Shown here: positions 1 to 64,000 of the stretch, in pieces
Layout: each line of letters begins with the position of its first letter
How positions within the stretch are numbered: the stretch's first letter is position 1
Source: Elusimicrobia bacterium UBA4817
GTDB lineage: Bacteria > Elusimicrobiota > UBA8919
DNA length: 64,000 nt
Direction of reading: 5' to 3'
Assembly (NCBI GenBank): GCA_002402375.1
Contig: DHFT01000039.1
Span: 12,809-76,808 of the forward strand
Notes under the pieces: generated by a model
What the model was told of the DNA's origin: nothing
The model's input: the letters and a program-made list of their open reading frames with translations, nothing else
Databases searched by the model: none
Program-made: the position numbers and the translations under genes

Positions 1-58
1 TCCTCTTTATTATTATCGTAAAGTACTGATGCTTTTTTTACACGCTGAATAACCGCTT

Positions 59-490
59 TCATTTTATCAGTTCAAAAATTTCTTTTACAGAGTTCACTTT
101 TATTATACCCGGAATATCCCATGTCTTTATTCCGATAATTGTTTTATCAATTGCTTTGGCAAGTCCGATTTCCGAAAGAGTCCCGTATTTGCCGGAAATT
201 GCGATAATAATATCTGCGGTTCTTGCAATTATTGCATTTCTTGCGTGGCTCATCGCAGTTATTATCGGTATATCAATATATTTGTTGGCGTCGTCTTTAT
301 TTTTACCGGGAAGAATGCCGACCGTTGTGCCGCCTGATTTTTTAGCGCCTCGGCATGCCGCCTCCATTACTCCGCCCATGCCGCCGCAGAGTAAAATATG
401 TTTTCTTTTGGCAATTTCAGAGCCGATTTCTTCCGCAATTTTTTCAATCTGTTTGTCGCACTTATTTCCGCCGATAATTCCTATTATCAT
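59..490 (-). CDS. TIGR00725/LOG-like (SLOG) Rossmann-fold nucleotide-binding protein
   Basis: 143 aa ORF; motifs 'LLCGGMGGVMEAACRGA' and 'TTVGILPG' are typical of the TIGR00725 / lysine-decarboxylase-like (LOG) family. Confidence 0.55.
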   Translation of the reverse strand: MIIGIIGGNKCDKQIEKIAEEIGSEIAKRKHILLCGGMGGVMEAACRGAKKSGGTTVGILPGKNKDDANKYIDIPIITAMSHARNAIIARTADIIIAISGKYGTLSEIGLAKAIDKTIIGIKTWDIPGIIKVNSVKEIFELIK

Positions 491-576
491 TTTTTGAACG
501 CAGATTCCGCAAAAAATCGTTATTTGACTTTATCTGTGTCCTCTATCCGTGTTAATCTGTGGTTTCATTTGTAAAT

Positions 577-648
577 CGTCCCCGACAGGAATCGAACCTG
601 CATCAATGGCTTCGGAGGCCATCACTCTATCCGTTGAGCTACAGGGAC
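577..648 (-). tRNA. tRNA-Arg (anticodon CCG)
   Basis: 72-nt cloverleaf read on the minus strand: acceptor stem GTCCCTG/CGGGGAC (one G-U pair), D-arm AGCTCAACGGATAGAGT, anticodon stem ATGGC/GCCAT with loop CTCCGAA (anticodon CCG), T-arm GGTTCGATTCC, discriminator G, no encoded CCA. Confidence 0.8.
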
Positions 649-675
649 ATAATTACGTATTTTACTTATTTTTTT

Positions 676-2019
676 TTATTCGTCAACTTTTTTCGTATAA
701 AGAATTGAGATTTTGTCTCTATAAATAATCTTCCATTTTTTTTCATCAATTTTCCTTTCCGGTTTCAAAAGTAAAAAATCCGTGTTTGCGAAGATTTCAA
801 ATTTCTCAAAATAATTTTTAAGGAAGAATACGGGATAAACGGTATCATATCTGCCGTCTATTGCTACTTTACACTGCGGATAGAGATGCCAAATAAGATA
901 TTCGCCCCAGTTGAATTCGTTAAAGATATTGCCGCCGAGTTTTTTTTCTTTTAGGAAATTCACCGCATTAGCGGGAAACCTGTCGCTATCCGTGATTTCA
1001 AGCGACGGATTTTTTAGGGTAGCAAAAAGCAGCAGGAAAAACGGAGAAAACGCCGAAATAGTTAAAATTATAACGGTTGCTCTTTTTTTGATGCTTTCAA
1101 AAAACGGGAGCAAAAACGGTGCTACTATGATTGCGAATACAGGGATATGTCTTGAATATCTACTTGCGAATAAAATACTGAGTAGTATAACCAAAGACGA
1201 AAGATATTTTTTTTGGAAAAGATAAATTAGTGAACTGACCGCAGAGATAATTGCAATAAATACGAATAAGTAGCCGACGAGCGGGAAATCTGACAGTGTA
1301 AATTTGCCCCATTCAGTGATGTATTTTGCGGTAAGCGGGTTTGTAAGAGCGCGAAATATTGCTTTCCAAAGATTAACGTGATAGGGCGTTATCAGTGATG
1401 CGAGCGGGAGTGCTATAATAATAAAAAGATGTTTTCGGTTATATTTTTCCAAAAGAAGAATTAGGGCGATTGCTAATCCTACGACAAATCCGCCGTGTGA
1501 GTTTGACCACAAAACCATTGTCGGGAACAGTAAAATCAGAAACGGTAGTTTTCCGGTTTTTTTGTATAAATGTAGTAAAAACCCGAAAATGGAAAGATAA
1601 AGATAAGTAAAAATCTGCGGTCTAAAAGATGTGCCTATAAAAATAAGTGATAAGGCAAAAAGATAGACAGGTAGAATTATTTTGTAATTTTTAGAGTAAA
1701 TCAGCAGAGTTAAAAACAGAAAACATCCGGTAAAAAATCCGATTAAAATTTTAAGAAATATCAGTCCTTTATCGCCGGACTTTTTATATGTTGAGTAAAG
1801 AATAACTTCCGATAACCATTCATGATTTACCCATTTATTGCCGTAAGCGGTATATGAATAAAAATCTATTTTCGGAATATTTTTTGTTTCAACAATTTGT
1901 TTGCCGAAAAAAAGATGTCCCCAGAAGTCCACATCCTGCCATCTGTTGAAAAAGAAAAAAGGGCTTGCTAAAAGCCCCGCAAAAAAAATAATTACAATTT
2001 GTTTTTTTATGTTAGTCAC
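676..2019 (-). CDS. polytopic membrane protein, possibly a GT-C-fold (ArnT/PMT-like) glycosyltransferase
   Basis: 447 aa with about 11 hydrophobic segments and a hydrophilic C-terminal tail; no sharper family assignment possible by eye. Confidence 0.35.
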   Translation of the reverse strand: MTNIKKQIVIIFFAGLLASPFFFFNRWQDVDFWGHLFFGKQIVETKNIPKIDFYSYTAYGNKWVNHEWLSEVILYSTYKKSGDKGLIFLKILIGFFTGCFLFLTLLIYSKNYKIILPVYLFALSLIFIGTSFRPQIFTYLYLSIFGFLLHLYKKTGKLPFLILLFPTMVLWSNSHGGFVVGLAIALILLLEKYNRKHLFIIIALPLASLITPYHVNLWKAIFRALTNPLTAKYITEWGKFTLSDFPLVGYLFVFIAIISAVSSLIYLFQKKYLSSLVILLSILFASRYSRHIPVFAIIVAPFLLPFFESIKKRATVIILTISAFSPFFLLLFATLKNPSLEITDSDRFPANAVNFLKEKKLGGNIFNEFNWGEYLIWHLYPQCKVAIDGRYDTVYPVFFLKNYFEKFEIFANTDFLLLKPERKIDEKKWKIIYRDKISILYTKKVDE

Positions 2020-4622
2020 TTTTGCTTTATAATTTTCTCAACGGATGATATCGCTTCATCCAGTTTTGAAATATCTTTTCCGCCGGCTTGTGCGAGGTCA
2101 ATTTTTCCGCCTCCTCCGCCGCCTACGATTTTTGATATTTCTTTTACAATTATTCTGGCATCAAATTTATCGGCGAGGTCTTTTGTAATTGACACAATGA
2201 GCGTCGGTTTTTCGTCAATAACAGAACCTAATACCACAATGCCTGATTTGATTTTGTTTTTCAGATTGTCGGAAGTGCTTCTGAGTTCATCTATGGATGT
2301 TATTTCCGTTTTTACCGCCAGTAGTTTTATGCCGTTGATTTCTTTAAGGTTTTTCAGTAAATCGTTTTCCTGTATTTTCGGTGTTTTTGAAATGCCCTTT
2401 TCAAGTTTTTTTTTATCGTCTGCAAGTTTTTGGAGTTTTGTAACGACTTCCGCCCGGGATGATTTCAATATCTCGGCCATTTCATCAATCGTTTCCCGCT
2501 GATTTTTCATAAAGTTATACGCTTCCATTCCGGTTATTGCTTCTATCCGCCGAAGACCGCTTCCGATACTGCCTTCGGATAAAATTATAAATTGTCCGAT
2601 TTCTCCGGTTGATTTACAATGAGTTCCGCCGCACAGTTCTACACTTTCAGGATTTTTTTCGTTTCCGGTAATGACGCACCGAACTTTCTCGCCGTATTTT
2701 TCGCCGAATAAAGCGAGCGCCCCCATTTTTTTTGCCTCGGCCACCGTCGTAATTTTTGTCGTCACTTTCAGATTTTCAAGAATTTTTTCATTAACATATT
2801 TTTCTATTAAAATCAGTTCCTCTTTTTTTAATTGTGTCGGATGGGAAAAATCAAATCTGAATCTGTCGTCGCTGACTTGTGAGCCGCGCTGAACGATATG
2901 GGTGCCGATAATTTGTCTTAAACTCTTATGCAAAAGATGAGTAGCGGTATGATTTCGCATAATGTTTTTTCTTCTTTCAAGAGCAATTTCGGCTCCAACC
3001 GTTTCGCCCGTTTTGATAATGCCTTTTATGATTTTTGCTCTGTGGATGATAAGGTTTTCAACCGGTTTCTGCGTATCAATAATTTCTACCTGACTTTGGA
3101 CTTCGGACTTCGGACTTCGGACTATTAACCTGCCCCTATCCCCAACCTGTCCGCCCGCTTCCCCGTAAAAAGGCGTCTCTTTTAGGATTATTTCCACCTC
3201 ATCGCCTTCGTTTGCCTGTTCAATAATTTTTCCGTCTTTTACTATTGCGGCTATTTTGGTTTTTGTTTTTGTCTCATCGTAGCCGGTAAAAACGGTATCT
3301 GCGAATTTTTTGTGAAGTTCAAAATAATTGCTCATATCAATATCTCCCGAACCTTTCCACGAAGTTTTGGAACGATTTTTTTGTTTCTCCATTTCTTCTT
3401 CAAACCCCTTGTCGTCTATAGATATTTCAGATTCAGCCAGAAGTTCTTTTGTTAAATCAAACGGGAAGCCGTAAGTATCATATAGTAAAAATGCATCTTT
3501 CCCGGAAATTGTTTTTCTGGATTTTTTTAATTCTTCAAGCATTTCAATCCCGCGCTCCAGCGTCATTAAAAATTTTTCTTCCTCCATTTTTATTATTCTT
3601 GCTATGTACTCGCGATTCAAATCCAGTTCAGGATATGCCGGTTTCATCGTCTCAACCACTTCAACTGCGATTCTGTAAAGGAACGGTTTGTCCATCTGCA
3701 ATTTTTTGCCGTGAGTAATTGCTCTTCTCAGGATTCTTCTTAAAACATAACCTCTTCCTTCATTGGACGGTAAAATGCCGTCGGAAATAAGAAATGTGAT
3801 TGCTCTCGCGTGGTCAGCAATTATTTTGGTAGATATATCATTTTTAATATCAGACAGGTTTTTTATAAAATCAATAATTCTTTTAAGCTCGTCGGTTTCA
3901 AAATTTGTTTTTGCCCTCTGAACCACCGCCGCCAGCCGTTCAAGTCCCATCCCGGTATCAATATTTTTTTGCGGAAGATTTTTTAATGTGCCGTCTGCTT
4001 GTTTGTCAAATTGCGTGAATACGAGGTTCCATACCTCAATATACCTGTCGCAGTCGCACCCCGGGCCGCAGGTTTTTTTGCCACAGCCGTTTCCTGTTCC
4101 CGTATCGTATAAAATTTCGGAACAGGGTCCGCAGGGACCGGTTTCTCCCATCTGCCAGAAGTTTGACGCCTCGCCTAATTTTACGATTTTGTTTAAAGGC
4201 AGGATTTTTTCCCAGATTTTGTATGCCTCGTCGTCATCTTTGTAGACGGAAGCGTAAAGTTTGTCCTTATCAAGTTTAAGTTCAACGGTCAGAAATTCCC
4301 ACGCCCACAAAATCGCTTCTTTTTTGAAATAATCGCCGAATGAAAAATTACCGAGCATCTCAAAAAACGTAAGATGTCTTGCGGTATGTCCGACATTTTC
4401 AATATCGGATGTCCTGAAACATTTCTGGACGGACGTCGCCCGCTGGTAATCGCTTTTGATTTTCTGCCTGCCTAAAAAATAATTTTTGAACTGCACCATT
4501 CCCGCCGATGTAAAAAGCAGCGTCGGGTCGGAAGAGGGCACCAGCGAGTCGCTCTTAAAAACGGTATGTTCTTTTTCTTTAAAAAACCTCAAAAATTTTT
4601 GTCTGATTTCGTTTGTAGTCAT
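2016..4622 (-). CDS. alaS: alanine--tRNA ligase
   Basis: 868 aa; N-terminus 'EIRQKFLRFFKEKEHTVFKSDSLVPSSDPTLLFTSAGMVQFK', class II catalytic core, editing domain (HxxxH), C-terminal GGGGG segment. Confidence 0.95.
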   Translation of the reverse strand: MTTNEIRQKFLRFFKEKEHTVFKSDSLVPSSDPTLLFTSAGMVQFKNYFLGRQKIKSDYQRATSVQKCFRTSDIENVGHTARHLTFFEMLGNFSFGDYFKKEAILWAWEFLTVELKLDKDKLYASVYKDDDEAYKIWEKILPLNKIVKLGEASNFWQMGETGPCGPCSEILYDTGTGNGCGKKTCGPGCDCDRYIEVWNLVFTQFDKQADGTLKNLPQKNIDTGMGLERLAAVVQRAKTNFETDELKRIIDFIKNLSDIKNDISTKIIADHARAITFLISDGILPSNEGRGYVLRRILRRAITHGKKLQMDKPFLYRIAVEVVETMKPAYPELDLNREYIARIIKMEEEKFLMTLERGIEMLEELKKSRKTISGKDAFLLYDTYGFPFDLTKELLAESEISIDDKGFEEEMEKQKNRSKTSWKGSGDIDMSNYFELHKKFADTVFTGYDETKTKTKIAAIVKDGKIIEQANEGDEVEIILKETPFYGEAGGQVGDRGRLIVRSPKSEVQSQVEIIDTQKPVENLIIHRAKIIKGIIKTGETVGAEIALERRKNIMRNHTATHLLHKSLRQIIGTHIVQRGSQVSDDRFRFDFSHPTQLKKEELILIEKYVNEKILENLKVTTKITTVAEAKKMGALALFGEKYGEKVRCVITGNEKNPESVELCGGTHCKSTGEIGQFIILSEGSIGSGLRRIEAITGMEAYNFMKNQRETIDEMAEILKSSRAEVVTKLQKLADDKKKLEKGISKTPKIQENDLLKNLKEINGIKLLAVKTEITSIDELRSTSDNLKNKIKSGIVVLGSVIDEKPTLIVSITKDLADKFDARIIVKEISKIVGGGGGGKIDLAQAGGKDISKLDEAISSVEKIIKQK

Positions 4623-4664
4623 AAATTACTTGGTGTCTGTTAAAATTATTAAAGATTAGAGAAG

Positions 4665-5039
4665 TTAATGTTGACTATTCACTTCAAAAATATTACCCAT
4701 CTTAAACATTGGCATAAACATAGATATAATTGTTACAAAGAATGTCAATCCTATTATGATAAATAGCGAAACCAATAATAATTTTGTGATTCTGATGTTT
4801 TTCCCTATAACTATATAAATATAAATTGCACTTATTGGCAATAAAATTACAAGCCACATTTTAGATAAAAAAAATATGCTTTTGGTGATTTGCGATAAAT
4901 CAACTCCTAAACTATCAAATATTTCTCTAAACGAAGGAACGACACCAATTAAAATATAAGAACAAACTATTATTGCCGCGAGTAAACCCAATTTAAGGTC
5001 AGTCAATTTAGAAATATTATTTTTAACAAATTTTATCAT
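4665..5039 (-). CDS. small integral membrane protein (3 predicted TM helices), hypothetical
   Basis: 124 aa ORF made of hydrophobic segments; no recognisable family. Confidence 0.4.
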   Translation of the reverse strand: MIKFVKNNISKLTDLKLGLLAAIIVCSYILIGVVPSFREIFDSLGVDLSQITKSIFFLSKMWLVILLPISAIYIYIVIGKNIRITKLLLVSLFIIIGLTFFVTIISMFMPMFKMGNIFEVNSQH

Positions 5040-5078
5040 TTAATTTCCTTATTGCTAAAGCATCAAATCAATGTCTAA

Positions 5079-5120
5079 AATGACGCATACCCGTGAATAC
5101 CATTGAGATTTTATGTTCGG
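5079..5120. repeat. imperfect direct-repeat copy of the purH 3' end (partner at 6351..6391)
   Basis: About 41 bp, 4 mismatches: 'atgacgcatacccgtgaataccattgagattttatgttcgg' versus 'atggcgcatgcctgtgaataccattgagattttatgctcg'. The 6351..6391 copy encodes the purH C-terminus (…MVFTGMRHLRH*). Confidence 0.8.
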
Positions 5121-5148
5121 TATATTTTTCGGAATTGACCGCAGTTAA

Positions 5149-6279
5149 TTATCCGATAATATCAAAATAATTATCCTTAGTTATAACGGTAAATTTAGAA
5201 TTTTTATATGTTTCAACAAAATCTTTCGGCGGTTTTACGCCTTTTGCTTTCCATTTGCATTCAAAACCCCAAAGACATCCAGCCCTTTCTTCAACAAAAT
5301 CAACCTCTTTCTGGTCGTAAGTCCTCCAGAAATATTTATTGCAATGAATATTTTTATAATTTAATTTTTTAATTCTTTCCGAAATACAATAATTCTCCCA
5401 TAATTTTCCTATGTCATCCCGCATAGTAATACTATTATAATTTGAAATAATAGCGTTGCGAACACCGTTGTCCCAAAAATAATATCGCGGTGTTTTTGTA
5501 TATTCCTTCCTTAAATTCCTGCTGAAACCGTATAATGAAAATAACACATAAGATTTTTCAAGTAATTCAAGATACCTCATCACCGTTTTTTTATTTGCAT
5601 TTAAGTTATTAGCGAGTTCAGAATATGAAATATCGTTACCGATTTGGAATGCTATAAGTCGTAATAAATTAAAAATGAATAAAGAGTTTTTGAGATTGTC
5701 CAATTGCAAAATATCTCTCAATAAATAACCGTCTCTTATTGATTCAAGCAGTTCTTTCTTTTCTTTTAAGGATTTTGCCGTCAATACCTGCGGATACATT
5801 CCATATATCAATCTGTCCTCTAAATTTTCCTTGTTTTTCAGAAAATCCTGATAATTGTTTAATTCTAATTGTGATATGGGATAAAAATAATAGAACTTAC
5901 TTCTCTCCACCAGAGGTTCTCCTATTTTGTTTTTTAAGTCAAATGAGGAAGAACCGGAAACAAAAACTGAAATTCCCGGGATATTGTCAACAATAAGTTT
6001 TAGATTGAGTCCGATGTTGGGTATTTTCTGGGCTTCGTCTATAAAAAGATATTTATAACCGGCTGTAAACTTTTCAAGAATGCTTAACATCTGACTTGAT
6101 AATATTTCTAACACATCTAAATTTTCACCATTTACCATTAGAACAGGTTTGTTTTTTAATTTCTCTTTCACCGAATTCATTAGCACGGTCTTACCGGTTC
6201 TTCTGGCACCGAAGAGTCCGATGACTTTGCCTGCCTTTAGAGACGATAGTATCTGATTTTCAATAAATCTGGGTATCAT
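5149..6279 (-). CDS. AAA+ ATPase with DUF4143-type C-terminal domain (COG1373-like)
   Basis: 376 aa; Walker A 'GARRTGKT'; N-terminal AAA domain followed by the extension typical of DUF4143 ATPases. Confidence 0.7.
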   Translation of the reverse strand: MIPRFIENQILSSLKAGKVIGLFGARRTGKTVLMNSVKEKLKNKPVLMVNGENLDVLEILSSQMLSILEKFTAGYKYLFIDEAQKIPNIGLNLKLIVDNIPGISVFVSGSSSFDLKNKIGEPLVERSKFYYFYPISQLELNNYQDFLKNKENLEDRLIYGMYPQVLTAKSLKEKKELLESIRDGYLLRDILQLDNLKNSLFIFNLLRLIAFQIGNDISYSELANNLNANKKTVMRYLELLEKSYVLFSLYGFSRNLRKEYTKTPRYYFWDNGVRNAIISNYNSITMRDDIGKLWENYCISERIKKLNYKNIHCNKYFWRTYDQKEVDFVEERAGCLWGFECKWKAKGVKPPKDFVETYKNSKFTVITKDNYFDIIG

Positions 6280-6339
6280 GGTGTCTGTATTTTAATAAAT
6301 ATATCTGGTTTTGTCAAGAGTTTTTTGTTTCCAAAATTT

Positions 6340-7851
6340 TTAATGACGGAGATGGCGCATGCCTGTGAATACCATTGAGATTTTATGCTCGTTGCAGACG
6401 GTTATTGATTCGTTATCTTTTACCGAGCCGCCGGGCTGAATAATTGCTTTTACGCCGATTTTTGCTGCTTCGTTGACGACATCTTTGAACGGGAAAAATG
6501 CGTCGGAGGATAAAACAAGCGGTAGACGGTAGACGGTAGACGGTAGACGGATTAAGTTCATTTTCATTTTTGCGATTTTTAGTGAGTCAATCCTTGACAT
6601 TTGGCCGCCGCCGATTCCTACCGTTCGGGTGCCTCTGGCAAGGACGATTGCATTTGATTTTACATATTTTGCGACGGTAAAAGCAAATTTTAACGATTCC
6701 AATTCTTCTTTTGCCGGTTTTGTCTTTGTAACAATTTTTAACTTGTCAAAAATTTTGCTGTCCTTTTCCTGAACAAGAAAGCCGTCGGAAATACTGCGGA
6801 ACTCAAGCGATTGAGCAAGTGAGCGATTAAGCGAGTGAGTTAAAACTCTTAAATTTTGTTTTTGCGAAAATATTTTCAGCGCATCTTTTGAATAATTCGG
6901 CGCAATAACACACTCGGTAAAAATTTTTATTACGTCTCTTGCGGTTCTGCCATCCACGATTTTATTAAACGCTACAATTCCGCCGAATGCCGAAACGGGG
7001 TCGCAGGCAAGAGCATTTTTGTAAGCATCAAAAATAGTTTTAGCGGTTGCAACTCCACAAGGATTATTATGCTTTACAATCACACAAGCAGGTTTTTCAA
7101 ATTCGCAAACCAGATTAAAAGCAGAATCCATATCAAGATAATTGTTATAAGAAAGTTCTTTCCCTTGCAGTTGTTTTACACTTCCGACTTCCGACTTCCC
7201 ACTTCCGATATGGTAAACTGCCGCTTTCTGATGAGGATTTTCACCGTACCGCAAGTCGGAAAATTTTTTAAGTCCAACTGTTATTTTTTCTGGAAACTGC
7301 TCGTCGGTAAAATAATTTGAAATAATAGAATCATAATAAGCGGTATGGCTGAATGCCTTTGCCGCAAGTTTTTTTCTGAATGAAAAATCTATCTTTGAAC
7401 TTTTAATATTATCTATGATGTTAGAATAATCTTTCGTGTCGCAGACCGCCAGAACATTCTCAAAATTTTTTGCGGCCGCGCGGAGCATCGCCACTCCGCC
7501 GATATCTATATTTTCAACTGAAGGTTTTTCTTCAAACGGATAAAGATTTATAACGACGATATCAATCGCGTTAATTTTGTGTTTTTTCAACTCGTCAATA
7601 TGTTGTTTTGTCTTTTTTGCCAGTATTCCCGCGTGGATTTTCGGATGCAGTGTCTTTACCCGCCCGTCAAGGATTTCCGGAAAGCCAGTAATTTTTTCAA
7701 CCGAAACGACGGAAATTCCCACTTTTTTAAGAAACGTTACTGTCCCGCCGGTTGATATAATTTTGACATCCAATTTTTTAAGTTCTTTTGCAAATTCAAC
7801 AATTCCGGTTTTGTCCGATACGCTGATTAATGCTGTTTTAATAGTTTTCAT
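6340..7851 (-). CDS. purH: bifunctional AICAR formyltransferase / IMP cyclohydrolase
   Basis: 503 aa; MGS-like N-terminal domain (KTALISVSDKTG…GGT) and C-terminus 'SDAFFPF…IIQPGGS…MVFTGMRHLRH' matching PurH. Confidence 0.95.
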   Translation of the reverse strand: MKTIKTALISVSDKTGIVEFAKELKKLDVKIISTGGTVTFLKKVGISVVSVEKITGFPEILDGRVKTLHPKIHAGILAKKTKQHIDELKKHKINAIDIVVINLYPFEEKPSVENIDIGGVAMLRAAAKNFENVLAVCDTKDYSNIIDNIKSSKIDFSFRKKLAAKAFSHTAYYDSIISNYFTDEQFPEKITVGLKKFSDLRYGENPHQKAAVYHIGSGKSEVGSVKQLQGKELSYNNYLDMDSAFNLVCEFEKPACVIVKHNNPCGVATAKTIFDAYKNALACDPVSAFGGIVAFNKIVDGRTARDVIKIFTECVIAPNYSKDALKIFSQKQNLRVLTHSLNRSLAQSLEFRSISDGFLVQEKDSKIFDKLKIVTKTKPAKEELESLKFAFTVAKYVKSNAIVLARGTRTVGIGGGQMSRIDSLKIAKMKMNLIRLPSTVYRLPLVLSSDAFFPFKDVVNEAAKIGVKAIIQPGGSVKDNESITVCNEHKISMVFTGMRHLRH

Positions 7852-8329
7852 CGGTGTCCTGTCCCGCGCCTTTTATAAATTTTGCTATGACACTTTCAAT
7901 CGTGTCGTAAGAAAATCCCCTGCCGGCAAGAAACTGAAAAATTTTACTCTTTGCTTTTAACGGTTCAAGTTTTTTATATCTCGCAAGTTTATTTTTTATT
8001 GTGTCAAAGGCCAGTTCCGTCTCGTCAATTTCCAGAGAGCTTAAAATTCCGGATGCCGTTTCGCGCGGTATTCCTTTTCTGTTTAATTCCCGCATAATAA
8101 AATTTTTGCTTTTATTGTGACGCAGGCGGTATTCCATCCATTCTTTCGCAAATTTTTCGTCGTCAATCAATTTTAATTTTTTCAATTTTTCTATTACGGT
8201 ATCAACAACGGTGCTATCATAATTTTTTCCGATTTTATCCCGTATCTCTTTTTCGGAATGGTTTCTCCTGGCAAAAAGCCAGAACGCATATTTTTGTGCC
8301 TTGTGATAATTCGTGGATTTTTCTTTCAT
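7838..8329 (-). CDS. recX: RecX family recombination regulator
   Basis: 163 aa, three-helix repeat architecture, 'YAFWLFARRNHSEKEIRDKI' RecX-like N-terminus. Confidence 0.7.
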   Translation of the reverse strand: MKEKSTNYHKAQKYAFWLFARRNHSEKEIRDKIGKNYDSTVVDTVIEKLKKLKLIDDEKFAKEWMEYRLRHNKSKNFIMRELNRKGIPRETASGILSSLEIDETELAFDTIKNKLARYKKLEPLKAKSKIFQFLAGRGFSYDTIESVIAKFIKGAGQDTDENY

Positions 8330-9360
8330 ATTTCAATGATACTATATTTTTTTTCTCCGAGTCCGAGTTTTACTGCGTAATCAAGTTGCACCGAGTAATC
8401 AATATCCGGAAATATGTGCTTGAAAAAATCGCTGCCGAATTTTTTGTTAACCAGTTTAAAAGATGCCGTATCAATCGCTACTGGGTCGCAAGATGCCAAA
8501 ATTCCTATATCGGGAATTTGCGGACTCTCTTTTGTCTCGTAGCAATCGCAGAATTTTGTTATGTAGTTCAGAAAATTTATGTAAATCGCTTTTTTATTTT
8601 TTAAGCACCCTGCGGCATATTCCGCCATTTTTTCCTGTAAGTTTTTCACGGATTCATCCCATGGAATTTTTATCGCATATTGCTCACAGGACAAAATACA
8701 TTCGCCGCACCCGATACAGGCAGTTTTATTTATTATAATTTTTTTATTCACAAGTTTCAAGGCATTTGACGGACACCACTTAATACAATTGCCGCATCCG
8801 ATACACTTTTCAGGTTTAATTTCAGGTTTTACGGAATTATGCATTTCGTATTTTCCGGCCCGTGCCCCGCAACCCATTCCGATATTTTTGATTGCCCCGC
8901 CGAACCCGGAAATCTCATGTCCCTTGAAGTGGGTTAAAAAAATAAATTTATCCGTATAATAAATATCCCGCGCGATTTTTACGGATTTAAAATGTTTTAG
9001 ATTTACATCAACATCTATGTAAGAATTTCCCCGCAGCCCGTCGGCAATTATTATCGGGCATCCGCAAATACCGAAACCGTGTTCAATCGCAATATTAAGA
9101 TGGTCAACGGCATTTGCCCGGCTTCCCCTGTAGATTGTATTTGCGTCGGTTAAAAACGGTTTTCCGCCGCGCGATTTTACAATTTCAACAATCGGTTTTA
9201 CATATTCGGGTTTGATGTAACCCTTGTTTCCTTTTTCTCCGAAATGAATTTTAATTGCTACGAAATCATTTTTAGAAACGAGCGAATTTATTCCCGATTT
9301 TTCCGCTATTTTTTTTACCGTTTCTGCCGAAAACGTCTTTGTGAAATATACATTACTCAT
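8326..9360 (-). CDS. DUF362-domain protein with two 4Fe-4S ferredoxin motifs
   Basis: 344 aa; 'CIGCGNCIKWCP' and 'CIGCGECILSCEQ' CxxCxxCxxxCP clusters embedded in a DUF362-like fold. Confidence 0.6.
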   Translation of the reverse strand: MSNVYFTKTFSAETVKKIAEKSGINSLVSKNDFVAIKIHFGEKGNKGYIKPEYVKPIVEIVKSRGGKPFLTDANTIYRGSRANAVDHLNIAIEHGFGICGCPIIIADGLRGNSYIDVDVNLKHFKSVKIARDIYYTDKFIFLTHFKGHEISGFGGAIKNIGMGCGARAGKYEMHNSVKPEIKPEKCIGCGNCIKWCPSNALKLVNKKIIINKTACIGCGECILSCEQYAIKIPWDESVKNLQEKMAEYAAGCLKNKKAIYINFLNYITKFCDCYETKESPQIPDIGILASCDPVAIDTASFKLVNKKFGSDFFKHIFPDIDYSVQLDYAVKLGLGEKKYSIIEI

Positions 9361-9769
9361 AAAATCCCGTCTTTTTGCGGTTTTCCTTTTTTAGTGATTG
9401 CAGATGTTTGTTTTTTAGAATTTTTTCCTTTGCCCGTTTGGACCGTTTTCTTTTTTGCCGTCTTATCTTTTCTATTCTCTGTTGTTCCTTGCTTTTTATC
9501 CCAAGCAGCATCCGTTCAATTTTATCCGTCAGTATGCGTCTTGCAATAAAACGGTTCAATAACTGCGACCGTTCCCGCTGGCATTTTATTTCAATTCCGG
9601 TCGGAGTATGTTTCAGATAAACGCAAGTTGACACTTTGTTAAGATTTTGTCCGCCCTTGCCGCTTGACCGCAAAAATTTTTCTTCAATATCTTTTTCGTA
9701 TATGCCCAGTTTAAGCATTTTCTCTTCAAGCGATTTTTGTTTTTGCGAATTTATTCCGAGGTTAATCAT
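9353..9769 (-). CDS. arfB: alternative ribosome-rescue factor ArfB (GGQ-motif peptidyl-tRNA hydrolase)
   Basis: 'SSGKGGQNLNKVST' GGQ motif plus a highly basic C-terminal tail. Start moved to the internal ATG (MINLGINSQ…) forming an ATGA overlap with the upstream stop at 9766. Confidence 0.7.
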   Translation of the reverse strand: MINLGINSQKQKSLEEKMLKLGIYEKDIEEKFLRSSGKGGQNLNKVSTCVYLKHTPTGIEIKCQRERSQLLNRFIARRILTDKIERMLLGIKSKEQQRIEKIRRQKRKRSKRAKEKILKNKHLQSLKKENRKKTGFYE

Positions 9770-10138
9770 AATTTTAATTTTCCGATAATGTCGTCGGCAA
9801 TTCTCTGCGGTTTTAAGTTTGAATTGACGCATACAAGCGTGGTTTTTCCGGTGACGAGCATTCGTTTTGTCTCTTTTTCTTCAATTCTGTATGAGAGTTC
9901 CAGACGGGTGCCGGCAGCAGATTCAAGTTGTGTTTGAATAATAATTGTTTCGCCGTATCTTGCGGGTGATTTATAATCTAATTCGGCGTGTGCAACAACA
10001 AACAGAATTCCCTGTTCGGCGAGTTGTTTAACGCTTATGTCTTTTTCCAAAAACCACTCGGTTCTTGCCCTCTCAAAATATGTTAGGTAATTGGCATAAT
10101 AAACTAGGCCGCCGCAATCGGTGTCCTGATAATAAATT

Positions 10139-10149
<11 letters not shown>
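9766..10149 (-). CDS. YbgC/4HBT-family hotdog acyl-CoA thioesterase
   Basis: 127 aa; 'YYQDTDCGGLVYYANYLTYFERARTEWF' hotdog-fold thioesterase signature. Confidence 0.7.
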
Positions 10150-12632
<2,483 letters not shown>

Positions 12633-12639
12633 TGTGCAT

Positions 12640-13050
12640 TTATTTGATTTTTCGTTTTGCTTTTATTTTATCCAGAATACCGTTAACAAATTTTCCGGAT
12701 TCATCCGTGGAAAAATCTTTTGCAAGTTCTATTGCTTCGTTTATTACTGCCTTCGGGGGTGTAGAAAGAGCATAGAGCAGTTCGTAAGAAGCAAGTCGCA
12801 AAATTGCCCTATCAACGGCGGCCATTCTATCAATATCCCAATTTTCCGCCGTCTGTTTTAGCAGTTCGTTTATTTCATCAAGATTTGCAATCGTTCCGTC
12901 AATAAGTTCCTGCGCGAATGCAACAATGTCCTTATCATAATTTTTTGTCTGCCAGAACGCTTTTTCTGCTTCTGCTTTGGTCAATTTACAGACATCCACA
13001 GCGTAGAGTATTTGCATTGCGCATTCTCGCGATATTCTTCTTGAACCCAT
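12640..13050 (-). CDS. nusB: transcription antitermination factor NusB
   Basis: 136 aa; '[18 protein letters not shown]' NusB family; conserved ribH-nusB adjacency. Confidence 0.85.
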
Positions 13051-13097
13051 TTTTTTGCTCCATCAATTCATTCCCCGACGATATAAGAGACCCTTCA

Positions 13098-13130
13098 CTT
13101 CGTTCAGGGTGACACTGTTGAGAAAGTTCA
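13098..13130. repeat. perfect 12-bp-stem palindrome 'tgacactgttga-gaaag-tcaacagtgtca' (REP-like, GTGACAC family)
   Basis: Seen directly between the ribH stop and nusB start; followed by TTTTATT on the plus strand. Its arms share 'gacactg' with the hairpins at 47165..47250. Confidence 0.6.
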
Positions 13131-13136
13131 ACAGTG

Positions 13137-13604
13137 TCATTTTATTACAGTATTCAGATTTGCCATCTCTATTGCCGTCATTGCTGCCTCGGCGCCTTTG
13201 TTGCCGGATTTTGTCCCTGCCCGTTCAATTGCCTGCTCAAGATTATCCGTCGTAATAACTCCGAAAACCGCCGGCACGCCGGTTTTAAGTCCGGTTGATG
13301 CAATCCCTTTTGTTACCTCCGCTGCGATATAATCAAAATGCGGCGTGTCGCCTTTTATGACCGCGCCCAGACAAATCACAGCGTCATATTTTTTTGACGA
13401 TGCGAGTTTGTTTGCCGCAAACGGAATTTCAAAAGAGCCCGGCACCCAAACGATGTCCAGATTTTTTTCGTCGGCATCGTGCCGTTTAAGCGCATCCAAA
13501 CATCCGTCTAAAAGTTTGGAAGTGATGAATTCGTTGAACCTTGAAATCACAATTCCAAATTTCAATCCCTTTGCCACTAGTTTCCCTTCAAAAACCTTTC
13601 CCAT
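13137..13604 (-). CDS. ribH: 6,7-dimethyl-8-ribityllumazine synthase
   Basis: 155 aa; '[14 protein letters not shown]…[15 protein letters not shown]' lumazine synthase signature. Confidence 0.9.
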
Positions 13605-13708
13605 AACACCCCCATTTAACGGCTAACGGCGTGAGAAAGTGAAAAAGAGAGAAAGTAAGAAAGTTAAAACCTTTTTACCTTTTCACGCCTTTTGCCTTTT
13701 CTATTCTT

Positions 13709-14911
13709 TTATAGCAAATGTCCGCATTTTTCCTTTTTAGTTTTCAGGTATCTTTCTGCAAATTTTGATTTAGGTTTTATTTTTATAGGGAGCCGGTTTA
13801 CAACTTTTAGTCCGTAGCCCTCAAGTCCGATAATCTTTTTCGGGTTGTTGGTTAAAAGTTTTATGGTTGAAAGCCCTAAATCTACAAGTATCTGCGCACC
13901 TATTCCGTAATCCCGTAAATCAGGTTTGAAACCCAGTTGTATATTTGCTTCCACGGTGTCATAACCCCTGTCTTGTAATTCATATGCTTTTATTTTATTC
14001 AGTAATCCGATACCTCTTCCCTCCTGATGCATATATAATAAAACGCCGGTTCCTTGTTTTTGGATGATCTGCATTGATTTTTCCAACTGTTCGCCGCAAT
14101 CGCACCGCAGCGAATGAAAAGCGTCGCCGGTTAAACAGGATGAATGCACTCTGACAATAACATTTTTTTTATTTTTGATATCTCCTTTTACCATCGCCAG
14201 ATGATTTTCTTTTTTTAATTTATCCTGATATAAGTGAAGTATGAAATTGCCGTATCTCGTAGGAAAGTTTGGAATCGTTACTATTTTTTCAACAAGTTTT
14301 TCCGTCTGCCGTCTGTATTCAATAATCTGTGCTATTGTAATTATTTTTAATTTATGTTTTTTTGAGAATTTTAGAAGTTGCGTCATTCTTGCCATAGTCC
14401 CGTCTTCGTTCATTATTTCGCAAATTACGCTTGACGGATAAAGCCCTGAAATTTTTGCCATATCCACGCCGGATTCCGTATGTCCCGCTCTGACCAGCAC
14501 TCCGCCTTCTTTATAACGCAGCGGAAAAATATGCCCCGGTTTTATTAAGTCGTCCGGTTTCGTTTTAGGATTAATAATTGTTTTAACCGTCTGCGCCCTG
14601 TCGTGTGCCGAAATGCCGGTGGTTATTCCTTTTTTTGAGTCAACCGAGACGGTGAATGCGGCTTCCTTTACTTCAAGTCCGCTTGTTACCATCGGATGAA
14701 GTTCCAACTCGTCAAGTCGTTTTCCTTCCATAGCAATGCATATTAAACCCCGTCCTTCCTTCGCCATAAAATTTATTTTTTCAGGAGTGATTTTTTCGGA
14801 AGCATAAACTATATCGCCTTCATTTTCCCTTGCCGGGTCGTCAACGATTATAACTGCTTTGCCTTTTTTGAAATCTTTTATCGCTTCTTTAATATCAGAA
14901 AATTCAATCAT
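13709..14911 (-). CDS. ribBA: bifunctional 3,4-dihydroxy-2-butanone-4-phosphate synthase / GTP cyclohydrolase II
   Basis: 400 aa; DHBP synthase N-terminal half (DDPARENEGD) and GTP cyclohydrolase II C-terminal half (Cys cluster 'CLTGDAFHSLRCDCG'). Confidence 0.95.
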   Translation of the reverse strand: MIEFSDIKEAIKDFKKGKAVIIVDDPARENEGDIVYASEKITPEKINFMAKEGRGLICIAMEGKRLDELELHPMVTSGLEVKEAAFTVSVDSKKGITTGISAHDRAQTVKTIINPKTKPDDLIKPGHIFPLRYKEGGVLVRAGHTESGVDMAKISGLYPSSVICEIMNEDGTMARMTQLLKFSKKHKLKIITIAQIIEYRRQTEKLVEKIVTIPNFPTRYGNFILHLYQDKLKKENHLAMVKGDIKNKKNVIVRVHSSCLTGDAFHSLRCDCGEQLEKSMQIIQKQGTGVLLYMHQEGRGIGLLNKIKAYELQDRGYDTVEANIQLGFKPDLRDYGIGAQILVDLGLSTIKLLTNNPKKIIGLEGYGLKVVNRLPIKIKPKSKFAERYLKTKKEKCGHLL

Positions 14912-15527
14912 AAAATCCCGCCTTTTTTAGAGTTTCAAGTGTTATTTTATTTTTTTCTTTTTGTTGCAAAACATATTTTGCAAGAATGTCGGTTTCCAAA
15001 TTAACGGTATCTCCGTTTTTTTTTTCTTTAAGTGTCGTGTTATTTAATGTATGAGGAATTATTGCCGTTGAAAATGAATTTGTTTTTTTTTCCGCTACCG
15101 TTAAACTGATTCCGTCAATAGCCACCGAACCCTTTTCTGCGATATATTTTGACAGATTTTCAGGTATTGAAAATTGCCAAATTTCCGAATTCCCCGATTT
15201 TTTTATTTTTAATATTTTTCCGGTTCCGTCAATGTGTCCCGTAACGAAATGTCCGCCTAATTTACCGTCGGATTTTAATGCTCTTTCAAGATTAATAATG
15301 CTTCCAATTTTTAATTCTCCCAAATTTGTTTTTTTTAAGGTTTCTTCGGAAATGTCAGCCGTGAACTCGTGAACTCGTGAACTCGCTAAATCGCTAACTG
15401 TCAAACAAATACCGCTAACACAAATACTGTCGCCAATGTTTATATCATCAAGTTTTGTCTCGACGGTAATTTGTGTTTTATTTATTTTTTTTACAGTTCC
15501 TAAATCTTCAATTATTCCAGTGAACAT
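14904..15527 (-). CDS. ribE: riboflavin synthase alpha subunit
   Basis: 'MFTGIIEDLGTV' N-terminus and the internal duplicated lumazine-binding repeat. Start moved to the internal ATG. Confidence 0.9.
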   Translation of the reverse strand: MFTGIIEDLGTVKKINKTQITVETKLDDINIGDSICVSGICLTVSDLASSRVHEFTADISEETLKKTNLGELKIGSIINLERALKSDGKLGGHFVTGHIDGTGKILKIKKSGNSEIWQFSIPENLSKYIAEKGSVAIDGISLTVAEKKTNSFSTAIIPHTLNNTTLKEKKNGDTVNLETDILAKYVLQQKEKNKITLETLKKAGFYD

Positions 15528-15531
15528 AGTT

Positions 15532-16545
15532 TTACACAAAGAGCGGGTTTGAAAAAATCCAGGGTTTGAAGCCAAATTTTTTCAGATAACATTCGCATCT
15601 GTATACGCCGTTTCCTTCGGTTTTTACTACTAATGTATCAGAAAAACTTTCTGCGAACAAGTTTCCGTTTTTAATGATTTTTATTTTTGCCGCCCTTGGT
15701 ATTTTAACGGTTATTTTATCATTTTCCCTGTAAAATTGAAAGCCCCTTGCATTTGAAAAATAATCGTTTGAGATAAAAGATTTTCCGTTTTTTAATGCGT
15801 TGTGAATCTTTTCAATATCAGAATCATTTTTTGAAAACGGCTCATCTATCGTTATATGAGTTCGTATAGTTCTAAATGCAAAGTCAAACGGGAAAATCTT
15901 TAAGTTAATGCCCAAATACTTCCTGGTGCTTTCATGGTTGTCAATTTCCCCTATCCCGTATTTTTTATTCGCTTCGCTCACCCCCGATTGAAATCGGGGG
16001 CTACAAGTTATGTCATCCCATCTTCTGAGTGTTTCTTTTTTGGGACCTTTAAGAAAATGTGCCGGGAATAGATAACTCAAAAGTGCCGTCGGATAATTTT
16101 TCAATGTCTTCTGCCAGTCGGTCTGCAAATCCCATATACAAAAGCCGGTGTAATTTTTAACGTTCCAGTCATTCCATCGGTATGATTTTATATCAAACTT
16201 TTTGTTGCCCTCGTGGTCGGGATGTGCGATAAAACCGTACCCGCCCTGACGGTTCACTTCGTCAATATATTTTTGCGGATTATTTTCCTGTTTATCAACA
16301 ACAACTGCATTTTTTATGTCAAAAGCGAGATAATGATTATATCTGGGAGAAATTTCTTCCCCGACAATAACAAGGGTGTTTTTATGCCAGCCCTCGTATT
16401 TTTTTGCTTCAATTGAAAAATGGTCTGTTACGACGATGAAATCAAGTCCGCATCTGTTAGCCGATTCAATAATTTCCTCCGGTTTCCTGTGTCCGTCAAA
16501 CGAATAAAAGGAATGAATATGAATTGCCCCGCAGTAATCAAACAT
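15532..16545 (-). CDS. PHP-domain metal-dependent phosphoesterase, embedded in the rib operon
   Basis: 337 aa; 'AIHIHSFYSFDGH…FIVVTDH' PHP His motifs; overlaps ribD by 8 bp and sits 5 bp upstream of ribE. Confidence 0.7.
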   Translation of the reverse strand: MFDYCGAIHIHSFYSFDGHRKPEEIIESANRCGLDFIVVTDHFSIEAKKYEGWHKNTLVIVGEEISPRYNHYLAFDIKNAVVVDKQENNPQKYIDEVNRQGGYGFIAHPDHEGNKKFDIKSYRWNDWNVKNYTGFCIWDLQTDWQKTLKNYPTALLSYLFPAHFLKGPKKETLRRWDDITCSPRFQSGVSEANKKYGIGEIDNHESTRKYLGINLKIFPFDFAFRTIRTHITIDEPFSKNDSDIEKIHNALKNGKSFISNDYFSNARGFQFYRENDKITVKIPRAAKIKIIKNGNLFAESFSDTLVVKTEGNGVYRCECYLKKFGFKPWIFSNPLFV

Positions 16546-17608
16546 TTAAATATCCCTCAAACAAAAAATCTTCTTCTATTTTTTCTACAGATATATTTTT
16601 AACGTCCGCGGCATTTTTTACGTATTCCGTACTGTTAATAATTTTAGGACAGATAAAAAACATAATTTTATCAACTAATTTTTCTTTAAGAAATGATTTG
16701 GCAACCGTTTCTCCGCCTTCAACAATCAGCGACGAAATACTCATTTTGCCGAGTTTAACCAGCAATTTTTTAATATCCAGAAAATTGTTTTTTAATGGGA
16801 GTTCAATTATCCCTATACCCATTTTTTTAAGTTTTTCTTTTTTAACTCTGTTTGAATTTATTGATGTTGCAATTATCGTTTTTGACTTACCGTTTAGTAC
16901 ATTTGTACTAAATGGAATTTTTAATCCGGTATCAAGAATTACTCTGACAGGATTTTTTCCTTTTCCGTGTGATGTCAGTTTCGGGTTGTCTTTTAATACA
17001 GTATTTATTCCAACCAGTATAGCATCGGTTCGGCTTCGTAATTGATGAACGGTTTCTCTGGATTTTTCAGAACTGAGCCATTTTGAATCTCCGCTCTCCG
17101 TTTTTGTTTTACCGTCTAAAGAGTATGCCATTTTAAGAATTACAAAGGGCGTTTTTGTTTTGATGTATTTTATGTATGTCTCGTTTAATTTTTTTGCTTC
17201 TTTTTCCATCACACTCACTTTACACTTTACACCTTTCACTTTCAACTGTCTTATCCCTTTCCCGCCAACCGCCGGGTTCGGGTCTTTTGTTGCGATAACA
17301 ACTTTTTTTATGCCGCTATTTATTATCTGCGGTACACAAGGCGGAGTTTTTTTATTGTAATGACAGCATGGCTCCAAGTTAACATACATCGTCGCATCTT
17401 TCGGGTTTTTACATTTTTTTAATGCCTCAACTTCCGCATGTGGCCCGCCAAAATATTTATGATAACCTGTTGAAAGAATTTTTCCGTTTTTTACGATTAC
17501 ACAACCGACCATAGGATTCGGACTGACTTTACCTTGTCCTTTTTTAGCAAGTTTTATTACCAATTGCATAAATTTTCTGTCTTCGTCTGTGTAATCTGTT
17601 TTTTTCAT
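16538..17608 (-). CDS. ribD: bifunctional diaminohydroxyphosphoribosylaminopyrimidine deaminase / 5-amino-6-(5-phosphoribosylamino)uracil reductase
   Basis: 356 aa; CMP/dCMP-type deaminase 'HAEVEAL…PCCHY…PPC' N-terminus and RibD reductase C-terminal domain. Confidence 0.9.
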   Translation of the reverse strand: MKKTDYTDEDRKFMQLVIKLAKKGQGKVSPNPMVGCVIVKNGKILSTGYHKYFGGPHAEVEALKKCKNPKDATMYVNLEPCCHYNKKTPPCVPQIINSGIKKVVIATKDPNPAVGGKGIRQLKVKGVKCKVSVMEKEAKKLNETYIKYIKTKTPFVILKMAYSLDGKTKTESGDSKWLSSEKSRETVHQLRSRTDAILVGINTVLKDNPKLTSHGKGKNPVRVILDTGLKIPFSTNVLNGKSKTIIATSINSNRVKKEKLKKMGIGIIELPLKNNFLDIKKLLVKLGKMSISSLIVEGGETVAKSFLKEKLVDKIMFFICPKIINSTEYVKNAADVKNISVEKIEEDFLFEGYLNV

Positions 17609-17632
17609 CTGTGTAATTTGTGTTCTATAAAT

Positions 17633-17668
17633 AAAAAATCCCCAATTTGTCTTCGGGGTTTATTGGGC
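17633..17668 (-). terminator. intrinsic terminator (FMN riboswitch expression platform)
   Basis: Minus-strand 'CCCAATAAACCCCGAAGACAAATTGGGGATTTTTTATTT': G/C stem followed by a U-tract, immediately 3' of the FMN aptamer. Confidence 0.65.
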
Positions 17669-17701
17669 GAATAAATTCACCTTTACAAAAAACATATTAT
17701 A

Positions 17702-17843
17702 CTCTTCTATCATCCGGACTTTACCGTCGGTATCTGAATTTCACAGATTCGGTCCCGAACATTTTTAATAAAAAATGTGAGAGATTAGCGGACTTTTACC
17801 GCCGGTCGGGAATTCCTGTTTAGGTCACCCCACCCCGAAGAGT
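17702..17843 (-). promoter_or_regulatory. FMN riboswitch (RFN element) leading the rib operon
   Basis: The minus strand reads 'CTCTTCGGGGTGGGGTGACCTAAACAGGAATTCCCGACCGGCGGTAAAAGTCCGC…GGGACCGAATCTGTGAAATTCAGATACCGACGGTAAAGTCCGGATGATAGAAGAG', matching the RFN consensus blocks GGGG(C/T)GGGTGAAATTCCC, GACCGGCGGTA.AAGTCCGC and CCGACGGTAAAGTCCGGATG. Confidence 0.85.
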
Positions 17844-17849
17844 AATGTA

Positions 17850-17877
17850 ATTATACAAAAAATAAAATAAATGTCAA
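17850..17877 (-). promoter_or_regulatory. sigma70-type promoter (TTGACA-N16-TATAAT) for the FMN riboswitch / rib operon
   Basis: The minus strand reads TTGACA, 16 nt, TATAAT, ending about 7 nt before the aptamer 5' end. Confidence 0.5.
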
Positions 17878-18797
17878 TTAAATTTTTTGGAAAAAGAAAT
17901 ATAAGTGGTTCTGTCAAACACGCTGTTGACGGCACTTGCAAAATCAAATCCGAAATCCTTCCATAGTATTCCGATCCCGAAATTTGTTCCGTTAATTTTT
18001 CCCGCTTTGTTGAGATATCCGCCTCTTAAAAAAAGCCAGTTGAGGTAAGAGTACTCGCCGCTGAATCTCGGACGGAATATATCATCTTTTTCCCGTAAAA
18101 AATCAAAAGATACGTCAAAATTATTTTCGCGGTTATTTAACAGGGTATATGACAGTCCGCATCGGACGGAACTTGGCAGGTCGTCTTTTACAGGGTCGTT
18201 GGAATAAATGACCTTTGTTCCGAAATTTTCGCCGGAAAATCCGAGTTTAAGATTTCTTACAAAATCAACTTTATATAAAATTCCGAAATCAATTGCTTGG
18301 GCGTTCCCGATAGTTTTTCCAAAAATGGGATTTTTTTCATATCTGTAAATGTATTTTAGATTTATTCCGAAGGAGAGATTGTGAAAAAGATTTCTTCCAT
18401 AGGCGACAGAAAACGCCCAGTCGTTCCATATCAGTTCGCCCATATCGTAGTTAAATTCGTCGGTAACGGGTATCGGGGTAATTCTGTAACTTAATATGCC
18501 GATAGCCATGGCGCCATGTTTTTTTAGCGACAACAGTCCGCCGAGATACTGCATAACGGCATCGCCTTGAGGCGCCGGCGAATGGGAAAAAGTTATTTCG
18601 CTTTCCGAATCCGCAATGCCTGCCGGATTATGAAAAAATGATGATGCGTCTAATTTTGTTGCGGCGGATGTTTCAGCTAAAGAAATTATTCTTGCGCCTC
18701 CTGCCAGTTTCAGAAAATCGGCGCCGGTGTGAGTGGAAGCGTAGAGGCAATTAAAAATTAAAAATGGAAAATTAAAAATTAAAATGATTGTTTTCAT
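17874..18797 (-). CDS. FadL/PorV/PorQ-like outer-membrane beta-barrel protein (T9SS-associated?)
   Basis: 307 aa, signal peptide, N-terminal 'GADFLKLAGGARIISLAETSAATKLDASSFFHNPAGIA' FadL/PorV-like motif, alternating beta-strand pattern; tandem paralogue of the next gene. Confidence 0.5.
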   Translation of the reverse strand: MKTIILIFNFPFLIFNCLYASTHTGADFLKLAGGARIISLAETSAATKLDASSFFHNPAGIADSESEITFSHSPAPQGDAVMQYLGGLLSLKKHGAMAIGILSYRITPIPVTDEFNYDMGELIWNDWAFSVAYGRNLFHNLSFGINLKYIYRYEKNPIFGKTIGNAQAIDFGILYKVDFVRNLKLGFSGENFGTKVIYSNDPVKDDLPSSVRCGLSYTLLNNRENNFDVSFDFLREKDDIFRPRFSGEYSYLNWLFLRGGYLNKAGKINGTNFGIGILWKDFGFDFASAVNSVFDRTTYISFSKKFN

Positions 18798-19741
18798 TAA
18801 AATTTGCAGTTCAGCGTAAATCTGTTAACGTCGGTCAATTTTTCATGTGAGGTGAATGAGTAGTCAATGGAGATTATTTTTGCCGAAAATCCCGCACCGA
18901 AAGAATAGTTCTGCAATGTTGTATATCCCGCCCGCAGTTTGAAATTTTTGACGGCGTTAAGTTCAACTCCCAAATTACCGTTCAAGATATTTTCTCTCTG
19001 TCTAACCCCGTCAACGGACAAAAGCAGTTTATCAAAATTCCTGCTTATTCCCAGTCGCAATTCCGACGGTAAAACGTCCTTTTCGCCGCCGAATGAAATT
19101 TTACTGCCTACATTTCTTATACAAAAACCGAAATCAAAAGGCAGGTTGTAGCCGGAATATAATAATCCCAAATCCGCCGCAATTGCCGTTGCCGATTCCC
19201 CTGCCAGTTTCTCGTTCAGATATTTTACGGTTATTCCTGCATCCAAAGGATAGATTTTTCTTGCGTAGGAAATACCGGCGACCGCGTCGCTGTTTAAGAA
19301 TTCGTCCCGTCCTATTCCGCGTTCATCTCTTTCAACATCTTTTGATGACAGATATTTTAATGTTATGCCGATGTTTCCTTTAATTTTTTGGATGTATGTT
19401 GAGAACTTCATATCCTCAAGATTGACATCTTCAAAATATTCCGAATGCGAAAAAGAAAAATTATAGTCGGGCAGGTTTGAAATTGCTGCGGGATTAAAAT
19501 CCAACGCTCCAAGATTTTCCGATAAGGATGTGACCGCTTCCGCCATGGCGGATGTTTTTGCCTCGGGGCTGATTCGTAGCAACAGTCCGGCAGATGTTCC
19601 GGTGTCAGAGGCAGAGAACAAAGTTAAAGGTATAAGGTTAAAGGTTAAAATAAAGCAGATGAAAAATGAAAAATGAAAAGTTGAAATTTTGGCAGTATTT
19701 AGACCTTTAACTTTTAATTTTAACCTTCTTTTTATTTTCAT
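18797..19741 (-). CDS. FadL/PorV/PorQ-like outer-membrane beta-barrel protein (paralogue)
   Basis: 314 aa, signal peptide, 'GTSAGLLLRISPEAKTSAMAEAVTSLSENLGALDFNPAAIS' motif, C-terminal Phe; start overlaps the downstream gene. Confidence 0.5.
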   Translation of the reverse strand: MKIKRRLKLKVKGLNTAKISTFHFSFFICFILTFNLIPLTLFSASDTGTSAGLLLRISPEAKTSAMAEAVTSLSENLGALDFNPAAISNLPDYNFSFSHSEYFEDVNLEDMKFSTYIQKIKGNIGITLKYLSSKDVERDERGIGRDEFLNSDAVAGISYARKIYPLDAGITVKYLNEKLAGESATAIAADLGLLYSGYNLPFDFGFCIRNVGSKISFGGEKDVLPSELRLGISRNFDKLLLSVDGVRQRENILNGNLGVELNAVKNFKLRAGYTTLQNYSFGAGFSAKIISIDYSFTSHEKLTDVNRFTLNCKF

Positions 19742-21279
19742 TTTTTTATGACTGTAATCTTTCCTTTACAGGAATCAGTTTGGGTTTTTGCTGCATAAAA
19801 ATATATTCCCGATGCAACAGTAGAACCATTTTCATTTTTGCCGTCCCATATAACGGAAGTTCCGCTGCCGTCAATTTCTCTGACGAGGTTTCCTTCCAAA
19901 TTATAAATTTTTATGTTTATCACAGAGTTATCCGGGAAATTTTTTATTGTCAGATTTCCGGTTGAAGGGTTATAAGGGTTCGGTGCGTTGACGACATAAT
20001 TTAATGACTGCGGTCCGTAGGTCACTTTTGAATAATAATCAGCCAAAAACTCATCCCAGTTTGTCGCCTGACAGAAACTTAAATTTTCATAATTACCGTC
20101 GGGATTATTCCAAATTTCCCAATCATCTTTTGTTTTCGGAAAGTTTATAGAAAGTCCGTGTGAATTTTTATGGGTGCTTCCAACTCTGTTTGCGAGCACA
20201 CAATCATTAATGGAGTCCATTACATTGCTCGCAGAGTTTCTCAAAGACGCCGAGTCCAAATCGGGGTTTTGTTCAATAATATAGGCTAAATCATAAATGT
20301 CAATTCCGCCGTATTGAACATTGCTTGATTCACCGTAATAATCAACCGCATCTCTTGTAAGATATAAAGGAATAGTTTTTTTTGTTGAGATAAGTTGATA
20401 TGCAAAATTATCTATTGCCGCCGCCAACTCGCCGATTTTTGACAAATCCACTGCCGATGCGGTTCTTTTATCAAGCACTGAAGAAAAATAAGAAACTGCC
20501 TCGTCGGAATACGCCTTATCCCAGATGTCAACAATTTTTTGCGAGAATGTTTTCGGGTCATAATTCGGATTTGAAACAAGTTCCGTCAAAATTCCGTCAT
20601 AAGGCCAGCCGTATTCGTTTTCTTCGGAGGCAACCATATAGTTCGCAGAATCTTTTATCTGATATGCGATTTCAATTTGTGCCATAAGGCATGCGTCCAA
20701 TCCGATGATGTCAATATTTTTTCCGAGATATGTTTTTATCGTAGAAAGTGCGTTTCCGAGTTCCGCCGTTGTCAGATAATCATTGTCGTCGGTAGTATCG
20801 TCCCATGCTATTCCTTTTTTTAGTTTTGGTGATTTGGGCCACCATCCGCCTCCGTGATTCCACACGACAAGACAATAATTTTCCGCCGGATAATTCGCTA
20901 TTGTCCATGTTGAAAATACGACAAGCGTTGCGTGGTCGCCTGTGTTCAATTCATTTGTTGTTGCAGACGGAAGTAAATTTGCAATAGTTATTGTAGGCGT
21001 GTTTATTGTGAATGTGTCGGTATCGTTTTGTATTTTGTAAAGGTAAGTATTACCGTCGCCGTTTTTATCCGCAAGAACAATTATGTTTACATCAGTTGAA
21101 TTTGCGGCAACTTCCATTTTGTTTATGTCCCGTTTCAACTGGTCGCCTTTCAGTGATGTATCAAGAGAATTATCACCTGCGATGTAGACGATAAATGTCC
21201 ATTTTGCCGCGGATAAAAATGTGCTAAAAAATATGGACAGGCATAATACCTGTCCATATTTAAGAATTTTTTTTGTCAT
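19738..21279 (-). CDS. clostripain-like (C11) cysteine peptidase with T9SS C-terminal sorting domain
   Basis: Signal peptide; 'WTFIVYIAGDNSLD', His-Gly dyad 'VVWNHGGGW', catalytic Cys 'IGLDACLMAQIE'; C-terminal approx 80 aa 'KIYNLEGNLV…SGIYFYAAKT…KITVIKK' matching the Por-secretion CTD pattern. Confidence 0.75.
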   Translation of the reverse strand: MTKKILKYGQVLCLSIFFSTFLSAAKWTFIVYIAGDNSLDTSLKGDQLKRDINKMEVAANSTDVNIIVLADKNGDGNTYLYKIQNDTDTFTINTPTITIANLLPSATTNELNTGDHATLVVFSTWTIANYPAENYCLVVWNHGGGWWPKSPKLKKGIAWDDTTDDNDYLTTAELGNALSTIKTYLGKNIDIIGLDACLMAQIEIAYQIKDSANYMVASEENEYGWPYDGILTELVSNPNYDPKTFSQKIVDIWDKAYSDEAVSYFSSVLDKRTASAVDLSKIGELAAAIDNFAYQLISTKKTIPLYLTRDAVDYYGESSNVQYGGIDIYDLAYIIEQNPDLDSASLRNSASNVMDSINDCVLANRVGSTHKNSHGLSINFPKTKDDWEIWNNPDGNYENLSFCQATNWDEFLADYYSKVTYGPQSLNYVVNAPNPYNPSTGNLTIKNFPDNSVINIKIYNLEGNLVREIDGSGTSVIWDGKNENGSTVASGIYFYAAKTQTDSCKGKITVIKK

Positions 21280-21282
21280 TTT

Positions 21283-23316
21283 TTATTTTAATACAACCGC
21301 CCGTTTTGTTCCGATTTCTTTTCCGTTGACGGTGAGACGGTAATAATAAACGCCCCTGGAAAGTTTGTCGCCGGAATCATATTTTACAGAGTGTTCGCCT
21401 TGCGTCTGGTCTTCGTCAACAATGGTATCAACTTCCTGTCCCGCTACATTGTAAAGTTTGATGGATACCCTGCCGCCCTCCGGTATAAAATAATTAAATG
21501 TCGTCGCCGGGTTAAACGGGTTGGGATAATTCTGACCGAGCGTTGCCTGTTTTACGCCCCCGTCTTCAGATTCAACTTCATCATCAACATCACTTCTTGA
21601 TGTCGCATAAGAGGAGCCGACGGTTACCGTCGGTTGTTTGGAAATTGCCGTAAGTGTTCCGCCGTTTCCCGCTGTTCTTGTCGTAAATTTTGCCGTGCCT
21701 TCCGACGGTTGTGTGGTAAATTTGAGGTATGAAAGTTTTAACTTGTCGCCGCTTCCGTACGCGAGCCGGTCAGCGGGTATCCCTGTTATTGTAACTTTTT
21801 GCCCCGAAACAGAAGCCGTCAGTTTATATGATGTCGTCCGATATTTATAAATATACGCCTTGACATATCCCTTGCCTGTTGATGCTGTGTTTTGAGGCGA
21901 TGTCCATCCGGTCGGAATCGTTACCTCCGCCGTTCCGCTTCCGAGTGAGCCCGCTGCTGACGGCGTCAGAGTGTATGTTATTGATGTGTAATATGTGCTT
22001 GGTGCTACGCCTTTTTTGGAAAGTGATGTTGTTCCGCTTCCGTCAGCACCTGTTTGAGTTGAACCTCCGCCGCTTCCGAGGTTTCCCGCATAGTATCTGT
22101 TCAAGAAATCATCCCACTTGTTTGCCGATTCAGAACCGTACAAAATTGCAGATGTATAGGCACTATCATAATATGATTTTGTTTTCGGGAAATAAACGCA
22201 CATTCCGTAAGAACCGTATTTTGCCGTATCATTTCTCGGCGAGGTAAATCTTGTTTTTACAACTGCGTCGGTTACTGCGGTTTTTAACTCTGATGCCGCC
22301 GTCTGAATAGAAGAACTTGTAACCTTGCTTCGGACCTGTTCTGCAAATCTGTAGATATCAAGTCCGTAATAACCGTCTGATTCCGAATACGCCTTGCAGT
22401 TTTCTCTGGCGGATTTTATTGATGTTAATTGCGAGTTATCGTTCATCGCATCTGCAAACGCATTCAGTTTTAATACAAGGTTGCTGACTTTCGGTATATC
22501 AATTGCCGATTGTGTTATTGCTTCCGATGTCGGATATGATTCTGCATATTTGTTGACTATTGTTTCGCCAAGTTGTTTCGGTGTCGCCGTCGGATTTGTC
22601 GCAAGCCATGAAAGAATTGTGTCGTGAGGCCAGCCGTCGCCCGGTTCCGTCTCTTCCGAGCCGACCATTACACCGTCGGTAGTATTTATTACATTTCTTA
22701 ATTCGTAAGCAACTTCCAGATGTCCCATAAGGCAGGCATCCATACCGATTAAATCAAAAGTATGTGATGCATTCTGGATTGCTGTTCTTACTTCTTTCAT
22801 ATAAAGACAATCATCGTTGTTCCCGTCGTCCCAGCATATTGCTCTTTCCATCGGCGAAAAAGAAATTGAGCGGTCGCGCCATCCGCCGCCGTGATTCCAC
22901 AAAACGAGCGCATACCTGTCCGCCGGATAATTAAGCCACACCCATGTTATAAAATTTGTGAGGGTTGTCGGCGAGCCCATATTTGATTCGCCGAGGTCTT
23001 CAAGCGCGTTTGCTGTCGTCGGCGTCATACCTTTTGTCACTTTGAATCTTTTACATGTTTTCCAGTCGCCGTAAGTTGTATCATAACCGGATGCCCTGTC
23101 AAACTGGACAACGATGTTTATATCGGCGTTGCTTCCCACCTTTGCCATTTCCAGAAAATCATTTACACCGGCGTCTTCAAGATTGTTGTCGGCGTCCAGA
23201 TAAACGGCGTAAGTCCATTTTGCTTTTGCGAAACACGGATTAACGCAGATAACACCGCAGATTAACACAGATAAAAACAATCCTGCCAATCCTACTGTCC
23301 AAACCCTTTTCAACAT
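21283..23316 (-). CDS. clostripain-like (C11) cysteine peptidase with T9SS C-terminal sorting domain (paralogue)
   Basis: Signal peptide; 'WTYAVYLDADNNLE', 'LVLWNHGGGW', 'IGMDACLMGHLE'; Ser/Thr/Gly-rich middle region; C-terminal 'KLYNVAGQEV…RGVYYYRLTVNGKEIGTKRAVVLK' CTD. Confidence 0.75.
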   Translation of the reverse strand: MLKRVWTVGLAGLFLSVLICGVICVNPCFAKAKWTYAVYLDADNNLEDAGVNDFLEMAKVGSNADINIVVQFDRASGYDTTYGDWKTCKRFKVTKGMTPTTANALEDLGESNMGSPTTLTNFITWVWLNYPADRYALVLWNHGGGWRDRSISFSPMERAICWDDGNNDDCLYMKEVRTAIQNASHTFDLIGMDACLMGHLEVAYELRNVINTTDGVMVGSEETEPGDGWPHDTILSWLATNPTATPKQLGETIVNKYAESYPTSEAITQSAIDIPKVSNLVLKLNAFADAMNDNSQLTSIKSARENCKAYSESDGYYGLDIYRFAEQVRSKVTSSSIQTAASELKTAVTDAVVKTRFTSPRNDTAKYGSYGMCVYFPKTKSYYDSAYTSAILYGSESANKWDDFLNRYYAGNLGSGGGSTQTGADGSGTTSLSKKGVAPSTYYTSITYTLTPSAAGSLGSGTAEVTIPTGWTSPQNTASTGKGYVKAYIYKYRTTSYKLTASVSGQKVTITGIPADRLAYGSGDKLKLSYLKFTTQPSEGTAKFTTRTAGNGGTLTAISKQPTVTVGSSYATSRSDVDDEVESEDGGVKQATLGQNYPNPFNPATTFNYFIPEGGRVSIKLYNVAGQEVDTIVDEDQTQGEHSVKYDSGDKLSRGVYYYRLTVNGKEIGTKRAVVLK

Positions 23317-23357
23317 ACCCTTCCTCCCGCCACCGTATCTATTGAATTTCTATTATT

Positions 23358-23386
23358 GTAATAACACAAAAATCAAAATTTGTCAA
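23358..23386 (-). promoter_or_regulatory. candidate sigma70-like promoter (TTGACA-N17-TATTAC) upstream of the C11 peptidase genes
   Basis: The minus strand reads TTGACAAATTTTGATTTTTGTGTTATTAC, about 40 nt upstream of the 21283..23316 start, which has a GGGAGGAAGG ribosome-binding site. Confidence 0.35.
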
Positions 23387-23394
23387 GTAGTTTT

Positions 23395-24672
23395 CTAAAA
23401 ACCGAAGCCCATTCCGAAGACCGTCTGTGATGTGGTTAAACTTATTTTATCGGTTTCGTTCTTTATGTCTCTTGTAAAGGAATATAAATTTCCCGATGAG
23501 CGATATTCCAAAAACGCCGATGCCGTTTCACCCAGTTTAATCCTTAATCCGAGCGGTATTCTGAACAGGAATCCTACATTAAATTGGTCCAGCGGTTTTT
23601 TCCATGTAGAGCCGTGGTACTGGTAAATGTAAGGTGATGTTGTATTATTCAAGGTTAATCCGATGCCGAGTCCGAGATAAGGTTGAACCGTTCTGCTTGA
23701 AAAACGGAAAAGTAAATCAAACGCCATAAGGTAAGTATTGACTTTGAGATAATCGTCAACATAAAAATTGAATGCGCTTGTTGAGAGGTCATTTAGGGTT
23801 ACCGTTGTTTTTTGTGCGGTGATTTTTTGCGCATAATGGGATATTTCTCCTTCAAAACCCAGCAGTTTCCCCGACCCGTAGCCGCCCATTCTGACACCCC
23901 AGAGTAGTCCGTCGCTTTCCGTTTCAAGGTCTTCCCAATCTATCTTGGAATAGGTCGGGTCGGTGGAAGAATAGGTTCCGTTTCCGTTCATATCAAGAGA
24001 TAATTCATACTCGTAAATCCGGGTTGAACTATTTTCAAAACTGAGATTTATTTTTCCGGTCCCGCTTCCGCCGAGAAAAATATCTACGAATGTGTCCAAT
24101 TTTTTTACGGGAGTGTAAGACGGCTGATACGGTTGTTGCGCGCTCACTGCCGGTTGTTGCATTTGTTGATTCACCGTCGGTTGCACCGTCGGCATATCCG
24201 ACCATATTTTTTTTACTTCAACGGAAGACGTGGCGATAACTTCCGCCGTTTCCGTGTTTATCAACCGCGCATTTATTTCCACCATTCCGTTTTCTACATC
24301 AAGGAGAGTTCCGGTTATAATTGCACCGACACCTAAAATCTTTCCGATTTTTTTTGTGCTTTCAACATCAATTATACCGGTTGTGCCGAGATTTTGTTCC
24401 GTCAAAACCTTTTCAAGAAGTTGTCTTTCTATTACCTGGAATTTTTTTAATTTTACTATTCGGGTTGTTAAACGTTCGGAAACGATAGCCCCGCCTTCCG
24501 ACTTTCTGCCGTCAAGGTAAATAAAAGGCATTATTGCTATTTTGGTTTGCGGCAATAAAGACGCCGAATCCGAGAACTCTTTTGCCATTTTATTATATGC
24601 GTCCTCGCGTGCAAAAGTTTTTGATGAGAGTATTAACAATAAAACAAATAAGACGTAATACTTTTTTTTCAT
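23395..24672 (-). CDS. outer-membrane lipoprotein: LpoB/CsgG/TolB-N-like periplasmic domain, Gln/Pro-rich linker, C-terminal beta-barrel
   Basis: Start moved to ATG 'MKKKYYVLFVLLL' (GAGGGGGA ribosome-binding site). 'IAIMPFIYLDGRKSEGGAIVSERLTTRIVKL…FQVIERQLLEKVLTEQNL…KIGKILGVGAIITGTL…VEINARLINTETAEVIAT' pattern, then a QQPxxQP linker, then alternating beta-strands ending 'GMGFGF'. Confidence 0.5.
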   Translation of the reverse strand: MKKKYYVLFVLLLILSSKTFAREDAYNKMAKEFSDSASLLPQTKIAIMPFIYLDGRKSEGGAIVSERLTTRIVKLKKFQVIERQLLEKVLTEQNLGTTGIIDVESTKKIGKILGVGAIITGTLLDVENGMVEINARLINTETAEVIATSSVEVKKIWSDMPTVQPTVNQQMQQPAVSAQQPYQPSYTPVKKLDTFVDIFLGGSGTGKINLSFENSSTRIYEYELSLDMNGNGTYSSTDPTYSKIDWEDLETESDGLLWGVRMGGYGSGKLLGFEGEISHYAQKITAQKTTVTLNDLSTSAFNFYVDDYLKVNTYLMAFDLLFRFSSRTVQPYLGLGIGLTLNNTTSPYIYQYHGSTWKKPLDQFNVGFLFRIPLGLRIKLGETASAFLEYRSSGNLYSFTRDIKNETDKISLTTSQTVFGMGFGF

Positions 24673-24695
24673 AAATAAATAATCCCCCTCAGAAA

Positions 24696-24923
24696 TTATT
24701 TGATTTTGCATCCGGGACAGCAACCGGTGATATTATTTGTCATATCGCAGGAACCACTTTTACAGCCGCCGGCCGAACTGCTTACAGCGAAGTTGGAAAA
24801 AGTTTTCGTAATATCGGAACTCCCGCACTGTTCACATTTGGGTTTTTCCGTATCAGTTGTTATATTTACAAGCAGTTCAAAATTCGCCCCGCACTTTTTA
24901 CAGATAAAAGAATGTATAGGCAT
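24696..24923 (-). CDS. FmdB-family zinc-ribbon protein
   Basis: 75 aa; 'MPIHSFICKKCGANFE…CEQCGS' CxxC…CxxC plus a Cys-rich tail. Confidence 0.7.
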   Translation of the reverse strand: MPIHSFICKKCGANFELLVNITTDTEKPKCEQCGSSDITKTFSNFAVSSSAGGCKSGSCDMTNNITGCCPGCKIK

Positions 24924-24924
24924 A

Positions 24925-25866
24925 TTATTTAGTATACTCTATTTCTTTCAATTTGTCAATATATTTTTCCGCTGAAAATGCCGCAATTGCTCCGTCGGAA
25001 CAAGCAGTGATGACTTGTTTTAATAATTTTTTTCTGCAGTCACCCGCAGCAAAAATTCCCGCTCTATCCGTTTTCATTTCATCGTCGGTGATTATGTAAC
25101 CGTTTTCATCAAGTTTTAAGATATTTTTGATATACTCGGTATTAGGATCATAGCCGACGAACATAAAAACGCCATCTACAGTTATTTCAGTTTTTTCGGA
25201 TGTTAAAATATTTTCTACCAGTACGCTTTCAACTTTTTGAGCGCCTTTAATTTCCATAAGCCGTGAATTCCACATAAAGTTTATTTTTTTATTTGTGAAT
25301 GAAGTGAATGCTCTTTCCTGTAAAATTTTTGTCGCACGCAGTTTGTCCCTTCTGTGAATCACCAAGACCTTATCCGCAAATTTTGTCAGAAAAAGCGCTT
25401 CTTCAATTGCTGTATCTCCTCCGCCGACTACTGCAACCGTTTTATTTTTATAAAGCGCTGCATCGCAGGTGGCACAGTAAGAAACACCCCTGCCTATGAA
25501 TTCTTTTTCGCCGGGAATTCCTAATTGTTTTGGTTTTGCACCCGTCGATATTATCAAGGAAAGTGCGGCATAAGTTTTGCCGTCCGTTTTAACTTCCATA
25601 TTTTTTTCTGTATAATTGATTGAGGTAACCTCTTGTGAAATAATTTCCAGCCCGAATTTTTCGGCCTGACTTTTGAAATTCAAAACAAGTTGGACTCCGC
25701 CGATACCGTCGGGAAAACCCGGATAATTCTCAATAAGAGCGGTGGCGACTGCCTGCCCGAATATTGAATAGTTGTCAATCAAAAGTGATTTCAGTCGTGC
25801 CCGTGAGGCATAAATTCCGGCAGTTAATCCCGCGGGTCCCCCGCCTATAATTATTACATCATACAT
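24925..25866 (-). CDS. trxB: thioredoxin-disulfide reductase
   Basis: 313 aa; FAD motif 'YDVIIIGGGPAGLTAGIYA', redox-active 'CATCDAALY', NADPH GxGxxA motif. Confidence 0.9.
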   Translation of the reverse strand: MYDVIIIGGGPAGLTAGIYASRARLKSLLIDNYSIFGQAVATALIENYPGFPDGIGGVQLVLNFKSQAEKFGLEIISQEVTSINYTEKNMEVKTDGKTYAALSLIISTGAKPKQLGIPGEKEFIGRGVSYCATCDAALYKNKTVAVVGGGDTAIEEALFLTKFADKVLVIHRRDKLRATKILQERAFTSFTNKKINFMWNSRLMEIKGAQKVESVLVENILTSEKTEITVDGVFMFVGYDPNTEYIKNILKLDENGYIITDDEMKTDRAGIFAAGDCRKKLLKQVITACSDGAIAAFSAEKYIDKLKEIEYTK

Positions 25867-25879
25867 AATCTTGTTTTAC

Positions 25880-26035
25880 CTCTTTCTATCCAGAGCGAAG
25901 CAAGAAATTTGTAAGGAACCCTGAGGAGCGACTACGCTTCCAAGAGCGACGAAAAGAGCGAAATCCGACAGGGTGGTCGGTGAGCGACCAAAGGGAGTCC
26001 CTTTAGGGACTTTTCCGACAAATTTGCTTGCGAGC
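25880..26035. repeat. GAGCGAC-rich intergenic repeat (family shared with 49230..49345)
   Basis: '…ggagcgactacgcttccaagagcgacgaaaagagcgaaatc…gtgagcgaccaaagggagtccctttagggac…': GAGCGA(C) recurs at least 5 times and there is an 'agtccctttagggact' palindrome. Resembles 'cagagcgaccacaagggagcgtc…aagaaatttgt…ccgagcgaccg' at 49290..49345. Confidence 0.55.
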
Positions 26036-26039
26036 GATA

Positions 26040-26753
26040 TTATTTTCCATAAGATAACCTTGTTACAAGTGGTTCCGGTAAAAATTTCTCACGCATTTTT
26101 GTTTGAACCTTTTTAATATCATATTCAACACGATGAAAAGTAATTTTGTTGTCTTCCAGAATTAAAAAACATGCCCGGTTGTCGCCGTCGCGGGGTTGGC
26201 CCACCGAGCCGACATTTATTATTGATTTTGCGGTTATCTGTGTTGTTTCTTCCGGTCTTAATCCGGTTATCCCATTTTCTGCACTATAAATAAACGGTCT
26301 GTGGCTGTGCCCGATAAAGCATATTTGTGTCTCAAAGAAATTAAGATTTTCATACATATCGGACTGTTTTATAAGATATTCATTTATCGGTTCTCGCGGG
26401 CTGCCGTGAACAGCAATAAAATTTTCTTCAATAATTTTTTCAGGTAACTCTCTCAAAAAGTTTTTATTCTCTTCAGTCAATTGCGAAGATGTCCACAAAA
26501 TTGCCGCTTTTGCATTATCGTTAAACCAGTTAACATCAAAAAGTCCAACTACCGCCCTGTCGTGATTCCCCGCGGCGATTTTTATGTTTTTTATTGACTT
26601 AATTTTTTCTACACATTCGTTTGGCTCTGGACCGTAACCGACGATATCCTCGCAGCAAATAATTTCATCAACATTCTCAAGGGAAATTTTTTCAATGACA
26701 CAATCCAACGCTTCAATGTTTGAATGTGTATCGGAAAAAACAGAGAGTTTCAC
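26040..26753 (-). CDS. calcineurin-like metallophosphoesterase (YfcE-like)
   Basis: 237 aa; 'VFSDTHSN…GNHD…GHSH' phosphoesterase motifs. Confidence 0.75.
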   Translation of the reverse strand: MKLSVFSDTHSNIEALDCVIEKISLENVDEIICCEDIVGYGPEPNECVEKIKSIKNIKIAAGNHDRAVVGLFDVNWFNDNAKAAILWTSSQLTEENKNFLRELPEKIIEENFIAVHGSPREPINEYLIKQSDMYENLNFFETQICFIGHSHRPFIYSAENGITGLRPEETTQITAKSIINVGSVGQPRDGDNRACFLILEDNKITFHRVEYDIKKVQTKMREKFLPEPLVTRLSYGK

Positions 26754-26761
26754 GAAAGTTA

Positions 26762-27514
26762 TTATACATAAAATTTTCTACAAATCAACCGTATTTTTTC
26801 TTTAAAAATTTTTAATGCAAAAGAAAAAAGTTTTATAATTCTTAAAATTCTCCACGGCTGCTGGACTACCCGGAAAAACCACTCTATATTTAAGTTTATC
26901 ATCCATTTTGGCGCCCGTCTTAAATTACCGGATAAAACATCAAAACTGCCTCCGACGCCCATTGCGATTTTCACGCCAAATTTATGGATATTTTTGTTGA
27001 GCCATATTTCCTGAAAAGGAGTGTTTAATCCCGCGAAAAGTATTTCCGCACCGGACGATTTTATTTGTGAAATTACATCCTGTTCGTTTCCTGTTTCACG
27101 AAAATAGCCGTTATGAAACCCCGCTATTTTTAAGTCGGGAAATTTTTTTTTGATTTCTCCGGTCGCTTTTGTAATTACCTCTTCTTTTGCGCCGAGAAAA
27201 AATATCGGACAATTTTTTTGCTGTGCATATTTAAGCAAAGAAATCATAAAATCAATTCCGGGAATTTTTTCTTTCAAAGGTGTTCCTAAAAATTTCGCAG
27301 CCCAACTAACCCCCGCACTTTCGGGAATAACGAGCGCCGCTTCGTCAAAAACATTTTTCAATTTTTCGTTTTTGCACGCTTCCAAAATCATTAAAGGATT
27401 TGCAGTTATTATTTGGCGGGATTTACCGTTAGTTAGAAAATCATCAACGAGTATTATCGCATTTTTTAGCGAGATATTATCAACTCTGATTGACAATATT
27501 TTTATGGAATGCAT
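26762..27514 (-). CDS. WecB/TagA/CpsF-family glycosyltransferase
   Basis: 250 aa; overall similarity to N-acetylmannosaminyltransferases of the WecG/TagA family. Confidence 0.65.
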   Translation of the reverse strand: MHSIKILSIRVDNISLKNAIILVDDFLTNGKSRQIITANPLMILEACKNEKLKNVFDEAALVIPESAGVSWAAKFLGTPLKEKIPGIDFMISLLKYAQQKNCPIFFLGAKEEVITKATGEIKKKFPDLKIAGFHNGYFRETGNEQDVISQIKSSGAEILFAGLNTPFQEIWLNKNIHKFGVKIAMGVGGSFDVLSGNLRRAPKWMINLNIEWFFRVVQQPWRILRIIKLFSFALKIFKEKIRLICRKFYV

Positions 27515-30500
27515 TTATTGTCGTAATCTTTCTTCCGGTACTTTTTCTCCTTCAAGATGCACGGAGATAATTTTTGAAATGCCTAATTCTTCCATAGTGA
27601 CGCCATAGAGAACATTTGCCGCCTCCATTGTGCGTTTGTTGTGGGTGATGACGAAAAACTGGGAGATTTTGGCGAATTCTTTAAGCATCCGCGTAAACCT
27701 TAATACATTTGCTTCGTCAAGTTGACCGTCAATTTCGTCAAGTATGCAAAACGGTGCGGGTTTTACCAGATATATCGCAAAAAGAATTGCTATCGCGGTA
27801 AGTGTTCTCTCTCCGCCGGAAAGAAGTGAAATGTGTTGAAGTTTTTTTCCCGGAGGCTGCGCTATGATGTCAATACCTGTTTCAAGAAGATTTCCTTCGT
27901 CGGTTAAGAGCAGATCCGCCTCGCCTCCTTCAAATAACTGGTTGAATATATTCCTGAAATTTTCACGGACTACGGTAAATGTTTTCTGAAAGTTCTGGCG
28001 GGTGGTGATGTTGATTTTGTTTATCGCGTTGTGCAAATCCTCTCTCGCTTTTTCCAAATCCTCTTTCTGTTTGGTTAAGAAATTATACCGCTGTTCAAGT
28101 TGCTCGTATTCTTCCGGCGCCGCAAGGTTGACCGCCCCGAGGGTTTCTATTTTCTTTTTTAGTTTTTCAACCTCATCCTGCTCCATTGCCACGACCTTAT
28201 AATTATTTACGGCATCTTCAATAGAAATTCCCTTTTCCTCTTTTATACGGTTTTCAATCTGCCTGATTTCCGACGCTGTGCTTGAAACGGCTCTTTCAAG
28301 CGTTCTGGTTTCTTCCTGAATGGTATTTTGATGCGTCCTGTGAGTTCTTAAATTATTTTCAAGTTCAATAATTGAGTTTTTTATTTCATCCCGTTCTTTT
28401 TCAATATTTCTAAGGACATCATCGACAGTGTCTTTTGAAACGACGATTTTATTTATTTCAGCGGTTGAGTCGGATATTATTTTTTCCATCGCAGCGATTT
28501 TGTCTGCGGAGTCATTAAAGTATTTTTTTGATTTTTCAATTTTTGCCGATGTAAGTTGCAGGGTTGTATCAGCCGATTTAATTTTTTCCCTGATATTTTC
28601 CATCTGGGAACTTTTTACCGAAAAATCTATTTGTACATTTGTAAAGTCACCTTCCAACTTTTCAAGTTCCGCTTGAAGTTTTTTCATCTGAATATCTGCA
28701 TCCGTGAAACCGGTTTTTGCCGAATTTTCCTGTGTGGAACATTTAGAAATCTTATCGGTAATTGCTATGATTTCCGATTCTTTTTCGATTTTTTGGTTAT
28801 TAAGATTTTCATATTCAGCGGATAAAATTGTAAGATAATTAACGGAGGTTTTTAATGATTCTTCCGCCGATGTAAGTTCTGCCATAATTTGCATCAATTC
28901 ATTTTTTTCTGTCTCTACTGAAACGGTAGTATCATTTAATTCCGTACCGGTTGAAGCAATTTCTCCCTGCTCATTTTTTATTAACTCGGTTAATTCTCCG
29001 ATTTCACCGTTGATTATTGCGGTTTCGTTTTTAAGGCGGTTTATTTCAGCGGATGTCTCCAAGGAACCTCTTAACCGGTTTGTAGAATGAACAGTTCCGC
29101 CGCAAATTATACCCCGGCTATAAATATTTTCATTTTTTAGCGTCGCATCGTCTAACAGAAAATCCATAATTTTTCTGAATTGTGAGTCGCAGTTTGCAAG
29201 GTCAGATATTTTTTTGCCGGAAAATACTTGCGATTGCGGAATTTGCATTCTTTCAATTTCCGACATTATCAAAAAGTTCGCCCAGCCATAGTTTCCGTTT
29301 TTCAGCCAGTTAATTATTTCAATTGCAGTATTTTCGGTATCTACAACAATGTAGTCGCTTTTTTCGCCGAGTGCCGACTGAACAACGGAAAGATTTTCGT
29401 CGCTGACAGTTATTATATCGCCTACCGTTCTGTGAACCCGTCCTTTGAAAGTTTCTTTTATTCTGGAATTTAATTCGTAATTTGAGTTGCGGCTCATCGC
29501 TTCCATCCGTGCAGTAAATTGTGCCCCTAATTCTTTTTTTGATAAAAGTTCATTCTGGTTTTTTTCTATATCCGAGCGGAGTTGATTTATTTTAGCCGAA
29601 AGGTTTTCCGCTTTTTTCTTTTTTTCCTCCAAAGTTAAGTTTATAACGGTGATTTTTTCTTTAATCGCGCCCGCAATTTTTTCCTGCTCGGATTTTTTGG
29701 TTAATGTTTCTTGTTCCTGTGTTTTTTGCTTTTCAATGCGGTTATTTATTTCTTTTAAGAATAAATCAATAGAAGTTTTTTTGTTGTGAAGTTCCGACAG
29801 TTCAGTCGCACACTTAAAAATTACAGATCTCAAATTTTCAATATCTGAATTTGTTTTTGTAATTTCCGAGTTCAGTTTATTTTTCTGTTCAGTTTTTTTG
29901 GCAAGTATTTCCGATGCTGTTGAAACGACAATCTCCGCTTCCTCAAGTTCTTTTTTGGCGCCGGCTAATTCCGCGGCATAATCGTTCAGGTCTGTTTGTC
30001 CCTGCTCTATTTCCTGCTTTGCCTCATCCTTTCTTATAATACTTTCCTTTTTAGCCGTTTCCGCAGAAAGTATCCGTTCATTTAATATCGCTATAGATGA
30101 GTCAATTTTGTTTGCCTCGGTTCGTTTTGATATAAGTTCGTCTTCTTTTGATGCGAGCGTGATTTTTAATTCCGAGTATTTGGCATCCAGTTTATCTATC
30201 TCAACCGAGACATTTGAAAGTTTTTCGTTCATCTCGGTAAGTTCTTTTAATTTTACCGAATTGGTTTCTTTAACCTGTTGATATTTTTGGACAAGTGAGT
30301 TGACTTCGTAATTTTTCAGTTCGTCAAGATATTTCTGGTATTGTCTTGCTTTTCTTGCCTGTGTGTCAAGTTTGCTTTTTTGGCTTTCAAGTTCCGACAG
30401 AATATCGTTCAGACGCAGCATATCCTGTCCGACTTTTTCAAGTTTTCTCAGTGCCTCTTCCCGTTTTGATTTATATTTTGATACACCGGCAACTTCTTCA

Positions 30501-30982
30501 AAAATATATCTTCTTTCCGCGGGTTTAGATTGCAGAATAAAGTCAATTTTTCCCTGCTCCATTATTGAATACGATTCCGTTCCGATTCCCGTATCCAAAA
30601 ATAAATCTTTTATATCTCTCAGCCGAACAGGTGTTTTATTTAACTGATATTCAGATTCACCAGTTCTGAAAAGTCGTCTGGTAACGGATACTTCCGAGTA
30701 ATCAATAGGAAGCACATTTTTTGAATTGTCAAAAGTTAAAGTTATTTCTGAAACGGAAGTTTGTTTTCTTGAAGCAGTTCCGCTGAAAATAACATCCTCC
30801 ATTTTTGTTCCGCGCAGTGATTTCGCCGACTGTTCGCCGAGGACCCATTTGATGGCATCGGTGATGTTTGTTTTTCCGCATCCGTTGGGGCCTACGATTG
30901 CCGTAATGCCTTCGCCGAAATTGAGAACTGTCCTGTCCGCAAATGATTTAAATCCGTTGATTTCAATCGTTTTTAAGTGCAT
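27515..30982 (-). CDS. smc: chromosome segregation protein SMC
   Basis: 1155 aa; N-terminal Walker A 'GPNGCGKTN', long coiled coils, hinge, C-terminal 'LSGGERTLTAIAILFAIY…ILDEIDGQLD' signature. Confidence 0.95.
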   Translation of the reverse strand: MHLKTIEINGFKSFADRTVLNFGEGITAIVGPNGCGKTNITDAIKWVLGEQSAKSLRGTKMEDVIFSGTASRKQTSVSEITLTFDNSKNVLPIDYSEVSVTRRLFRTGESEYQLNKTPVRLRDIKDLFLDTGIGTESYSIMEQGKIDFILQSKPAERRYIFEEVAGVSKYKSKREEALRKLEKVGQDMLRLNDILSELESQKSKLDTQARKARQYQKYLDELKNYEVNSLVQKYQQVKETNSVKLKELTEMNEKLSNVSVEIDKLDAKYSELKITLASKEDELISKRTEANKIDSSIAILNERILSAETAKKESIIRKDEAKQEIEQGQTDLNDYAAELAGAKKELEEAEIVVSTASEILAKKTEQKNKLNSEITKTNSDIENLRSVIFKCATELSELHNKKTSIDLFLKEINNRIEKQKTQEQETLTKKSEQEKIAGAIKEKITVINLTLEEKKKKAENLSAKINQLRSDIEKNQNELLSKKELGAQFTARMEAMSRNSNYELNSRIKETFKGRVHRTVGDIITVSDENLSVVQSALGEKSDYIVVDTENTAIEIINWLKNGNYGWANFLIMSEIERMQIPQSQVFSGKKISDLANCDSQFRKIMDFLLDDATLKNENIYSRGIICGGTVHSTNRLRGSLETSAEINRLKNETAIINGEIGELTELIKNEQGEIASTGTELNDTTVSVETEKNELMQIMAELTSAEESLKTSVNYLTILSAEYENLNNQKIEKESEIIAITDKISKCSTQENSAKTGFTDADIQMKKLQAELEKLEGDFTNVQIDFSVKSSQMENIREKIKSADTTLQLTSAKIEKSKKYFNDSADKIAAMEKIISDSTAEINKIVVSKDTVDDVLRNIEKERDEIKNSIIELENNLRTHRTHQNTIQEETRTLERAVSSTASEIRQIENRIKEEKGISIEDAVNNYKVVAMEQDEVEKLKKKIETLGAVNLAAPEEYEQLEQRYNFLTKQKEDLEKAREDLHNAINKINITTRQNFQKTFTVVRENFRNIFNQLFEGGEADLLLTDEGNLLETGIDIIAQPPGKKLQHISLLSGGERTLTAIAILFAIYLVKPAPFCILDEIDGQLDEANVLRFTRMLKEFAKISQFFVITHNKRTMEAANVLYGVTMEELGISKIISVHLEGEKVPEERLRQ

Positions 30983-31045
30983 TTTGTACCTTCCTTGTTT
31001 TATTTTCTTTTACCGAATTGACATCTTCTTTTACCATCTTTTAGT

Positions 31046-31074
31046 AAGTATACAAAAAAAAAAATTATTGTCAA
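31046..31074 (-). promoter_or_regulatory. consensus sigma70 promoter (TTGACA-N17-TATACT) upstream of smc
   Basis: The minus strand reads CTTGACAATAATTTTTTTTTTTGTATACT, about 60 nt upstream of the smc ATG. Confidence 0.55.
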
Positions 31075-31118
31075 GTGAAAAATTGATTATTAAAACTTTT
31101 TCTTTTTGGGATTAAGGG

Positions 31119-32579
31119 TCAAGGTTTTGCAGGCGGGTATTTTTCCAGCAGAGTAATAATTTCTTTATTTTTATATGCCTTTGCCTTATCCAGAGCAGTT
31201 TGTCCGTCGCTGTCTTTAGCGGTGGTATCTGCTCCGTTTTCAATCAATAATTTTGCACCCGCCGAGAAATCCTTTTTCGCGGCATACATAAGTGCGGTTG
31301 AACCGGTTATATCTTTTGAGTTAACATTCGCGCCTTTTTCAAGAAGTAATTTCACCGTTTCGGTTGAGTTTTTCTCCGCCGCCAGCATTAACGCGGATTT
31401 TTTGGAAATATATTTTAAGTTGACGTCTGCTCCCGCGTTTATAATGAGTGAGGATATATTTGAAAAATCATTATTTATGGCAACCGATAATGCCGTTTCA
31501 CCGGATTTGTTTTTTATATCAAGTTTCGCATTTTTGTCTATCAGTAATTTTGCCACATCAAAAGAATTGTTTTTTAAGGCAATAAGAAGCGGGGTATCGC
31601 CGTCTTTGTTTTTTTTGTTGAGATTTGCTTTTTTGTCAATCAGTGATTTCGCCGTTTCGTAATAATTTTTCTTTGCTGCGAGCATAAGAGCAGTTTGGCT
31701 TTCATTATTTGTAATGTTTATTTCCGCCCCGTTTACTATAAGCATGCCTGCAATTTCCGGAGAATCATTTTTTAACGCAATCAAAAGTGCCGTATCGCCG
31801 TTTTTGTTTTTTTGATTCAGGTTTGCCCCGTTTTCCAAAAGAAATTTTATCGCATCAGAAGAGTTTTTCCCGGCCGCCCACATCAGCGGCGTTAATCCGT
31901 AATTATCTTTTGCATTTATTTCCGCATTTTTTTTGAGCAGCAGTTTTACCGTATCCGTTGCATTTTTTGCCGCCGCCATCATTAAAGGTGTTTCGCCGAA
32001 TGAGTTTCTGCCATTAACATCGGCTCCCTTTTCAATAAGCAATTGGGCAAAACCGGAGTAATTTTGTCCGGCGACCGTCGTTAAAAGCGTATTGCCGTAA
32101 CCATCTTTTACGGTTATATCTGCACCCTGTTTAATCAGTAATTCGGCGGCATCCATAGAATTGTTGTTTGCCGCTATCGTCAAAGGTGTCTTGTCAAACA
32201 GATCTTTTGCGTTGACGTTTACGCCTTTTTCAATCAGCAGTTCGGCGACATCTTTTGAATTGTGAAGTGCGGCAATTCCCAGAGTTGTCATACCCAAAGA
32301 GTTCACGGCGTTGACATCCGCGCCTTTTTCTATGAGCAATCTCGCTATATCAATAGCATTTGTCGTCGCTGCGAGCATAAGCGGCGTTTCGCCGAATGAA
32401 TTTTTTGCATTTACATCAGCGCCTTTTTCTATCGCTTTTTTTATTTTTACCGTGTTTCCGCCGGTAATATCTTCCTTTGAAATTACAGGTACTGCGGCGG
32501 TAAGATAGCCGGTTGAAAATAAAAAAATAATTATAAACGATAATATTTTTCTGTTTATTTGGAGTATAATTTTAACCAT
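31119..32579 (-). CDS. secreted ankyrin-repeat protein (about 13 ANK repeats)
   Basis: 486 aa; N-terminal signal/TM segment followed by tandem 33-aa repeats 'G.TPLM.AA..N….KLLI.KGADVNAK'. Confidence 0.85.
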   Translation of the reverse strand: MVKIILQINRKILSFIIIFLFSTGYLTAAVPVISKEDITGGNTVKIKKAIEKGADVNAKNSFGETPLMLAATTNAIDIARLLIEKGADVNAVNSLGMTTLGIAALHNSKDVAELLIEKGVNVNAKDLFDKTPLTIAANNNSMDAAELLIKQGADITVKDGYGNTLLTTVAGQNYSGFAQLLIEKGADVNGRNSFGETPLMMAAAKNATDTVKLLLKKNAEINAKDNYGLTPLMWAAGKNSSDAIKFLLENGANLNQKNKNGDTALLIALKNDSPEIAGMLIVNGAEINITNNESQTALMLAAKKNYYETAKSLIDKKANLNKKNKDGDTPLLIALKNNSFDVAKLLIDKNAKLDIKNKSGETALSVAINNDFSNISSLIINAGADVNLKYISKKSALMLAAEKNSTETVKLLLEKGANVNSKDITGSTALMYAAKKDFSAGAKLLIENGADTTAKDSDGQTALDKAKAYKNKEIITLLEKYPPAKP

Positions 32580-32625
32580 TGTTTAACTATAAATCAAAGA
32601 TTCTTATCTTTTATCAGACACTTTT

Positions 32626-34296
32626 TTACTTTCTTAAAAATTTTCTGTCAAGTTCGTCTTTTGTGATTTTGATGACCGTTGGTCTTCCGTGAGGGCAGGT
32701 ATACGGATTTTCACATTCAAACAATTCTTCCAAAAGTTTTATTGATTCCGCATCCGTTAGTTTATCGCCTGATTTTATGGCGGTTTTGCAGGCGGTTTTT
32801 ATTATATCGTCAAGCAGTGTTGCGGACGACTCGCTTATTTCACCGACTTTTTTCTTTCTTATTATTTCGTTGATTATATTAACCGCGGAGATGTCGCCGA
32901 GGACAGCCGGTACGGACTTTAATGCGAAAGAGTTCTTACCGAATTCCTCCAGTTCAAAACCGATTTGCGTCAAATACTCTTTTAATCCGAAAAGTATATT
33001 AAATTCCTTCGGAGAGAGTTCAATGTTAACAGGCAGCAAAAGATTTTGAATTTCCTGTTTTCGGGCATTGACATTTTTTCTGAATTTCTCGTAAAGAATT
33101 TTTTCCTGCGCGGCGTGCTGGTCAACAATAAAAAGATTTTCGTTCTCCTGTGCCAGTATGTACAATTCAAAAATTCTTCCGATGTGCCGCAATGCCGGTT
33201 TTTTTTCTGTAAATTGTGATTGTATTTCTTTTGTGATATATTCAGTCGGTTGCGTTGAAATGCGTTCATCGGATTTTTGATATGCCGTATAGGAAATTTC
33301 AGGTATCGTTTCTTTTGTAACAATGTGATTCCGTATCGTCTGGTAAATCACCGAATAAATTGCTCCCTCGTCATTAAATTTAATTTCCCTTTTTGTCGGA
33401 TGGACGTTCACATCAATTATATCCGGTTTGATTTCAAACGCTAAAAAAACCGCAGGATTTTCATTGCCATTCAAAAACTCGCGATAACCGTTTTTAACGG
33501 CACTTAAAATCATTCTGGAGTTTATAGGTCTTTTATTAACCGATATAAAAATTCTGTTTCTGCTCAAAAATTTTAATTCGGGTTTGCTTATAAAACCGTA
33601 AATTGAAATTTTTTCGTGTTGCAGGTGTAGTTCAACAAGTTCATTAAGAAATTCATTCCCGAAAATCTGCGCTATGCGAATTTTTAAGTTGGTTGCCTGC
33701 GAATAAGAAAAAAGTTCTTTACCGTCGGATGTTAAAGAAAATGCGACATTAAAATTAACTACAGCATAATCCGTTAAAATAGAAATTATTTTGTTTTTTT
33801 CAGTGTTGTCCGATTTAAGAAATTTCAGCCGAGCGGGAATATTCCGGAAAAGATTTTTTACCTCAACAGTTGTGCCGTCGGGACAACCCTTGTCCTGCAA
33901 ATTTAATAGTTTGCCGTCCTCAATTTCCAATGAAAAGCCTGTTTTTGTATTCGGTGGCTTTGTGGTGATTAACATTTGCGAAACGGATGCTATTGAAGGC
34001 AATGCTTCACCTCTGAAACCCAGAGTATGGATTTTGCTCAAATCCGTTATGTCGGAAATTTTGCTTGTTGAGTGCCTTTCAATAGACAACACTGCATCTT
34101 CTTTTGACATTCCGCATCCGTCATCTGAAACGGCTATGAGTTCTCTGCCGCTGTTCTTTATTTTAACCGTTATATTTTTTGCGCCGGCATCCAGAGAGTT
34201 CTCAACAAGTTCTTTTATGACGGACGCGGGTCTTTCAATTACTTCGCCCGCCGCAATTTTGTTTATCAAATCTAACGAGAGAACTTTTATTTTCAT
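32626..34296 (-). CDS. mutL: DNA mismatch repair protein MutL
   Basis: 556 aa; GHKL ATPase motifs 'ELVENSLDAGA', 'DDGCGM', 'LGFRGEAL'; C-terminal dimerisation domain. Confidence 0.9.
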   Translation of the reverse strand: MKIKVLSLDLINKIAAGEVIERPASVIKELVENSLDAGAKNITVKIKNSGRELIAVSDDGCGMSKEDAVLSIERHSTSKISDITDLSKIHTLGFRGEALPSIASVSQMLITTKPPNTKTGFSLEIEDGKLLNLQDKGCPDGTTVEVKNLFRNIPARLKFLKSDNTEKNKIISILTDYAVVNFNVAFSLTSDGKELFSYSQATNLKIRIAQIFGNEFLNELVELHLQHEKISIYGFISKPELKFLSRNRIFISVNKRPINSRMILSAVKNGYREFLNGNENPAVFLAFEIKPDIIDVNVHPTKREIKFNDEGAIYSVIYQTIRNHIVTKETIPEISYTAYQKSDERISTQPTEYITKEIQSQFTEKKPALRHIGRIFELYILAQENENLFIVDQHAAQEKILYEKFRKNVNARKQEIQNLLLPVNIELSPKEFNILFGLKEYLTQIGFELEEFGKNSFALKSVPAVLGDISAVNIINEIIRKKKVGEISESSATLLDDIIKTACKTAIKSGDKLTDAESIKLLEELFECENPYTCPHGRPTVIKITKDELDRKFLRK

Positions 34297-34736
34297 GAGT
34301 AATGTCCTTTTGCAATTCTCTGGCAGTGCTCAAAATAACTGCATCCTTTTTTGCAAACAGGTTTTTCGCCGAGAAGAATTCTTGTTTCGCAGGAGTCAAA
34401 ATCATCAGCCATCCTGTTAATTTTTTTCACAATATCGTCAGGCATGTTTATAAATTGAATTCCTATTACATATGAACCCTCTTTGTTTTCGCATCTTACG
34501 ACCCTGCTCTTAACATTGTCAATTTTTAGGTCTTTTAAGTCAAAAGAAATTAAAACATTTGAACCTTCGGCAAGTGCTGAAAAAGTCAGCAATGCCATTC
34601 CGCCCGCCGAAAGATTTGCCATAATCGCGGGACTTGCTCTTCCGGCTTTTGAACCCCTCGTGCGGATTAAAACCGGTTTTATCAGATGATACAGAACCGG
34701 AAATCTTTTGGATTTTCTTTTTTCAATGTTGTTCAC
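34293..34736 (-). CDS. PilZ-domain protein with a C-terminal Cys cluster
   Basis: 147 aa; 'RKSKRFPV' RxxxR-type c-di-GMP switch, 'DLSAGGMAL' (D/N)xSxxG motif; C-terminal CxxxC…C…C. Confidence 0.6.
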   Translation of the reverse strand: MNNIEKRKSKRFPVLYHLIKPVLIRTRGSKAGRASPAIMANLSAGGMALLTFSALAEGSNVLISFDLKDLKIDNVKSRVVRCENKEGSYVIGIQFINMPDDIVKKINRMADDFDSCETRILLGEKPVCKKGCSYFEHCQRIAKGHYS

Positions 34737-37323
34737 TTATTCTCCTTTTCCATTCGTAAATTTTTTGCAGTGCATCTAACGGTTTCATTTCGTCGGGTTC
34801 AGTTTTTTCAATTTCATCAAGTACAGGTGATTTTGTAAGAATTTTTTCATCCGGCGGAATAAAAAGTTCCGGCTGTCGGGGATTTTTTTTGTTGTAATTT
34901 TTTTCAAAAAAGGCAAGAAGTTCTTCCGACCTGTCAATCACTTTTTTCGGAAGTCCGGCGATTTTTGCAACATGTATTCCGTAGGACTTATCTGCGCAGC
35001 CCTCAACAATTTTGTGAAGAAAAAGAACATCATTTTTCCATTCTTTAACTGCCACGCTTAAATTAATTATTTCACCGTCGTAAATATCGGCAAGTTCCGT
35101 CAGTTCAAAATAATGCGTCGCAAAAAGTACTTTGGCGCCGAGAGGTCTTAAATATTCAATCGTCGCCCATGCGATGGAAAGTCCGTCAAAAGTAGAAGTT
35201 CCCCTACCGACCTCGTCAAGCAGAATAAAACTTTTTTTTGTCGCATTGCCTAAAATGTTTGAGACCTCTTTCATCTCAACCATAAATGTTGATTCGCCGG
35301 CCGTTAAACGGTCGGAAGCCCCTATTCTGGTAAATATGGAATCAACAATTCCTATTTCCGCTTCTTTTGCCGGGACAAAACTTCCCATTTGCGACATAAT
35401 AATAATAAGTGCCGCCTGTCTTAAATAAGTTGATTTGCCGGACATATTCGGACCCGTTATTATGGCTATTCTTTTTTCGTTATCAAGTAAAATATCATTA
35501 GGTACGAATTGTTCGCCTAAAATTTTTTCTATAACAGGATGCCGCCCGTCAGTAATTTTTATAGTTGATGTGGAATTTACGCTCGGTCTTATGTATCTGT
35601 TTTCGGATGCAAGTTCCGCCAATGACGAAAACATATCTATTCCTGCGATTGCTTTTGCATTGGTCTGTATTACCTCAATATCCTGCATAATTTCCTGACG
35701 GATTTTCAGGAATATCTCATATTCAAGTGCGGCTCTTTTTTCCTCCGCCCCGAAAATCATTGCCTCTTTTTGTTTAAGGGCTTCAGTAATAAATCTTTCC
35801 CCGTTTGCGATAGTTTGTTTTCTGATATAGTCCGGCGGCACCTTGTCAAGGTTGGCTTTCGTAATTTCAATAAAATATCCGAAGACAGAATTGTATCGTA
35901 CCTTCAAGGATTGTATCTGCGTTCTTTGTTTTTCGTCCGTCTCAAATTTAGCAATCCAGTCCTTCGCATTTTTAGAGATAAATTTTAACTCATCAAGGTC
36001 GCTGTTGTATCCGGTTTTTATAAGTCCGCCTTCTTTAATGGTTGCCGGCGGCTCATTCACTATTGATTTTTCAATAAGATTTACAACTTCATCAACTGTT
36101 TTTAAGTCGGAAAAATAATTTTTTATAATTTCCGAACTGCCTAAAAAATCGGAGGATTTAATCGTTTCCGAGATTTTGCTTTTTATTTGAGGTATCACCA
36201 TCAGACTTTTTTTAAGAGCAACCAAATCCCTGCCGTTTGCCGTCTGTGCGGAAATTCTTGAAAGCAACCTTTCTATATCCTGGCAGTTTTGTAATATCTC
36301 CCGAATTTCCATCCGCAAAAGCCCGTTTATGATAAAAAACTCAATCGCATCCTGTCTTTCGGAAATATTTTTTATATCCAAAAGCGGCTCCAAAATTGAT
36401 TTTCTTAAAAGCCGTGCACCCATTGATGTAACCGTTTTATCCATTATTTCAAAAAGCGAACCGGTTCTGCTGCCGGATGAAATACCCTCTACAAGTTCAA
36501 GATTTTTTATTGCCAATTCATCCAGAGTCATAAAATCATTGCCGGTAATTTTCCTGATTTTTTGCACATTAGCCAACACATCCTGCTGCGTTTTTTTCAG
36601 ATAAGAAATAATCGCAGAACATACAATTCTGGTATTTTCATCCAACAGGGATTCCCTTCGGTCATTTTCCATATCTGAGAATTGAAATTTCAACGAAGTA
36701 TCTTCGGCGATTTCCGGCGAAAAGTTTATATTGTCTATGAAAGTTAGCGTTGTTTTTTCTTTTTTTATTGTTTTTATAAGATTTGTATTTTCCTGCTCGG
36801 ATTTAGGAAGAATTATTTCCGATGGAGTGTATTTTGATAGTTGCATATTTAATTTTCTTAAGTTGCGGTCGTCGGAAATTGACAGGTTGTAAAAATCTCC
36901 GGTTGAAACATCAATAAAAGCAACTGCAAAACCTGAATTGTAAGGATAGATTGCGCATAGAAAATTATTTATTTTCGCTTCAAGCAGATTTTCTTCCAAA
37001 ACGGTGCCGGATGTGATAACCCTGACGACCTCTCTTTTTACAAGCCCTTTTGACTTTGACGGGTCTTCCATCTGTTCGCAGATTGCGACGCTAAAACCTT
37101 CCCTTATAAGGCGGGCAACGTAGTATTTATAAGAGTGATAGGGAATTCCGCACATCGGCACATTCTGACGGGATGTAAGCGTTAGCCGTAAAACTTTTGA
37201 TGCTGTTTTTGCATCGTCGTCAAACATTTCATAAAAATCGCCGAGCCGGAAAAATAAAATTGAGTTTTTATGTTTGTCTTTTATCAGATGGTACTGGTTC
37301 ATTAAAGGTGTGAGTTTTGACAT
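34723..37323 (-). CDS. mutS: DNA mismatch repair protein MutS
   Basis: Mismatch-binding domain 'GDFYE(M)F', Walker A 'GPNMSGKST', 'DEVGRGTS' motif. Start moved to internal ATG 'MSKLTPLMNQY'. Confidence 0.95.
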   Translation of the reverse strand: MSKLTPLMNQYHLIKDKHKNSILFFRLGDFYEMFDDDAKTASKVLRLTLTSRQNVPMCGIPYHSYKYYVARLIREGFSVAICEQMEDPSKSKGLVKREVVRVITSGTVLEENLLEAKINNFLCAIYPYNSGFAVAFIDVSTGDFYNLSISDDRNLRKLNMQLSKYTPSEIILPKSEQENTNLIKTIKKEKTTLTFIDNINFSPEIAEDTSLKFQFSDMENDRRESLLDENTRIVCSAIISYLKKTQQDVLANVQKIRKITGNDFMTLDELAIKNLELVEGISSGSRTGSLFEIMDKTVTSMGARLLRKSILEPLLDIKNISERQDAIEFFIINGLLRMEIREILQNCQDIERLLSRISAQTANGRDLVALKKSLMVIPQIKSKISETIKSSDFLGSSEIIKNYFSDLKTVDEVVNLIEKSIVNEPPATIKEGGLIKTGYNSDLDELKFISKNAKDWIAKFETDEKQRTQIQSLKVRYNSVFGYFIEITKANLDKVPPDYIRKQTIANGERFITEALKQKEAMIFGAEEKRAALEYEIFLKIRQEIMQDIEVIQTNAKAIAGIDMFSSLAELASENRYIRPSVNSTSTIKITDGRHPVIEKILGEQFVPNDILLDNEKRIAIITGPNMSGKSTYLRQAALIIIMSQMGSFVPAKEAEIGIVDSIFTRIGASDRLTAGESTFMVEMKEVSNILGNATKKSFILLDEVGRGTSTFDGLSIAWATIEYLRPLGAKVLFATHYFELTELADIYDGEIINLSVAVKEWKNDVLFLHKIVEGCADKSYGIHVAKIAGLPKKVIDRSEELLAFFEKNYNKKNPRQPELFIPPDEKILTKSPVLDEIEKTEPDEMKPLDALQKIYEWKRRISEQH

Positions 37324-37358
37324 AAAAAAAGGTTTTTCAAATTTTAACAGGAAATCCA

Positions 37359-38426
37359 CTATATGCTATTATAAAAAATTGCGTTTAATCTTGCAAGCCT
37401 TTCTTTTTTAATTTCTGCCGGGATGTCGTCTTTCATATAAAACGCTTTCGTATTTTCTCTCGGCGAATACTTAAAAGTGAATGCCGACTTGAAGCCGACT
37501 TTTTTTATGATGTCCAGTGTCTGCCGAAAATCTTTTTCTGTTTCAGTCGGAAATCCGACAATTATGTCGGTTGTAATTGCAACACCGGGTATTTTTTTTC
37601 TGAGTTTTTTGATAATTTTTAGGTACTTTCCCCGCGTATATTTTCTATTCATAAGTTTAAGAATTTTATTTGAACCGGACTGCAAAGGTAAATGAATCTG
37701 CCGAGTGACCTTTTTACATGAAGCGATTGCGTTGATGATTTTGTCGGACATATCTTTCGGATGACTGGTCATAAAACCGATTTTTTTTATTTGAGGAATT
37801 TTATTAAGTTCAATCAGTAAATCGGCAAAATCAAATTTTCCAAATTTATAGCTATTTACATTCTGCCCGAGCAGGGTTATTTCGTTCCTACCCCGCGAAA
37901 TAAGTTTTTTTACATCGGCGAGTATATCTTTTTTAGGTCTTGATATTTCGTCGCCTCTTACAAACGGCACTACACAGTAAGAGCAGAAATTGGAGCATCC
38001 TTTCGTTATAGTTACGAATTCCGTTCCTTTATTGTTAGAATTTTTGGTTTTTGGATTTTTCGGTGTTATGTTAACGGTATCCTTTACTATTTCAGAAAAA
38101 TTTTCTATTTCCGTTGCAGGAATGATTTTATCAATATAGGGGAACTTTTTTTTAAGTTTTTCTTTCAAGCGTGAAGCAACGCAACCTGCTACAAAAATTT
38201 TTAATTTTTTATTTTTAATCTTTAATTGCTTCAATTCTCCGATAAAACTGAACGCTCTCTCTTCCGCATGCTGTCTTACCGTGCAGGTATTGGCGATGAT
38301 TATGTTGGCTTTGCGAATGTCGTTACATCTTTCATAACCCGCATCGTGCAGTTTTTCCGACATAAAATCCGAATCCGCCACATTCATCTGACAACCCATT
38401 GTGCGAATAAAGAAGGTTTTAGGCAT
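37359..38426 (-). CDS. MiaB-family radical-SAM methylthiotransferase lacking a TRAM domain
   Basis: 355 aa; MTTase N-domain Cys (C12, C48, C82), radical-SAM 'CSNFCSYC'; the protein ends right after 'RLARLNAIF', where the TRAM domain of MiaB/RimO/MtaB would follow. Confidence 0.7.
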   Translation of the reverse strand: MPKTFFIRTMGCQMNVADSDFMSEKLHDAGYERCNDIRKANIIIANTCTVRQHAEERAFSFIGELKQLKIKNKKLKIFVAGCVASRLKEKLKKKFPYIDKIIPATEIENFSEIVKDTVNITPKNPKTKNSNNKGTEFVTITKGCSNFCSYCVVPFVRGDEISRPKKDILADVKKLISRGRNEITLLGQNVNSYKFGKFDFADLLIELNKIPQIKKIGFMTSHPKDMSDKIINAIASCKKVTRQIHLPLQSGSNKILKLMNRKYTRGKYLKIIKKLRKKIPGVAITTDIIVGFPTETEKDFRQTLDIIKKVGFKSAFTFKYSPRENTKAFYMKDDIPAEIKKERLARLNAIFYNSI

Positions 38427-38453
38427 ATATTTTTAGAGATATTTCTATTTTGT

Positions 38454-39107
38454 TTAATTATCTTTTCGATATTTTATGTTGCTTAAATTAATGTGATCCC
38501 AATAATCATTTGGAATAGGTTCTCCATTATAATAAAATTGAACCCCATCTATCCATTCACCGGTATAGTTCTTTTGGAGAAAAGTATCTACTAACATTGT
38601 TGTTGTAATACTTCCTCCTGCTGAACCTTGGAAATAATGACTTTTCCAAGTAATACTGGAAGGTACAATCATCTTTGGTTCACTTAGGTTAATTATTGCT
38701 ACATTTTTTCCGTTGATTTGTTCAATTTTTAATATATCTATTGGCAGATAGCTAAATTTTATCGTTGATAACTTTTGAGATAGTATTTTTAACTTTTCTG
38801 TTAAAGGCAATTCATTCGGTAGTTTTATATAAAATAATATTATTTTTTCCATAGTATCACTGTCCCTACTATATACTTCAAAAAAATAATCATTTTTATT
38901 ATAAGGATTCTGTTGTGATAATACATCTGCTTTGGTTTTACCAATTTCTTTTTTATAGTTTTCAACTTCTATTTTTAACTGTTTGATTTTAGATTCTTGC
39001 CATAGAAAAATTATTACTGCTATAAGCAGAATAAGGATTAAGTTAATAATTACGAATTTTATACTTAATTGTGTTTTTATAGACTTCTGGATATTAAGTA
39101 GTTTCAT
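38454..39107 (-). CDS. membrane-anchored hypothetical protein (N-terminal TM, coiled-coil, C-terminal globular domain)
   Basis: 217 aa in the AT-rich islet; no recognisable family. Confidence 0.4.
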   Translation of the reverse strand: MKLLNIQKSIKTQLSIKFVIINLILILLIAVIIFLWQESKIKQLKIEVENYKKEIGKTKADVLSQQNPYNKNDYFFEVYSRDSDTMEKIILFYIKLPNELPLTEKLKILSQKLSTIKFSYLPIDILKIEQINGKNVAIINLSEPKMIVPSSITWKSHYFQGSAGGSITTTMLVDTFLQKNYTGEWIDGVQFYYNGEPIPNDYWDHINLSNIKYRKDN

Positions 39108-39141
39108 GATTTTTCCTTTTATGTTATGATTATCTGTCAGT

Positions 39142-40095
39142 TTACTTTGTTTTAATAGATTTATTTATTTCATTCCATTCAGTAATAATATCTTTACTTT
39201 TTTTCCACCATTCAATAAATGGTGGTTTATTTGAAGTTTTCTTTATTTCGCTGTATTGACCTCTTAATATCGTATCCGTAGAAGGAACATTATAACAGAC
39301 ATTTTTGGAAATAATCCATCTGTCGTGAATAGAGGATATTACTTTTTTATCAGTAAGTACTCTCAATTCACAAGTAATGTTTTTGCTGTTCAGTTCCTTT
39401 TTGAAATTTTTATAAATATTTCTCAAATTTTCACTGATTTTGTCAACCGACATTAAAATGTAAATCTTTTCAACGTTCTTAAAATTCAAAGATTCAGATA
39501 ATAATTCAAACCCTGCTTTAGAAAAGTATTTATCTATCCAATAAATATGTTTACTGCATGATTTTATAATATTCCAAAAAATCTTTCTATTTGTAAATGG
39601 TTTTTCAGGTGAAATCAGTGCTGTTTCAGAAACAAGCATCGGTTTATGAATCACATCAAAAATTGTTTTAATTGTTGCATCATGCAGTTCAACCTTTTTT
39701 TCAAGTTGATTTAATCGGTTTATAATTTCCTTATTTGAAGATGCGATTTTTCTAATATTGACAAAAACTCTCATAATACCTATATTAACTTGAACGGATT
39801 TTTTACTATTGAGTACGCTTGAAAGCATGGCAACACCTTGTTCAGTAAAGGCATATACATTTTTAGAGAATTTTAAGGATATCACAAATTGTGATATCCT
39901 CATTATTTCTTCTCTCGTCAATATGAACATAAAGTCTTTCGGAAATCTATCAATATTCCTCTTTACAGCTTGATTTAATATTCTGGTTTCTACTCCGTAA
40001 AGCTCTGCTAAATCTCTGTCAAGCATAACTTTTTGACCTTTAATTAAGAATATTTTTTTCTCAATTATTTCTTGTGGTATCATTTGTTGTTTCAT
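39142..40095 (-). CDS. ORF6N (KilA-N-like) DNA-binding domain fused to a coiled coil and an unknown C-terminal domain
   Basis: N-terminus 'IKGQKVMLDRDLAELYGVETRILNQAVKRNIDRFPKDFMFILTREE…AFTEQGVAMLSSVLNS' matches ORF6N; about 170-aa C-terminal region unassigned; extended -10 'TGCTATAAT' upstream. Confidence 0.6.
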   Translation of the reverse strand: MKQQMIPQEIIEKKIFLIKGQKVMLDRDLAELYGVETRILNQAVKRNIDRFPKDFMFILTREEIMRISQFVISLKFSKNVYAFTEQGVAMLSSVLNSKKSVQVNIGIMRVFVNIRKIASSNKEIINRLNQLEKKVELHDATIKTIFDVIHKPMLVSETALISPEKPFTNRKIFWNIIKSCSKHIYWIDKYFSKAGFELLSESLNFKNVEKIYILMSVDKISENLRNIYKNFKKELNSKNITCELRVLTDKKVISSIHDRWIISKNVCYNVPSTDTILRGQYSEIKKTSNKPPFIEWWKKSKDIITEWNEINKSIKTK

Positions 40096-40340
40096 AATGC
40101 TCCTTTATCTTGCGATACATTATAGCAAAATTCCATAAATATTACTTTCCATTTTCCAGAGATTGGTACTTTCTTTGCACACTCATTGAAATTATATTCA
40201 AAAACGTTAATAAATTACTGAATTTATCAGTTTTATCATCGGTTAACGGTTTTACAATTCCAGACCATCTGACATCCGAAAGTTTTAATAAAAAATGTTT
40301 TATTCACGATAACAGTATATAAAAAGCAAGCACAAATGAA

Positions 40341-40363
40341 CCCCCGATAGAATCATTCGGGGG
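40341..40363 (-). terminator. probable terminator hairpin downstream of the GT2 gene
   Basis: 'cccccga-tagaatcat-tcggggg', 7-bp G/C stem followed on the minus strand by a U-rich stretch. Confidence 0.4.
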
Positions 40364-40421
40364 CAGGCTCCGATGGACACAGAAACAAAAAAAGTATATC
40401 TTGTTATTTCTTTATAGATTT

Positions 40422-40475
40422 AATCTGTGATGCTTCGCTAAATCTGTGTTCATCTGTGGTTACAAGGTTTTCTTG
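40422..40475. repeat. second copy of the CACAGAT element (see 12542..12632)
   Basis: 'aatctgtgatgcttcgctaaatctgtgttcatctgtggttacaaggttttcttg', immediately 3' of the GT2 stop. Confidence 0.6.
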
Positions 40476-40478
40476 AAA

Positions 40479-41936
40479 TTATTTTTGCCTGAAGGATAGT
40501 AAAATGGACGATACTGAAAAATACATAAAACCGAACTGGAAAAGCAGAATTAATGGTGTAAGAAAGTATAGCCGTGCTCTTATCGTGAGGTAAAGCAAAA
40601 CGGTGAAATAGAGAGCCATAAAAAGTTCCAGATAAAGAACCAGATTTTTTTTGGATTTATATTTTGTAGCATTCAGTTTTGCGGTTTTACCGGTCATACC
40701 GCATTTCGGAGTTCTTACAAATTCGGAGTCGTATCCGTAAATTCCTTCTAACACGCATTTGGAATTATTTATGGCAAGACCAATACCGGCTGACATCAGA
40801 AACGGGATGTATTTTACGGAGTCCCAAAAACCGTATCCGAGTTCTTTCTGTGATGTGTAATAAAAATATGCGATTGAAAAGGTTCCGAGTAAAAATACCG
40901 GAATGTCAATCATATAAAGATTTGTATTACCTGTGTTCAATCGGACAAGAATTGCCGGAAGAAGTACCAGCGAAACGGCCGTAAGAAACAAATAAGAGAA
41001 ATTACTTGACAGATGAAATACCGCTTCAAGTTTAACTTTTAAGGGCGTGTCGCTTTTTAGTATTTTGCCGAGCAGTTTTTTTGCTACCTGTATCGTTCCT
41101 TTCGCCCATCTTCCCTGCTGGGTTTTGAAAGCGTTGACATCAATGGGCAGTTCTGCGGGAGTTACGACATCAGGGACAAAAACAAATTTCCAACCCTTAA
41201 TCTGTGCCCTGTAAGACAAATCCATATCTTCGGTAAGAGTATCTCCCTGCCATCCGCCGGATGCCTCTATAGTTTTTTTTCGCCATATCCCTGCGGTGCC
41301 GTTAAAATTAAAAAATCTCCCCGAGCGGTTTCTTGCGGTGTGTTCAATTAAGAAATGCCCGTCTAAAATTATTGCCTGTATTTTTGTCAGAAGCGAATAT
41401 TTTCTGTTTGAATGTCCCCACCTCGCCTGAACCATTCCTATATTCTCTTCAGTAAAATAAGGCATAAGATTTTTCAAAAAATCCGGTTGCGGAACAAAAT
41501 CAGCGTCAAAGATGGCTATGAATTCTCCGGTTGCTTTTGCCATACCGTTTTGCAGCGCGCCCGCTTTGAAACCGGTTCTATTGTTCCTGTGAATATAAAA
41601 AATGTTGAGGTTTTCTTTTTTGAATTTTTCAACGGTTTCTTTTGCGATTTTTTGCGTTTCGTCGGTGGAATCGTCAAGCACCTGAATTTCCAGTTTGTCT
41701 TTCGGGTAATCTAACCGGACAATATTTTCTATTAAACGCGCGACGACGTTCATCTCATTAAAAACAGGAAGTTGCACGGTAACGACGGGATAGGGGTTGA
41801 CGAGCGGCTTTGTTTCAGGCGTTGCCTTCTTATATTTTTTGTAGAAATATATGAGAAAATATCTGTGGCTTCCGAAAATTATAAGCCCCGATAAAGATAC
41901 AAAATAGATAACAAGAAGAATATTATTCGCCGTCAT
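40479..41936 (-). CDS. processive family-2 glycosyltransferase (cellulose/hyaluronan/chitin-synthase-like, QxxRW motif)
   Basis: 485 aa; N-terminal TM helices, 'DDSTDET', 'DAD', 'QQGRWAKG' and C-terminal TM helices, typical of membrane-embedded processive GT2 synthases. Confidence 0.7.
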   Translation of the reverse strand: MTANNILLVIYFVSLSGLIIFGSHRYFLIYFYKKYKKATPETKPLVNPYPVVTVQLPVFNEMNVVARLIENIVRLDYPKDKLEIQVLDDSTDETQKIAKETVEKFKKENLNIFYIHRNNRTGFKAGALQNGMAKATGEFIAIFDADFVPQPDFLKNLMPYFTEENIGMVQARWGHSNRKYSLLTKIQAIILDGHFLIEHTARNRSGRFFNFNGTAGIWRKKTIEASGGWQGDTLTEDMDLSYRAQIKGWKFVFVPDVVTPAELPIDVNAFKTQQGRWAKGTIQVAKKLLGKILKSDTPLKVKLEAVFHLSSNFSYLFLTAVSLVLLPAILVRLNTGNTNLYMIDIPVFLLGTFSIAYFYYTSQKELGYGFWDSVKYIPFLMSAGIGLAINNSKCVLEGIYGYDSEFVRTPKCGMTGKTAKLNATKYKSKKNLVLYLELFMALYFTVLLYLTIRARLYFLTPLILLFQFGFMYFSVSSILLSFRQK

Positions 41937-41942
41937 TTTTCC

Positions 41943-42287
41943 TTATTTTTGTTTATCAAACTTTGGCTGACAATTCATGCAGTACCGTGCATATGGCATT
42001 GCTTTAAGTCGCTCCGGCGGTATTTTTGCCGAACAATTTTCACAAAGCCCGTATTTGCCTGCTTCAATTTTTTTTAGTGCCGCATCAATTGAATTAAGCA
42101 TTACTTTTTCATTACCGCTTAATCCGAATATAAGTTCCTTTTCCTCGCTGTCACCTGCCGCATCAACTTCGTCGCCGACATTAGGTTCCTGCAAATCCTT
42201 TTGTTGCTTGTCTGCCACTGTTTTTAATAAATCGTTTTTTTTTGCAATGAGATTTTTTTTCAGTTCGTTTAAATCCTTGGCATTCAT
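41943..42287 (-). CDS. DksA/TraR-family C4 zinc-finger protein
   Basis: 114 aa; 'CENCSAKIPPERLKAMPYARYCMNC' C4 finger after a coiled-coil. Confidence 0.75.
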   Translation of the reverse strand: MNAKDLNELKKNLIAKKNDLLKTVADKQQKDLQEPNVGDEVDAAGDSEEKELIFGLSGNEKVMLNSIDAALKKIEAGKYGLCENCSAKIPPERLKAMPYARYCMNCQPKFDKQK

Positions 42288-42308
42288 TTTGCCCTCCGGT
42301 TTGGTTTT

Positions 42309-43763
42309 TTACTTTACAACTTTTATCGTTTTTAATGTGTCAGTTTCCTGTCCGCTGATTCTTATATCCTTTGACGAAAGTTCAAAAAGGTAATCGCAAA
42401 TTTCTTTTGTTATCCTTTCTCCGGGAATAAGAATGGGAATTCCGGGAGGATATGGCGTTAGCGTCTGGGCGGATATGTGCCCCGCTGCCTTGTTTAACGA
42501 AACCCGTTTTGATTCCTTCTGAAAGAAAACATCCCGGGGAGTCATTACCATTTCGGTTGTCAATGACGGCAGGTTCAGATTCCAGTTTTTCTCAATGCCG
42601 TGGTATTTGATGTCTATGTCTTCCAGTGCGTTCACTAATTTTTGCACATCTGCTTTTGCAGAGCCGATTCCCATAATCGCAATAAGATTAAAGAGGTCGG
42701 CGCAGTCAACCTGTATATTATATTGTTCGTTAAGTATATCTTCTATTTCCAATCCGGATAATCCGGTTTTCGTAACATTAACGGTAAGTTTTGTGACATC
42801 AAGGTCGTAGCCCCGCGAACGGATGTCCTCTCGAGTAAAACAAAAAAAATTTTTGAGACGGTTTATTTTTTTTCTGCCGTATTCAGCCGCGTCTATTATT
42901 TCTCCCAAAAGTTTTTCACCGTGCAGCACCGCCTGTCTTCTCGCTAAATCAATTGAGGATAATGTAAGATAGTTGGGGCTGGTCGTTTGCAGCATTGAGA
43001 CGACTTTTTTGACACGGTTGAAGTCAATTCTGTCGGAATTGATATGAAGAACCGAGCCCTGCGAGAGTGCCGATAAAATTTTATGCACCGACTGGACAAT
43101 CATATCGGCGTCCGCTTCAACGGCGGAGATGGGAAAATCGCGGTGAAATCTCAAATGTGGGCCGTGCGCCTCATCAACCAAAAGAAGTTTGTTGTTTTTG
43201 TGACAGATATTTGCAATTTCTAAAAGATCGCTTGTCACTCCATTATAGGTCGGGCTTGTGATAAATACCGCTTTTGCTTCCGGAAATTTTTTGATTGCCT
43301 CCGCTATCTGGTCGGGCTCCGCATCAAGAATTATGTCAAGATTCTGGTCTATTTTAGGCTGCAACCATATCGGCCAAAGTCCCGCCAAAATTATTCCGCC
43401 CAAAACGGATTTGTGAATATTCCTTGAGAGAATTATGGAATCGCCGGGTTTGCATGCGGATAAAAACATCGCCTGATTACCGGATGATGAACCGTTAACG
43501 AGGAACAGTGACTGTTCAACCCCGTACGCTTTTGCCATCAGTTCCTGCGCCTGTTTTATGCATTTTGTCGGGTCGTGAAGCGAATCAACATCCGGGAAAA
43601 CGGTTACATCAAAATAATATACATTTTTTCCGGTAAATGATAAAAGTTTTTTATCAATGCTTCTTCCGTTTTTGTGGCCCGGTGTATGAAAAGAAACCAT
43701 CCGCTTTTTAGCGTGGTTATAGACCGCTTCAAATAATGGTGCTGAGTCCTGCTTTGTCTTCAT
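42309..43763 (-). CDS. Orn/Lys/Arg decarboxylase-family PLP-dependent enzyme
   Basis: 484 aa; PLP-lysine region 'QSVHKILSALSQGSVLH'; class I/II aminotransferase fold with the C-terminal decarboxylase domain. Confidence 0.7.
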   Translation of the reverse strand: MKTKQDSAPLFEAVYNHAKKRMVSFHTPGHKNGRSIDKKLLSFTGKNVYYFDVTVFPDVDSLHDPTKCIKQAQELMAKAYGVEQSLFLVNGSSSGNQAMFLSACKPGDSIILSRNIHKSVLGGIILAGLWPIWLQPKIDQNLDIILDAEPDQIAEAIKKFPEAKAVFITSPTYNGVTSDLLEIANICHKNNKLLLVDEAHGPHLRFHRDFPISAVEADADMIVQSVHKILSALSQGSVLHINSDRIDFNRVKKVVSMLQTTSPNYLTLSSIDLARRQAVLHGEKLLGEIIDAAEYGRKKINRLKNFFCFTREDIRSRGYDLDVTKLTVNVTKTGLSGLEIEDILNEQYNIQVDCADLFNLIAIMGIGSAKADVQKLVNALEDIDIKYHGIEKNWNLNLPSLTTEMVMTPRDVFFQKESKRVSLNKAAGHISAQTLTPYPPGIPILIPGERITKEICDYLFELSSKDIRISGQETDTLKTIKVVK

Positions 43764-43806
43764 ATATTTTACTTGCCAGATAGAATATAAAATTTTATAA
43801 AGTTTG

Positions 43807-44649
43807 TCAAGGTTTTTTTATTAGTTCATTCAAACTCCCCGTTCTGTAACCCTCCAAATCAAGCGTAATATATGTGTAGTTATATTTTTTCAGGGCAGCA
43901 ACTATTTTTTTGTGAATATTGTTTTTGAATATTTGGTTTAACTGGTTTCCATCAATTTCTATTCTCGCGGTATCTTCATAATCACGCAGACGAAGATTCT
44001 TCAAATTAAGTTTTTTCAGTTTGGTTTCTGCGTCAGATATTTTTTTCAGTTTTTCGGAAGTTATTTTATGTCCGTAAGGAAACCTTGAAGCGAGACAGGG
44101 TGAAGCATCTTTGTTCCATGTTGGAAGTTTTAATTTTTTTGATAGAGCCCGTATATCTTTTTTTGTAAGTTTTGCGTAAGATAGCGGATGTCTTACATTC
44201 CATTTTTTTGCTGCTTTCCTACCGGGACGAAAATCATTTCTGTCAGAATAATTTGTGCCATCACAAATAGTTTCAATTTTATTTTCAGTTGCACATTTAT
44301 CTAAATGAGCAAACAACTCGTTTTTACACCAGTAACATCTGTCCGGCGTATTGCGTACGAAGTTTTTGTTGCTCATTTCGTCGGTTTTCAGGAAGAAATG
44401 TTTGATGCCGGATTGTTTAATAATTTTTTTTGCAAAGGATAAATCATCTTTTGGATATGTCTGGGAAATTGCGGTGGAGGTTGTGACATTTTTTTTGCCG
44501 AGTGTGTCAATCGCAACTTTTAATAAAAATGTTGAATCAACACCGCCGGAGTAAGCGATTAAAATTTTTTTATATTTTTCTAATAATCTTTTTAATCTTT
44601 CCAATTTTTCAATCTTTGAATCTTTTACCTGTTTCCGCAAACCAGCCAC
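43807..44649 (-). CDS. LarE-like PP-loop ATP pyrophosphatase (TIGR00268 family)
   Basis: 280 aa; 'IAYSGGVDSTFLL' PP-loop, 'CYWCK' Cys pair. Confidence 0.65.
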   Translation of the reverse strand: MAGLRKQVKDSKIEKLERLKRLLEKYKKILIAYSGGVDSTFLLKVAIDTLGKKNVTTSTAISQTYPKDDLSFAKKIIKQSGIKHFFLKTDEMSNKNFVRNTPDRCYWCKNELFAHLDKCATENKIETICDGTNYSDRNDFRPGRKAAKKWNVRHPLSYAKLTKKDIRALSKKLKLPTWNKDASPCLASRFPYGHKITSEKLKKISDAETKLKKLNLKNLRLRDYEDTARIEIDGNQLNQIFKNNIHKKIVAALKKYNYTYITLDLEGYRTGSLNELIKKP

Positions 44650-45151
44650 CTCCGAGATGGTGAATCGTTTTTATTTTGTCCGTCTTAATATATTCGTCAA
44701 AAAGTTTATCGTCGGCATCTGCATAAACGATTTTTGAGACAAAAAGCACAACATCACCGTATTTATATTGATTGATTACTTTACATTCAAGATGGGCGAA
44801 ACATTCTTTGATTTTCGGCGGTTTCACTTTTTGAGAGTTTATTGCGGTAAATTTGGCTCGCTTAAATTTGTCAGTATCTTTCCCGGATACGGAGCCGCAA
44901 TACAAAACCTTTTTTATAAGTTTTTTGTCGGGTATATTTACAACAAATTCTTTTGTTTTTTTTATCAGTTTTTGCGAGTATGCTTGTTCCCCCATAGCAA
45001 TTACCAAAAGCGGCGGTTCGGAATTGACAACGGTAAGCCATGCAAGGGTCATTATATTTGGTTTTCCGATTTTATCAACAGTTGTAATTAAAACAACGGG
45101 TCCGTGATTTATCAGTCGGTAGGCAATTTCCGGTTTGATATTTTTTAACAT
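44609..45151 (-). CDS. flavin reductase-like FMN-binding split-barrel protein
   Basis: 'HGPVVLITT…MTLAWLTVV' flavin-reductase domain. Start moved to the internal ATG (MLKNIK…) so it no longer overlaps the btuB terminator. Confidence 0.6.
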   Translation of the reverse strand: MLKNIKPEIAYRLINHGPVVLITTVDKIGKPNIMTLAWLTVVNSEPPLLVIAMGEQAYSQKLIKKTKEFVVNIPDKKLIKKVLYCGSVSGKDTDKFKRAKFTAINSQKVKPPKIKECFAHLECKVINQYKYGDVVLFVSKIVYADADDKLFDEYIKTDKIKTIHHLGGGWFAETGKRFKD

Positions 45152-45180
45152 AGAATAAAAACAGTATAGTTTTTTTTGAG

Positions 45181-45222
45181 AAAAAATCAAGAAAAAAAGA
45201 AGACGGCACTTAAGTGCCGTCT
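45181..45222 (-). terminator. intrinsic terminator downstream of the TonB-dependent receptor
   Basis: Perfect hairpin 'agacggcac-ttaa-gtgccgtct' followed on the minus strand by a long U-tract. Confidence 0.75.
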
Positions 45223-45244
45223 ACTAAAATTATTCCCGAAGAAT

Positions 45245-47110
45245 TTAGTCCCACAGATACAGATTTATCCCGCCTGAAAATGTTCTTCCGGGAAGCGGAT
45301 AATCTTCTCTCGCGAAATATCTTTTGTTAAAAATATTTTCACAGGAAAAATAAACTTCTGCCTGAAGAATTTTCCGGCTTACTTTCAAGTTCGCAAGAGT
45401 ATATCCTGGAATTTTTGGTTTCTCTATTTTATGTGTGTATTCAACACCGAGTTTTGTTTGAAGTTTCAGTGGTGCTAAATAATTCAGAAAATAATTCAAG
45501 CGATGTTTTGGTGTGTATTGCAAAATTTTATATGTTCCCCCCTCCTGTTTCCCTTTACTTTCAAGGAAGGTATAATTCAAACTCTGTGTCAGTTTTTTCA
45601 CAATACTACTTTCTGCTTCAATCTCAACTCCTCTTGAAAAAACCTTGCCGACATTTGAAGGTGTCCATATACCAGTTTCATCAGGCGCCCATTGAATAAA
45701 ATCCTTTACATCGCTGTAAAATAGTGTTATCTTTGAAACCAGAATTTCTTTTAATTTATACTCAATACCAAAATCACTCCCAACAGATGTTTCAGGTTTT
45801 AAGTTTGGATTTCCCGGCATAAATGGGTCAGGCCAGTATAAATCATTAAATGTTGGTGCCCTGAAAGCCCGTCCAATGGTTGAAGAAAGTTTGAAATTAT
45901 TGTTGATTTTGTAGATATTGACAATCCTCGGATTCAACTGCCCACCAAAAACATTGTTGTAATCGTATCTTGTTCCAATTGTTGTTGTCATCGGTTCAAG
46001 ATTAAATGTTTTTTGAGCAAAAATTGCAGAAGCGTCTGTCCATTTGTCAATATCGGTTGTTTTGGTAATTTCATTCTTTTTCTTATATCTGTCGTTTTTT
46101 CCCTCAACTCCTGCAGTTATGTCATACAAAGTATCAATCTGTATATTTGCTCCAAGGGTTTTTGAGATACCAATATCATCATCAGGTGAAAAATCCCAAG
46201 TTTCAGGATGTGTATCCGGGTCTTTGTAATGAAGATTATTCTGCTGAAAATAAATTTTGGATTGCAATTTTGTTTCATTCGCAATCTCTTTTTTGTAATT
46301 TAACTCGTAAGATTGTTTGGTTGTTTTTTGATTAGCATTTGGCGTCTCTGCTGTTTTTTCTTTTTCATTGTCATAATCAGCAAGTTTTGTGAAATTTCGT
46401 CCAGGTGTTTCAAGTTCTGATGTTAAGAAACCGTTGCTTAAAGAGATTTCTCCGTATTTTTCTAAATCATAACCGATTTTTGCGGAAAAATCCGTTGAAT
46501 CATAATCAGAATTATCCCTGAAACCGTCCGTTATATTTTTCCCGCCCGATAAACATAAGTTTGCTTTTCCCGGCATAGCGGTAAAGTTCATTTTGTAATT
46601 TTGCGTGTTGAAACTTCCCTGCTCAATGCCGATTTCGGTTTTGGGTTTTACGGCGGTTGCTTTTTTTGTGATGATGTTGACAACACCGCCCAAGGCATTT
46701 GCGCCGTAAAGGGCGGACGCCGGACCGCGCAGTATCTCAATCCGTTCTATATTTTCAGACGGAATTTCGGTAAGATTTGCCGAACCCAGCGATGTGTCGT
46801 TAACCGTGCGGCCGTCAACCATAACAAGTACCTGCTGTGCGGAAGCCCCGCCGCTTCGGATTCTCAGTTCAGATTGCGAACCGAGTGTGCCGTATTTTGA
46901 GACCTCTACAATACCGGTTTTATTTTTCAGAATTTCACCGACATTTTTTGCGTCGGAATTTTTTATTTCCTCTTCCGATATCACGGTTATATTTGTCGCT
47001 GTTTTTTCAACAGAAACCTCTTTTCTTAATCCGATAAACACTGCTGTTTCCTGTGCATAAAGCACACCCATTCCCGCTAATAGTATTGCTCCCCAAAAAA
47101 CTTTTTTCAT
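45245..47110 (-). CDS. btuB: TonB-dependent outer-membrane receptor (BtuB-like, cobalamin/corrinoid)
   Basis: 621 aa; signal peptide, TonB box, plug and 22-strand barrel ending in Phe/Trp; sits directly 3' of a cobalamin riboswitch. Confidence 0.8.
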   Translation of the reverse strand: MKKVFWGAILLAGMGVLYAQETAVFIGLRKEVSVEKTATNITVISEEEIKNSDAKNVGEILKNKTGIVEVSKYGTLGSQSELRIRSGGASAQQVLVMVDGRTVNDTSLGSANLTEIPSENIERIEILRGPASALYGANALGGVVNIITKKATAVKPKTEIGIEQGSFNTQNYKMNFTAMPGKANLCLSGGKNITDGFRDNSDYDSTDFSAKIGYDLEKYGEISLSNGFLTSELETPGRNFTKLADYDNEKEKTAETPNANQKTTKQSYELNYKKEIANETKLQSKIYFQQNNLHYKDPDTHPETWDFSPDDDIGISKTLGANIQIDTLYDITAGVEGKNDRYKKKNEITKTTDIDKWTDASAIFAQKTFNLEPMTTTIGTRYDYNNVFGGQLNPRIVNIYKINNNFKLSSTIGRAFRAPTFNDLYWPDPFMPGNPNLKPETSVGSDFGIEYKLKEILVSKITLFYSDVKDFIQWAPDETGIWTPSNVGKVFSRGVEIEAESSIVKKLTQSLNYTFLESKGKQEGGTYKILQYTPKHRLNYFLNYLAPLKLQTKLGVEYTHKIEKPKIPGYTLANLKVSRKILQAEVYFSCENIFNKRYFAREDYPLPGRTFSGGINLYLWD

Positions 47111-47289
47111 TTTTCCTCCAAAATTTTTATTTACTATTTTTCCATTTCTACTTTTAACCTGACGCGTAGCGTCACACTGAACTTGATTCAGTGTCTCGTT
47201 GAGAGATGCCGAAACTAGTTCGGCATGACACTTCGTGTCACTTTTAAGTTTTTATTTTCATTTCTGCCTCCCTTTCTCTCGAAGAGAAT

Positions 47290-47440
47290 TTTATTGCAGA
47301 CAGACAGATTTCCTGACTCAGGTTCGTCCGAAATTTCGCCTTCCCATCCCTATTTATCCGGACAGTGGCATTTATGAAATTTCATCCCCTTCACAGTAGC
47401 GGGACTGTTCCGGAATTACACCGGATTCCCTATTCTGCCT
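47290..47440 (-). promoter_or_regulatory. cobalamin (B12) riboswitch #1
   Basis: The minus strand reads 'AATAGGGAATCCGGTGTAATTCCGGAACAGTCCCGCTACTGTGAAGGGGATGAAA…AATGCCACTGTCCGG…GGGAAGGCG', containing the B12 box GCCACTG and the conserved GGTG.AA.TCC / CCCGC.ACTGT elements. Confidence 0.85.
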
Positions 47441-48216
47441 ACATTTGACACCAAAATTATATACGGTTTTTTTGATATAGGATTTTTTTCTACGACTACA
47501 ACCGTTTTATAAACCTCTTCAATAATTTGATAGGTTAAAACATCCGAAGGTATTCCGATTTTATGCATATTGCCGTTATTGAGAAGCATTATTCTATCGC
47601 AGTACTCGCTTGCTAAATTCAAATCGTGCAAAACCATCATCACCGTAAGTCCAAGGTTTGTATTTAATTTTTTTGTAAGGTCCAAAATTCTTATCTGATG
47701 CGCTATATCTAAATGCGCCGTCGGTTCATCCAGCACAAGCAGTTTCGGTTGTTGAACAATAGCACGGGCGATAAAAACAAGTTGTCTTTCACCGCCGCTT
47801 AATTCCAATATAGGACGGTTTCGTAAATTAAATGTTTCGGTTAATAACATTGCTTGTTCAACAATTTCTTCGTCTTGTTTCGTTTCTAAAAATTGTAATT
47901 TGGAATGATATGGCGTTCTGCCTAATTGCACGATTTCTTCCGCAGTCATGTTAAAGTATGATTCTGAAAATTGCGTCACCACAGCCATTTTTTTAGCCAG
48001 TTCGTTAAGTCCTGTTTTTTTTAGAGATTTCCCTTCAAAAATAATCTGTCCTGTCTGCGGTTTAATTATCTTACTTATCGCCCGAAGCAGTGTTGTTTTA
48101 CCGGAACCGTTAGGGCCGATTATTCCGAGTATTTCTTTGTTTTTTAGTTCAAAGTTAATATCTTTTAAGACGAACTTATTATTGTATCCGCAAACAAGAT
48201 TTTTTACTTCAAGCAT
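47416..48216 (-). CDS. btuD: ABC transporter ATP-binding protein (BtuD/FecE-type)
   Basis: 266 aa; Walker A 'GPNGSGKTT', 'LSGGERQ', Walker B 'LLVLDEPT'. Confidence 0.85.
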   Translation of the reverse strand: MLEVKNLVCGYNNKFVLKDINFELKNKEILGIIGPNGSGKTTLLRAISKIIKPQTGQIIFEGKSLKKTGLNELAKKMAVVTQFSESYFNMTAEEIVQLGRTPYHSKLQFLETKQDEEIVEQAMLLTETFNLRNRPILELSGGERQLVFIARAIVQQPKLLVLDEPTAHLDIAHQIRILDLTKKLNTNLGLTVMMVLHDLNLASEYCDRIMLLNNGNMHKIGIPSDVLTYQIIEEVYKTVVVVEKNPISKKPYIILVSNVGRIGNPV

Positions 48217-48217
48217 A

Positions 48218-49213
48218 TTATTTCCGTTTGTTTAAGAAATAGATAAACATCATTCCGCCGATAATTCCCGTAATTACGCCGACCGGAAGTTCTATGGGTG
48301 CAATAACTGTTCTTGCAAGTGTATCACATAAAATTAAAAATGCCCCGCCTGTTAAAAATGAGGCAATTATAAGTATTCTGTGGTCAGAGGCAATAAACAT
48401 TCGGACGAAATGAGGAATGACCAAACCGACAAATCCGATAACGCCGGCGACGGATACGGCTATGCCGGTTAACAGCGATGATAAAATAAAAAGTGCTTTT
48501 TTTGTTTTTTCGGTGTCCACACCTAAGTGCGACGCTTCTTCTTCACCCAAAGCAAAAGCATTTAAGTCGTGACAAAAAAGATATGTTCCAAACAGACCGA
48601 ATACAGATAAGAAAACTGTTATTTTTATAAGAAGCATATTCGGTTCTTCCAAAGAACCCATTATCCAGAATATAATTCCGTGAAGGTCTTCTGTTTGGGA
48701 GACAGCCATTATAAACATAATCAAAGATGATGAAATAAAACTGAGCATTACGCCTGTTAAAAGAAGTCCTTGAATTTTTAATATACCCTTTTTAAGAGTT
48801 AAAAAATAAACGAGCAAAACAACCAGAATAGCACCCGCAAAACCTGAAACAGGCAGAGATAAAATAGATGTATGGTATATTCCCAAAACGATGTTCAAAC
48901 ATACGCCGAGAGCGGCTCCGCCCGAAATACCGAGTGTGTACGGTTCAACCAGTGGATTGCGGAAAAGTCCTTGCAGAATAACGCCCGCCAGAGATAATGA
49001 GCCGCCGACTGCAAAGCCCAAAATAATTCGCGGCAGACGAATATCAAAAATGATGCTGTATTCGGTAGAACCCCTGCCTTCAAAGATTGTCCAAAAAATT
49101 TTTTTTAATGGTATTCCAGAAGAGCCGACGCATAAAGAAAAAATGCTGACAGCAAAAAGAACTCCTGCCAAAATTAATATCTGTATAGACCAACGGAATA
49201 ATTTTTTATTCAT
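48218..49213 (-). CDS. btuC: FecCD-family ABC permease (BtuC-type)
   Basis: 331 aa; about 9 TM helices, FecCD signature regions. Confidence 0.85.
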   Translation of the reverse strand: MNKKLFRWSIQILILAGVLFAVSIFSLCVGSSGIPLKKIFWTIFEGRGSTEYSIIFDIRLPRIILGFAVGGSLSLAGVILQGLFRNPLVEPYTLGISGGAALGVCLNIVLGIYHTSILSLPVSGFAGAILVVLLVYFLTLKKGILKIQGLLLTGVMLSFISSSLIMFIMAVSQTEDLHGIIFWIMGSLEEPNMLLIKITVFLSVFGLFGTYLFCHDLNAFALGEEEASHLGVDTEKTKKALFILSSLLTGIAVSVAGVIGFVGLVIPHFVRMFIASDHRILIIASFLTGGAFLILCDTLARTVIAPIELPVGVITGIIGGMMFIYFLNKRK

Positions 49214-49229
49214 TTATTTTTTCACATTC

Positions 49230-49345
49230 TTAATAATGGAGCGAGGGAAAAATTTCTGAAGAGCCTCAATTTGCGACTTCTTTTTTCCAGGAGCAAATTG
49301 CAGAGCGACCACAAGGGAGCGTCTCAAAGAAATTTGTTCCCGAGC
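49230..49345. repeat. GAGCGAC-rich intergenic repeat (second copy)
   Basis: See 25880..26035; lies between the btuC start and btuF stop. Confidence 0.5.
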
Positions 49346-49350
49346 GACCG

Positions 49351-50178
49351 TTATTTTTTTGGATATAAAATCTCAACAATTTCATTTAATGTTTCTGCAA
49401 AACTTACGGGCGTGGGACTGCAGAGTTTGTAAGAATCAACAATGTAAATTCGGTTATTTTCTACTGCGTTTATTGTTTTATATTTTTTCCAGATTTTTTT
49501 TTCTTCCTCAACTGCGATTCCCATAGTTGCTATAATAATCACATCTGGATTTTGAGCAACGACCTCTTCTATGCTATAAAATCCGGTTTTGGTGTTCGCG
49601 ATATTTACCCCTCCGGCAAATTCAATAAAATCATTTATGAATGAATCTTTTGTAGCGGTAAAGAGCGGCTTTGCACCTATTTGAACAAAAACCTTTTGTC
49701 CCGCGTTAACAGAATTTTTGGTCATTGTTTTCTTTTTTATCAATTCTACGTTACCCCTTACTTTCTCAATAATTTTTTCTGCCTCTTTTCTATTACCGAT
49801 AATTTCACCTAATTCCAGAAACTGACGGCAAATTTCATTGAAATTTTTTGCATATGAAAACTGAATAACCTTTATTCCTAAATTGTTTAATTTTTTTATG
49901 GTCTTGGGATTTGTCATTGAACTTGCAATAACCAAATCCGGCTTAAGAGCGAAAATTTTTTCCAAGTCCTGCTCTATTATAGTTCCTATTTTTTCTTTGT
50001 TTTTTGCATCTTCCGGAATCTTGCAATAAATTGTATTTCCTATAATTTTATCTTGTGCATTTAAGAGATAAAGTTGTTCTGTGAGGGTTGGTCCTAACGA
50101 GATAATTCTATCGGGAAAATCGGCGCTGTATAAAAAATTAAATCCGAGCATTAAAATTAAAAATATCTTCATATACAT
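49351..50178 (-). CDS. btuF: ABC transporter periplasmic substrate-binding protein (BtuF-like)
   Basis: 275 aa; signal peptide; class III substrate-binding fold similar to BtuF/FhuD. Confidence 0.75.
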   Translation of the reverse strand: MYMKIFLILMLGFNFLYSADFPDRIISLGPTLTEQLYLLNAQDKIIGNTIYCKIPEDAKNKEKIGTIIEQDLEKIFALKPDLVIASSMTNPKTIKKLNNLGIKVIQFSYAKNFNEICRQFLELGEIIGNRKEAEKIIEKVRGNVELIKKKTMTKNSVNAGQKVFVQIGAKPLFTATKDSFINDFIEFAGGVNIANTKTGFYSIEEVVAQNPDVIIIATMGIAVEEEKKIWKKYKTINAVENNRIYIVDSYKLCSPTPVSFAETLNEIVEILYPKK

Positions 50179-50882
50179 AAAATTAAAAGCACGAGGGTTT
50201 CAATTATTTCGTTTAATGCGCCTAATATATCTCCTGTAATTCCGCCGATTTTCTTGTTTATAAGTTTCAAAAAAATAAAGGAAACAAAAAATACTGCGAG
50301 CAGAATGAAAAATCCTTTCAGTTCAAAAACAAGAAAAGATATTAAAACTGCGATGATTGTAGCGATAAAAAAATCTTTTTTTGAAACGGTATCAATGAAA
50401 ATTTTTCCGAGTCCTTCATTTTTTGCCGGTTTGGAAATTGTACATGCAAAAACCAGACACCACCGGCTTAAAGTCGGAAAGAGTAGTAACGACGGATATA
50501 AATTTTTTTGCGGAATGCTTTGGAGTGCAAAAAATTTCATTCCGAGGATACAAAAAATCCCGATAACACCCATTGCTCCGATGTGGGCATCATCCATAAT
50601 TCTTAAAATATCACTTTTATTTTTCCCCGCGTAAAACCCGTCAAGCATGTCGGCAAAACCGTCCAAATGAAGTCCGCCGGTAATTATAACAAGCGAGACG
50701 ATAACCAGCATATCAACCACATTTTTGGAGAATAAAAGATAACCTAAATAATTTACCGATATAAGAAACCCGCCGATAAATAATCCGATAAGCGGAAAAA
50801 AAATTGCGCAGTTTTCAAATTCTTTTTTCACAACAGGAAAAACTGTTAAAAACCCAATTGCTGAAAGAAATTTTTTTATCAT
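50169..50882 (-). CDS. cobS: adenosylcobinamide-GDP ribazoletransferase (cobalamin synthase)
   Basis: 237 aa polytopic membrane protein; 'FLTVFPV…DGFADM…DG' CobS motifs. Confidence 0.85.
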   Translation of the reverse strand: MIKKFLSAIGFLTVFPVVKKEFENCAIFFPLIGLFIGGFLISVNYLGYLLFSKNVVDMLVIVSLVIITGGLHLDGFADMLDGFYAGKNKSDILRIMDDAHIGAMGVIGIFCILGMKFFALQSIPQKNLYPSLLLFPTLSRWCLVFACTISKPAKNEGLGKIFIDTVSKKDFFIATIIAVLISFLVFELKGFFILLAVFFVSFIFLKLINKKIGGITGDILGALNEIIETLVLLILCI

Positions 50883-51946
50883 TCTAATTTTTTACTTACA
50901 CCGGCACTTTCAAAGGTTGCCATTTCTGCGAGTATTTTACAGCCCGCATCAATAATGTTCAATCCTAATGCCGCGCCGGTTCCTTCGCCGAGCCGGAGAT
51001 TCAAATCAAGCACAGGTTTTAATCCGAGATGTTTTAAGATAACATTGTGCCCTTGTTCCACGGAACAATGTGAGGCGATCAGATATTCCACGACCGTCGG
51101 CTGTAATGTATATGCCAGAAGTGCGGCTGCCCCAGAGATAAAACCGTCAATAACCACAGGAATTTTATGAGATGCTCCTGCAAGAATTACGCCGGCAAGC
51201 CCTCCGATTTCAAACCCTCCAATTTTGGAAAGAACATCAAGTCCGTCTTTTTTATCCGGATTATTCAGAACGATTGCTTTTTTTATTGCTGCAATTTTGT
51301 TTTTTAACATTTTGTCGTCAATACCGGTTCCCCTACCAGTAATTTTTTCAACATCAACCCCGCAAATTACCGAGGTGATTGCTGAAGACGGTGTTGTATT
51401 TGCGATACCCATATCTCCTGTGCCGATGATATCAATTCCATTTTTTAATTCTTCTTCAACAAGTTCTATACCTGCTTCAATTGATTTTACTGCTTCATTC
51501 TTTGTCATTGCCGAACCTTTTGTAAAATTTTTCGTCCCAAAATTTATTTTTTTGTCTCTAAATCCTGGATTTGTAACTTCTATTTTTTCAGCAACTCCAC
51601 AATCTGCGACAATAACTTTCGCACCGGTATGCCTTGCTAAAACGTTTATTCCCGCCCCTCCCCGTAAAAAATTATAAACCATCTGCGTCGTCACTTCTTT
51701 TGGATAGCAAGAAACTCCCTCTTCAACAATTCCATGGTCACCCGCGAGTGTAAATATCACTTTTTTCTTTAGTTCCGGTTTTTCTTTTCCTGTGATTGCT
51801 ACGACTTGACAAGCAAGTTCTTCAAGCCGTCCCAAAGAACCAAGGGGTTTTGTGAGATTATCCAACCGCTTCTGTGTTTGTTCTAAAAGTTTTTCATCAA
51901 GCGGCTTAATTCTATTAATAACAGTATCAATTTTTTTACTAATCAC
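50879..51946 (-). CDS. cobT: nicotinate-nucleotide--dimethylbenzimidazole phosphoribosyltransferase
   Basis: 355 aa; 'GDMGIANTT' and 'GEGTGAAL' CobT signatures. Confidence 0.9.
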   Translation of the reverse strand: MISKKIDTVINRIKPLDEKLLEQTQKRLDNLTKPLGSLGRLEELACQVVAITGKEKPELKKKVIFTLAGDHGIVEEGVSCYPKEVTTQMVYNFLRGGAGINVLARHTGAKVIVADCGVAEKIEVTNPGFRDKKINFGTKNFTKGSAMTKNEAVKSIEAGIELVEEELKNGIDIIGTGDMGIANTTPSSAITSVICGVDVEKITGRGTGIDDKMLKNKIAAIKKAIVLNNPDKKDGLDVLSKIGGFEIGGLAGVILAGASHKIPVVIDGFISGAAALLAYTLQPTVVEYLIASHCSVEQGHNVILKHLGLKPVLDLNLRLGEGTGAALGLNIIDAGCKILAEMATFESAGVSKKLE

Positions 51947-52473
51947 TTTTCCTCCAGTTCGTATTCTTTTATATCGGCAAAATAATGTTTCCAGAAACCG
52001 TTTTTAAGGATTTTTTCAATTTTCGTTATTTTTATTTTTTTTCTGAAAATCGGTCCGTCATAAACATAAGTATGAAACTCGCCGTTTTCTCCGCAGGGAC
52101 AAATATTTTTATTAATCAAAAATTTTAATGTTTCTCTGTCAAATTCTCTGCCGACAAAATTTTCATCAAATAAATCCGCTTTTGCACTTACAACAACTGC
52201 CTTAAAGCCAAGTTCAATAAATTGAATAGCAACATCTTCCGGTTTTAAGTTCCATAACGGTTCAAGCGGTGTTATCCCCACTTCATTGCATACCCTTTCA
52301 ATCCAGCTTCTGTGTTCATCAAGATAGATATCGCCGAAAACCATTCCGGAAATTCCGTATTTTTCTTTTAATCCGAAAACAGCATCCTTAAATTCTTCCT
52401 CGTATTTTTTCATATCGGGACTTACCTCTTTTTGAATGACGGGAATTCCTATTGCTTCTGCCTGTGTTTTCAT
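51943..52473 (-). CDS. Dph6/MJ0570-like PP-loop ATPase (C-terminal part as called; reading frame continues upstream to about 52610)
   Basis: The same frame read upstream of the called Met gives 'KIKIISSWSGGKDSCLALHKTLQQRHQVLYL…', i.e. the SGGKDS PP-loop, with no in-frame ATG/GTG/TTG between the cobU stop and the motif. Confidence 0.6.
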   Translation of the reverse strand: MKTQAEAIGIPVIQKEVSPDMKKYEEEFKDAVFGLKEKYGISGMVFGDIYLDEHRSWIERVCNEVGITPLEPLWNLKPEDVAIQFIELGFKAVVVSAKADLFDENFVGREFDRETLKFLINKNICPCGENGEFHTYVYDGPIFRKKIKITKIEKILKNGFWKHYFADIKEYELEEK

Positions 52474-52619
52474 AAGTTTGTCGTCTATCCCGTGAAAGCA
52501 TCCCCGTTTTGTCTCTTTGGATATAAAATTTAATAAATATAAAACCTGATGTCTTTGCTGTAATGTTTTATGTAAAGCAAGACAAGAATCCTTTCCCCCC
52601 GACCATGATGAAATTATTT

Positions 52620-53162
52620 TTATTTTACGCCTCCTTTAATTAAAATCGGAATACCGGCAGCCATAAGATATACTTTGTCAGCAAATTTTGAAACTGTCCT
52701 ATTTGCATTTCCAAGTACATCCCTGAAATCTCTTGCAAGTTTATTTTTTGGAACGATTCCACCGCCTACCTCGTTTGAAACAATTAGTATTTTTTTATTT
52801 TTATTTTTTATCTCTTCAAGAAATTTCTTAATTTCTGCAACTATTTTTTGTTCGCTTTTGCCGTTCACCAATCGCCCGGAGACAAAAATTGTGAGGCAAT
52901 CTATTATTGCCGTATTGAAGTTTTCCTTAAATATTTCCGAAAGTTCTTTTTTAATTTCTACTGTTCGGAAATTTTTAGGTCTTGATTTTTTATGTTTTTC
53001 AATTCTTATTTTCATTTCAGAATCAGAGGGCTTTGCCGTTGCTGCGAACAATATATTCTTTTCTTTTTTAGCCCTCCCATAAGTCGTCGGACAGGCAAGT
53101 TCAATTGCAAAAGAACTCTTCCCGCTCCGGGCCCCGCCTAAAATAAAAATAATTTCACCCAT
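52620..53162 (-). CDS. cobU: bifunctional adenosylcobinamide kinase / adenosylcobinamide-phosphate guanylyltransferase
   Basis: 180 aa; P-loop 'GGARSGKSSFA', CobU/CobP family length and motifs. Confidence 0.85.
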   Translation of the reverse strand: MGEIIFILGGARSGKSSFAIELACPTTYGRAKKEKNILFAATAKPSDSEMKIRIEKHKKSRPKNFRTVEIKKELSEIFKENFNTAIIDCLTIFVSGRLVNGKSEQKIVAEIKKFLEEIKNKNKKILIVSNEVGGGIVPKNKLARDFRDVLGNANRTVSKFADKVYLMAAGIPILIKGGVK

Positions 53163-53674
53163 CAGTATTCTATTCCTTTTCGTGATTTTATGCCCGTGTA
53201 ATACGGATGTTTGACAAGCCGCATATCGGTTATTAAATCGGCAAGTTTAAGTATTTTTTTGTGAGCGCTTCTTCCCGTGATAACGATCTCCATTTTTTTA
53301 GGTTTGTTTTTTAATAAGCGAACAATTTTTTCAACATCAATATATTTATCACGGATAGCGATGTTTAATTCATCAAGAATCAGCAAATCGCATTTTTTTT
53401 CTTTGATGATTTTTGCAATTTTTTCCAGTGCTTTTTCGCATTCGTTTTTGATATCTTCAATCTTTATGTTTTTATAGAAATGCGGGTGTTTAGATGCAAA
53501 CGAATATATTTTCAGATTTTTAAGATGTTTGAGAACTTTCTGTTCCCCGTAAAATTTTTTGTCCTTAAAAAATTGTATTATGGAAACATTTTTGTTATGA
53601 CCTAAAGCCCGTATTGCCAATCCGATTGCAGCGGTTGTTTTACCTTTGCCATTGCCGGTGTAAATTTGTATCAT
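53162..53674 (-). CDS. cobO: cob(I)yrinic acid a,c-diamide adenosyltransferase (CobA/CobO/BtuR type)
   Basis: 'MIQIYTGNGKGKTTAAIGLAIRALGH' P-loop; start moved to the internal ATG because the upstream part of the long ORF is the riboswitch. Confidence 0.85.
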   Translation of the reverse strand: MIQIYTGNGKGKTTAAIGLAIRALGHNKNVSIIQFFKDKKFYGEQKVLKHLKNLKIYSFASKHPHFYKNIKIEDIKNECEKALEKIAKIIKEKKCDLLILDELNIAIRDKYIDVEKIVRLLKNKPKKMEIVITGRSAHKKILKLADLITDMRLVKHPYYTGIKSRKGIEY

Positions 53675-53689
53675 TTTTTCTCCATAAAC

Positions 53690-53850
53690 AAAAAACCCAA
53701 CTCCAGAGAAGTTGAGCAAACTTTCTCCCCGCGGAGTTTTTGTAATTGATAGACCGGGCTTCGCTTCGCTCGGTCGGACTAAAATCCGACCTACAAAAAC
53801 ATCACCGTTGCGGGGCAGCTTCCGAATTACACGGAATTCCTTCAATTACA
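53690..53850 (-). promoter_or_regulatory. cobalamin riboswitch #2 with terminator-type expression platform
   Basis: The minus strand reads 'GAAGGAATTCCGTGTAATTCGGAAGCTGCCCCGCAACGGTGATG…AAGCCCGGTC…CGGGGAGAAAG', nearly identical in its conserved blocks to riboswitch #1. It is followed by 'CAACTTCTCTGGAGTTGGGTTTTTTGTTT' (hairpin plus U-tract) just before the cobO ATG. Confidence 0.75.
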
Positions 53851-53857
53851 ATTTTTA

Positions 53858-53885
53858 ATTATATTATTTTTAACAAAAATGTCAA
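53858..53885 (-). promoter_or_regulatory. sigma70 promoter (TTGACA-N16-TATAAT) for riboswitch #2 and the cob operon
   Basis: The minus strand reads TTGACATTTTTGTTAAAAATAATATAAT, ending about 7 nt before the aptamer. Confidence 0.5.
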
Positions 53886-54751
53886 GAAAAAAGATGACTA
53901 TGATTTTTTTCCAAATTGTTTTTATATTTTTTCAGTTCTATAACAGCAGAATAAGGCACTTTTGTCTTTCCCATTATAGGCGGCTCGCCGTTCATTGCAC
54001 CGTGGCAGTCGCTTCCCCCTGTCATAATCATTCCGAATTTGTCCGCCATTTTTTTGAATTTGTCGGTTTCATCCGCCGAATGTTTTGTGTGCCAAACCTC
54101 AATACCCTTTAATCCGAAATTAGCAAGAGATTTTACAACATTGCAATTGATACTGTTAAAATGCGGATGCGCCAAAACCGGAATCCCGCCGACTTGTAAA
54201 ATCATTTTTATAGCTTCGTCGGGTGATAAACTGAATTTCGGAACATATGCAGGTTTACCGTCGCCGAGATATTTCCAGAATGCTTCCTGCGTATGCGAAA
54301 CGGATTTATTTTCAACGAGCATTTTTGCGAAATGAAGCCGCCCTATTACTCCGATGCCCGCTATTTCAAACAGCCGTTGTTCGTCAATCGTAATTCCCAG
54401 ACCTTTCAATTTATCCAAAATATGATATGCCCGTCTTTCTCTTGCCTTTCTGAAAAGTTTTAATTTTTGCTGAAAAGATGAATCCTCCCAGTTTATGAAA
54501 TATCCGAGTATGTGCATTTCCTGCTGATGAGAATTTTTTAATTCCACCGAAAGTTCTATTCCCGGTATTACTTCAATCCCTCTTTTTGAACCCTCTTTGA
54601 TTGCACTGGGTATTCCTTCGGTTGTATCGTGGTCGGTTATGCTGATGGTTGCAAGTCCTACTTTCTGTGCATACCTTACGCTTTCTTCCGGCGAGAAAGT
54701 TCCGTCTGAGTATTTTGTGTGAGTATGCAAATCCGCAAAAAGAGTATCCAT
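53882..54751 (-). CDS. PHP-domain phosphoesterase (TrpH/YciV-like)
   Basis: 289 aa; 'ADLHTHTKYSDG…ITDHD' PHP motifs. Confidence 0.75.
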   Translation of the reverse strand: MDTLFADLHTHTKYSDGTFSPEESVRYAQKVGLATISITDHDTTEGIPSAIKEGSKRGIEVIPGIELSVELKNSHQQEMHILGYFINWEDSSFQQKLKLFRKARERRAYHILDKLKGLGITIDEQRLFEIAGIGVIGRLHFAKMLVENKSVSHTQEAFWKYLGDGKPAYVPKFSLSPDEAIKMILQVGGIPVLAHPHFNSINCNVVKSLANFGLKGIEVWHTKHSADETDKFKKMADKFGMIMTGGSDCHGAMNGEPPIMGKTKVPYSAVIELKKYKNNLEKNHSHLFS

Positions 54752-54753
54752 TT

Positions 54754-56061
54754 TTACAGAAGTTCTCCGGCAAGGGCGGCCAGTTGCGACCTTTCCGTTT
54801 TTTTGAAATTTATATGTCCGTAAGTTTCCTGTCCTTTGAACCTTTCAACAAGATATGTCAGTCCATTTGATTCGGCGTCAAGGTAAGGATTGTCTATTTG
54901 ATAAGGGTCGCCGGTCAGGACAACTTTCGTACCGTCTCCCGCTCTGGAAATTATTGTCTTTATTTCGTGCGGAGTAAGATTCTGTGCGTCGTCAATTATA
55001 ATAAACTGTCTCGGAATACTTCTGCCTCTTAAAAACGCCAATGCCTCTATTTCTATTTTTCCGCTGTCAAAAAAATACTGGACTTTGTCCCCAGTGCTTT
55101 CGTCGGGGTTGTTTTTATCCACGAGAAATTCAAGGTTGTCGTAAATTGAACCCATCCACTGCGAAATTTTTTCCTCTTTTGTTCCCGGCAGGTATCCGAT
55201 ATCTTTTCCGACCGGCGTGACAGATTTGCCGACCAAAAGCCGTTTATAGATTTTTTCATCAATAGTTTTTTGAAGTCCCGCCGCCAAAGATAAAAGCGTT
55301 TTTCCTGCGCCCGGAACCCCGACAAGCGTTAACAATTGAATGTTGTCGGAAAGTAAAAGTTCAAACGCAAATTTCTGCTCGGTGTTGAGCGGTTTGAGTC
55401 CCCACACGGCGGATTCTTTATAAATAAGAGAAACAAGCGATTTTGATTTAGTATCGTATTTGCAAAGTGCGGATTTTTGCGGGCTTGTCTCGTCTTTCAA
55501 TATCACGAATTCGTTCGCGGTAAGTTCTTCTTTTATTTTGACGGACTTGTTTTTGTAAAATTTATCTATAATATCGGAGGAGGAGGTAATTTCGCGGTAG
55601 CCCTGGTATAACTGTTCAATTTTAATTTTTTCTTTTTCGTAGTCCTCCGCAACAAGTCCGATGGCTTCCGCTTTAATGCGAAGGTTTATGTCTTTCGTTA
55701 TAAAAACTATGTTTTCGTTTTTTTTCTGACGGGCAAACGCCGCCGAAAGTATCAGGTTATCTTTTTTACCGTTTGAAAAATCGTAGGGAAGGTTCACTTT
55801 TTGTTCAAGGTCTATGATGAGTTTTCCGCCGTTATCAAGAGGAATGCCCTCGCTGAATTTTCCTTTTACGGCGAGATTGTTTAATTTTCTGGCGACGCTT
55901 CTTGCCGCCCTGCCTCTTTCGTCGTGGAATCTTTTAAGATTGTCAAGCTCTTCAATAACTGCCATCGGTATGATGACTGTGTTGTCTTCAAATGCGGTAA
56001 GCGACTCGGGGTCGTGAATTAAAACGTTTGTGTCAAGAATAAAAGTTTTTTTAGCCATCAA
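54754..56061 (-). CDS. PhoH-like ATPase with N-terminal PIN domain (YlaK/PhoH2 type)
   Basis: 435 aa; N-terminal PIN (ILDTNVLIHD), Walker A 'GVPGAGKT' and the PhoH C-terminal region. Confidence 0.75.
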   Translation of the reverse strand: MMAKKTFILDTNVLIHDPESLTAFEDNTVIIPMAVIEELDNLKRFHDERGRAARSVARKLNNLAVKGKFSEGIPLDNGGKLIIDLEQKVNLPYDFSNGKKDNLILSAAFARQKKNENIVFITKDINLRIKAEAIGLVAEDYEKEKIKIEQLYQGYREITSSSDIIDKFYKNKSVKIKEELTANEFVILKDETSPQKSALCKYDTKSKSLVSLIYKESAVWGLKPLNTEQKFAFELLLSDNIQLLTLVGVPGAGKTLLSLAAGLQKTIDEKIYKRLLVGKSVTPVGKDIGYLPGTKEEKISQWMGSIYDNLEFLVDKNNPDESTGDKVQYFFDSGKIEIEALAFLRGRSIPRQFIIIDDAQNLTPHEIKTIISRAGDGTKVVLTGDPYQIDNPYLDAESNGLTYLVERFKGQETYGHINFKKTERSQLAALAGELL

Positions 56062-56101
56062 GTTTTATTCTACAATTTGAAAAAAATTTGTCAAGAAAAA
56101 T

Positions 56102-57679
56102 TTACAGTTCCAGAATTTTTTTTAATTCGGGTCTTAAAATTTTCGCTCCGAATTTTTCAAACATAGCGGCATTTTCCGTGTGAACCGGTATGACAAATTT
56201 GGGATTAACCGCTTGTATGAATTTTTTTATATCATCCGCCGAAGCATGTCCGGAAGTATGCGCATATTTCATATTTAAGCCCGCAAGTTTTATCCAGTTC
56301 ACAAGTATATCATGTGAAAATTCCATTTCCTCGTTAAACGGCTCCGCTTTGCCGTAGATATAGGTTCCTATAATTTTTTTATCCACTGGTAGAAATTGCA
56401 AAAGAGTAAGCGGGCCATTTGACGTGTATAAAATATATTTTCCGGGATTTGACAGTATCTGCTGTCGTCCGAGTGGTCCCCAGATAAATTTTTCGGTAGG
56501 AATTTTTATTGCTTTGAAAAAATCTTCGCTGTTTTGTGATTTTTTTACCGTTGCGGCGAATTTGTCGTAGTCATCGGAAGATTTTTTTGACTCCGTAATC
56601 TGTTTGGCAAGAAGTATTTTCTGATGCCCGCCTCTTCCTTCAATAAAATTTTCAACAAACAGGTTGTCCTCGCTAAAAATTTTTTCTGAAAATTTCTTTG
56701 ATGTCTTTTTCAGTTTTTCCCTGGACAAATATATCTTGAAATCGTCTATGCTCGGCAAATTTTCAACAAGATTTTTCTGCTCGTTATGATTTAAGTATAA
56801 AACAAAATATGCTTTTTTATCGTCAAGGATAAGTTCCCGTCCGGTTTCTTTCGCAACCCGTGAAAGCGTTTTTACCCTGTCAATATCGGCGGGCGAGGCG
56901 TCGTAAATTACCAGACCATTTTCCTTTTTTGTAATTTCACAGCATGCTTCAAAAACCTGTTCTTCAGTGTCAAACGCTTTTTCTTCGTCTTTTCTTGAAA
57001 GCCGCGTGCCCTCTGTAATAAGAACATCTATATTCTCTTTTGCTATTTCATTTTGAAAATATTCCGTTTCTTTTTTGCGGTATCCGTGAAATCTGAAATC
57101 GCCGGTGTAAGCGATTTTTTTATTTTTCGTGTAAATCAGATATGCACCGGCACCCACGATGGAATGGTCAACATCAAACCTGCGGACAGTTAAATCCTTT
57201 CCGATTTGTCTAACTTCATCCACTTCCATAGTATTAAAAGATTCCTGACTTGACTCGGCCGACCAGTTTTTATTTATGTCGCTTCTCAGTTTAAGGAATT
57301 TTTTTGTCGCTGCGGAGGAATAAATCGGTATGTCCGGTCTTACAAGTCCGAGATAACCGGTATGGTCAAGATGCCCGTGCGATAAAATTATTGCGTCAAT
57401 TTTTCTTTCTTCCGGTGTGCCCTCAACAAAAAAATCGCCGTTCGGAAGGTATCTGACTTTTAATCCGGCATTTTTATAAAGTCCTTCTAATTCCGGGAGT
57501 ACATTTATTTTTCTTAAGTCGTCTATGTTCGTGGGTCTTAAAAGCGGGAATTCAAAAAACTTTCCCTCCTCTGAAAAAGACATTCCGAAATCCAGAAAAA
57601 CTTTCGCATTGCCCTCTTCAAGCAGAATTTTGTTTCCGCCTATTTCGTCCACCCCGCCGTAAAAAGTCAGTTTAGCCAT
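56102..57679 (-). CDS. metallo-beta-lactamase / beta-CASP ribonuclease (RNase J-like)
   Basis: 525 aa; 'YGGVDEIGGNKILLE…LDFGMSF' N-terminus like RNase J, 'LSHGHLDHTG' HxHxDH motif. Confidence 0.6.
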   Translation of the reverse strand: MAKLTFYGGVDEIGGNKILLEEGNAKVFLDFGMSFSEEGKFFEFPLLRPTNIDDLRKINVLPELEGLYKNAGLKVRYLPNGDFFVEGTPEERKIDAIILSHGHLDHTGYLGLVRPDIPIYSSAATKKFLKLRSDINKNWSAESSQESFNTMEVDEVRQIGKDLTVRRFDVDHSIVGAGAYLIYTKNKKIAYTGDFRFHGYRKKETEYFQNEIAKENIDVLITEGTRLSRKDEEKAFDTEEQVFEACCEITKKENGLVIYDASPADIDRVKTLSRVAKETGRELILDDKKAYFVLYLNHNEQKNLVENLPSIDDFKIYLSREKLKKTSKKFSEKIFSEDNLFVENFIEGRGGHQKILLAKQITESKKSSDDYDKFAATVKKSQNSEDFFKAIKIPTEKFIWGPLGRQQILSNPGKYILYTSNGPLTLLQFLPVDKKIIGTYIYGKAEPFNEEMEFSHDILVNWIKLAGLNMKYAHTSGHASADDIKKFIQAVNPKFVIPVHTENAAMFEKFGAKILRPELKKILEL

Positions 57680-57721
57680 AAAATTTTACATTAACATAAC
57701 CAGAACCGTCCCGGTAATTTC

Positions 57722-58996
57722 TTAAAAATAAAACTGCATCCACATATCCAGTTTATTCTTGTATTGTTTGCTGCCAAATTCAGAGTTGCTATTGCCTGTC
57801 AAAAAAACAGGCCAGAATATAAATTCAAAGTTCGTTATAGGTTTATAACTTAATGGAATACCCGTTGTAGAACTTCTATCATTAACGTTAAAAATAGTAT
57901 AGACAGCAGGCGTAAAATACACCCAGTTAAACGGTTCCGGCCATGACATTTTTAGATACAAGTAATCCCGCATTAGATTTGTGCCGCTGAAATTGTTTTT
58001 TGCCGTATTTATTGCGCCGGAAATAGTGTTGGTATTACCTGAAGAAGCAGCGTTAACCAGAAAATTATTATAGTTCTCAAACTCTTTCACGCTCAAGCCC
58101 GCATCGTTATGATAATACTCAAATATAGTCGTAATATTCAACTCACTAAGCCATCGCATGCCAAAAAGATATGATGTGCCGTCAATGTATTTTGTTTCAA
58201 GAGAATTATCCGCAATAAGATATTTCGGCTGGCCGCGGAACATACTGAACTCTCCGTGCATCTCCAGATTAGTAAAAAGGTTCCGGGAAAAATCTACTCC
58301 TATTTTTTCAGGATTCACCTTGCTGTAATATTGCAGAAAATCAATATCCGCATCTAAAAACAGAAAATAAAATTTACCGGCAAAATCAGTATTTTGTATT
58401 TCCGATACTTTATTGTTTATCGTGTTTGCGGAAGGTATGGCAATTAAATCGAGCGCCATGTTCTTTATCAATTCCGATTGAAAACTCTTTGAATATTCGT
58501 AATTAACCGAGAAAAGACCTGTTTGTGAAAGTTCCGGATTTTCCGGGTCCTTGACAGGATTAACGTAGCCAACCGGGTTGAAAGCATAACCCTTGCCCCA
58601 GTTATACATTTTTTTGCCCATAAGCAAAAATGAGTTAGCGGACAGGTTCACATCTCCGTACAGTTCATACAGATTAAAGTCAGTTTGATTTTCGTTGTAA
58701 TATTCTGAGTGCGTCTTCAAATGAACTCCAATGTCCTTTGTCTGATAGTCGCCGTTCAAATAAAACTCCATACGATACGAGGATAAAATATCAGATAATT
58801 GCTGGTTGTAATATTGTAGTTGATACATCGGAGAATCTTTTTTGGTGCCTAAAATTGAATACTTGACATCAAGGTTTCCGCCTAATTCCAGCATTTCCTT
58901 TTTTGATTCCGACGATGGAATCTCAAAAGAATAATCTTCAGCATAAACAGCCGAGTTAATTATTAAAATACCGGCTACTACTGGCAGAAATTTCAT
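57722..58996 (-). CDS. outer-membrane beta-barrel protein, hypothetical
   Basis: 424 aa; signal peptide 'MKFLPVVAGILIINSAVYA', Tyr/Asn-rich alternating strands, C-terminal 'WMQFYF'. Confidence 0.5.
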   Translation of the reverse strand: MKFLPVVAGILIINSAVYAEDYSFEIPSSESKKEMLELGGNLDVKYSILGTKKDSPMYQLQYYNQQLSDILSSYRMEFYLNGDYQTKDIGVHLKTHSEYYNENQTDFNLYELYGDVNLSANSFLLMGKKMYNWGKGYAFNPVGYVNPVKDPENPELSQTGLFSVNYEYSKSFQSELIKNMALDLIAIPSANTINNKVSEIQNTDFAGKFYFLFLDADIDFLQYYSKVNPEKIGVDFSRNLFTNLEMHGEFSMFRGQPKYLIADNSLETKYIDGTSYLFGMRWLSELNITTIFEYYHNDAGLSVKEFENYNNFLVNAASSGNTNTISGAINTAKNNFSGTNLMRDYLYLKMSWPEPFNWVYFTPAVYTIFNVNDRSSTTGIPLSYKPITNFEFIFWPVFLTGNSNSEFGSKQYKNKLDMWMQFYF

Positions 58997-59739
58997 TTTC
59001 TCAGCCCGTCAAGTTTTGACATATAATTCATCGTAAATACTTCATCTTTGAATTCTCTGGGTTTAACCTGAGAATAAATAATTATTGATTTATAACCTTT
59101 ATACAACGGGCTGTATGTTTCCATAACCGAAGGTCTTACAAGCCCATTGCCAAAGTCCTTGATTTCCTTAAATTCAAGCGTTTTAATAAGCATTCCGCTG
59201 GCAGAATAGCATTCAATTTTTGTTAAAATCTCGTCTTTTGCCGCCCACATTTTTAATTTATCGTAAGCAACGGTATTGTTTTTGGCTTTTAATTCAAGGA
59301 TATATTTTTTTTCGTCCTTATCCATCTTGACTACATCGTATTCCGCATTATAGTCAATCTGCATGATGTCGGCGTTATTGAATACTCCGCCGACGATTGA
59401 CTGCAAACTGGTAATACGAATCGGCTTTCCCACATTTGGTATGTAAAGCCACATGTTTTCGCCCAACCGTAAAGTAGTTCTGCCTTTTTCGCTTGCAGGC
59501 GAAAGATAAAGCATCGCAATTTTGTCTTTTCCCTTTTTGACTGTATAAAAAATGAATTCTTTTTTTCTCCCGTTCGGTTCAATATTTATAAGTTTCCTGT
59601 ATGCCTCATAACTTTCAGGCATGAGTTTCCCGTCGATTCTTTTTAACAGTTCATTGCCGTCATCCTGAGAAAACGCCCGCCCGGAAAATAAAACAAGCGA
59701 TGAAAAAATTAAAATCAAATTTGTTAATTTCATGAACAA
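58993..59739 (-). CDS. LolA-like outer-membrane lipoprotein-sorting / carrier-fold protein
   Basis: 248 aa; signal peptide; similarity to the 'outer membrane lipoprotein-sorting protein' family; precedes an FtsX permease and an ABC ATPase. Confidence 0.5.
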   Translation of the reverse strand: MFMKLTNLILIFSSLVLFSGRAFSQDDGNELLKRIDGKLMPESYEAYRKLINIEPNGRKKEFIFYTVKKGKDKIAMLYLSPASEKGRTTLRLGENMWLYIPNVGKPIRITSLQSIVGGVFNNADIMQIDYNAEYDVVKMDKDEKKYILELKAKNNTVAYDKLKMWAAKDEILTKIECYSASGMLIKTLEFKEIKDFGNGLVRPSVMETYSPLYKGYKSIIIYSQVKPREFKDEVFTMNYMSKLDGLRK

Positions 59740-59748
59740 TATCCTCCC

Positions 59749-60999
59749 TTAAACATGTCTTAACGCTTCAACCGGTTCCATTTTAGATGCTTTGAACGCC
59801 GGCTGTAAACTTGCAAGCGCAGAAATTATAACCACTATAACTAACGCAAAAAAAACTTCAGCGGTTGGTATCTGCGGGGCAAGTGAAATTTCCATCATGC
59901 CAAACTTAAATTTCAGCTTTACCAAGTTAATGAACAATATAATTATTATGCCGATGATGCTGCCTGCTATCGCACTGAAAAAACCGAGCGAAAGGCCCTC
60001 GGTCAGAAATAAAGCGAGGATTTTTGACGGCAGAGTTCCTATTGAGGCAATAGTTCCTATCTCTCCGATTCTTTCATATACGGACATCATCATTACATTT
60101 AGTATGCTGATTAAAACTATAGAAATCAGAACGAGACGCACCACCATAATCAGCAGGGTCACTATTTTTGATATGCTTGCAAACGGAGATAATTCTTCCC
60201 ATGTATGAATTTCAAACATCGGCTTAGCCGTTGTTTCCCCCTGTATATTCTTTAACTCATTTTTTAAACCGGCATATATACTGCTTAATTTATTAAAATT
60301 ATTCAATTTGATAGCGATTTCAGTAATCTCACCGTTTTCTATTCTTAAAAGCGATTTTGCATCGTCAATATGAATGTATCCGTCTTTTCCCTGGGGGCCC
60401 AGTATGTTTTCCGATATACCGGAGATTTTAAAGGTCATTCCGTTAACCGAACCGTCTTTATTTGTTGCAACCAAAACAATGTTGTCTCCGAGTTTTAAAT
60501 TCATCCCGGTTGAAATATTTAACGGGATGACAATTGAGCCGGGGGAAACAAAACTCTCGGGATTTGAATTACCTTCTTTTATCCTTTCTACAAGAGATGG
60601 ACAGGTTTTGCTTTCTTTTTCCGGATAAACGGCAGTAAATCTCATGCCTGTTGTCTGAACATAATTACTTGCCATTGCCCCGAACCTTATTCGCGGAGAA
60701 TATGCTTTTATTTCCGGATTATTATCCAATAAAGATTCTATTTTCTTCAGCCCTTTTTCAGGAATACTAATATCAAGAGGCAGGTTATCTATTGAGCCCA
60801 CATAGCCCTTTTTGTGTATCTGGATGTCGCCAAGATTGGAATTTGTAAGAATTCCGATTACTTCGCTCTTAAATGAATTGCCTACGCCGCCAAATACTAT
60901 TACCATGGCGACGCCCACGGCGATTAATGACGCGGTAAGCAAGGTTCTACGAGTGTATCTCAAAAGGTTGCGCCATGCGATTTTTATTATACTTTTCAT
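59749..60999 (-). CDS. FtsX-like ABC transporter permease (LolC/E or MacB type)
   Basis: 416 aa; N-terminal TM, large periplasmic domain, C-terminal 3 TM FtsX fold. Confidence 0.75.
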   Translation of the reverse strand: MKSIIKIAWRNLLRYTRRTLLTASLIAVGVAMVIVFGGVGNSFKSEVIGILTNSNLGDIQIHKKGYVGSIDNLPLDISIPEKGLKKIESLLDNNPEIKAYSPRIRFGAMASNYVQTTGMRFTAVYPEKESKTCPSLVERIKEGNSNPESFVSPGSIVIPLNISTGMNLKLGDNIVLVATNKDGSVNGMTFKISGISENILGPQGKDGYIHIDDAKSLLRIENGEITEIAIKLNNFNKLSSIYAGLKNELKNIQGETTAKPMFEIHTWEELSPFASISKIVTLLIMVVRLVLISIVLISILNVMMMSVYERIGEIGTIASIGTLPSKILALFLTEGLSLGFFSAIAGSIIGIIIILFINLVKLKFKFGMMEISLAPQIPTAEVFFALVIVVIISALASLQPAFKASKMEPVEALRHV

Positions 61000-61706
61000 T
61001 TGGACACCTCCCCGGGTTTTTTATTTTCCTGTTTTTGGGTAATCAATCCGTCTTCCAGTGTATAAAGAATCTCTGCTTCTCCCACGATTTTCTGGTCATG
61101 TGTAGCAAAAATAAAAGTGGTATCAAATTTTTTTTTCATTTCATGCATAAGCCCGATCACCTTATATGCAGTGGCATGGTCAAGGTTTGCCGTTGGTTCA
61201 TCCGCAAGGACGAGTTTTGGTTCGGTTACAAGCGCTCTTGCTACCGCTACGCGTTGTTTCTGCCCGCCGGAGAGTTGTGCGGGATATTTATTTTGCTGGT
61301 CTATCATCCCTACCTTTTCAAGCAAGTCATTAATTCGTTGTTTCCTCTTTTCAGTCGGAACATTCTGAACCATTATCAGCGGATATTCAACATTTTCATA
61401 AACTGTAAGTATTGGGATAAGGTTAAAATTCTGAAATATAAAACCGATGTTATCGCCTCTGAATTTTGCTGATGTTTTTCTATCCATTTGGCTAATTTCT
61501 GTATTGGCTACCAACACTTTCCCTTCCGTCGGTTTATCAAGACAGCCGATTAAATTCAGCAATGTTGTTTTTCCGCTGCCCGAAGGTCCTACAAAAGAAA
61601 CGAATTTGCCGGATTCAATAGAAATACTTATCCCTTTTAAGGCGGGGGTAAGTACTTCTCCGGTAACATAACTTTTTTTCACATTATCAAGAACTACAAG
61701 TTCCAT
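60996..61706 (-). CDS. ABC transporter ATP-binding protein (LolD/MacB-type)
   Basis: 236 aa; 'GPSGSGKTTLL', 'LSGGQKQRVAVARAL', 'LADEPT'. Confidence 0.85.
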   Translation of the reverse strand: MELVVLDNVKKSYVTGEVLTPALKGISISIESGKFVSFVGPSGSGKTTLLNLIGCLDKPTEGKVLVANTEISQMDRKTSAKFRGDNIGFIFQNFNLIPILTVYENVEYPLIMVQNVPTEKRKQRINDLLEKVGMIDQQNKYPAQLSGGQKQRVAVARALVTEPKLVLADEPTANLDHATAYKVIGLMHEMKKKFDTTFIFATHDQKIVGEAEILYTLEDGLITQKQENKKPGEVSK

Positions 61707-61874
61707 TTTCCACCTCCTTTACGGTTGCTTTATTTCAAAACCTTTAATATTGATTATACAATTATTTTTGTTTTTGTCAATTTTGTTTTCTTAGAGGTGA
61801 TATGAAATAGTCGGATGGTGCCGGTTTATTTTACATCGGAAGACCGTTGATGTTTTTTTCAACAAACAGACGCT

Positions 61875-62918
61875 TCATACAAAATATTTTTTTTTGAAAT
61901 ATGCCGCCAGATTTACAAGCGATATTAAAACCGGTACTTCTACAAGAGGGCCTATTACCGCAGCAAATGCCTGACCCGAATTTATTCCGAATACGGCTAC
62001 GGAGACCGCGATTGCCAGTTCAAAATTATTGCTTGCGGCGGTGAATGAAAGCGTTGCGGTCTTGCAGTAGCCGGCATTCAGTTTTTTTCCCATATAAAAC
62101 GAAACAAGAAACATTATTACAAAATAAATCAAAAGCGGGATTGCAATTCTAACGACATCAAGCGGAATTTTTACGATATATTCCCCTTTCAGCGAGAACA
62201 TTACAATAATTGTGAACAATAACGCTATTAAAGTTATCGGACTGATTTTCGGGATAAATTTTTCGTGATACCACTGTTTGTCTTTTATTTTTATCAGAGT
62301 AAATCGTGTAATAATTCCTGCTAAAAACGGAATGCCAAGATAGATAAAAACACTTTTTGCAATCTGTCCAATCGTTATATTTACAACCGTTCCCTTTAAC
62401 CCGAACCATCCGGGTAAAACGGTAATGAAAATCCACGTATAAACGGAAAAAAACAGAACCTGAAAAATTGAGTTGAAAGCAACAAGTCCCGCACAGTATT
62501 CCGTGTCGCCGCAAGCCAAGTCATTCCAGACAATCACCATTGCAATACATCTTGCAAGACCTATCATAATCAGCCCGACCATATATTCCGGATAATTTCT
62601 CAAAAAAATTATTGCCAGAAAAAACATTAAAATGGGGCCAATAACCCAGTTCTGTATAAGGGAAAGCGAAAGAACTTTTACGTCGCGAAATACGTCGCCT
62701 AATTCTTCGTATTTTACTTTTGCCAGCGGCGGATACATCATTAAAATCAAACCGATTGCAATTGGAATATTTGTTGTGCCAACCTGAAACTGATTCCAAA
62801 AATTTACGATTGGCGGATAAAAATATCCGGAAAACACCCCGACAGCCATTGCTAAAAAAATCCATAATGTAAGAAACCTGTCCAGAAACGACAGCTTTTT
62901 TATAACACCTTCCGTCAT
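61875..62918 (-). CDS. ACR3-family arsenite efflux transporter (bile acid:Na+ symporter fold)
   Basis: 347 aa; 10 TM helices; similar to the ACR3/ArsB BART superfamily. Confidence 0.7.
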
Positions 62919-62920
62919 AA

Positions 62921-63619
62921 CTACCCCCCGATTAACAAATAAATTCCTGCGAAGATAATAAGTACTCCGCAGATTTTTTTAAGTATAACAGCACTCTTTG
63001 ATTTTTCATTCCAGTTCAGATAGTGTTGAATAATTTCAGTAAATGTTCCGGCAAAAATTATTACGGAGCAATGTCCGACGGAATAAGCAAATATTAAAGA
63101 CACCGAAAAAAATAAATTTGTTGAAGCGGTTGTAAATACGATACCTATCATCGGCGCCATATAGGCAAAGGTGCAAGGACCCAATGCGACACCAAAAATT
63201 AAACCGAGAATAAAAGCCGCTATCAATCCTTTATTTTTGTAACCCGATGCAGTTGCACTTTTGAAATCTAATGGGATTACACCGAGTAGGTGTAACCCGA
63301 CGATAAAAAATATTACTGATACAAAATAGTTCCCGTATTTACCCACATCACCCATTATTCTTCCGAGCAGACCTGTAATTATTCCTATTATTCCGATTGT
63401 GATAAGTATTCCAAAGGCAAAAAGAAGCGAAATAAAAAATGCTCTTTTGGTTGATATTCTGCCCTGTTCGTCTATAAAACCGATTATAAGCGGAATACTT
63501 GCCAGATGACACGGGCTTAAAATGATGCTCAGTACTCCCCAGATAAATGCCGATATTATTGCTATTTCCGGAGTTGAATTTAGAGCGAAAGTAAGCCGGT
63601 TAAAAATTTCAAGAATCAT
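62921..63619 (-). CDS. CcdA/DsbD-type cytochrome c biogenesis / thiol-disulfide transmembrane protein
   Basis: 232 aa, 6-8 TM helices, two conserved Cys in TM segments ('SPCHL', 'GPCTF'). Confidence 0.65.
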
Positions 63620-64000
63620 TTTTTAACCCCCTGCATTTCAAGAATTTTTACCAGTTCCTCTTTAGGGAAAAATCCTTCGTGTCTAAAAAACTCTCTCCCG
63701 TTTTTATCTAAAAAAACTTGCGTTGGGATTAACCGTATTTTGTATTTTTCGGCGTAAGGTCTTCCTTCCTGCGTCCAAACATCATAAAACACGACTTTTA
63801 CCTGATCTTTGTATTCTTCTTCTATCTCTTTCATTATCGGCTGCATCATCTTGCATGGGATACATCCGACCGAACCGAGTTCAACAAAAGTAACTATCGG
63901 TTTTTCAATTTTTGAAGAAATAACTTTTTCCGATTTTTTAGGGGTTTCTTTTGGTTGTTCAATAGTTTTTGTGTCTGTCTTTTTTGTTTCTATAACAGTA
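63616..64000 (-). CDS. thioredoxin-family protein, 5'-partial (runs off the window edge)
   Basis: The called 77-aa ORF starts at Met-Met, but the same frame stays open upstream to the window end and encodes '…PIVTFVELGSVGCIPCKMMQPIMKEI…', placing the CxxC active site (GCIPC) before the called start. Confidence 0.7.
   Translation of the reverse strand, partial: TVIETKKTDTKTIEQPKETPKKSEKVISSKIEKPIVTFVELGSVGCIPCKMMQPIMKEIEEEYKDQVKVVFYDVWTQEGRPYAEKYKIRLIPTQVFLDKNGREFFRHEGFFPKEELVKILEMQGVKK

Follow-up and report, generated by a model that had tools for sequence, protein, structure and literature searches.

A dispersed palindromic repeat in the leader of a B12-riboswitch-controlled btuB-like gene of Elusimicrobiota

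The four hairpins that separate a cobalamin riboswitch from a btuB-like gene in a 64,000-nucleotide stretch of DNA from an uncultured Elusimicrobia bacterium (the window) are best explained as one copy of a dispersed Elusimicrobiota palindromic repeat, located where the btuB leader has a variable spacer. We assign a probability of about 0.85 to this reading, in which the hairpins are a tolerated passenger and the expression platform of the riboswitch is a conserved segment upstream of them.

The aptamer, the hairpins and the btuD-like and btuB-like genes are all located on the minus strand. The aptamer (47470..47286) matches Rfam family RF00174 over its full length (model positions 1–189 of 189) with 100.6 bits and E = 5.7e-24 against a threshold of 31.5 bits, which confirms the cobalamin riboswitch called in an earlier note on this DNA. 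It contains the B12 box GCCACUG (47369..47363) and an L5 loop with the sequence UCCCG (47404..47400), identical to the consensus published for cobalamin riboswitches that have been characterised, in which it makes the regulatory kissing loop (PMC10327014). The orthologous aptamer of contig L001 scores 93.3 bits against the same family. Upstream of and partly within the aptamer is an open reading frame (48216..47416) for a btuD/fepC-type ABC ATPase, assigned to heme/corrinoid ABC ATPase families with E values of ∼1e-70. The last 55 nt of this frame form the 5′ part of the aptamer (47416–47470). The overlap of the aptamer with the end of btuD had been described before and is real, but the B12 box itself lies downstream of the btuD-like stop codon (47418..47416), which sits in an aptamer loop. 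The corresponding overlap in L001 is 72 nt. Ribosomes completing btuD on read-through transcripts would unfold P1–P3 of the riboswitch.

The gene downstream of the leader encodes a TonB-dependent receptor of 621 residues (47110..45245). Its best NCBIfam family is TonB-B12, with a score of 218 bits that lies below the curated cutoff of 599.7; this agrees with the proposal of a btuB-type target gene. The leader measures 175 nt from the end of the aptamer to the btuB ATG (47110..47108) and ends with the Shine-Dalgarno sequence GGAGG (47119..47115), which is conserved as UUUUUGGAGGAAAAAUG in most orthologs and belongs to a ribosome-binding site that has the form TTTTTGGAGGAAAAATG in most leaders. 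A hairpin with a 9-bp GC-rich stem and a T-tail (45222..45201, minus strand), 23 nt past the btuB stop, probably serves as the intrinsic terminator at the end of the riboswitch-controlled unit. The gene order runs from a weak second riboswitch through corrinoid salvage genes (including cobT and cobS) and a btuF-, btuC- and btuD-like ABC transporter to the strong riboswitch, the receptor and the terminator. The second cobalamin riboswitch (53901..53731, minus strand) scores 32.5 bits, barely above the threshold, and its P6 region is short. Downstream of it come a clear terminator hairpin with a U-run (53690–53740) and a cobO/btuR-like gene, and this riboswitch heads the cob/btuFCD cluster that runs into the first riboswitch. 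An FMN riboswitch (17698–17846, minus strand, 96.1 bits) is also present in the window, upstream of minus-strand ORFs.

The four-hairpin block (47245..47155, minus strand) was delimited by a pattern search, by a covariance model of its two-hairpin unit (model R1) and by homologous copies elsewhere. It starts 3 nt past the stop codon of a short open reading frame, the mini-ORF described below, and is flanked by TTAAAAG on either side. Four perfect palindromes had been reported and four are present, H1 (tgacac/gtgtca, 6 bp, 47240–47226), H2 (atgccgaa/ttcggcat, 8 bp, 47226–47206), H3 (acactgaa/ttcagtgt, 8 bp, 47194–47174) and H4 (tgacgc/gcgtca, 6 bp, 47174–47160); the seventh pair claimed for the first stem, however, is only a G-U in the RNA, and the stems of H2 and H4 are longer than was given. 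When the right half of the block (H3 and H4) is reverse-complemented, it shares about 75% identity with the left half (H1 and H2), and the terminal hairpins are inverted copies. A degenerate 24-mer, TGACRCGWAGYGTCAYRCYGAACT, has exactly two matches in the window, one per block half and on opposite strands, where none is expected. The block is thus a head-to-head dimer of a two-hairpin unit of ∼45 nt, with one unit at 47245..47201 on the minus strand and the other at 47155..47199 on the plus strand; the two halves score 70.7 and 64.1 bits with R1.

Because the left half resembles the reverse complement of the right half, the block can pair in more than one way, as the earlier note had suspected. 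The minimum free energy (MFE) fold of the 91-nt block is one long imperfect hairpin of −37.8 kcal/mol, compared with −30.4 kcal/mol for the four local hairpins. In both the MFE and the centroid folds of the whole 381-nt region, the block pairs with itself only. An Rfam scan of the block at gathering and at permissive E-value thresholds returned no known family, a blastn search of PLSDB plasmids with the block gave no match, and a literature search on REP elements in riboswitch leaders and on palindromic repeats of Elusimicrobia retrieved nothing relevant.

The unit recurs in places that have no relation to btuB. Scanning JGI metagenomes with TGACRCGWAGYGTCAYRCYGAACT yielded eight contigs, one of them a chance match in a GC-rich coding sequence and the other seven representing three independent non-btuB contexts. 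With R1, about 12 distinct elements were identified across the window and contigs L021, L023, L024 and L026, nearly all of them head-to-head pairs of 80–130 nt, located in intergenic DNA, rRNA spacers, one 23S rRNA gene and the btuB leader. Contig L023, a 3.3-kb rRNA operon fragment with 23S rRNA, tRNA-Ala and tRNA-Ile, carries four elements: one inside the 23S rRNA gene (384–464), which resembles an intervening sequence (IVS) with long complementary arms, and another three in the spacers that surround tRNA-Ile and tRNA-Ala (2220–2306, 2433–2524 and 2768–2899). Three elements lie within 11 kb on L021, a solo unit common to L021 together with two paired elements on L026, and one element on L024. 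The window itself holds a second locus of the family, a diverged solo unit (13143..13085, minus strand) with the sequence aaaaTGACACTGTTGA-actttc-TCAACAGTGTCA-CCCTgaacgaagtgaAGGGTCTCTT and a 12-bp first stem, in the gap between the minus-strand ORFs 12640..13050 and 13137..13604. Under default filters R1 gives it 24.3 bits (E = 4.8e-5), and once the filters are switched off 18 bits (E = 0.0017). The unit is seen with the covariance model only, and searching the window with the leader by blastn-short did not reveal a second copy.

The copies keep their hairpins while their sequences change. In an alignment of 15 distinct unit copies, pairing extends to 97.2% of the cells and compensatory changes are seen in 7 of 13 pairs, values that none of 500 shuffles equalled; this alignment was fitted to the model and leans towards structure. 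An independent MAFFT alignment (A4) gave 98.5% paired cells and compensatory changes in 4 of the 13 pairs. Examples of the changes among the 15 copies are GCCGAA/UUCGGC, GCUGAA/UUCAGC and CCCUGAA/UUCAGGG. A typical element begins with TAAAA, the hairpin TGACAC-GAA-GTGTCA and a variable hairpin, often xxCTGAA-N5-TTCAGxx, continues through a linker such as TCTATAGA, and is completed by a second variable hairpin, a TGACAG...CTGTCA-type hairpin and TTTTA. In some copies, arrays of GGTTAAAGG/GTTAAAAG border one side and their complement the other. At 19620–19737 of the window, an A-rich GGTTAAAGG/GTTAAAAG stretch faces a complementary T-rich CCTTTAAC... stretch, with no GC-rich hairpin core between them. 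These arms resemble those flanking the repeats of L021 and L023, and they overlap the predicted 5′ end of ORF 18797..19741 (minus strand), the start of which may be mis-set.

The EF4/LepA protein encoded on L021 is 82–94% identical to proteins of Elusimicrobiota metagenome-assembled genomes (MAGs), and the repeat family is therefore resident in Elusimicrobiota; the BtuB-like protein of the window is itself annotated to an Elusimicrobia MAG. In a tblastn comparison, ORFs from the repeat-bearing contigs revealed no synteny with the window or with the orthologous btuB loci. In the sequences analysed, nothing was identified that would point to mobilisation, such as a transposase or a target-site duplication. 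The TTAAAAG words beside the block were considered as a target-site duplication and rejected as proof of one, both copies being already present at the empty sites of L001 and L011. The words TTAAAAG and TTAAAGG occur around the insertion site in btuB leaders, and the flanking TTAAAAG may be a preferred target or a recombination substrate.

Although the family appears to be undescribed so far, it is a well-known kind of element, REP/BIME-like or MITE-like. Like the REP/BIME elements of Enterobacteria and Pseudomonas, it consists of short imperfect palindromic units (∼35–45 nt) that are dispersed in intergenic and transcribed regions, frequently form inverted pairs with a short linker, and keep their hairpins by compensatory changes. 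REP/BIME elements are known in operons and untranslated regions as generic RNA stability or attenuation elements, and REPs in the strict sense go with a cognate RAYT (REP-associated tyrosine transposase) gene and a conserved 5′ tetranucleotide of the GTAG type. The two groups share no sequence similarity; the unit of the present family is made of two adjacent hairpins, copies also lie inside rRNA genes and spacers, and two were seen in 64 kb. The family is also comparable to the pneumococcal BOX, Neisseria Correia and Rickettsia palindromic elements, which are modular with conserved terminal modules around variable internal ones, measure ∼80–130 nt, insert in transcribed regions and form one long hairpin as a whole; its own terminal modules are UGACAC...GUGUCA-type hairpins with TAAAA/TTTTA ends. 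It differs from them in that the TTAAAAG repeats flanking the block pre-exist in empty sites and in that no cognate transposase is known. The long A-rich and T-rich complementary arms of the copy in the L023 23S gene are reminiscent of 23S rRNA IVSs, which form an extended helix in this way. This likeness applies to other copies only, as both flanks of the btuB copy are A-rich and cannot pair with each other.

The leader of the window was compared with those of orthologous btuB loci, giving eight distinct leaders, of which the seven others belong to BtuB proteins 52–81% identical to that of the window. Contigs L007–L009 encode an identical BtuB and carry an identical leader including the block. 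Two loci, L013 (69%) and L029 (55%), were left out of the comparison because their cobalamin riboswitch is of another, shorter type, which in L029 is combined with a plain terminator. All seven other distinct leaders have the same aptamer, preceded by a corrinoid gene wherever the contig reaches that far (mostly btuD; cobS in L030). None contains the four hairpins, which are absent from L001, L010, L011, L012, L016–L019 and L030, and an R1 scan of the orthologous btuB loci gave no match. The leader comparison thus contradicts the idea that the block is a conserved part of the platform. Absence from orthologs together with recurrence of the unit in the window and in unrelated Elusimicrobiota contexts bears out the earlier suggestion of a REP-like insertion into the leader, and it speaks against the multi-state expression platform that had been offered beside it, being the outcome that the earlier note itself had named as counting against a platform role.

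What occupies the block site differs from lineage to lineage. In L011, the closest ortholog with a readable leader (81% BtuB identity), and in L001 (64%) the site consists of 12 nt, and in L010 (79%) of tandem TTAAAAG only. One short hairpin is found in L016 and L018 (67 and 62%) and one in L019 (61%), an unrelated 53-nt compound palindrome in L012 (74%), and other hairpins in L030 (52%). The site is thus polymorphic for presence of the block, being occupied in the window and L007–L009 and empty in L001 and L011. The hairpin CCUGAU-GAAA-AUCAGG of L016 and L019 resembles the CCUGAA...UUCAGG hairpin of the repeat family, and by this likeness an element may have been at the site for a long time. 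At least three lineages have hairpins there that differ in sequence, which could reflect selection for structure instead of a simple insertion hot spot.

Other parts of the leader vary as well. A second variable site nearer btuB in L010, L012 and L030 carries unrelated palindromes (GTCATTGCGAG...CTCGCAATGAC and GTCATTCCTGC...GGGAATGAC). Unrelated palindromic elements were noted at 2290–2450 of L010, at 2235–2290 and 2375–2460 of L012 and at 2290–2480 of L030; many of the palindromes in these three contigs end in TGTCA/TGACA, as in the repeat family of the window, and a wider superfamily may exist. The stop codon of the mini-ORF and the btuB ATG are separated by as few as 63 and as many as 277 nt. 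Judged from the aligned sequences, the leader is a conserved platform followed by an expandable spacer. Between the block and btuB lies an A-rich motif, UUAAAAGUAGAAAUGGAAAAAU (47157..47136, minus strand), with the ortholog consensus UUAAAAGUGGGAAUGGGAAAAAU; in the form TTAAAAGTGGGAATGGGAAAAAT it is present in 6 of the 8 distinct leaders. The A-rich motif contains a possible tiny ORF, AUG GAA AAA UAG (47145..47134, minus strand), and resembles the GGTTAAAGG/GTTAAAAG arms beside the repeat copies in L021 and L023. L007, which encodes an identical BtuB, differs in sequence from the window 5′ of the aptamer core (L007 1–240 against window 47432–47480), where another P1/P2 half after a TTGACA-like promoter replaces the btuD 3′ end in L007; either the assembly is chimeric across the conserved core of the riboswitch, or the contig comes from a strain in which btuB is a free-standing unit. 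Contigs L008, L009, L011 and L020 break inside the btuB leader.

The part of the leader that is conserved lies directly upstream of the block. A 27-nt segment, UUCUCUUCGAGAGAAAGGGAGGCAGAA (47288..47262, minus strand), contains the sequence CTCTTCGNGAGARAGGGAGG (CUCUUCGNGAGARAGGGAGG), which is invariant in the eight distinct leaders down to 52% BtuB identity. It is followed after 5–6 nt by a mini-ORF in all eight leaders. In the window this predicted ORF reads AUG AAA AUA AAA ACU UAA (47261..47244, minus strand), starts 5 nt after GGGAGG and encodes MKIKT; elsewhere the peptide is MQIKT, MQIKS, MQTKT or, with six codons, MQIKSS (L030), and synonymous changes (CAA/CAG and AUA/AUU) occur among the mini-ORFs.

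In the predicted folds, CUCUU pairs either with GAGAG in a local hairpin (47288..47274) or with the Shine-Dalgarno sequence GGGAGG (47272..47267). The two folds are nearly isoenergetic, at −4.3 kcal/mol with the Shine-Dalgarno sequence free and −5.3 kcal/mol in the MFE fold, with it sequestered. Lying just upstream of the block, the real platform is probably an anti-Shine-Dalgarno/Shine-Dalgarno toggle that acts on the mini-ORF, and we infer that 47288..47259 is the conserved part in which the decision is made. In canonical cobalamin riboswitch platforms (E. coli btuB, env8HyCbl and P. megaterium metE), an L5–L13 kissing loop controls a ribosome-binding-site hairpin or a terminator. The present leader shares with them the full RF00174 match, the L5 sequence and a pyrimidine tract directly next to the aptamer that is able to cover a Shine-Dalgarno sequence. 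In contrast to them, the Shine-Dalgarno sequence and AUG that appear to be controlled belong to a five-codon mini-ORF, the btuB site follows only at the distance given above, and the four hairpins lie outside the platform. The loop of the sequestering fold, CGNGA (candidate L13, CGAGA), is complementary to L5 at only 4 of 5 positions, and the invariance of the segment leaves no covariation for either the toggle or the L5 contact.

Three other explanations of the hairpins were weighed against a passenger repeat. That the block works as a lineage-specific part of the platform, giving more than two output states as a structure past the mini-ORF stop that a terminating ribosome melts or stalls on, or as an RNase III or pause site that decides the fate of the btuB mRNA, is unlikely, even though several observations lean that way: the position of the block 3 nt past the stop, the unrelated hairpins at the same site in L012, L016/L018 and L019, and its two competing folds. 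Long hairpins in 23S rRNA genes and rRNA spacers are typically cleaved by RNase III, and these are places in which copies of the repeat are found. On the other hand, L011, L001 and L010 do without the block and have the same aptamer, platform and mini-ORF, the hairpins at the site have no sequence in common across lineages, the two-hairpin unit also occurs in contexts unrelated to B12, and the predicted folds show no pairing of the block with aptamer, platform or btuB ribosome-binding site.

A terminator or attenuator, or a helix sequestering the btuB ribosome-binding site within a standard long platform, is very improbable. Its one attraction is the MFE fold of the isolated leader, in which UUCUCUUCGAGA pairs across the block with the btuB ribosome-binding region UUUUGGAGGAA. 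With −8.8 kcal/mol, this duplex comes only 7th of 56 in a comparison of that segment against other ribosome-binding sites of the window, and it is missing from the L001 fold and from the whole-leader fold; the pairing was rejected as unspecific. Furthermore, no sense-strand U-tract follows any of the four hairpins, the terminator-like matches in the leader are all on the opposite strand, and the btuB Shine-Dalgarno sequence lies outside all four hairpins. The idea that the hairpins are a chance cluster of palindromes without common origin deserves almost no credence. By count alone the cluster is only modestly unusual: of 100 block shuffles of the 64 kb, 5 contained a 100-nt stretch with at least four distinct perfect hairpins. 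The block goes beyond chance because it is homologous to other copies (cmsearch E values of 1e-16 to 1e-20), with near-identical units carrying compensatory changes at no fewer than 12 other places and with block halves that are inverted copies of each other. The pattern matches, the R1 copies and the covariation refute a chance origin.

With the block taken as a passenger repeat, the following course of events is proposed. A head-to-head dimer of the ∼45-nt unit, composed of an invariant-type hairpin UGACAC-GAA-GUGUCA and a variable hairpin xxCUGAA-N5-UUCAGxx, would have landed in the hypervariable spacer of the leader between two pre-existing UUAAAAG motifs. Because the block would fold on itself, either into four local hairpins or into a single long one, its neighbours would be left undisturbed. 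The insertion would then be neutral for the riboswitch, and the block, most likely tolerated as a passenger, would add no more than a generic effect on RNA stability or processing. The part that reads the riboswitch would be CUCUUCGAGAGAAAGGGAGG-N5-AUG, just upstream of the block. In the presence of B12, L5 (UCCCG) would contact the platform segment and CUCUU would cover GGGAGG, which would block ribosome loading on the mini-ORF; without B12, CUCUU would pair with GAGAG and leave the Shine-Dalgarno sequence free. Loading of the mini-ORF would have to act on btuB 63–277 nt away, most likely by shielding the mRNA against decay or its synthesis against premature termination. Such a distance-independent route is favoured, and direct occlusion or reinitiation disfavoured, because the distance between the mini-ORF and btuB varies.

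A broader version of this scheme can be formulated for the clade, in which the B12 riboswitch gates a conserved Shine-Dalgarno sequence and five-codon mini-ORF (GAAAGGGAGG-N5-AUG...) instead of the ribosome-binding site of btuB itself, as a switchable 5′ stabiliser or anti-polarity element. We regard this version as speculative and rather improbable. A comparable logic is found in the STAB-SD of B. thuringiensis cryIIIA. If the scheme is true, distance-independent gating explains why the spacer serves as a landing pad for palindromic repeats, and hairpins just past the mini-ORF stop might tune the output.

These results caution that not every hairpin behind a riboswitch is part of the switch; here, comparison of orthologs separates a conserved platform of 27 nt from a passenger of ∼90 nt. 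They also reveal an apparently undescribed repeat family in uncultured Elusimicrobiota that invades mRNA leaders, rRNA spacers and one 23S rRNA gene, and that probably contributes to the breaks of metagenome contigs at the btuB locus. The combination of a riboswitch and a mini-ORF with a freely expandable spacer hints at a possible distance-independent coupling to a remote gene, and it is this part of the leader that might repay experiments.

Follow-up and report, generated by a model that had tools for sequence, protein, structure and literature searches.

The PP-loop ATPases of the DUF71/COG2102 family (Pfam PF01902, Diphthami_syn_2) include Dph6 (EC 6.3.1.14), the solved homologues PF0828 (3RJZ) and PH1257 (2D13), and a subgroup named DUF71-B12, which carries an ENGEF/YH motif in place of the EGGE/DxE motif of Dph6 (de Crécy-Lagard et al. 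2012, Biol Direct 7:32, PMC3541065). The link between this subgroup and B12 salvage was described and analysed in the same study, where 75 of 102 members adjoin btuCDF-type transporters. The family was listed in 2016 as 'function unknown, B12 salvage' (PMC5041015), and our literature search found no later biochemical characterisation of DUF71-B12. With regard to translation, ATGA gene pairs, in which stop and start codons overlap by four nucleotides and a Shine-Dalgarno (SD) sequence lies in the 3' end of the upstream gene, were investigated by Huber et al. (2019, PMC6728339); bacteria can use such overlaps for termination-reinitiation, a process in which the SD is often important. The near-cognate starts AUU, AUA, AUC and CUG (translation table 11) are one base off AUG and have an SD ahead of them. 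Initiation at AUA in E. coli reaches about 1-2% of that at AUG (bioRxiv 10.1101/063800), and sub-optimal starts tend to be offset by stronger SDs (PMC5622118).

The locus described here combines these features. It lies in a 64,000-nt stretch (the window) of contig DHFT01000039.1 from Elusimicrobia bacterium UBA4817, and contains a 226-codon minus-strand PP-loop gene flanked by cobU and cobT (Table 1). We consider it highly probable that this is a functional DUF71-B12 gene, whose ancestral ATG was lost to ATA by one transition and whose likely start is now AUA. The frame begins past a TAA at 52638..52636 and translates as RRRK-I-K-I-I-S-S-W-S-G-G-K-D-S (codons AGG AGG CGT AAA ATA AAA ATA ATT TCA TCA TGG TCG GGG GGA AAG GAT TCT). 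Read from its upstream stop, it contains no ATG, GTG or TTG ahead of codon 51, in agreement with the initial annotation, which had also correctly located the cobU stop, the G6 run and the sole nearby ATG, one base out of frame. The AGGAGG ribosome-binding site that it reported is present (52635..52630, part of AAAGGAGG), but lies 7 nt ahead of the cobU stop, in the last cobU codons, and does not overlap it. The ATA and ATT codons that it named as sole candidate starts did not include the ATA overlapping the stop. With Met51 as the start, the ATP site would be lost, the 176-aa product being devoid of the PP-loop, and no SD precedes this ATG, the upstream sequence being GACGACAAACTT. A scan of leaders in every stop-to-stop frame of 150 codons or more across the whole window gave no second case of a non-canonical start, the DUF71-B12 gene being the sole minus-strand gene with a long start-less leader beyond an intergenic or riboswitch explanation; organism-wide use of non-canonical starts is therefore unsupported.

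Table 1. Features of the DUF71-B12 locus and its operon (positions in the window).
Feature	Position	Strand	Remarks
DUF71-B12 PP-loop ATPase gene	51943..52623	-	probable ATA start 52623..52621, TGA stop 51945..51943; 226 codons
Candidate ATA start	52621..52623	-	overlaps cobU stop as ATAA; aligned with orthologue ATGs
cobU stop TAA	52620..52622	-	TGA in ATG-type orthologues
Shine-Dalgarno AAAGGAGG	52630..52637	-	within last cobU codons; 6 nt ahead of ATA
PP-loop motif SGGKDS	52585..52602	-	TCG GGG GGA AAG GAT TCT; residues 8-13
G6 run (plus-strand C6)	52600..52595	-	inside SGGKDS
Out-of-frame ATG	52604..52606	-	from Ser-Trp codons TCA TGG; non-start
Internal Met51 ATG	52471..52473	-	first canonical in-frame start; caller start; 176-aa product
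ENGEFH motif	52072..52089	-	residues 179-184; published DUF71-B12 signature
cobO/btuR, corrinoid adenosyltransferase	53162..53674	-	ATG at 53674; GGAG then ATG at junction
cobU, adenosylcobinamide kinase/guanylyltransferase	52620..53162	-	PF02283 E 1e-50; NF004469 168.5 bits vs cutoff 161
cobT, lower-ligand phosphoribosyltransferase	50879..51946	-	PF02277 E 2e-140
cobS, btuF-like, btuC-like, btuD-like	47416..50882	-	complete the operon; PF02654, PF01497
Cobalamin riboswitch at operon head	53731..53901	-	RF00174 32.5 bits vs gathering score 31.5
Second cobalamin riboswitch	47470..47286		Rfam RF00174 search

The assignment to the MJ0570/DUF71 family of about 220 aa, made initially from the sequence, was borne out by Pfam: the product read from 52623 matches PF01902 over profile positions 2-210 of 219 (E 2e-58, 197.9 bits versus a cutoff of 23.2). 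It shares with Dph6, PF0828 and PH1257 the PP-loop fold, the SGGKDS loop and the 220-aa architecture, and residues 6-206 align with 3RJZ and 2D13 (E about 3e-29) with the SGGKDS motifs in register, the beta-1 strand being 4 residues shorter than in these solved homologues. A Dph6-like function does not hold. The protein scores 146.2 bits against the NCBIfam Dph6 equivalog TIGR03679, under its cutoff of 197.3, and carries ENGEFH where Dph6 has EGGE/DxE with the catalytic Glu188, which is thus replaced by His. Moreover, diphthamide is not made by bacteria (PMC3541065). 'Diphthine--ammonia ligase', as close relatives are called in the database, is consequently an over-annotation, in view of the sub-cutoff score, the Glu-to-His replacement and the bacterial host. 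The product instead displays the marks of DUF71-B12, namely, the ENGEF/YH motif (CGENGEFHT at residues 177-185, with ENGEFH kept by 95% or more of 119 homologues) and clustering with B12 salvage and transport genes; a further mark of the subgroup, the presence of CbiB together with the absence of bacterial CbiZ, is defined at the genome level, and neither cbiB nor cbiZ is present in the operon. Identity to full-length orthologues of 225-227 aa amounts to 70-85%. The window product keeps 67 of the 68 columns conserved in at least 95% of the 119 homologues, including all 19 of those falling in residues 6-50, and the single deviation is L216A.

The neighbours identified by Pfam confirm that the gene sits inside a cobalamin salvage operon, in the order cobO-cobU-DUF71-cobT-cobS-btuF-btuC-btuD, of which it is the third cistron. 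A 227-aa TTG ORF for cobO was discarded as an over-extension, since the PF02572 match begins at residue 57 and the orthologue has 170 aa. The riboswitch at the operon head is followed by a hairpin and a T-run, terminator-like CAACTTCTCTGGAGTTGGGTTTTTTG. Four-nucleotide overlaps occur at the cobU/DUF71, DUF71/cobT and cobT/cobS junctions, the GTG start of cobT and the DUF71 stop together forming GTGA; tight overlaps are also found at the cobS-btu junctions of the window, and FecCD and ABC_tran domains were found in the syntenic locus L081. Synteny with cobU/cobT/cobS/btu is kept in all close relatives, such as L081, L083 and L088. The operon thus resembles the termination-reinitiation operons of PMC6728339 in having several such overlaps along its length, but differs from ATGA pairs in that the overlap ahead of DUF71 is ATAA, with a non-AUG restart codon. 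The placement in a B12 cluster, initially regarded as unexpected, had already been described in 2012 (PMC3541065). The gene is a member of a known family in a known B12 context, and not a new system; compared with the DUF71-B12 subgroup, with which it shares Pfam family, motif and the habit of sitting among B12 genes, the protein itself is no different, and the peculiarity is the ATA start. Among distant relatives (36-57% identity), the only ones yielded by the contig search, the close Elusimicrobiota loci having come from exact-protein look-ups, co-occurrence appeared weaker than the published 75 of 102 (PMC3541065): in a crude survey biased by the search pattern, tblastn with the window Cob/Btu proteins revealed clear cob/btu neighbours in only about 15 of 80 ENGEFH-type loci, and a cobalamin riboswitch lay within 6 kb in 2 of 11 sampled Bacteroidota loci. 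Pedobacter (L036, L049) has the gene downstream of such a riboswitch.

Comparison of the cobU-DUF71 junctions points to the origin of the unusual start. Seven orthologous loci have the junction AAAATGAAAAT, in which the DUF71 ATG overlaps the cobU stop as ATGA, while the junction AAAATAAAAAT occurs in the window and in four to five other assemblies, representing three haplotypes. More fully, the ATG type reads ...AAAATGAAAAT(A/T)ATTTC (L082, L083, L084/85, L086, L090, L092/93) and the ATA type AAAGGAGG(C/T)GTAAAATAAAAATAATTTC (window, L088, L089, L081/L091, L087). One G-to-A change turns ATG into ATA and TGA into TAA simultaneously. The two alleles stand side by side among lineages about 88% identical, and the locus is mosaic: over its first 100 or so coding bases, the window resembles L082, of ATG type, more closely than L081, of ATA type. 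Since the ATA-bearing junction has itself diverged between haplotypes, the ATA allele is not brand new. All three diverged ATA haplotypes keep the full frame and intact catalytic motifs, and a sister allele is translated from ATA, with Met at position 1, in the NCBI protein MFA5778877.1 (P0122). In the alignment of 119 homologues, 66 begin at the position of ATA 52623. We infer that this ATA, orthologous to the ATG of relatives, is the best start candidate. Compared with the usual near-cognate starts, the ATG-to-ATA event is caught here in evolution, both alleles coexisting; in addition, the same mutation converts the upstream TGA stop into TAA, and the ATA alleles have the strongest SD.

Selection was examined in a pair of ATA alleles, the window and L081, over codons 2-50 and over the whole gene. 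Codons 2-50 show 15 synonymous and 10 nonsynonymous differences (dS 0.78, dN 0.09, omega 0.12), and omega for the whole gene is 0.14, compared with 0.09-0.11 in ATG-ATG orthologue pairs; neutrality is rejected in both cases (binomial P = 2.7e-5 and 6e-14, respectively). As judged from these substitutions, purifying selection acts on the 49 codons that precede the first canonical start, with the caveat that, the locus being mosaic, recombination may have spread the ATA allele after part of the divergence in the test had arisen. The persistence of the ATA downgrade, together with selection on codons which only an upstream start expresses, the 67 of 68 conserved residues retained and the fact that the G-run is formed by Gly-Gly codons, leads us to reject frameshift, indel and pseudogene, all listed initially as options, in favour of another of them, rare non-canonical initiation, to which the ATA-ATG orthology and the selection both point.

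The SD may help to explain how such a start is tolerated. Calculated with a generic anti-SD, not that of the organism itself, the duplex energy is -12.0 kcal/mol for the window and -15.8 kcal/mol for L081, versus -5.5 to -10.5 kcal/mol for ATG-type orthologues. A strong SD is only partly specific to ATA alleles, as the ATG-type L092 (GGAGG) and L090 (AAGGAG) also have decent ones, but the strongest belong to the ATA alleles, which fits the compensation tendency reported in PMC5622118; this argument comes down to effectively one evolutionary event. In the scenario that we favour, the ancestral ATG, in ATGA overlap with the cobU stop, would have undergone a single G-to-A transition, giving ATA and at the same time changing the cobU TGA to TAA. 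Translation would then most likely start at AUA with initiator tRNA, giving MKIISSWSGGKDS..., probably aided both by the strong SD 6 nt upstream and by ribosomes terminating on the overlapping cobU stop (termination-reinitiation coupling). Such coupling and the strong SD would compensate for the low efficiency of AUA, measured in E. coli as roughly 50-100-fold weaker, and expression would be below that of the ATG-type relatives.

One competitor of a functional AUA start is a start-loss pseudogene, silenced by the ATG-to-ATA change, with a frame not yet decayed and an inactive Met51 product. The lack of a canonical start before codon 51, the 1-2% efficiency of AUA in E. coli and the L216A replacement at a highly conserved residue would agree with it, and recombination could join a recently functional ATG-type coding sequence to an ATA junction. 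It must nevertheless face the full frame kept in three ATA haplotypes, omega values of 0.12-0.14 resembling those of ATG orthologues, with neutrality rejected at both scales, the near-complete retention of conserved residues, and a junction that has diverged between haplotypes while bearing the strongest SD of the set; we regard it as unlikely. Similarly improbable is initiation on the second ATA (52617..52615) or on the ATT (52614..52612). Both are near-cognate and in the same frame, and ATT has the better record as a non-canonical start in nature, as in infC. However, their SD spacers of 12 and 15 nt compare poorly with the 6 nt of ATA 52623, they correspond to plain Ile codons (ATT or ATA) in ATG-type orthologues, they are not the position at which the 66 homologues begin, and their use would shorten a beta-1 strand that already lacks 4 residues. 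The codon used would thus be AUA 52623 rather than the next AUA or AUU.

A CobU-DUF71 fusion would need no start codon at all. At the end of cobU, GTA AAA TAA would allow a -1 slip of tRNA-Lys on A-AAA-UAA, AAA re-pairing as AAA one base back, beside the stop, and the -1 frame continues as ATA AAA ATA ATT..., so that the junction peptide would be ...KGGVKIKIISSW. We hold this to be very improbable: ancestrally and in the orthologues there are two distinct proteins, each with its own ATG, the 120 best homologue clusters, all 179-247 aa long, include no CobU fusion, and L083 is devoid of the A-AAA context. Moreover, the SD lies about 4 nt ahead of the shift site, a spacing linked to +1 rather than -1 stimulation (prfB, dnaX). 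As for frameshifting or slippage at the G6 run, by which the ATG at 52606 would be brought into frame with the PP-loop, or a one-base error in the run, their appeal stems from the ATG being 3 nt upstream of G6 and one base out of frame. Yet the G7-AAG of L081 and L087 is equal in total length to the G6-AAAG of the window, so that this is a synonymous GGA-to-GGG change. Orthologues use GGA GGA, GGT GGA, GGC GGG or GGG GGG for the two glycines, the ATG-type ones have no run, and L082 (TCG TGG) and L083 (TCT TGG) have no ATG there. The in-frame codons upstream, for KIISSW, are conserved and under selection, translation from that ATG would give MVGGKDS, without beta-1 or the Ser of the motif, and the same G6 occurs in the independent assemblies ERZ27315071 and ERZ27315072, which are distinguished from the window by cobU indels. 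Comparative sequence and these assemblies rule out the frameshift and the run error, to which we attach next to no probability.

Returning to the putatively AUA-initiated DUF71-B12 protein, its presumed role in salvage or remodelling is to adenylate a carboxylate of a corrinoid or of a related substrate. The reaction of the family could be an ATP-dependent ligation or adenylation of a corrinoid carboxylate, for instance, the re-amidation of deamidated corrinoids from the environment, an idea already put forward in the initial annotation. In 2012 a CbiZ-like hydrolysis had been proposed instead; the ligase or adenylation reading suits PP-loop chemistry better, according to a reviewer of that paper (PMC3541065). 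In other respects, the ATG-to-ATA change could represent adaptive tuning in this lineage, keeping DUF71 synthesis low and strictly tied to cobU translation. That either the ATP-dependent corrinoid-carboxylate chemistry or the adaptive tuning holds is, taking the two together, rather doubtful.

The gene poses a problem for annotation and neatly illustrates how a start codon can evolve. Because of the ATA start, gene callers truncate it: Prodigal-type callers give products of 176-179 aa without the ATP-binding loop (P0121, P0015, P0123), whereas homology-aware annotation recovers the full gene from ATA (P0122). For DUF71-B12, an open prediction since 2012, the locus adds one more B12-operon context and brings the function no nearer to being solved. 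With regard to translation, it offers a clean natural start-codon downgrade, under purifying selection, tied to a stop-codon upgrade upstream and accompanied by the strongest SD, and could be used to test AUA initiation and translational coupling in non-model organisms.

The minus strand carries all genes of the operon discussed here. The last codons of cobU are GTA AAA TAA, the stop occupying 52622..52620, and the DUF71 frame, one base out of register with cobU, opens past a TAA at 52638..52636, begins AGG AGG CGT AAA ATA AAA ATA ATT TCA TCA TGG TCG GGG GGA AAG GAT TCT (translated as RRRKIKIISSWSGGKDS) and closes with a TGA at 51945..51943. Since its earliest in-frame ATG, GTG or TTG is codon 51 (52473), mechanical ORF calling gives 176 residues. 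Read from 52623, the product matches nearly the entire Pfam PF01902 profile (Diphthami_syn_2, E 2e-58). When every long frame of the window was scanned, no other gene had an unexplained start-less leader. Re-reading of the frame, ORF call, Pfam match and neighbours confirmed the initial annotation, apart from two corrections: the AGGAGG said to overlap the cobU stop lies 7 nt ahead of it (52635..52630), and the ATA that does overlap that stop, at 52623..52621, was missing from the candidate starts.

The closest full-length proteins (70-85% identity), from Elusimicrobiota metagenomes, all begin with MKIISSWSGGKDS. Among orthologous loci, those of the ATG type (L082, L083, L084/85, L086, L090 and L092/93) share the junction ...AAAATGAAAAT(A/T)ATTTC..., where start codon and cobU stop overlap as ATGA, and those of the ATA type (the window, L088, L089, L081/L091 and L087) read ...AAAATAAAAATAATTTC.... 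L088 and L089 come from two ENA assemblies and represent almost the same strain population; L081/L091 is a ~188-kb contig present in an ENA and a JGI assembly, and L087 is from a Logan assembly. Comparison of the two junctions shows a single G-to-A transition that converted ATG into ATA and, in the same step, TGA into TAA. The orthologues' ATG aligns with ATA 52623..52621, the candidate start, and not with the downstream ATA or ATT proposed earlier; 66 of 119 homologues start at exactly this aligned position.

A sequencing indel, frameshifting or slippage at the G-run and recent pseudogenisation had also been considered. An indel was rejected, as the junction is identical throughout in the window, L088 and L089, which are separate assemblies of distinct variants because their cobU genes differ by in-frame indels. 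With regard to frameshifting, the G-run constitutes both glycine codons of SGGKDS, reading TCG GGG GGA AAG in the window and TCG GGG GGG AAG in L081 and L087, where the G7 reflects a synonymous change at unchanged length; ATG-type orthologues use GGA GGA, GGT GGA or GGC GGG. The Ser-Trp codons TCA TGG create the out-of-frame ATG, which is lost in L082 (TCG TGG) and L083 (TCT TGG), and a protein begun there would be devoid of strand beta-1 and the PP-loop's first serine; this explanation was thus discarded.

Pseudogenisation is contradicted by the pattern of substitution between the window and L081, two ATA carriers whose DNA is ~88% identical over the locus. Codons 2-50, expressible only via a start upstream of Met51, show 15 synonymous and 10 nonsynonymous differences (dS 0.78, dN 0.09, omega 0.12; P = 2.7e-5 versus neutral expectation), and the whole gene 45.8 and 34.2 (dS 0.47, dN 0.07, omega 0.14; P = 6e-14), close to the omega of 0.09-0.11 between ATG-type orthologue pairs. 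Further, of the 68 columns with at least 95% conservation among the 119 homologues, the window protein retains 67, including 19/19 within residues 6-50; its PP-loop region aligns from residue 6 onwards with PF0828 and PH1257, whose structures are solved. The sole departure is residue 216 (51976..51978, minus strand), Ala in the window and L081 versus Leu in 99% of the homologues (FADIKEY versus FLDIKEY).

Compared with L081, L082 and L087, the cobU-DUF71-cobT segment (50879..52800, minus strand) is a mosaic among ~88%-identical lineages, the nearest of which switches every few hundred bases. The window's first ~100 coding bases are nearer ATG-type L082 than ATA-type L081, its cobU 3' end and junction are nearer L081, and L087 is L081-like at the N-terminus and L082-like at the C-terminus. 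This pattern indicates frequent homologous recombination, so that part of the divergence may be older than the union of ATA with the window coding sequence. Nevertheless, the frame is intact in three ATA haplotypes and their junction flanks have diverged, which argues for an old and tolerated allele.

The Shine-Dalgarno (SD) sequence AAAGGAGG ends 6 nt ahead of the ATA. With a generic anti-SD, which may differ from the host's own, predicted duplex energies are -12.0 kcal/mol for the window, -15.8 kcal/mol for ATA-type L081 and L087, and -5.5 to -10.5 kcal/mol for seven ATG-type loci. Building of the strong SD altered the last CobU residues (KGGVK in the window versus KRSIK in L082), mostly beyond the Pfam CobU match (residues 5-173). 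Sub-optimal start codons have been reported to tend towards stronger SDs as compensation (PMC5622118), which the pairing of ATA with a strong SD fits, though as effectively one single event. The operon junctions are 4-nt overlaps (ATAA, GTGA, ATGA), an arrangement supporting termination-reinitiation in bacteria, often with SD help (PMC6728339). DUF71 is probably expressed from the AUA, using the SD and termination-reinitiation from the cobU overlap. In E. coli, initiation at AUA reaches roughly 1-2% of the AUG level (10.1101/063800), so the output of DUF71 is likely below that in ATG-type relatives. The NCBI record MFA5778877.1 (P0122, 229 aa) translates the L081 gene from ATA, Met first, so the non-canonical start is already public; other callers give truncated proteins of 176 or 179 aa.

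The product is a DUF71/COG2102 member and not Dph6, scoring 146 bits against the Dph6 equivalog cutoff of 197. Where Dph6 has an EGGE/DxE motif, it carries ENGEFH, and ENGEF/YH is the signature of the DUF71-B12 subgroup, known to cluster with B12 transport or salvage genes (75 of 102 adjoin btuCDF-type transporters; PMC3541065). The B12 setting that the initial annotation found surprising is thus a subgroup hallmark. DUF71-B12 has been suggested to take the place of bacterial CbiZ in salvaging pseudo-B12 (PMC3541065). A reviewer of that paper doubted that a PP-loop ligase fold would act as a hydrolase; re-amidation is a putative alternative. In 2016 the entry still read "function unknown" (PMC5041015), and we found no characterisation in later literature. 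Bacterial subgroup members (database proteins P0005, P0008, P0020 and others) are labelled 'diphthine--ammonia ligase' in NCBI records, a systematic over-annotation since they fall below the Dph6 cutoff and bacteria have no diphthamide (PMC3541065). Among the Bacteroidota loci L010-L052, many distant ENGEFH-type homologues (Chryseobacterium, Algoriphagus and others) lack both a recognisable cob/btu neighbour and a cobalamin riboswitch within 6 kb; of 11 loci sampled, only 2 have the riboswitch, both from Pedobacter. The association with B12 may not extend to the entire subgroup.

In the window, the neighbours are CobA/BtuR, CobU, CobT, CobS, BtuF-like binding protein, FecCD-type and ABC ATPase genes. 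Downstream of the riboswitch at the operon head lie a terminator-like hairpin and a T-run. A 227-aa cobO ORF (TTG start, 53845) extends into this riboswitch and is therefore over-extended; the likely start is ATG 53674. The TonB-dependent receptor is presumably an outer-membrane corrinoid transporter, and the two genes listed below it may belong to the same riboswitch-controlled unit. cobU itself shows in-frame indel polymorphism, coding for 180 aa in the window, 178 in L089 and 170 in L088, assemblies otherwise nearly identical.

Features of the window (coordinates in window positions)
Feature	Position	Strand	Remarks
DUF71-B12 gene	52623..51943	-	226 codons
cobU	52620..53162	-	
Cobalamin riboswitch 1	53901..53731	-	RF00174, 32.5 bits, just over gathering score; upstream of cobO
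Cobalamin riboswitch 2	47470..47286	-	strong, 100.6 bits; overlaps last 55 nt of btuD-like gene
TonB-dependent receptor	45245..47110	-	Plug and barrel; preceded by riboswitch 2
Flavin-reductase-like gene	45190..44609	-	downstream of the receptor
Second PP-loop protein	44649..43807	-	280 aa, GTG start; unrelated to DUF71; weak matches to NAD_synthase, ATP_bind_3, QueC
FMN riboswitch	17698..17846	-	96 bits; no relation to DUF71

The start-less frame is a real observation, now explained: the gene is a typical representative of a known family, and its mutated start codon most likely still works. It represents a useful annotation correction and a neat evolutionary example, not a new system.
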